Source of the DNA: Candidatus Heimdallarchaeota archaeon
GTDB taxonomy: Archaea; Asgardarchaeota; Heimdallarchaeia; Heimdallarchaeales; Heimdallarchaeaceae
NCBI GenBank assembly: GCA_016839945.1
Contig: JAEOTE010000102.1
Location: 1 to 20,666 of the forward strand
DNA length: 20,666 nucleotides
Direction of reading: 5' to 3'
Position 1 is the first letter of the stretch. Each line of letters begins with the position of its first letter. The notes under the pieces are model-generated. The model searched no databases and was not told the origin of the DNA. It saw only the letters and a list, made by a program, of their open reading frames with translations. Positions 1 through 20,666 of this stretch are shown in pieces. The position numbers and the translations under genes were made by a program.

Positions 1-732
1 ATAGGTTTTTTCCATTCCGGATACTTTCTCTGCTAACTTGAGTTCCTTTTCAGGATCAAGTGCTACATAACAGAGACGTTCTTTTATGTCTCTAACGATT
101 TCTCTCTCAGCACTGCTTGAGAGTGAATATCCTCTTTGACGGAGTAGTCTTCGTAGATAGTCTGTAATATCACGACCACCAATGTCAGAACGATGAATAG
201 CGTGACTTATAGCGAATCCTTCATACACTGGTACGATGTGTGTTACACCGTCTCCAGAGTCTACAACTATACCAGTTGTACGACCCGACGCATAAAGAGA
301 CAATATAGCCTGCATTGATATGTACATTGCAGGTACATTAAATGTATCAAACATTAGTTCTGCCATCTTCTCCTTATTTTGGTTTTTATTCAAAGGAGGT
401 TCAGTTAGCAAAACAGGATGTTCGTTTGGATTGACTCTTAAATCGTTGTAAAAGGTATAATGCCAAATTCTCTCCATAGCATCCCAATCTTGTACTTGTC
501 CATGTTCGACAGGATATACAAGTTTCAGAACACCACGAAGATTGATAGCTTCCTCACCTATGTAATATTCACGCACATAGTGCTCTACATCAGTCATAAT
601 TATTTGATATTTTGGATAACCAATAATTGTTGGAAATACGCTTCTAGGTTGATCTTCTCCGGCAAAACCATTTTTGGTAAAGCCCGTTCCATTATCTATA
701 ACCAGCGGTTTGTTTTGAATCATCTCTTCCAT
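1..732 (-). CDS. Actin (Lokiactin/Asgard actin), 5' part; truncated by the window edge
   Basis: Manual translation of the reverse strand from ATG 732 is open for 244 codons: [38 protein letters not shown]...[43 protein letters not shown]...[42 protein letters not shown]...GGRDITDYL...[18 protein letters not shown]. It has the actin phosphate-1 (DNGTG) and phosphate-2 (DSGDG) loops and long blocks nearly identical to eukaryotic actin. Absent from the ORF track because the stop lies outside the window. Confidence 0.98.
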
Positions 733-1313
733 AGTAATCACTTTTCTACTACTTTTTGTTTTTACTCAATTTAGTTATGGTCTTATGGATTCATAACCCT
801 ATAGTATTAATTAAACTTTTTGATAGTATGAGCAAGCTAATCATTAACACTATAGTAGCTTTTATAAGGCCAACAATTGATTCTTGTCAATTTGAACTTC
901 CCTTAACTCTCTTATTTTTACATGTTTTTCAACTAAATAATAATCAAAGTCAAAAAATTGTAAATTCCTTAATTAAAAAGCATGAGAACTAGTCTAGAAA
1001 AACTTTACCTTAGAAAATTATTAGTTATTTATGATTTTGCTTGCTTCATTTTTCAACTCTTTTTTACAGTAGAAAGATTCCTCTCTATTGATGATTATTT
1101 TCTCTCTAATCATCGGAATGATAAGAATCCAATCTTTGAAATAAATGCGATTTCTTTAACAGTTTTATTACTAAAATTTCTTAAAACATTCCAATAATTA
1201 AAACAATAATAATCTAATTATTAAAATAAACTTAAGAACATTAATAAGTGTTTTTAATCAAATCTTTGTCAGCCATTAGAGTTTAGTCTGATGGCGTTTA
1301 CAAGGTGTATTAT

Positions 1314-3122
1314 ATGAATAGAAAATTAATAATAGGTTTAAGTATAATAGCTTTATTTGCTATATCAACGACTGTTGGAACAACACTAGCTCAACAAACT
1401 AGAATACAAACAGCATTTTCGTTTAGTATGCTATCACCTAATACAAGCCCTGCTAGAAATCAGTGGTCGTTGTTAATGGAACAGACATTACCAAAAATTG
1501 GTATATCTGTTCAGTTTCACGAATCAACCGGATGGGGTAATATTGGACCTAGATCTTGGTCTTATCCATTATTAGACTATGATTATATCCCAACATACGC
1601 AGAGGGAGGATATGACATGTTCTTTGTTGGATGGTCTTGGGGTTTAGACCCAACTGATTTACAAGGATTATATGAAACATCTGCCATTATCCCAGCTGGT
1701 AGTAATCACTATCAATACTCAAGTCCAGTATACGATGCTTTGCTAGAAGACTTCTTAGCAGCAGTAGATCCTGTGGAAAGAAACAGTTTATTATCTGATA
1801 TTCAAGAGGTTTTATACGATGATCTTCCAGCGATAGCTATTGTTTATCCTAGATCACTCTTTGGTTTTAGAGATTCAGTCGCAGGAATTGACAATTTATT
1901 AATTGCCAGTTCACATCATCGAGCTGAATATTGGGATGATCCAGATGATCATATACTAAAATATGCTATCCCAGGAGATTTGAGAGAATTCAATTCTTTC
2001 GTTGTGGAATCCTTTTATGATATACAATGGATGCAGTGTGTATACGGTTCCATAGTTCAAAGAGCTCAGAATACTCATGAATGGGAACCTCACATAGCTA
2101 CTGATGTAGTTGTTTCTGAAATAATTGATGAAAAAATTAATGTTACAGTTACATTAGATCCTAATGCCAAATTTAGTGATGGAAGCGATCTTCTTCCAGA
2201 AGATCTTAAGTATACCTTTGAACTCTTGATGTCTCCAGTTGTTGGTTCAAATCAATATGGAACTTTGACTTATTGGTTCCCATCAAATGATTCTATTGAA
2301 ATAGTTGGAGGACCAGCTGGCAATGTTCCCGGTGGTCAAGTACTATTCAAATATAGTGGTGTTTTTAACTTCCCATTAAGTGTGCTACAACAATACATAA
2401 TCGATAAAAGTGATGTATCAGCTAAAATTGCATCTTTCGGGTACGATATCTTCAATGAAGTACCCGGTACAGGTGATGTTGGTTGGTCATTAGTAAAATC
2501 CTGTGGTCCATTTATGGTACAAAGCTATGATTCTGTAGGAAGCGTAGTTCACATGGTTCCAAACACTCATTGGCATGGAACAACTCCTTCACTTACTGAT
2601 CTTTATGTCACATTTATTATGGGTAAAGATAACGCTATTTCTGAATTGAGACTAGGTAACATAGATGTAATGGATGCTCAATATTTCCCTGTTTTATCAG
2701 ACTTTGAAGGTGAAATAGGAATTGAAGGCGTTCTTGTAAAAGATCCCTCTCATCAAGAAATGTCTTTCAATATGAAGCATCCTGTTATGGGAACTGGTGA
2801 ATTAACTCCACTAGGTACCCCAGAAGCAGCAAAATATATACGTAAAGCATTTAGTTATGCATGCCCACGAAATGTAATTGTAAATGAGATTCTACAAGGT
2901 CTTGGAGCTCCAGCAACTACTGCTATACCTGACTCTGTCGTTGGCTATGATGATTCTCTTGAACCTTATCCATATGATATAGATTTAGCTATATCTATGG
3001 TAGAAGCAGCAGGATTTAAAGTGAAAGTACCAGTAACAGAAGAAAGTGGAATAGCTGGGTTAGTTTTTCTAACCTTCCTTGGAGTAGCAGCTTTAGAAGC
3101 TATTAGAAGATATAGAAAATAA
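1314..3122 (+). CDS. ABC transporter substrate-binding protein, family 5 (OppA/DppA-like), circularly permuted, with N-terminal signal peptide and C-terminal membrane anchor
   Basis: Motifs KFSDGSDLLPEDLKYTF, CGPF, FNMKHP..IRKAFSYA, YPYDIDLA..AAGF, DPVER..IQEVLYDDLPAIAIVYP. Start moved from GTG 1305 to ATG 1314 because AGGTG (1303-1307) is an SD at 6 nt spacing. The C-terminus is hydrophobic followed by RRYRK. Confidence 0.9.
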   Translation: MNRKLIIGLSIIALFAISTTVGTTLAQQTRIQTAFSFSMLSPNTSPARNQWSLLMEQTLPKIGISVQFHESTGWGNIGPRSWSYPLLDYDYIPTYAEGGYDMFFVGWSWGLDPTDLQGLYETSAIIPAGSNHYQYSSPVYDALLEDFLAAVDPVERNSLLSDIQEVLYDDLPAIAIVYPRSLFGFRDSVAGIDNLLIASSHHRAEYWDDPDDHILKYAIPGDLREFNSFVVESFYDIQWMQCVYGSIVQRAQNTHEWEPHIATDVVVSEIIDEKINVTVTLDPNAKFSDGSDLLPEDLKYTFELLMSPVVGSNQYGTLTYWFPSNDSIEIVGGPAGNVPGGQVLFKYSGVFNFPLSVLQQYIIDKSDVSAKIASFGYDIFNEVPGTGDVGWSLVKSCGPFMVQSYDSVGSVVHMVPNTHWHGTTPSLTDLYVTFIMGKDNAISELRLGNIDVMDAQYFPVLSDFEGEIGIEGVLVKDPSHQEMSFNMKHPVMGTGELTPLGTPEAAKYIRKAFSYACPRNVIVNEILQGLGAPATTAIPDSVVGYDDSLEPYPYDIDLAISMVEAAGFKVKVPVTEESGIAGLVFLTFLGVAALEAIRRYRK

Positions 3123-3145
3123 TTTTTTTCTTTTTTCTTTTTTTC
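3123..3145 (+). terminator. Oligo-T archaeal terminator of the SBP gene, between convergent genes
   Basis: TTTTTTTCTTTTTTCTTTTTTTC directly after the stop codon. Confidence 0.55.
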
Positions 3146-3988
3146 TTATTTTAGCATATTTTCTTTGAGTAATCTTTCTCTTTTTTCTCTTCTAGCGTTT
3201 TTCTCTTCATTCATAAATTTATCCAGCTTATTTTCTTGTTCTTTAGAATAATATTCACCTTTAGAATAGACAATATTCATACTTGATTCTTTCTTAGTTG
3301 ATTCCATCCCTTTGAGATTTACTTCAGGGTCTGCACATACAACATAAGACTTTTGTTTAGATTCTAATTGACCTAAGTCAACGCTTTTGATTTTATTTCT
3401 TTCAACTGAAATAGAGTTTAGTTTACTAAAATCAGAAATAGGTTTGAGATTTATTTTAGATAATAAATTATCTCCTAAATCTATCTCACGGATATTTTTA
3501 CAATCACTAAGAGCTTCTAGATTTATATCCTTAATTTCGTTGCTATACAATCTTAGTTCCTCTATGTTTGACCATTGTGTATGAGAATTAAATTTTACAA
3601 TTTTCAATAGATTATAATCCAGATTGAGTATTCTTAATTCCAAATTTTTACAAATGGAGATAAGATCTATTTCCAGAAGCAGATTGTTATGTAAGTTAAG
3701 TATTTCAAGTTGTTTGCAATTTTGGAGAGGACTTATATCCAATTCTATTAGACAATTATTACTAAGATCTAATTTCCTCAATTTAGGGCAATCTTTTAAA
3801 GGAGATAAGTCAATTTTTCGAATATTGTTTGAACTTATGTCCAGCTCTTGAAGGTTTTTACATTTCTTGAGAGATTTTAAAGAGATTTCTTCTAAACTGG
3901 CATTCGTAATAACAAGTTGATCAATATTTATGTCAATCTCAAATTGAAACTCACCAATATTGTCTCTACCAGTGATAATAGCTTTCAT
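3146..3988 (-). CDS. Leucine-rich repeat protein (about 24-aa repeats, IDLSPLxxCxxLxxLxLxxNxL)
   Basis: About 7-8 tandem LRRs, e.g. KIDLSPLKDCPKLRKLDLSNNCL and ELDISPLQNCKQLEILNLHNNLL, then a charged helical tail. Start is either ATG 3988 or TTG 3994. Confidence 0.9.
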   Translation of the reverse strand: MKAIITGRDNIGEFQFEIDINIDQLVITNASLEEISLKSLKKCKNLQELDISSNNIRKIDLSPLKDCPKLRKLDLSNNCLIELDISPLQNCKQLEILNLHNNLLLEIDLISICKNLELRILNLDYNLLKIVKFNSHTQWSNIEELRLYSNEIKDINLEALSDCKNIREIDLGDNLLSKINLKPISDFSKLNSISVERNKIKSVDLGQLESKQKSYVVCADPEVNLKGMESTKKESSMNIVYSKGEYYSKEQENKLDKFMNEEKNARREKRERLLKENMLK

Positions 3989-4113
3989 ACCCAATCAAAC
4001 CAGATTAAATTGACTTGAATCTATTTTAAATATCCTCAATTATTTACAAGAACGAACTGATTTAAGTCTGTTTCTATGCTAATTTTAAAAAGTGAAAAAT
4101 CTTTCTTTTTCTC

Positions 4114-4854
4114 ATGAGTATTAAACCTGATGTTTTATTGTCTCAAATATTAGATGAACTTAGCAAACATGCTAGCGAGAGATATCGTCAAGCAATAGAG
4201 CATTATTTAAAAGTAAAACCACATAATTTGGAATATCTAGGAGTAAGAATACCAGAAATTAGAAAGATAGCTAATGCTTTCTTTCAAGAACTAAAATCTC
4301 TAGGTATAAAAAATGTAGATGATATCATACTGTATTGTGATCATTTACTAGAAAGTCGTATCGCAGAACTGAGAACCATCGCATTTCAGTGGAGTTTTAA
4401 ATGTAAAAACCAATTCCAACCAAAGCACTTTAATGTATTTGAAAGATGGCTGAAAAAATTTGTTACTGGTTGGGGAAGCACAGATGATTTTTGTGTTAAA
4501 TCCCTTGGGTACTTCATTTATACTTTCCCTGAATTTATACCTAAAGTAAAAAAATGGGTCAATTCTAAAAGTCAATGGGTTAGAAGAGCATCTGCTGTAG
4601 TTCTAATTTATGGTCTTAGAAGAGGTGAATTCTTAGAAGATGCTTTTGAAATTGCTGATTTATTATTTTATGATTCAGAGATGTATGTCCAAAAGGGATA
4701 TGGTTGGATGCTTAAAGAAGCAAGCAATACATACCGAAATGAAGTTTTTACTTACGTTATGAAAAATAAAGATGATATGCCAAGAACTTCTTTACGATAT
4801 GCTATTGAAAAGATGCCAGAGGAAATGAGAAAAAAAGCAATGTTGAAGAATTAA
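4114..4854 (+). CDS. DNA alkylation repair protein (AlkD-like HEAT-repeat DNA glycosylase family)
   Basis: LGVRIPEIRKIA, W..TD, W.RRAS, YVQKGYGWMLKE, RTSLRYAIEK family motifs. TTTTAAAA at about 4083-4090 suggests a leaderless transcript. Confidence 0.85.
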   Translation: MSIKPDVLLSQILDELSKHASERYRQAIEHYLKVKPHNLEYLGVRIPEIRKIANAFFQELKSLGIKNVDDIILYCDHLLESRIAELRTIAFQWSFKCKNQFQPKHFNVFERWLKKFVTGWGSTDDFCVKSLGYFIYTFPEFIPKVKKWVNSKSQWVRRASAVVLIYGLRRGEFLEDAFEIADLLFYDSEMYVQKGYGWMLKEASNTYRNEVFTYVMKNKDDMPRTSLRYAIEKMPEEMRKKAMLKN

Positions 4855-7451
4855 GTTTTTTCTTCTTTTGTCTTTGATTCAATTTCAAGTTTTTCAATGC
4901 GTGACAGTAATTTTTTCATATCTTTCTTCATTTCGTCAATGTCGTCTCGCAATTTTTTAGCTTCTTCTACCGGAGATTTTCCTTTTGATATAATCTTAAT
5001 TCTTCTATCAACTGATGGGTGATCCTGATAAGGTAGTTTTACTTTTGATTGCTCTAAACTACCAATAACGCTTGTATCTTTTAATTTACTTAATTCTCTT
5101 ACCAAAGTTTCTATCAAGAAATAATCTGTTTCTAACTTCAACAAATTGCTTAGTTTCTCGATTGTCTTTTCTTTATGTTCTTTTTCTGCCCACAATGTAG
5201 ATTCGATTATACCTCGTACCAAATCTTCTCGTGCTCTTTCAGGAACTAAACCATAATCAACTTTCGAAAGTAGATATTCTAGTGCTTTTTCATTCCTAGT
5301 TTTTCCAATAGCTCTGAAAAGATATGATAAAATGATTTCTTTGAAATCTTTCTTAATTTTGAAATTAGTAAGGAATTCATAAGCTTCTTCAGTCCTTTGT
5401 GAACCTATCACATTTAAGGCTGAAGCAGTAGCATAATACACTGTTTCTTCCCTGGAAAGATATTTCTTTGCTGCATCAAATACTATCTTATGTCGTAAGT
5501 TTGTTAAACTATCAATTAGATAAGAAAGCACCATAGGGTCATTTTCAGACTCTAATATATCAGTTAAAGCTACAATTGCTTCATAATTAGGTGATTTGGC
5601 AAGAGCTTTTGCGAATTCTCTCTTTACACCCCAAAATGTTTCATTCTTATAAGCACTTACAATTTCTTCGATGTTCTTCTTTTTTCCTTTCTTTGCAAGT
5701 TCTTTAGAAGCTAATACTTTTCCTATAACATTGCTATTCTTCAACTGACGAATTAACATCTTATCCCCAGGATTAAAATCTAGAGAGAACAGAACTTTGT
5801 AATCTGGATCAAGTCTTATTTGCAATGGTTTTTTATTACTTTCAAAAAAGAAAGTGTGTTCTTTTTCTTCAATCTCAAATGTTTCACTTTTAAAAGTTCC
5901 TTCTTCATCTTCCCACATTACATCTAAAGGAAATTTGAATAAACCTATGTTCTTTTTTTCGTCTATTTGAGTCTGCTTTATCTCTAAGGAGCATAATTTC
6001 TTCTTATCGTCATATTCGAATTTTGCTTTAATTTTTGGATATCCTGGGCTATAAAGCCATTGTTCGAAGAATTCCTCTAAGCTTAATCCAGAATGAACTT
6101 CAAGTTTTCTTTGAAAGTCAACTGTTTCAACAGTTTTTCCTACAAAGGATTGAACATAGTCTATGACAGCATCCCAGAAGAAATCATTTCCAACAACGTG
6201 TCTTAACATATGAATTCTCCACGCACCACCTGGATAAAGATGAGCATCATACATATCCCAACTGCTATCGTATTTATTCGTTACAATCGGTCTTGCATAC
6301 CTTGAATCTGATTCTCTCATGTATCTTATCGCATTAAGATATAAATCATAGAGAGCTTCGTTTTCCCCATAAATGTCTTCATAGTATAAGGTTTCAACAT
6401 AAACAGCCCAACTCTCCTTCAACCAACCATGAGAAAATTCTCTACATACAATCATATCTCCAAACCAAGAATGAGCCATCTCATGAACATTTACGGCGTC
6501 TAACGTCCACCAATATTCTTTATATTTTGTTTCATCAAGAACTGCAAATTCGCTCCAAGTTACAAAACTAATATTTTCCATGGCTCCCCCATGCTTTGTT
6601 GTTGCAATCTGGTAGTATTTAGACCATTCAAGTGGTGTTCTAAATTTCTTCCACATCCACTCTAACATCTTTGGAGTTCTATCAAAAGCTCTCTTTAGAT
6701 CATCAGGTTTGAATGGTTTTGTGGTAAAATAAGCAATGGGAATTTCCCCTCTACCTGCATCAACAGATCTATCTTCATATTTGACAAATTCACCTATTGC
6801 AATTGTTAAAAGATATGCAGGACATGGAAACTCTTGTTTCCAAACAGAAGTTTTTGTACCATCCTCGTGTTGAATTTCTTCAATGAGTTTTCCATTAGCT
6901 AGAATTGTATAATCGCTTTTAGCTCTAAGATAAAAATCGATTGAACATCTTACAGAAATATGATCAATGCATGGAAGCCAATATCTGGCTCTTTCTGATT
7001 CATGATCTGCAACAACATAAATAGGTCTTTCAGGATATATGTCATCAGGATAACTAAAATATAATCCAGCTATAGGTTCAGAGATAGTATAGTTTATTGT
7101 AATTTCTTTTTCTTCTCCTTTTTCAAATCCTTTATTCCAGTTTAGCTGTATTTTGTTTCCATCATAATTCCATGAATCAACTCCTTTTACTTCATGAATA
7201 TCAAGATCAACTGCATGAAATTCAATTTTGCTAGCGTTTGCGACATTAGCTTTAATAATAGTTGATACAGAACCTTCTGCAAATTTTCTTGCTAAATCAA
7301 ACTTCAATTTAATGGTCTGATGAATTGGTTCTAATTGAATGGAAGGTGGATAATGTTTTTCGGCTTGAGGAGTGGCAAAATCCTTTCCTTTTAGTAATAA
7401 TGAATACTTATCAATTGTCATAATCTTCAGAGGTAATTTATATAACCCCAT
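4851..7451 (-). CDS. pepN: M1-family Zn aminopeptidase with C-terminal HEAT-like repeats and coiled-coil tail
   Basis: GAMEN exopeptidase motif, HEMAH-x18-E (WLKES) Zn motif, catalytic Tyr in LYPGGAW. The C-terminal region is helical repeats plus a heptad tail. Alternative start at ATG 7421. Confidence 0.93.
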   Translation of the reverse strand: MGLYKLPLKIMTIDKYSLLLKGKDFATPQAEKHYPPSIQLEPIHQTIKLKFDLARKFAEGSVSTIIKANVANASKIEFHAVDLDIHEVKGVDSWNYDGNKIQLNWNKGFEKGEEKEITINYTISEPIAGLYFSYPDDIYPERPIYVVADHESERARYWLPCIDHISVRCSIDFYLRAKSDYTILANGKLIEEIQHEDGTKTSVWKQEFPCPAYLLTIAIGEFVKYEDRSVDAGRGEIPIAYFTTKPFKPDDLKRAFDRTPKMLEWMWKKFRTPLEWSKYYQIATTKHGGAMENISFVTWSEFAVLDETKYKEYWWTLDAVNVHEMAHSWFGDMIVCREFSHGWLKESWAVYVETLYYEDIYGENEALYDLYLNAIRYMRESDSRYARPIVTNKYDSSWDMYDAHLYPGGAWRIHMLRHVVGNDFFWDAVIDYVQSFVGKTVETVDFQRKLEVHSGLSLEEFFEQWLYSPGYPKIKAKFEYDDKKKLCSLEIKQTQIDEKKNIGLFKFPLDVMWEDEEGTFKSETFEIEEKEHTFFFESNKKPLQIRLDPDYKVLFSLDFNPGDKMLIRQLKNSNVIGKVLASKELAKKGKKKNIEEIVSAYKNETFWGVKREFAKALAKSPNYEAIVALTDILESENDPMVLSYLIDSLTNLRHKIVFDAAKKYLSREETVYYATASALNVIGSQRTEEAYEFLTNFKIKKDFKEIILSYLFRAIGKTRNEKALEYLLSKVDYGLVPERAREDLVRGIIESTLWAEKEHKEKTIEKLSNLLKLETDYFLIETLVRELSKLKDTSVIGSLEQSKVKLPYQDHPSVDRRIKIISKGKSPVEEAKKLRDDIDEMKKDMKKLLSRIEKLEIESKTKEEKT

Positions 7452-7482
7452 TAAAAGTTTTTTACTATCTTTCTGCCAGAGA

Positions 7483-7497
7483 GGAAGACTTTAAAAT
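7483..7497 (+). promoter_or_regulatory. Putative BRE/TATA promoter of the atpI-atpC unit
   Basis: Purine-rich GGAAGAC followed by TTTAAAAT about 50 nt upstream of ATG 7546; GGTG SD near 7534. Confidence 0.4.
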
Positions 7498-7545
7498 ATT
7501 GACAAAACTGCTATCGTGACTAGAGATACAATTGGTGTCGAATAA

Positions 7546-9642
7546 ATGGTGAATGTTTTATCACAAATCAAGAATATCTTTATTTCTCCACACAAGTTAG
7601 TCAAAATACAGATTCCTAAAGAACAAACACACAAATTTCTGATAAAGATAGATGTATCAGATTTCTTCACTCAAACTGTAGTTGATCCTCAAAATCCAAA
7701 AGAACAAGCTCTAATTCAAGAATTTATAGATCAGTTAGAGGACAAACGTTCACGCTTAGTGGATATAAGCTATAAGCTTAATATTCCTGTTTCTATTGAT
7801 TTTGAGTTAAAACTAGAAGAGGATGAATATCCGGCTAATATGAATCTATTATCGAAAGAAATTGATCAATTTCTGTCAGAAAATGAAGAAACAATTTCAT
7901 CTTTGTACCAAAAATTACATCTCCTGAAAAAGGAAGAAAGAGTTCTTTCATCTATATCTCTTTTACAGAAGAAAACAAAAGAAGAAAATTTCTCAATTAA
8001 TTTATTATCTTCAAATTTTCAAACTCATACTTTTATTGGAGAAATCCCTGCATCATATGAAGAAGTTATACGCTTCTATCTTACTGAACTTACAGGAGGA
8101 AAATTGTTCTTCTGGGTTACTGAAACTGATGTAAAAGAGAAAAAAACCTTGATGTGTATTTCGCTTATAGACTATAAAGATCAGATTGAGGAAATATTAA
8201 ATGAAAATCTTTTTGATTCAACAGAGCTTGATATTACTTTTCTAAAATCTCTTGATGCTTTCAAAGAATCTTCAAATATCGAAGATCTTTACTCTAGTGT
8301 TTCAAAAGACATCAGTGCAATTGAAAAGGAGTTAGAGAACTTTTCCTCTAAATATAATGAAAAAATAATACAATTTATTAAATCATCACATATAGCTTTA
8401 GAGTTGTTATCTTTTGAAGAGAAGGGAAGAACAACAGATAAAGAGTTTACAATTTGGGGCTGGGTAAAAAGAAACAATATTGATAAATTCAAGAAAGATC
8501 TTGATTCATTGGAATTCAAATCTAAAATGCTTATTTTAGAAGATGTTCCTTTCCCATACAAAAAATCAAAAGAAATAATAGAAAAAGATATTTTTCAACC
8601 CTCAGATTATCTAGTTGAAACAAAGGAAGAACAACACATAGCTCATTTATCTAATAGGGGTGTTGGAGTCAAAGGTGGATTTATGTTTCCTAAAAAGGCT
8701 TCTTTTGTTAAATTAGAAACCTCTGAAAAATATTCCAGGAATTTTATTTCATTTATACATTCCCAAAATACTATTCACCCAATTAAGATTGGCTCTCAGA
8801 AAGCAGAAAAAGCAGACCAATTACTTACTCTTAAACAAGAATTAACACAATATAATTCAAGAATAAGAAAGCTAAAAGATAACTTTGATTTTGCGGAGGA
8901 AAAGGAAAAAACCAAATCAAAGTTTCAATTAGTAGATGAATATTCACACTCAAAAGCATTTATTGAGAATTTCCTAAGAGAGCATGAAAAACAAGTTACA
9001 GAGATTTTCTCAGATTATAACCAACTTAAGAAGAAATTAGAACAAATTGAATTAATTTTACCTTTTGAAGAAGAATTAAGAAAGAAAGAGCTAAGCTTAA
9101 CTCTGATTGAAGGAGGTTTTCAAACTAAAACTTATGTTGGTTCAATTCCTAAAAATCATTTCAAAGCAGCAAATTTCTTCTTAAAAGAAGTTACTGATGA
9201 CAATATCTTATTCTGGTCTTCTGATTCAACCGATCCAAAACGAAATGAAAAAAATATACTCTTATTATCATTAGAAGACTATGAAGCAGCAGTTTCTCGA
9301 GTTCTAAATGAATATTCTTTCCAACCTTTAGAATTTGATCAAGCCCTTCTTCAAGAAAAACAGGCTCTGAACGAAATTAGAAAAGAGTTACTAAAAGAAA
9401 TTGAACAGAAAGAAGCTGAAATAGAACAAATTAGTGATGCAATATCTGAAAAACTATCCGCAGCTTCTGAATTAATAGAGATAGAACTAGAAAGAATATC
9501 TACAGAAGAAATTTGTCAATTTGTAGAAAATAAAATGACACTGTGGGGTTGGATACCTGCAGATTGTTTAAAGAAATTGTATAAAGCAAAGAATAAGTTA
9601 GATTATGAGCTAGAAATCACTCTTACAGAAGATGTACCTCTA
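7546..9642 (+). repeat. Intragenic tandem protein-domain duplication (aa ~1-336 and ~380-699 of subunit I)
   Basis: Matching motifs at near-constant offset: FQT at nt 8017/9118 (367 aa), WGW at 8455/9544 (363 aa), EDVP at 8539/9628 (363 aa). The DNA is diverged, so the duplication is old. Confidence 0.88.
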
Positions 9643-10725
9643 GTTAATCCCTCTATAACCAAAAAAGGAAAAGTGTTTAAATCAATAAGAGGAATAATTG
9701 GGGGAATGGGAGAACCAAATCCCCATGAAATAGACCCCTATTCAATTGTAAGATTCACCTTTCCATTATTGTTTGGTATAATGTTTGCTGATGTTGGACA
9801 CGGTTTGATGTTAGCCTTAATTGGAGCTTTCTTGGTATTTAGAAAGCGAAGAAAGAAAATTAAACCTGATGAATCAATCACCGGCTATTTGTACAGTGGT
9901 GCTGAACTTCTAGTTATTTGTGGAATAGCTGCAACGATTTTCGGCTTTTTCTTTGGTTCAATTCTAGGCGATGAAAAATTAATCCCTGAACTTATGCACA
10001 ATATTGGTATTGATTGGATTCCACTTATTAATCCATTACATGACACTCAAATCTTTCTTACATTCTCAATTGCAGTTGGTTTTGTAATGATGCAAGTTGG
10101 TATCTGGCTAAAATTCATTCAAAATATGAAATATGGTCATGGTTTCGCATCAAAAATAGCTCCTGTTTTACTCTCTTTATTCTATGTTGGAATTTTTGCT
10201 GTTCTATATACAATTATAGGAGCAAATGTTGCATCTCATGCTCATGAAGGTTTAATTAAGGAAGGATTTATTCTACCTCCAATACCTGGTTTCAACTACA
10301 TTGTCATTGTAACTATTGCTCTTATTCCAATACTTTTCATTGTGGAGTATTTGCATGCAAAGGCAGAAGGAATTATGGATGCAATTGATCATATAATTGC
10401 TCTATTTTCAAATACACTGTCATTCTCACGATTAATGGCATTATTATTAGTTCATGCAATATTGAGTGGAATTCCATTTACTTTAATGGGTTATAATTTG
10501 GCAGTAGTAAGTCCATTAACAGAATCTGCAGCAAACTGGATTATTGGGATAGTATTTGGTCTATTTCTAATAGTACCTCTAGAAGGATTACTTTCTTTCT
10601 TAAACAGCTTGCGTTTACACTGGGTTGAATGGTTCTCCAAGTTTTATGTAGGAGATGGTAAACCTTACACTCCAATTATTGAACAACTAAAACACATTGA
10701 ATTTGTATCAGCTAAAGGTAGTTAA
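7546..10725 (+). CDS. atpI: A/V-type ATP synthase subunit I (V-ATPase subunit a homolog) with tandemly duplicated N-terminal soluble domain
   Basis: The membrane domain has EIDP, FPLLFGIMFADVGHG, the essential Arg in SNTLSFSRLMAL, and LRLHWVEWFSKFY.GDGKPYTP. The protein is 1059 aa against about 650-700 typical for prokaryotes, and carries two copies of the N-terminal domain (FQTHTFIGEIP/FQTKTYVGSIP, TIWGWV/TLWGWI, EDVPF/EDVPL). Confidence 0.95.
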   Translation: MVNVLSQIKNIFISPHKLVKIQIPKEQTHKFLIKIDVSDFFTQTVVDPQNPKEQALIQEFIDQLEDKRSRLVDISYKLNIPVSIDFELKLEEDEYPANMNLLSKEIDQFLSENEETISSLYQKLHLLKKEERVLSSISLLQKKTKEENFSINLLSSNFQTHTFIGEIPASYEEVIRFYLTELTGGKLFFWVTETDVKEKKTLMCISLIDYKDQIEEILNENLFDSTELDITFLKSLDAFKESSNIEDLYSSVSKDISAIEKELENFSSKYNEKIIQFIKSSHIALELLSFEEKGRTTDKEFTIWGWVKRNNIDKFKKDLDSLEFKSKMLILEDVPFPYKKSKEIIEKDIFQPSDYLVETKEEQHIAHLSNRGVGVKGGFMFPKKASFVKLETSEKYSRNFISFIHSQNTIHPIKIGSQKAEKADQLLTLKQELTQYNSRIRKLKDNFDFAEEKEKTKSKFQLVDEYSHSKAFIENFLREHEKQVTEIFSDYNQLKKKLEQIELILPFEEELRKKELSLTLIEGGFQTKTYVGSIPKNHFKAANFFLKEVTDDNILFWSSDSTDPKRNEKNILLLSLEDYEAAVSRVLNEYSFQPLEFDQALLQEKQALNEIRKELLKEIEQKEAEIEQISDAISEKLSAASELIEIELERISTEEICQFVENKMTLWGWIPADCLKKLYKAKNKLDYELEITLTEDVPLVNPSITKKGKVFKSIRGIIGGMGEPNPHEIDPYSIVRFTFPLLFGIMFADVGHGLMLALIGAFLVFRKRRKKIKPDESITGYLYSGAELLVICGIAATIFGFFFGSILGDEKLIPELMHNIGIDWIPLINPLHDTQIFLTFSIAVGFVMMQVGIWLKFIQNMKYGHGFASKIAPVLLSLFYVGIFAVLYTIIGANVASHAHEGLIKEGFILPPIPGFNYIVIVTIALIPILFIVEYLHAKAEGIMDAIDHIIALFSNTLSFSRLMALLLVHAILSGIPFTLMGYNLAVVSPLTESAANWIIGIVFGLFLIVPLEGLLSFLNSLRLHWVEWFSKFYVGDGKPYTPIIEQLKHIEFVSAKGS

Positions 10726-10726
10726 A

Positions 10727-11710
10727 ATGTCAGTCGGTGATGTGAGTTATTTACTTGGACGAGCTCATGGTATTATTAGTAATGTCCTAACAAAATCCAA
10801 CATTAGCTTACTTTTAGCCTCTAATAATCTCACTGAATTAAGAGCTGCTTTTACTCAAACCCACTATGATACAATTATAGGGGATCTTAATTTCGAAACT
10901 CAATTATCAGAAGTAGCTAGAAAACTTAAGAATTCTTTTTCAGAAATTGTGGTTAAATTCCATAACCAATCCTCCTCATCTTTGAAAAAGAAAATAAGAT
11001 TTTTCAGTGAAAGATATAATGCAGAAAATCTGCGAATAGTTCTTCATGGACTCCATGTTGGAATGAAGCATGAAGACATTATTGCACGTATTATTCCTGT
11101 AGCAGGATATTCATTAGATTATTACTCCAATTTATTATCAAAATCTATTCCAGATATCATTTCAATTCAAAAAGACACATCATTACTTAGAAGTCTTCGT
11201 AGAGCCTTTGAAGAATTTAAAAACACAGATAGGTTTACTCCAATTGAGTCTGCATTGGATCAATATGTCTATCAAGTTCTCCCTAAGGTTTCTAACTATT
11301 ATGAAACTTATGTAAATATGAAGAATATAATCGCTTTATGCCGTTGTATTACTTTAAACATCCCTGCTTATCGATACATATTACCTAATAAATTCATAGC
11401 TAAATCTCTGAATGCTGATTCTATTTCTGAAGTCTTGGAAAATTATAATTACCCACCTTATCGCGCAGTATTTTCTCAATATATTGGTCAAAAAGAAATT
11501 CCCTTACATGATTTAGAATTTGCAGTTGAAAGATTTCTTCTAAGAAAATGGAGGAAAATCTTTCGATTTGGAACTGTGTTAGAATCTGATTCAATAATTG
11601 GTTTTTTCGAGCTGAAATTAGCAGAGACAATGGATCTTATTAGAATAATTGTAGGAATTAACGCAAGTTTTAGTGAACAAGAAATACGAGAAAGTTTGTT
11701 ATTTTATTAA
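10727..11710 (+). CDS. atpC: A/V-type ATP synthase subunit C (V-ATPase subunit d homolog)
   Basis: YLLGRAHG..LT...LL....L.EL...F.QTHY, YNAENLRIVLHG, IESALDQY, FFELKLAE..DLIRIIVGI. About 327 aa from ATG 10727, 1 nt after the atpI stop, with SD AAGGT upstream. Confidence 0.85.
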   Translation: MSVGDVSYLLGRAHGIISNVLTKSNISLLLASNNLTELRAAFTQTHYDTIIGDLNFETQLSEVARKLKNSFSEIVVKFHNQSSSSLKKKIRFFSERYNAENLRIVLHGLHVGMKHEDIIARIIPVAGYSLDYYSNLLSKSIPDIISIQKDTSLLRSLRRAFEEFKNTDRFTPIESALDQYVYQVLPKVSNYYETYVNMKNIIALCRCITLNIPAYRYILPNKFIAKSLNADSISEVLENYNYPPYRAVFSQYIGQKEIPLHDLEFAVERFLLRKWRKIFRFGTVLESDSIIGFFELKLAETMDLIRIIVGINASFSEQEIRESLLFY

Positions 11711-11769
11711 TTTCTGTGATTGAATCAAATGTAATAATTCTGTGTTTATTAAAAAATAAAGAAAGGAAA

Positions 11770-12156
11770 TTAAACGGAATTCAGAACATCTATAGTTTCT
11801 GGTACATTTTGTTTAATAATTTGCATTGCTAAACCAACATTATGCAAATCACGACTAGCACCTATTAAGATATATTCTCCTGCACCAGCTAGAATAGTAA
11901 AACCTTCCTCACCTCTAATTAAAACCTGTTCTAAATCTCCATGAGCTAAATTTCCTGTAACCATTTTTCCTGTAGATAATATTGCAGAGGAAACTGCACT
12001 CAGAAGATCGGGGTCTGTTCCTTTTTCGGAAAAGAAGGCTACTTTAATTCCTTCAGCATTTACAACAGCCAATGCTTCCAAATCGCACCCTAATGATATT
12101 TTCTTCAAAATTCGTACTAATTGTTTTCTTTGTCCTGCGGATAAATCTATTGACAT
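11770..12156 (-). CDS. Roadblock/LC7 (MglB/LAMTOR2-like) domain protein
   Basis: 128 aa with AVVNAEG, DPDLLSAVSSAILS, GDLEQVLIRGEEGFTIL, NVGLA; GGTGA SD upstream. Confidence 0.92.
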   Translation of the reverse strand: MSIDLSAGQRKQLVRILKKISLGCDLEALAVVNAEGIKVAFFSEKGTDPDLLSAVSSAILSTGKMVTGNLAHGDLEQVLIRGEEGFTILAGAGEYILIGASRDLHNVGLAMQIIKQNVPETIDVLNSV

Positions 12157-12228
12157 TTTTAGTCACCAGTCAACTCTAATCTACTATAGAGAATTATTTA
12201 CTATTAAATTTATTGAAAGTATGAATGG

Positions 12229-12242
12229 AAAAAAAAAAGAAA
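12229..12242 (-). terminator. Oligo-T terminator of proS
   Basis: A-run on plus strand (T-run on minus) immediately after the proS stop. Confidence 0.5.
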
Positions 12243-13676
12243 TCAGTAAGCTTTGGAGATATACACTACTTCCTTAGCTTCTTCATCACATATAATACAG
12301 GAACCAAAGATTTCTTCTTCTTCACCATACAATGTTCCACGTATTTCAGCTTTTAATCTTTCTTTAAGTTCATCTGCACAAGCTATGTCTCCACACCAAT
12401 TAGTTCTTACAAATCCTGGTTTCTTGCTGTTCATTTTGTTTTCTAGTTCATCATATGTTTTTGCGTCTGACATAGATTCGTCCATAAGCATCTTTACTCT
12501 ATTTTTTAATTCTTCTGTAATTTCTTCAAGTAGTTTAGTAATTGTTTCTACAATTTTGTCTTTGGTTACGAATATTCGATCTTTTGTGTCTCTTCTTGCA
12601 ATCGTTACACCTTTCTTTTCAAGATCTTTAGGACCAATTTCTATACGTATTGGAACTCCAAGAAGTTCATATTCATTAAATTTGAAGCCAGATGTCTTAT
12701 CACTGTCATCATATTTTACTCTGATGTTAGCTTTTTGAATCTCTTCTAAAACCTCTTTGCATTCCTTATCTATTGCTTCTTCCTTACCTTTGAAAATTAC
12801 AGGTACAATAATGACTTGTAAAGGTGCTAAATAAGGAGGTAAAATCAGCCCTCTGTCGTCACCATGAACGCAGATAATTGCTGCCATTACCCTAGTAGAT
12901 AAGCCATAACATGTTTGATATGCATGATCATGGGAACCATCTTCCTTCTGAAAACGAATATTAAACACTTTTGCGAAACCTTGATCAAGATTATGAGTTG
13001 TCCCAATTTGGAGTGTTTTTCCATCAGGTAAAGGTGTATCATATGCAATAGAGTAGAGAGCTCCAGGGAAAGTGTCATACTTTGGTCTTTTTGTAATTAG
13101 GTATGGTAAACAACACTCATCATAAGTAGAACCGTAAATCCACATCGATTCTTTTACTTGTTCAACTGCTTCTTCAGGTGTGGAATGACAAGTATGAGCT
13201 TCTGTCCATTGAAATTCTCTGTCACGAAGGAGTGGTTTTGTGTCCTTAGTATCAATACGTATGATATTACACCATTGGTTTACTTTCAAAGGCATATCAG
13301 TATAAGCTCGTATCCATTGACTATACATGTGATACATAATCGTTTCAGAAGTAGGTCGTAATGCGAATTTTTTATCCAACTTCTTTTCTCCAGCATGTGT
13401 TACATATGCTACTTCCGGTACAAATCCCTCAAAATGCTCGCTTTCCAATTCCAGAAACTTTTCAGGAATGAACAGGGGAAAATACATATTTTTATGTCCT
13501 GTTATATAGAACTTCTCGTCTAAGATTTTCTTCATTCTATCCCAAATGTCATATCCATTCGACAATAAAACATTCATTCCTTTGACTTCAGTTCTTGTGT
13601 CAACAATCTGCGCTCTTCTAACGACATCCAAATACCATGCCATAAAATCTTCTTTTTTCTTAGTGAATACTGACAT
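12243..13676 (-). CDS. proS: Proline--tRNA ligase, archaeal/eukaryotic type
   Basis: LRPTSET, NQWCN, LLRDREFQWTEAHT, QIGTTHNL, YGLSTR, GVPIRIEIGPKD, C-terminal Zn domain (WCG..C...CIIC) ending in AY. Confidence 0.98.
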   Translation of the reverse strand: MSVFTKKKEDFMAWYLDVVRRAQIVDTRTEVKGMNVLLSNGYDIWDRMKKILDEKFYITGHKNMYFPLFIPEKFLELESEHFEGFVPEVAYVTHAGEKKLDKKFALRPTSETIMYHMYSQWIRAYTDMPLKVNQWCNIIRIDTKDTKPLLRDREFQWTEAHTCHSTPEEAVEQVKESMWIYGSTYDECCLPYLITKRPKYDTFPGALYSIAYDTPLPDGKTLQIGTTHNLDQGFAKVFNIRFQKEDGSHDHAYQTCYGLSTRVMAAIICVHGDDRGLILPPYLAPLQVIIVPVIFKGKEEAIDKECKEVLEEIQKANIRVKYDDSDKTSGFKFNEYELLGVPIRIEIGPKDLEKKGVTIARRDTKDRIFVTKDKIVETITKLLEEITEELKNRVKMLMDESMSDAKTYDELENKMNSKKPGFVRTNWCGDIACADELKERLKAEIRGTLYGEEEEIFGSCIICDEEAKEVVYISKAY

Positions 13677-13940
13677 TTTGAATTACCTTTCGTTGTTCAT
13701 TTGAAAAAATTCTGAAGATATCTTGAGAGATTTGTCCCTTTTTAACACTAAAACAATGATTTGTTTCATATTTTCGGAACAAATTCACCTTTCATTTTAT
13801 CCTCAAATCCTTTTATGAAATTTCATTTAAAAACTCATCGATTTGAAAAGAATTGGTTCTAGTAAATCAACCAACTCTTTGTAGAAAAAATTCATCGCTT
13901 GGAATAAACATTTTTATTTGAATAATATTTTTGCATAATC

Positions 13941-15170
13941 ATGAAATTGTTGTTTATTGTTTTGGATGGTTTAGGAGATCGACCTATACCTGACCTAGGA
14001 GGAAAAACACCACTTGAATATGCAAACACACCAAACATGGATAAACTTGCATCTTTAGGGATGAATGGGCTTCTTCATGTCATTGGTCCTGGTATTACTC
14101 CAGGGAGTGACACTGCACATTTAGCACTTTTTGGCGTTGATCCATTTGAATATTATACTGGTAGAGGACCTTTTGAAGCTGCAGGTATTGGTCAAGAGGT
14201 AAAAGAAGGAGATGTTGCATTTAGAACAAATTTTGCAACCATCGATAACAATGGAATAATAACTGATAGGAGGGCAGGAAGAATTAGGGAAGGAACAGAA
14301 GAACTTGTAGCTTTATTTGCCGGGATGAAAATTGACGGTATTCAAATACTATTAAAAGCAGGTACAGAACATCGTGCAGCTCTAGTACTTAGGGGTGAAG
14401 GACTTTCTGATAAAGTTTCAGAGAATGATCCTCATGTTGAAGGCAAAGAACCATTAGAGTTTAGAGCATTAGATAATAGTCAAGAAGCTAAAAAAACTGC
14501 AGAAGTTCTTATTAAATTCGTATCAAAAGCAAAATCAATTTTGTCTGAAACTGATTTTAATAAAAAAAGAAAAGAAAATGGATTATTACAAGCAAATTAC
14601 TTTCTTATACGAGGAGCAGGACAAGTGCCTAAATTGCCTAATTTTGAAAAGGAATACTGTCTGGAAACAGCTTGCATAGCAGGAGGTGGATTATATAAAG
14701 GTGTAGGGAGAATGCTTGGTATGCATATAATTGAGGATTCCAGACTAACAGGTGGAACCAATACTGATTTGAAAGCTAAATTTGATGTTACATATAAGGC
14801 ATTACAGGCTTATGATTTTGTTTTTACACACATTAAGGGAACAGATAATCTTTCACACGATGGAAAACCAGTTGAGAAAGCTAAATTCATCGAAATGGTA
14901 GACAAAGAGATTAAACGATTCTTACCTGATAACACAGAACAAGATTTGGTTATTATGATTACAGGTGATCATAGTAGTCCTTGCAGTTTCAAAGACCACT
15001 CAGCTGATCCTGTTCCAATAATCATTTATTCAAAAGATTGTCGTAAAGATGACGTAGAAAAATTTGGAGAATCTTTTGCTGCTAAGGGTAGTTTAGGTCA
15101 TTTAGTAGGTAAAGACATCATGGGAATTGCTCTGAATGAGATGAGATTGGTGCATAAATTTGGCGCTTGA
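13941..15170 (+). CDS. apgM: 2,3-bisphosphoglycerate-independent phosphoglycerate mutase (archaeal type)
   Basis: DGLGDRP, TPLEYANTPNMD, PGSDTAHL, YYTGRGPFEA, DRRAGRI, HIKGTD..HDG, TGDHSSP..DHSADPVP. Confidence 0.96.
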   Translation: MKLLFIVLDGLGDRPIPDLGGKTPLEYANTPNMDKLASLGMNGLLHVIGPGITPGSDTAHLALFGVDPFEYYTGRGPFEAAGIGQEVKEGDVAFRTNFATIDNNGIITDRRAGRIREGTEELVALFAGMKIDGIQILLKAGTEHRAALVLRGEGLSDKVSENDPHVEGKEPLEFRALDNSQEAKKTAEVLIKFVSKAKSILSETDFNKKRKENGLLQANYFLIRGAGQVPKLPNFEKEYCLETACIAGGGLYKGVGRMLGMHIIEDSRLTGGTNTDLKAKFDVTYKALQAYDFVFTHIKGTDNLSHDGKPVEKAKFIEMVDKEIKRFLPDNTEQDLVIMITGDHSSPCSFKDHSADPVPIIIYSKDCRKDDVEKFGESFAAKGSLGHLVGKDIMGIALNEMRLVHKFGA

Positions 15171-16137
15171 AACTGAAAATGAAACATTACTAAAGAAACT
15201 ATTACCTTATTTACAGCTATTTATTGCTATAATTGCAGTATCTTTTGCAGCAATTATAGTTGTATATCTTCAAAAAGAAGAATTACTCGGATTAAATGTA
15301 CCTTCAGAAGTTATCGCTATGTATAGAACTTTGTTTGCAGGTATTGGCGCATTATTTCTATCATTATATGGAAAGAAGATAACCTGGTTAAAAGAAAAAT
15401 CCACCCTAAAGAGAATTCATTGGTGTGTGTTAGCAGGATTGTTTCTAGCAATTCACTTTGCCACTTGGTTTTTATCTCTTAGACACGTAGATGTTGCAAT
15501 ATCCACAACACTTGTAGATACAGTTCCAATATTTCTAGCAATTTTTGGATTCATTTTCTTTAAAGAAAAAATAGGTGTCTTAGGAGTAATTGGTATTTCT
15601 ATTGCCTTTACAGGAGGAGTGTTGTTAGCTTTTGCTCTTTCTGGTAGTTCTGGTTCTCAACAAAGCCCACTATTAGGCATACTGTTCTCTTTAATTGGAG
15701 CAATTACTGTTGCTTTTTATTTCTTAATTGGAAAGAAAATACTCAAAGACTCTCCTTTATGGCCATATTTTGCAATCGTAAATTTATCTTCCGCATTTTT
15801 TTTGCTAATATATTGCTTGATAAGAGGTTATAACATATTCAGTTATTCTTACTTGGCCTTCGTATTAATTTTACTTATGGCTATTGGACCTTCCCTGATT
15901 GGCCACGCAACATATAACTATTCTCTCAAGAAAATACCAGCTTTCATTGTTGGGGTAGCTATACTTGGAGAACCTATAGGTGCTGCGATATTAGGTATCA
16001 TATTTTTAAACCAAATACCAGTATGGTATGCTTTAATTTATGCAATTGTTATTTTGATAGGAATTGTTTTAACATCAATTTCTCAAAATGTGAAAATAAA
16101 TATTTTTAGAAAAAAAATAAGACCTGAAATTGAGTAA
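15160..16137 (+). CDS. DMT/EamA family transporter
   Basis: About 10 TM helices with two EamA halves (GLFLAIHFATWFLSL; GHATYNYSLK..LGEPIGA). The TTG start overlaps apgM by 11 nt and has a GGTG SD at 15149-15152. Confidence 0.92.
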   Translation: MALETENETLLKKLLPYLQLFIAIIAVSFAAIIVVYLQKEELLGLNVPSEVIAMYRTLFAGIGALFLSLYGKKITWLKEKSTLKRIHWCVLAGLFLAIHFATWFLSLRHVDVAISTTLVDTVPIFLAIFGFIFFKEKIGVLGVIGISIAFTGGVLLAFALSGSSGSQQSPLLGILFSLIGAITVAFYFLIGKKILKDSPLWPYFAIVNLSSAFFLLIYCLIRGYNIFSYSYLAFVLILLMAIGPSLIGHATYNYSLKKIPAFIVGVAILGEPIGAAILGIIFLNQIPVWYALIYAIVILIGIVLTSISQNVKINIFRKKIRPEIE

Positions 16138-16142
16138 AAAGA

Positions 16143-17348
16143 TTAAATTCTATTTTTATCCAAGAGGTCTGACAAACGATCCATAGCTTCAGCTATTTCT
16201 TCTAGAGTAGGAAGATATACCATTCTAAACCCATTATCACCAAATGGACCAAAACCTGAACCAAAAACAGTTAAGACATGCTTTGTTTTGAGGTAATCAA
16301 ATACAAACTCTTTATCATTTTTCCATTTAAATGAATCCATGTTTATCATTGGGAAAATGTAGAAAGCTGCTTCTGGTTTGTATACTGTAATTCCTTCCAT
16401 TTCTGCTAATCTCTTATATATTAAGTCTCTTCTCTCTTTTAGCATTTGAACTGTTTCTGGTAAATAGCTCTTTTGATCCTGCTTAAGTGCTTCTGCGCCT
16501 GCTTTCTGCAATGGAGTGCAAGCACACAATCGTAATCTAGATAGTTTGTTCAATCCTTCCCATGGTTCCTTTATTTTATTCTCAGGATCATGAATGTACG
16601 TATAACCAAGTCGCCAACCTGGAGCTAAGAAAACTTTGCTGAATCCATTGTATGCTACTACAGGAACATCTTTTGCCAGTTTAGCAGTAGCTACATGTTT
16701 AAGTCCTTCATCCAGAACAAGTAAATCATATGTTTCGTCAGATACAATACATGCATCGTACTCGCCTACAATATCAATTATTTCTTTCAAAACATTTTCA
16801 GGATAAACTGAACCAGTTGGATTATTAGGCGAGTTTACAAAAACAAGTTTTGCTTTATCATTCATCAAAGATCGAATATGATCTGGATCTGGATAAAAAC
16901 TATTTTCAATTTCTGTTTTATAGTATTTAGTATCCAAATCAAAGATAGTGGAATTTCCAGAATAGCTTGGATAATGTATCCCTGGCAATAAGACTCTATC
17001 TCCAGGATTAGTGAATGACATAAACGTCATTTGTATTCCTTCTGAAACTCCTGCAGTTGCTAGCACTCTATCTGCAGTTACATCAACATTGTGTTTTCTA
17101 TTTTCATAATCCGCAACAGCTTCCCTAAATTCAAGAAGACCTTGAGAATCTGCATAGAAATTGTAGTTCTCTTTTACTGCAAGCTCTAGAGAATCAGCCA
17201 ATAATTCTGGTGTTTTGAAACCATATTTAATTGGGTCTCCTATATTTAATTTAATAACTGTGTGACCTTGTGCTTCTACTTCTGCTGCAACTGCAAGCAC
17301 ATCTCTTATAGCATAACTAAAACTAGAAGCTCTTTCAGAAATTTCCAT
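16143..17348 (-). CDS. PLP-dependent aminotransferase class I/II (AlaA/alanine aminotransferase-like)
   Basis: YAIRD, LNIGDP, TAGVSE, NSPNNPTG, SDETYD, NGFSK (PLP Lys) VFLAPGWRLG, GSGFG, FRMVYLP. Confidence 0.93.
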   Translation of the reverse strand: MEISERASSFSYAIRDVLAVAAEVEAQGHTVIKLNIGDPIKYGFKTPELLADSLELAVKENYNFYADSQGLLEFREAVADYENRKHNVDVTADRVLATAGVSEGIQMTFMSFTNPGDRVLLPGIHYPSYSGNSTIFDLDTKYYKTEIENSFYPDPDHIRSLMNDKAKLVFVNSPNNPTGSVYPENVLKEIIDIVGEYDACIVSDETYDLLVLDEGLKHVATAKLAKDVPVVAYNGFSKVFLAPGWRLGYTYIHDPENKIKEPWEGLNKLSRLRLCACTPLQKAGAEALKQDQKSYLPETVQMLKERRDLIYKRLAEMEGITVYKPEAAFYIFPMINMDSFKWKNDKEFVFDYLKTKHVLTVFGSGFGPFGDNGFRMVYLPTLEEIAEAMDRLSDLLDKNRI

Positions 17349-17540
17349 TAGTATCCTTCCTTTATTACAGAAAATAAATAATTATTACTAAAATAAAATT
17401 ATTGGTTTGAACTTAACTGATTGTCCTTTACTTAATTAAACATAATATCTGAATTTGTATTATTTTATTCTCTATTTTCCAGATATTACATCTATAAATA
17501 AACACAGTTTAGTATTTTTTTATAAAAATTAGGTGCTTAT

Positions 17541-18941
17541 TTGCCTGCTATAGCTAATTGTAGTTTTTGTAGTAGTCCTGCTCAATACTATTGTAAATCA
17601 TGTAAGAGGAAACTATGTACAGATCACATAATAAAATCAAACACAGTGTATTTCTGTAATAATTGCGATGAAGAATGCCACGATCCTAAATGTTCAAAGT
17701 GTGGAACTGAAGCTGACTTTACAAGACATGAACCAATATTAAGATGTGATTGGTGCAAATCTATTGAAGTAGAAGATGGATTACTTTACCATCAACAATT
17801 ACCTCAACTAATTTTTTCTTCAGTTACTACTTTAAACAAAAAACTTTCACAGGTTTGGGATTTAACTCAACAATATCTTGACTTAGTCAAATCTGTATAT
17901 GAGATGAGAAAAGCAAAAATTATGCTATTTGGTAGCATTGAAGATGAAATTTCTCTTTTAAGAGGAAAAATATCTACTTTTATAGATCACTTGGTCAAAT
18001 TTGAAAATGAAACTTTTACAATGATTGATGACAAACTTAAAGCTATTGGATATATGAGATACTCAAATCTTAATAATGTTGAAAGAGCTGAAGAGATTCT
18101 CAATTTGCTAGAAAGTAGGTCAAATTTATTGGACGGAACTTTAGAAAATAAATTTGGTGATATTGAGATTGATTTCAAAAAACTAAATCAAAAAGTCAAT
18201 TATGTCGACTTTCAATATCGCATTCTTAATAAAATCCACGAACTTCTACCAGAAGATCAAGAAGAGGAACTTATCTCCATTATCCCTCGTATTTGGTTAA
18301 GAAAAAATAGTGGGTTACCAAAGAAATTTCTATTAGTTTTAACAACAAAAAATCTCTATTTGTTAAGAGAAAAAGGACTTCTTAATGTGAAGCTCAAAAA
18401 CAAGGAAACAATTAGTCTATCATATATAGTGAAAAAACAGTATAGACAAAGCTTGATAACAAAAAAGAAATTTAGATTTAAAACAAGACTAGATTCTTAT
18501 TCAATTTTTGGGAGAAAGGAAAGCATAGATCAGCTCCAAACCTACTTTAAGATAATTGGCGATTATATTGATTATTCCATAAACAAATCTTCAATTATAG
18601 AAGATTTGAAGTATTATTCATTAACAATTAATGAGTTAAAGAGTAATATACAAAGAAATCTTAACCACCTTAGAGCATATCTTCTGAACAAGAAAGAACT
18701 GAAGCGTGAATTGTATTGGAGGGAAGGACAAGATGCTAAATTTAAGAAGCTCTTCGAGCAATTACTTGCTGTTGAGAGAAAAATTCATAGACTCACACAA
18801 TCAAGAAATTACAACTCTCCAGGGACACGAGGAATTGATGGTCTTCTTAGAAAATTAACGAGAGAACATAATAGGCTCAAAAAAGAGTTAGAGGATATAA
18901 GAAGAAAAAGCGACGAATTTGATGATGTGTGGGAATTTTGA
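17541..18941 (+). CDS. Hypothetical protein: B-box-like Zn finger, Zn ribbons, long coiled coil, PH-like domain, C-terminal coiled coil
   Basis: TTG start with AGGTG SD at 5 nt spacing. CSFC-x7-CKSC-x4-CTDH, then CNNC, CSKC, CDWC; helical heptads at aa ~90-235; beta-rich LLVLTTKNLYLL...FRFKT...SIFG plus a helix, resembling PH/GRAM. Confidence 0.8.
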   Translation: MPAIANCSFCSSPAQYYCKSCKRKLCTDHIIKSNTVYFCNNCDEECHDPKCSKCGTEADFTRHEPILRCDWCKSIEVEDGLLYHQQLPQLIFSSVTTLNKKLSQVWDLTQQYLDLVKSVYEMRKAKIMLFGSIEDEISLLRGKISTFIDHLVKFENETFTMIDDKLKAIGYMRYSNLNNVERAEEILNLLESRSNLLDGTLENKFGDIEIDFKKLNQKVNYVDFQYRILNKIHELLPEDQEEELISIIPRIWLRKNSGLPKKFLLVLTTKNLYLLREKGLLNVKLKNKETISLSYIVKKQYRQSLITKKKFRFKTRLDSYSIFGRKESIDQLQTYFKIIGDYIDYSINKSSIIEDLKYYSLTINELKSNIQRNLNHLRAYLLNKKELKRELYWREGQDAKFKKLFEQLLAVERKIHRLTQSRNYNSPGTRGIDGLLRKLTREHNRLKKELEDIRRKSDEFDDVWEF

Positions 18942-18987
18942 GAAAAGGCATATATACTAGGTAAAGATTTTTTCATTGTTGATATGT

Positions 18988-19275
18988 ATGCCTAAGAAAA
19001 GAAGTAAACTAGATATGCTTACCTGGATTATTACTGAGCTGATTATAGGACTTGGACTTTCAGTGTATGGACTTTATGCGACTATAAATGCTCTACCTGA
19101 TATTAATGTTTTATACATAATTCTGGCAAGCATAGGCGTTTGTTTATTATTTGCTTCAATTATTCAAATCCTTGTGTATAGAAAGAAGAAAATTAAAAAA
19201 TTCTGCTCTAAATGCGGAGAGAAAATAAAAAAGGATGATGAATTCTGCTCAAAATGTGGGGAAAAAGTTGAATAA
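18988..19275 (+). CDS. Small membrane protein with two TM helices and a C-terminal zinc ribbon
   Basis: Two hydrophobic segments, a basic stop-transfer stretch, then FCSKCGEKI...FCSKCGEKV. Probable start ATG 18988 (track start TTG 18976). Confidence 0.8.
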   Translation: MPKKRSKLDMLTWIITELIIGLGLSVYGLYATINALPDINVLYIILASIGVCLLFASIIQILVYRKKKIKKFCSKCGEKIKKDDEFCSKCGEKVE

Positions 19276-19289
19276 TTAACTCTTTCCTA

Positions 19290-19661
19290 TTACTTCTCCC
19301 AGACTCTAAGAAAGTCTGGCATTTTTTTGAAGCTTACAAGAGGAATGTTTAACCACTTAGGATCAGAAGCATCTTCAGTAAATTCTATTTCTTCAGAAGG
19401 TGATGTTCTATACCTGATAAACGAACCTTTGGGTTGTTCATTTTCTTCTACCCAAACAACAATAGGAAGTGCTGTTAGCTCATAGTAACCTATGCTTGTG
19501 TTAAAAATGAAGAAAATAGATCTACTATTATCTTTATAAAAACCTATATAGCCTGCAGCTCGATCAGGACCAACACTTGATATTACTAGTTTTATTAAAT
19601 CCTTAAGAGAACTTAATTCAATATTTGCTGGAGATTTTAGTTCAGTTGTTCCCTCTTTCAT
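19290..19661 (-). CDS. Conserved archaeal hypothetical protein, co-oriented downstream of atpK
   Basis: GAGGTG SD 6 nt before ATG 19661, so the track's GTG 19670 lies within the SD. Globular alpha/beta composition. From memory it resembles TACK 'cren protein' hypotheticals (unverified). Confidence 0.75.
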   Translation of the reverse strand: MKEGTTELKSPANIELSSLKDLIKLVISSVGPDRAAGYIGFYKDNSRSIFFIFNTSIGYYELTALPIVVWVEENEQPKGSFIRYRTSPSEEIEFTEDASDPKWLNIPLVSFKKMPDFLRVWEK

Positions 19662-19691
19662 TATCTTCACCTCTATAAGGAAGAGAGGAAA

Positions 19692-20000
19692 TTAGAGAAC
19701 TAGAAGTATTGCTACTAGAAGTCCATAGATTGCTACAGCCTCAATAAGCACAATAAAGAGAAAGGCTTTTCCAAAAACCTCTGGTTTTTCTGTAATTGCA
19801 CCTATAGCTGCACTACCAGCCATCCCCATTCCTATTGAAGAGCCTATTCCAGCAATACCTACAGCTAATCCTGCTCCAATAGGTTTCAAATCATTTGTAT
19901 CTCCATCTTGAGCGAAAGCTGTATCAGCTGCAAATACTACAATGCTTACTAAACACAATAATAAAATTGCATTTCTCAATAATCCTTTTTCTAAACGCAT
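19692..20000 (-). CDS. atpK: A/V-type ATP synthase subunit K (c, proteolipid), single hairpin with N-terminal signal-like extension
   Basis: IGAGLAVGIAGIGSSIGMG, AITEKPEVFGKAFLF, ion-binding Glu in LIEAVAIYGLL; AGGTGA SD at 20007-20012; start ATG 20000 or TTG 20003. Confidence 0.96.
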   Translation of the reverse strand: MRLEKGLLRNAILLLCLVSIVVFAADTAFAQDGDTNDLKPIGAGLAVGIAGIGSSIGMGMAGSAAIGAITEKPEVFGKAFLFIVLIEAVAIYGLLVAILLVL

Positions 20001-20118
20001 CAAATTTCACCTATTTTTCAAAGCAAAATTTCTTATACGAATTTAAGAATTTCGAAATGGCATTAAGAATTAAAACTAACAATTAAAATTGAATTAAAAA
20101 CAATACATATAATAACTA

Positions 20119-20132
20119 CGAAAGCTTAAATA
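20119..20132 (+). promoter_or_regulatory. Putative BRE-TATA promoter of the ESCRT-III gene
   Basis: CGAAAG followed by CTTAAATA about 32-39 nt upstream of ATG 20164; no clear SD, consistent with a short leader. Confidence 0.5.
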
Positions 20133-20163
20133 GGTATAGACAAAAAAATAAATTGTGAGTTAG

Positions 20164-20666
20164 ATGTTTCGAAATTTCATGGGATGGCTATTAGGCACAC
20201 AAAAGAGTCCTCGTGACCATATTATAAATCTTCGATTAACTGTAAGAAGATTAGAAAGAGCACAAAGGAAACTTGAACGTGATGAGTCTAAAATGCAATT
20301 AAAAATGAAACAAACTATACAACGAGGCGATTTAGAATCAGCTCGGTTGTTTGCTACTGATATTGTAAGGAATAGAAGATGGGAACTAGGTTATCAGAAA
20401 CTAGTTTCACGAATAAACGGACTGATATTCAAACTTGAACGTGCAGATACTGCTGCAAGTATGGCAGAGGAGATGCATGGAGTTGCAAATGCTTTAAGAG
20501 CAGCTAATGCGCAATTACAAATTCCCGACCTAGACAAGGTAATCCAAGATATGGAAATTTCAATTGATGGAATAGAAGAATCAACAGGTACTATTGAAGA
20601 CGGTATTGATGATTTACTAATTGCAGATACTGATCCTTCAGAAGTCGACCGATTAATTGAACAAAC
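20164..20666 (+). CDS. ESCRT-III / Snf7-family protein, Vps2/Vps24/Vps46 (CHMP1-3-like) class; truncated by the window edge
   Basis: Manual translation is open to the window end: MFRNFMGWLLGTQKSPRDHIINLRLTVRRLERAQRKLERDESKMQLKMKQTIQRGDLESARLFATDIVRNRR...SRINGLIFKLERA...MAEEMHGVANALRAANAQLQIPDLDKVIQDME...IEDGIDD...DPSEVDRLIEQ. It has a basic helical hairpin, an acidic C-terminal half and the G...AR.FA...VR pattern of CHMP1/2/3. Confidence 0.92.
   Translation, partial: MFRNFMGWLLGTQKSPRDHIINLRLTVRRLERAQRKLERDESKMQLKMKQTIQRGDLESARLFATDIVRNRRWELGYQKLVSRINGLIFKLERADTAASMAEEMHGVANALRAANAQLQIPDLDKVIQDMEISIDGIEESTGTIEDGIDDLLIADTDPSEVDRLIEQ

Follow-up and report, generated by a model that had tools for sequence, protein, structure and literature searches.

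Duplication of the stator-arm domain in the A/V-ATPase subunit I of Heimdallarchaeaceae

Introduction

Prokaryotic A/V-type and eukaryotic V-type rotary ATPases differ in structure chiefly in how many peripheral stalks they have and how these are anchored, the former carrying two stalks and the latter three, together with a C/H collar. The locus analyzed here, within a 20,666-nucleotide stretch of DNA from a Candidatus Heimdallarchaeota genome (hereafter the window), encodes a subunit I that appeared to carry its stator-binding N-terminal (NT) domain twice, and an earlier note on this DNA had taken it for a candidate precursor of eukaryotic subunits C and a. The locus raises the question of whether the doubling is genuine, when it arose, and what an additional stator arm might do for the enzyme.

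Results

The subunit I gene (P0001; 7546..10725, + strand) is, as previously claimed, an uninterrupted open reading frame of 1059 aa plus a stop codon, with no internal stops. Its product scores 136.2 bits with Pfam PF01496 (V_ATPase_I; cut-off 30.7), and the match, which spans aa 394–807 and the C-terminus, is confined to NT copy 2 (aa 385–715; 8698..9690, + strand) and the membrane domain (aa 716–1059; 9691..10722, + strand). NT copy 1 (aa 14–341; 7585..8568, + strand), the extra stator-arm domain, is not covered because it is too diverged to be seen by this Pfam model. Single-NT orthologues align to the 1059-aa protein from approximately aa 380 onward, and copy 2, the stator arm in the ancestral position, is attached directly to the membrane domain. 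The latter, which forms the ion half-channel, is predicted to contain multiple transmembrane helices in the full-length model and matched human a4 with an E-value of 4.5e-21 in a search against solved a/I subunits. Arg962 (codon 10429..10431, + strand) is invariant in the family (25 homologues) and aligns with the Arg of the human a4 SYLRLWALSLAH motif, which makes it equivalent to the essential stator Arg and bears out the earlier reading of a single intact membrane domain. By its PF01496 match, its membrane domain with this Arg, its NT fold and its genomic association, the protein belongs to the subunit I/a family; the A/V-ATPase subunit I encoded at 7546–10725 combines two complete stator arms with one intact membrane domain. 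In contrast, subunit I of prokaryotic A/V-ATPases (Thermus thermophilus I, PDB 6r0z/5gar chain N; Meiothermus ruber I-NT, PDB 3rrk) has one NT in a protein of ~650–730 aa, and eukaryotic subunit a (yeast Vph1/Stv1, human a1–a4) also has only one.

That the two ~330-aa soluble domains are diverged copies of each other, as the earlier note had proposed, was evident from direct comparison, with aa 1–360 and aa 361–730 aligning by BLASTP at an E-value of 2e-28 (28% identity over 233 aa). Profiles of each copy, built from 25 family members, aligned over 313 columns with a probability of 99.9% and an E-value of 2.6e-37, so that the whole domain was covered. All five motif pairs listed previously are shared by both copies, at offsets of 363–369 aa rather than 363–367 aa, VKI/VKL being found at 369. 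The NT duplication is complete. In AlphaFold2 (AF2) models, the secondary-structure elements follow one and the same order in both copies, and copy 1 (pLDDT 84.5, pTM 0.75) is predicted to consist of proximal and distal α/β lobes with a long helical hairpin between them; its best fold matches are a/I-NT domains, and it lies closer to a-NT than to subunit C. The models indicate that copy 1 and copy 2 both retain the a/I-NT fold.

The two arms are joined by a linker of the length originally estimated, ~43 aa (aa 342–384; 8569..8697, + strand), which is predicted to be flexible from its low pLDDT (<50 in the full-length model). In the alignment of this region it contains the conserved motifs HLSHRG and GGF(L/M)FPKK, and residues G372, F381 and K384 are invariant across 25 homologues. 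The full-length model has a pTM of 0.43, which makes the relative placement of the two arms in it a low-confidence one.

Purifying selection has acted on copy 1 throughout the family. This copy contains 45 residues invariant across 25 homologues, and both copies retain the residues of the six columns that do not vary among the 30 NT sequences. Estimates of dN/dS, rough values with dS near saturation, were ~0.18 for copy 1, 0.11 for copy 2 and 0.06 for the membrane domain. In the tree described below, a long stem branch (1.11) leads to copy 1 and a short one (0.15) to copy 2; copy 1 changed fast after duplication and was then held by purifying selection, while copy 2 kept its ancestral position on the membrane domain and evolved slowly. 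An invariant motif specific to copy 1, IVDPQSPKEQARIQ (aa 44–58), is found neither in copy 2 nor in single-NT relatives and could point to a new partner instead of EG.

Selection on copy 1 throughout the family also bears on whether the gene might yield two products, a long one with both arms and a canonical one of ~680 aa initiated at Met380 (8683), with the extra arm being optional. An in-frame ATG preceded by AAAGGTGGA does lie just ahead of copy 2, but the column is Met in only 6 of the 25 homologues (Leu in 15, Phe in 4) and the Shine–Dalgarno-like GGTGGA merely represents the codons of the conserved Gly-Gly. Keeping in mind that copy 1 is itself constrained, we regard an internal start as very unlikely.

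A survey of 400 Asgard genomes placed the doubled NT in 28 of 30 Heimdallarchaeaceae genomes, two of them closed as single contigs, and in none of ~370 others; the remaining Asgard families, other Heimdallarchaeia included, have only single-NT proteins of 684–732 aa. Within the family, the doubled form was present in 23/24 genomes of genus g1, 2/2 of g2, 1/1 of g3, 0/1 of g4 and 2/2 of g5. About 43 clusters of full-length homologues (1036–1076 aa) come from independent samples or metagenomes. The source metagenome-assembled genome is fragmented (186 contigs, 88% complete); nothing was found in support of an assembly artefact. A mis-assembly is ruled out, since 28 other genomes (two of which are single-contig) and many independent metagenomes show this architecture; a decaying pseudo-duplication is likewise at odds with the lack of stops and with dN/dS well below 1, and we give practically no credence to either explanation.

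A second, operon-type subunit I is absent from the g2 and the closed g5 genomes. Since the 1059-aa-type gene is the only subunit I in some genera, it is the double-NT enzyme that serves these genera as working ATP synthase. Standalone copy-1 proteins were not found: the four short matches were all on contigs of 1–3.4 kb or labelled partial, short matches in the NT profile search mostly ended mid-domain or in TM1, and among the matches examined copy 1 was always fused and never a free-standing soluble protein. In this it differs from eukaryotic V1 subunit C (yeast Vma5, PDB 1u7l; EG–C head complex, 4dl0), which is a separate protein. In a second lineage, protein P0145 carries an independent partial repeat of the same NT domain, suggesting that the stator arm tends to be elaborated repeatedly; in P0131 (971 aa, three HMM stretches), BLASTP detected no significant internal repeat. 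The literature searched contained no account of a doubled NT in subunit I, and this conserved feature is apparently unpublished.

The maximum-likelihood tree placed copy 1 and copy 2 as sisters (clade support 100/99; copy 1 alone 100/100), nested among single-NT orthologues that keep the same I–d gene pair, with the nearest outgroup, P0047, being a 674-aa single-NT protein in such a pair. A topology with an old duplication was rejected (ΔlnL 185.7, p-AU 0.00017) in an AU test whose group was named only after the tree had been inspected. The tree was built without eukaryotic a-NT and subunit C, the latter offering no alignable sequence. The duplication is lineage-specific; it occurred on the Heimdallarchaeaceae stem and predates the genera of the family.

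These results bear directly on the proposal that the fused extra domain was a proto-subunit C and that fission of the gene yielded eukaryotic subunits C and a. Because the copies are sisters, nested within single-NT orthologues, and an old duplication is rejected, the idea is unsupported; descent of copy 1 in common with subunit C to the exclusion of copy 2 was not observed. In line with this, only one family has the doubled form, copy 1 resembles a-NT more than C, and profile searches did not reach subunit C: its chains in the PDB were not retrieved at E ≤ 10 by copy 1, copy 2 or mixed NT profiles, which gave only noise-level PDB matches (3rrk, E 0.07; Stv1, E 1.5), copy 1 had no match to PF03223 (V-ATPase_C), and the best PF03223 match genome-wide (E 0.23, on another contig) was below cut-off. 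Eukaryotic sequences were absent from the best 150 NT-profile hits and the best 120 membrane-domain hits, other archaeal I subunits were closer than eukaryotic a (130–170 bits vs. 79 bits), and the rotor c subunit is a single-hairpin A-type protein. Eukaryotic subunit C did not descend from the doubled NT, and the fission scenario appears extremely improbable to us. The earlier note had itself named a lineage-specific duplication as an outcome that would speak against the evolutionary link and leave the unusual architecture untouched, and this is the outcome obtained.

The gene for subunit d (archaeal C, AC39; 10728..11710, + strand; PF01992, E 2e-30) starts 2 nt past the subunit I stop, and the I–d pair is kept in both double-NT and single-NT relatives. 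The proteolipid c subunit of the same enzyme (19692..20003, − strand; PF00137, E 8e-21), a single hairpin with one carboxylate (...IVLIEAVAIYG...), is encoded 9 kb from subunit I within the window, and its orthologue adjoins I–d in sister families. Genes for A, B, D, E, F and a G-like subunit lie elsewhere in the genome, E at C62:75278–75922 and the G-like gene at C9:7981–8289; in contrast to the single operon of prokaryotic A/V-ATPases, the genes are scattered over the chromosome. The two ORFs flanking subunit E (contig C62) were considered as C- or H-like subunits and rejected, both being membrane proteins with no Pfam match, and upstream of subunit A a 454-aa ORF encodes a phosphoglucomutase. 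One E gene, one G-like gene and one single-hairpin c gene go with the enzyme; the genome itself does not reveal how many stalks are assembled. Complex prediction with copy 1 (25-row alignment), E residues 1–110 (17 rows) and the G-like subunit (17 rows) scored 0.24 and 0.22 against a mark of 0.32, a result that counts neither for nor against binding.

Discussion

The protein is the stator subunit I of the family's native A-type ATP synthase, with an arm that was duplicated on the family stem, and we consider it probable that copy 1 enlarges the stalk collar. Copy 2 would anchor a pair of EG(H) peripheral stalks, like its counterparts in other A/V-ATPases, and copy 1, hanging on its flexible ~43-aa tether, would add lobes to the collar on which stalks can dock. 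These lobes may secure a third EG stalk on the B subunit that otherwise stays free, or they may brace the two stalks already present. In such a role the extra arm would parallel, by convergence, the separate eukaryotic subunit C and would not be its ancestor. It is conceivable, if rather unlikely, that the tethered arm does bring in a third EG stalk or completes a collar about the central stalk.

Alternatively, copy 1 may no longer dock stalks and may have become a regulatory or targeting module for another partner, such as a lipid, the cytoskeleton, another complex or a second copy of the enzyme. The long stem branch of copy 1, the invariant, surface-type character of the aa 44–58 motif and the flexible tether would all fit such a module, and the eukaryotic a-NT, documented as a regulatory and signalling hub (PMC10313074), provides a precedent. 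However, copy 1 retains the full two-lobed fold and every family-wide invariant residue, and no candidate partner gene is linked to the locus, whose neighbouring genes encode the customary d and c subunits. We consider a regulatory or targeting role in place of stalk docking possible but doubtful.

If the extra arm does recruit a third stalk or close the collar, the enzyme would be the first rotary ATP synthase of a prokaryote to have three peripheral stalks, and it would represent an independent, convergent route to the subunit C architecture in the sole ATP synthase of archaea near the eukaryotic stem. The phylogeny corrects a tempting story, in that the doubling is a family innovation paralleling subunit C and not a fossil of its origin. 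As a conserved natural enzyme with a doubled anchor, the Heimdallarchaeaceae ATP synthase offers a test case for the way in which stator elements are added, one that bears on how such elements affect coupling, stiffness or regulation.

The N-terminal domain of subunit I is duplicated

The subunit I gene (window 7546-10725, + strand) is open throughout its 1059 codons, and the earlier note had read in it two diverged copies of the ~330-aa N-terminal stator-arm domain (NT), here copy 1 (aa 14-341) and copy 2 (aa 385-715). Pfam V_ATPase_I scores 136 bits on the protein, starting no earlier than aa 394. Pfam assigns nothing to residues 1-345, which BLASTP aligns with aa 361-730 of the same protein (E 2e-28). 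When the copies were aligned separately (A2 for copy 1, A3 for copy 2, each from 25 family members) and the profiles compared with hhalign, the match extended over 313 columns, approximately the whole domain (probability 99.9%, E 2.6e-37). All five motif pairs listed in the earlier note are present, at offsets of 363-369 residues. Since the open frame, BLASTP, motif pairs and profile comparison agree, the duplication is confirmed, well beyond chance.

In copy 1, 45 positions are invariant and another 20 nearly so among 25 proteins (41-91% identical to the window copy). It carries an invariant motif of its own at aa 44-58, and retains every one of the six columns that show no variation in a 30-sequence NT alignment. 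Measured against the closest relative (genome G038), Nei-Gojobori dN/dS falls from 0.18 in copy 1 to 0.11 in copy 2 and 0.06 in the membrane domain, values that are rough at a dS of 1.2-1.7. Judged by conservation and dN/dS, copy 1 is functional, under somewhat weaker constraint than copy 2. Just ahead of copy 2 lies an in-frame ATG (Met380) preceded by AAAGGTGGA (window 8671-8685). A conserved internal-start isoform was rejected here, because only 6 of the 25 homologues have Met in this column and the SD-like sequence is accounted for by the codons of a conserved Gly-Gly.

Copy 1 is predicted to fold as the N-terminal domain of subunit a/I

The AlphaFold2 model built from the copy 1 alignment (pLDDT 84.5, pTM 0.75) runs from a beta-alpha-beta unit through a long helix to a distal alpha/beta lobe, and returns by a second long helix into the first lobe. 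In the full-length model, whose pTM of 0.43 makes the geometry between domains unreliable, copy 2 shows the same secondary-structure pattern, element by element. Residues 342-384, between the copies, have pLDDT <50, which indicates a flexible tether, and retain the conserved motifs HLSHRG and GGF(L/M)FPKK.

The earlier note had proposed copy 1 as a proto-subunit C and called for its structural comparison. In a Foldseek search of the PDB, the top matches of the copy 1 model were subunit a or I chains (6o7u_a, E 6e-12; also 6r0z_N and 3rrk; TM 0.64 to 9det_a), with subunit C ranked lower (1u7l, E 5e-7, TM 0.28), and its ESM Atlas neighbours were V_ATPase_I clusters (TM 0.57-0.60). Copy 1 is thus an a/I-NT domain, and it resembles eukaryotic subunit C only as far as the two folds are known to be alike in general. 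The same Atlas search returned a cluster of 75 hypothetical proteins of Bacillota (~330 aa; TM 0.54/0.56 over 245 residues) sharing no Pfam family, which, from this structural likeness, may be free-standing bacterial I-NT-like proteins.

The membrane domain, as the earlier note had stated, is intact with its essential arginine: it matches solved chains of human a4 (E 4.5e-21), yeast Vph1 (E 4.6e-16), E. hirae NtpI (E 4e-9) and T. thermophilus I (E 4e-4), and Arg962, which never varies in the family, is matched in the alignment by the Arg of the SYLRLWALSLAH motif. As all testable defining features are present, the protein belongs to the subunit I/a family, departing from it by carrying NT twice, and not to the subunit C family.

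The duplication arose within Heimdallarchaeaceae

A copy 1 profile was run against 400 genomes from the phylum, and two matches within one frame of ~1040-1071 aa were scored as the double form. This form occurred only in Heimdallarchaeaceae, in 28 of 30 genomes (by genus, g1 23/24, g2 2/2, g3 1/1, g5 2/2 and g4 0/1). Of the two exceptions, one genome, 82% complete, has E and G (G027), and in the other (G014) the I, E and G queries all gave no match. Elsewhere in the order, class and phylum, families either had proteins of 684-732 aa with one NT or gave no match at the survey threshold. Among 1171 relatives retrieved by HMMER with a mixed NT profile from 1.84 billion representative proteins, only four full-length representatives and one truncated one carried the double form. 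Homologues are labelled Heimdallarchaeaceae or Heimdallarchaeota.

In a tree of 55 NT sequences (346 columns; IQ-TREE, LG+C20+F+G4 PMSF), all copy 1 and copy 2 sequences formed one clade (100/99). Copy 1 was monophyletic (100/100) on a stem of 1.11, copy 2 likewise (94/58) on a stem of 0.15, and genus order was identical in both subtrees. The closest outgroups all had a single NT: P0047 (674 aa, encoded in an I-d pair), followed by P0056 and after it by sister families f3 and f4, which form a clade. Constraining copy 2 with the 16 nearest single-NT sequences, a group chosen after the tree was seen, gave an older-duplication tree 185.7 log-likelihood units worse (p-AU 0.00017). Pairwise scores concur, with a mean of 81 bits between the copies and 45-63 and 37-50 bits for single NT against copy 2 and copy 1, respectively. 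In published taxonomy, Heimdallarchaeaceae share the order Heimdallarchaeales with Kariarchaeaceae, separate from the order Hodarchaeales, the lineage reported nearest eukaryotes (PMC13037920; 10.1101/2024.07.04.601786).

From the nesting of the copies among single-NT orthologues, the rejection of an older split and this taxonomy, it follows that the duplication is a derived trait of Heimdallarchaeaceae. The suggestion that it was a precursor of the eukaryotic V-ATPase collar is therefore unsupported by both tree and survey: the copies are sisters, the old-duplication tree fails and the doubling is confined to one family. The lineage-specific origin leaves the unusual architecture unaffected.

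Separately, an unrelated A-type ATPase locus of archaea, with I-c on one strand and E-A-B-D-d on the opposite one, encodes P0145 (835 aa; L098:6001-8508), a subunit I with a separate, partial internal duplication of its NT distal region (aa 81-235 vs 286-440, E 2e-17); the stator arm has thus been elaborated more than once.

Genomic context and a second ATPase

The window is Asgard archaeal DNA, encoding actin (1-741, -; E 3e-78), a leucine-rich-repeat protein (3146-3994, -), Roadblock/LC7 (11770-12156, -) and Snf7 (ESCRT-III; 20164-20664, +), eukaryotic-signature genes typical of Asgard archaea. The subunit d gene begins 2 nt past the stop codon of subunit I, and single-NT orthologues retain the I-d(-c) order. 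The c subunit (19692-20003, -) is a single hairpin with one carboxylate, and the oppositely oriented Snf7 gene has its start 160 nt upstream. Directly downstream of c, on the same strand, is a 126-aa ORF with no Pfam match (19290-19670, -); a 466-aa ORF with no Pfam family (17541-18941, +) is followed by a 99-aa zinc-ribbon protein.

Whereas archaeal ATPase genes usually form one operon, those of the double-NT enzyme are dispersed over contigs C9, C62 and C75 of this genome as I-d; c; E; G-F; A-B; D, with D, a G-like gene then F, and A-B on C9 and E on C62; in two closed g5 genomes (G015, G016) I, G and E are separated by hundreds of kb. Contig C177 holds a second set of genes as a compact operon, whose order on one strand is A-B-D-Usp-E-I(674 aa)-c(155 aa); F lies just upstream on the opposite strand, and ~1 kb downstream of c there is a weak G-like match. 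Most g1 genomes, and g3, have a subunit I of this operon type; g2 and the closed g5 genomes lack one, which leaves the double-NT protein as their only subunit I. Given the single-hairpin c and its standing as the sole such enzyme in some genera, the double-NT enzyme is most likely an ATP synthase rather than a dedicated pump.

Overlapping the stop of subunit E on C62 is a gene for a 213-aa type-I membrane protein (L008:9923-10564, +; a second locus is L016:3490-4080, -) with a signal peptide, ~150-aa ectodomain, C-terminal TM helix and basic tail. Pfam gives it no match, and a homologue (E 2e-7) lies between E and single-NT subunit I in a sister-family genome (G042). By analogy with eukaryotic Voa1/Ac45, it may serve this ATPase as an accessory subunit.

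Implications for the stator

In A/V-ATPases two EG stalks are anchored by their N-termini to the two I-NT lobes; the third stalk of the eukaryotic V-ATPase is held by subunit C. A3B3 accommodates three stalks at most. We propose that copy 2 would retain the ancestral stalk-anchoring job, while copy 1, on its leash of ~43 residues, would supply extra docking lobes, serving either to bring in a third stalk or to brace the existing collar and regulate it. Full-text literature searches found no description of a doubled-NT subunit I; this variant of a well-known subunit is real and conserved, and apparently undescribed. It bears on rotary-motor mechanics and would represent a convergent parallel to eukaryotic subunit C.
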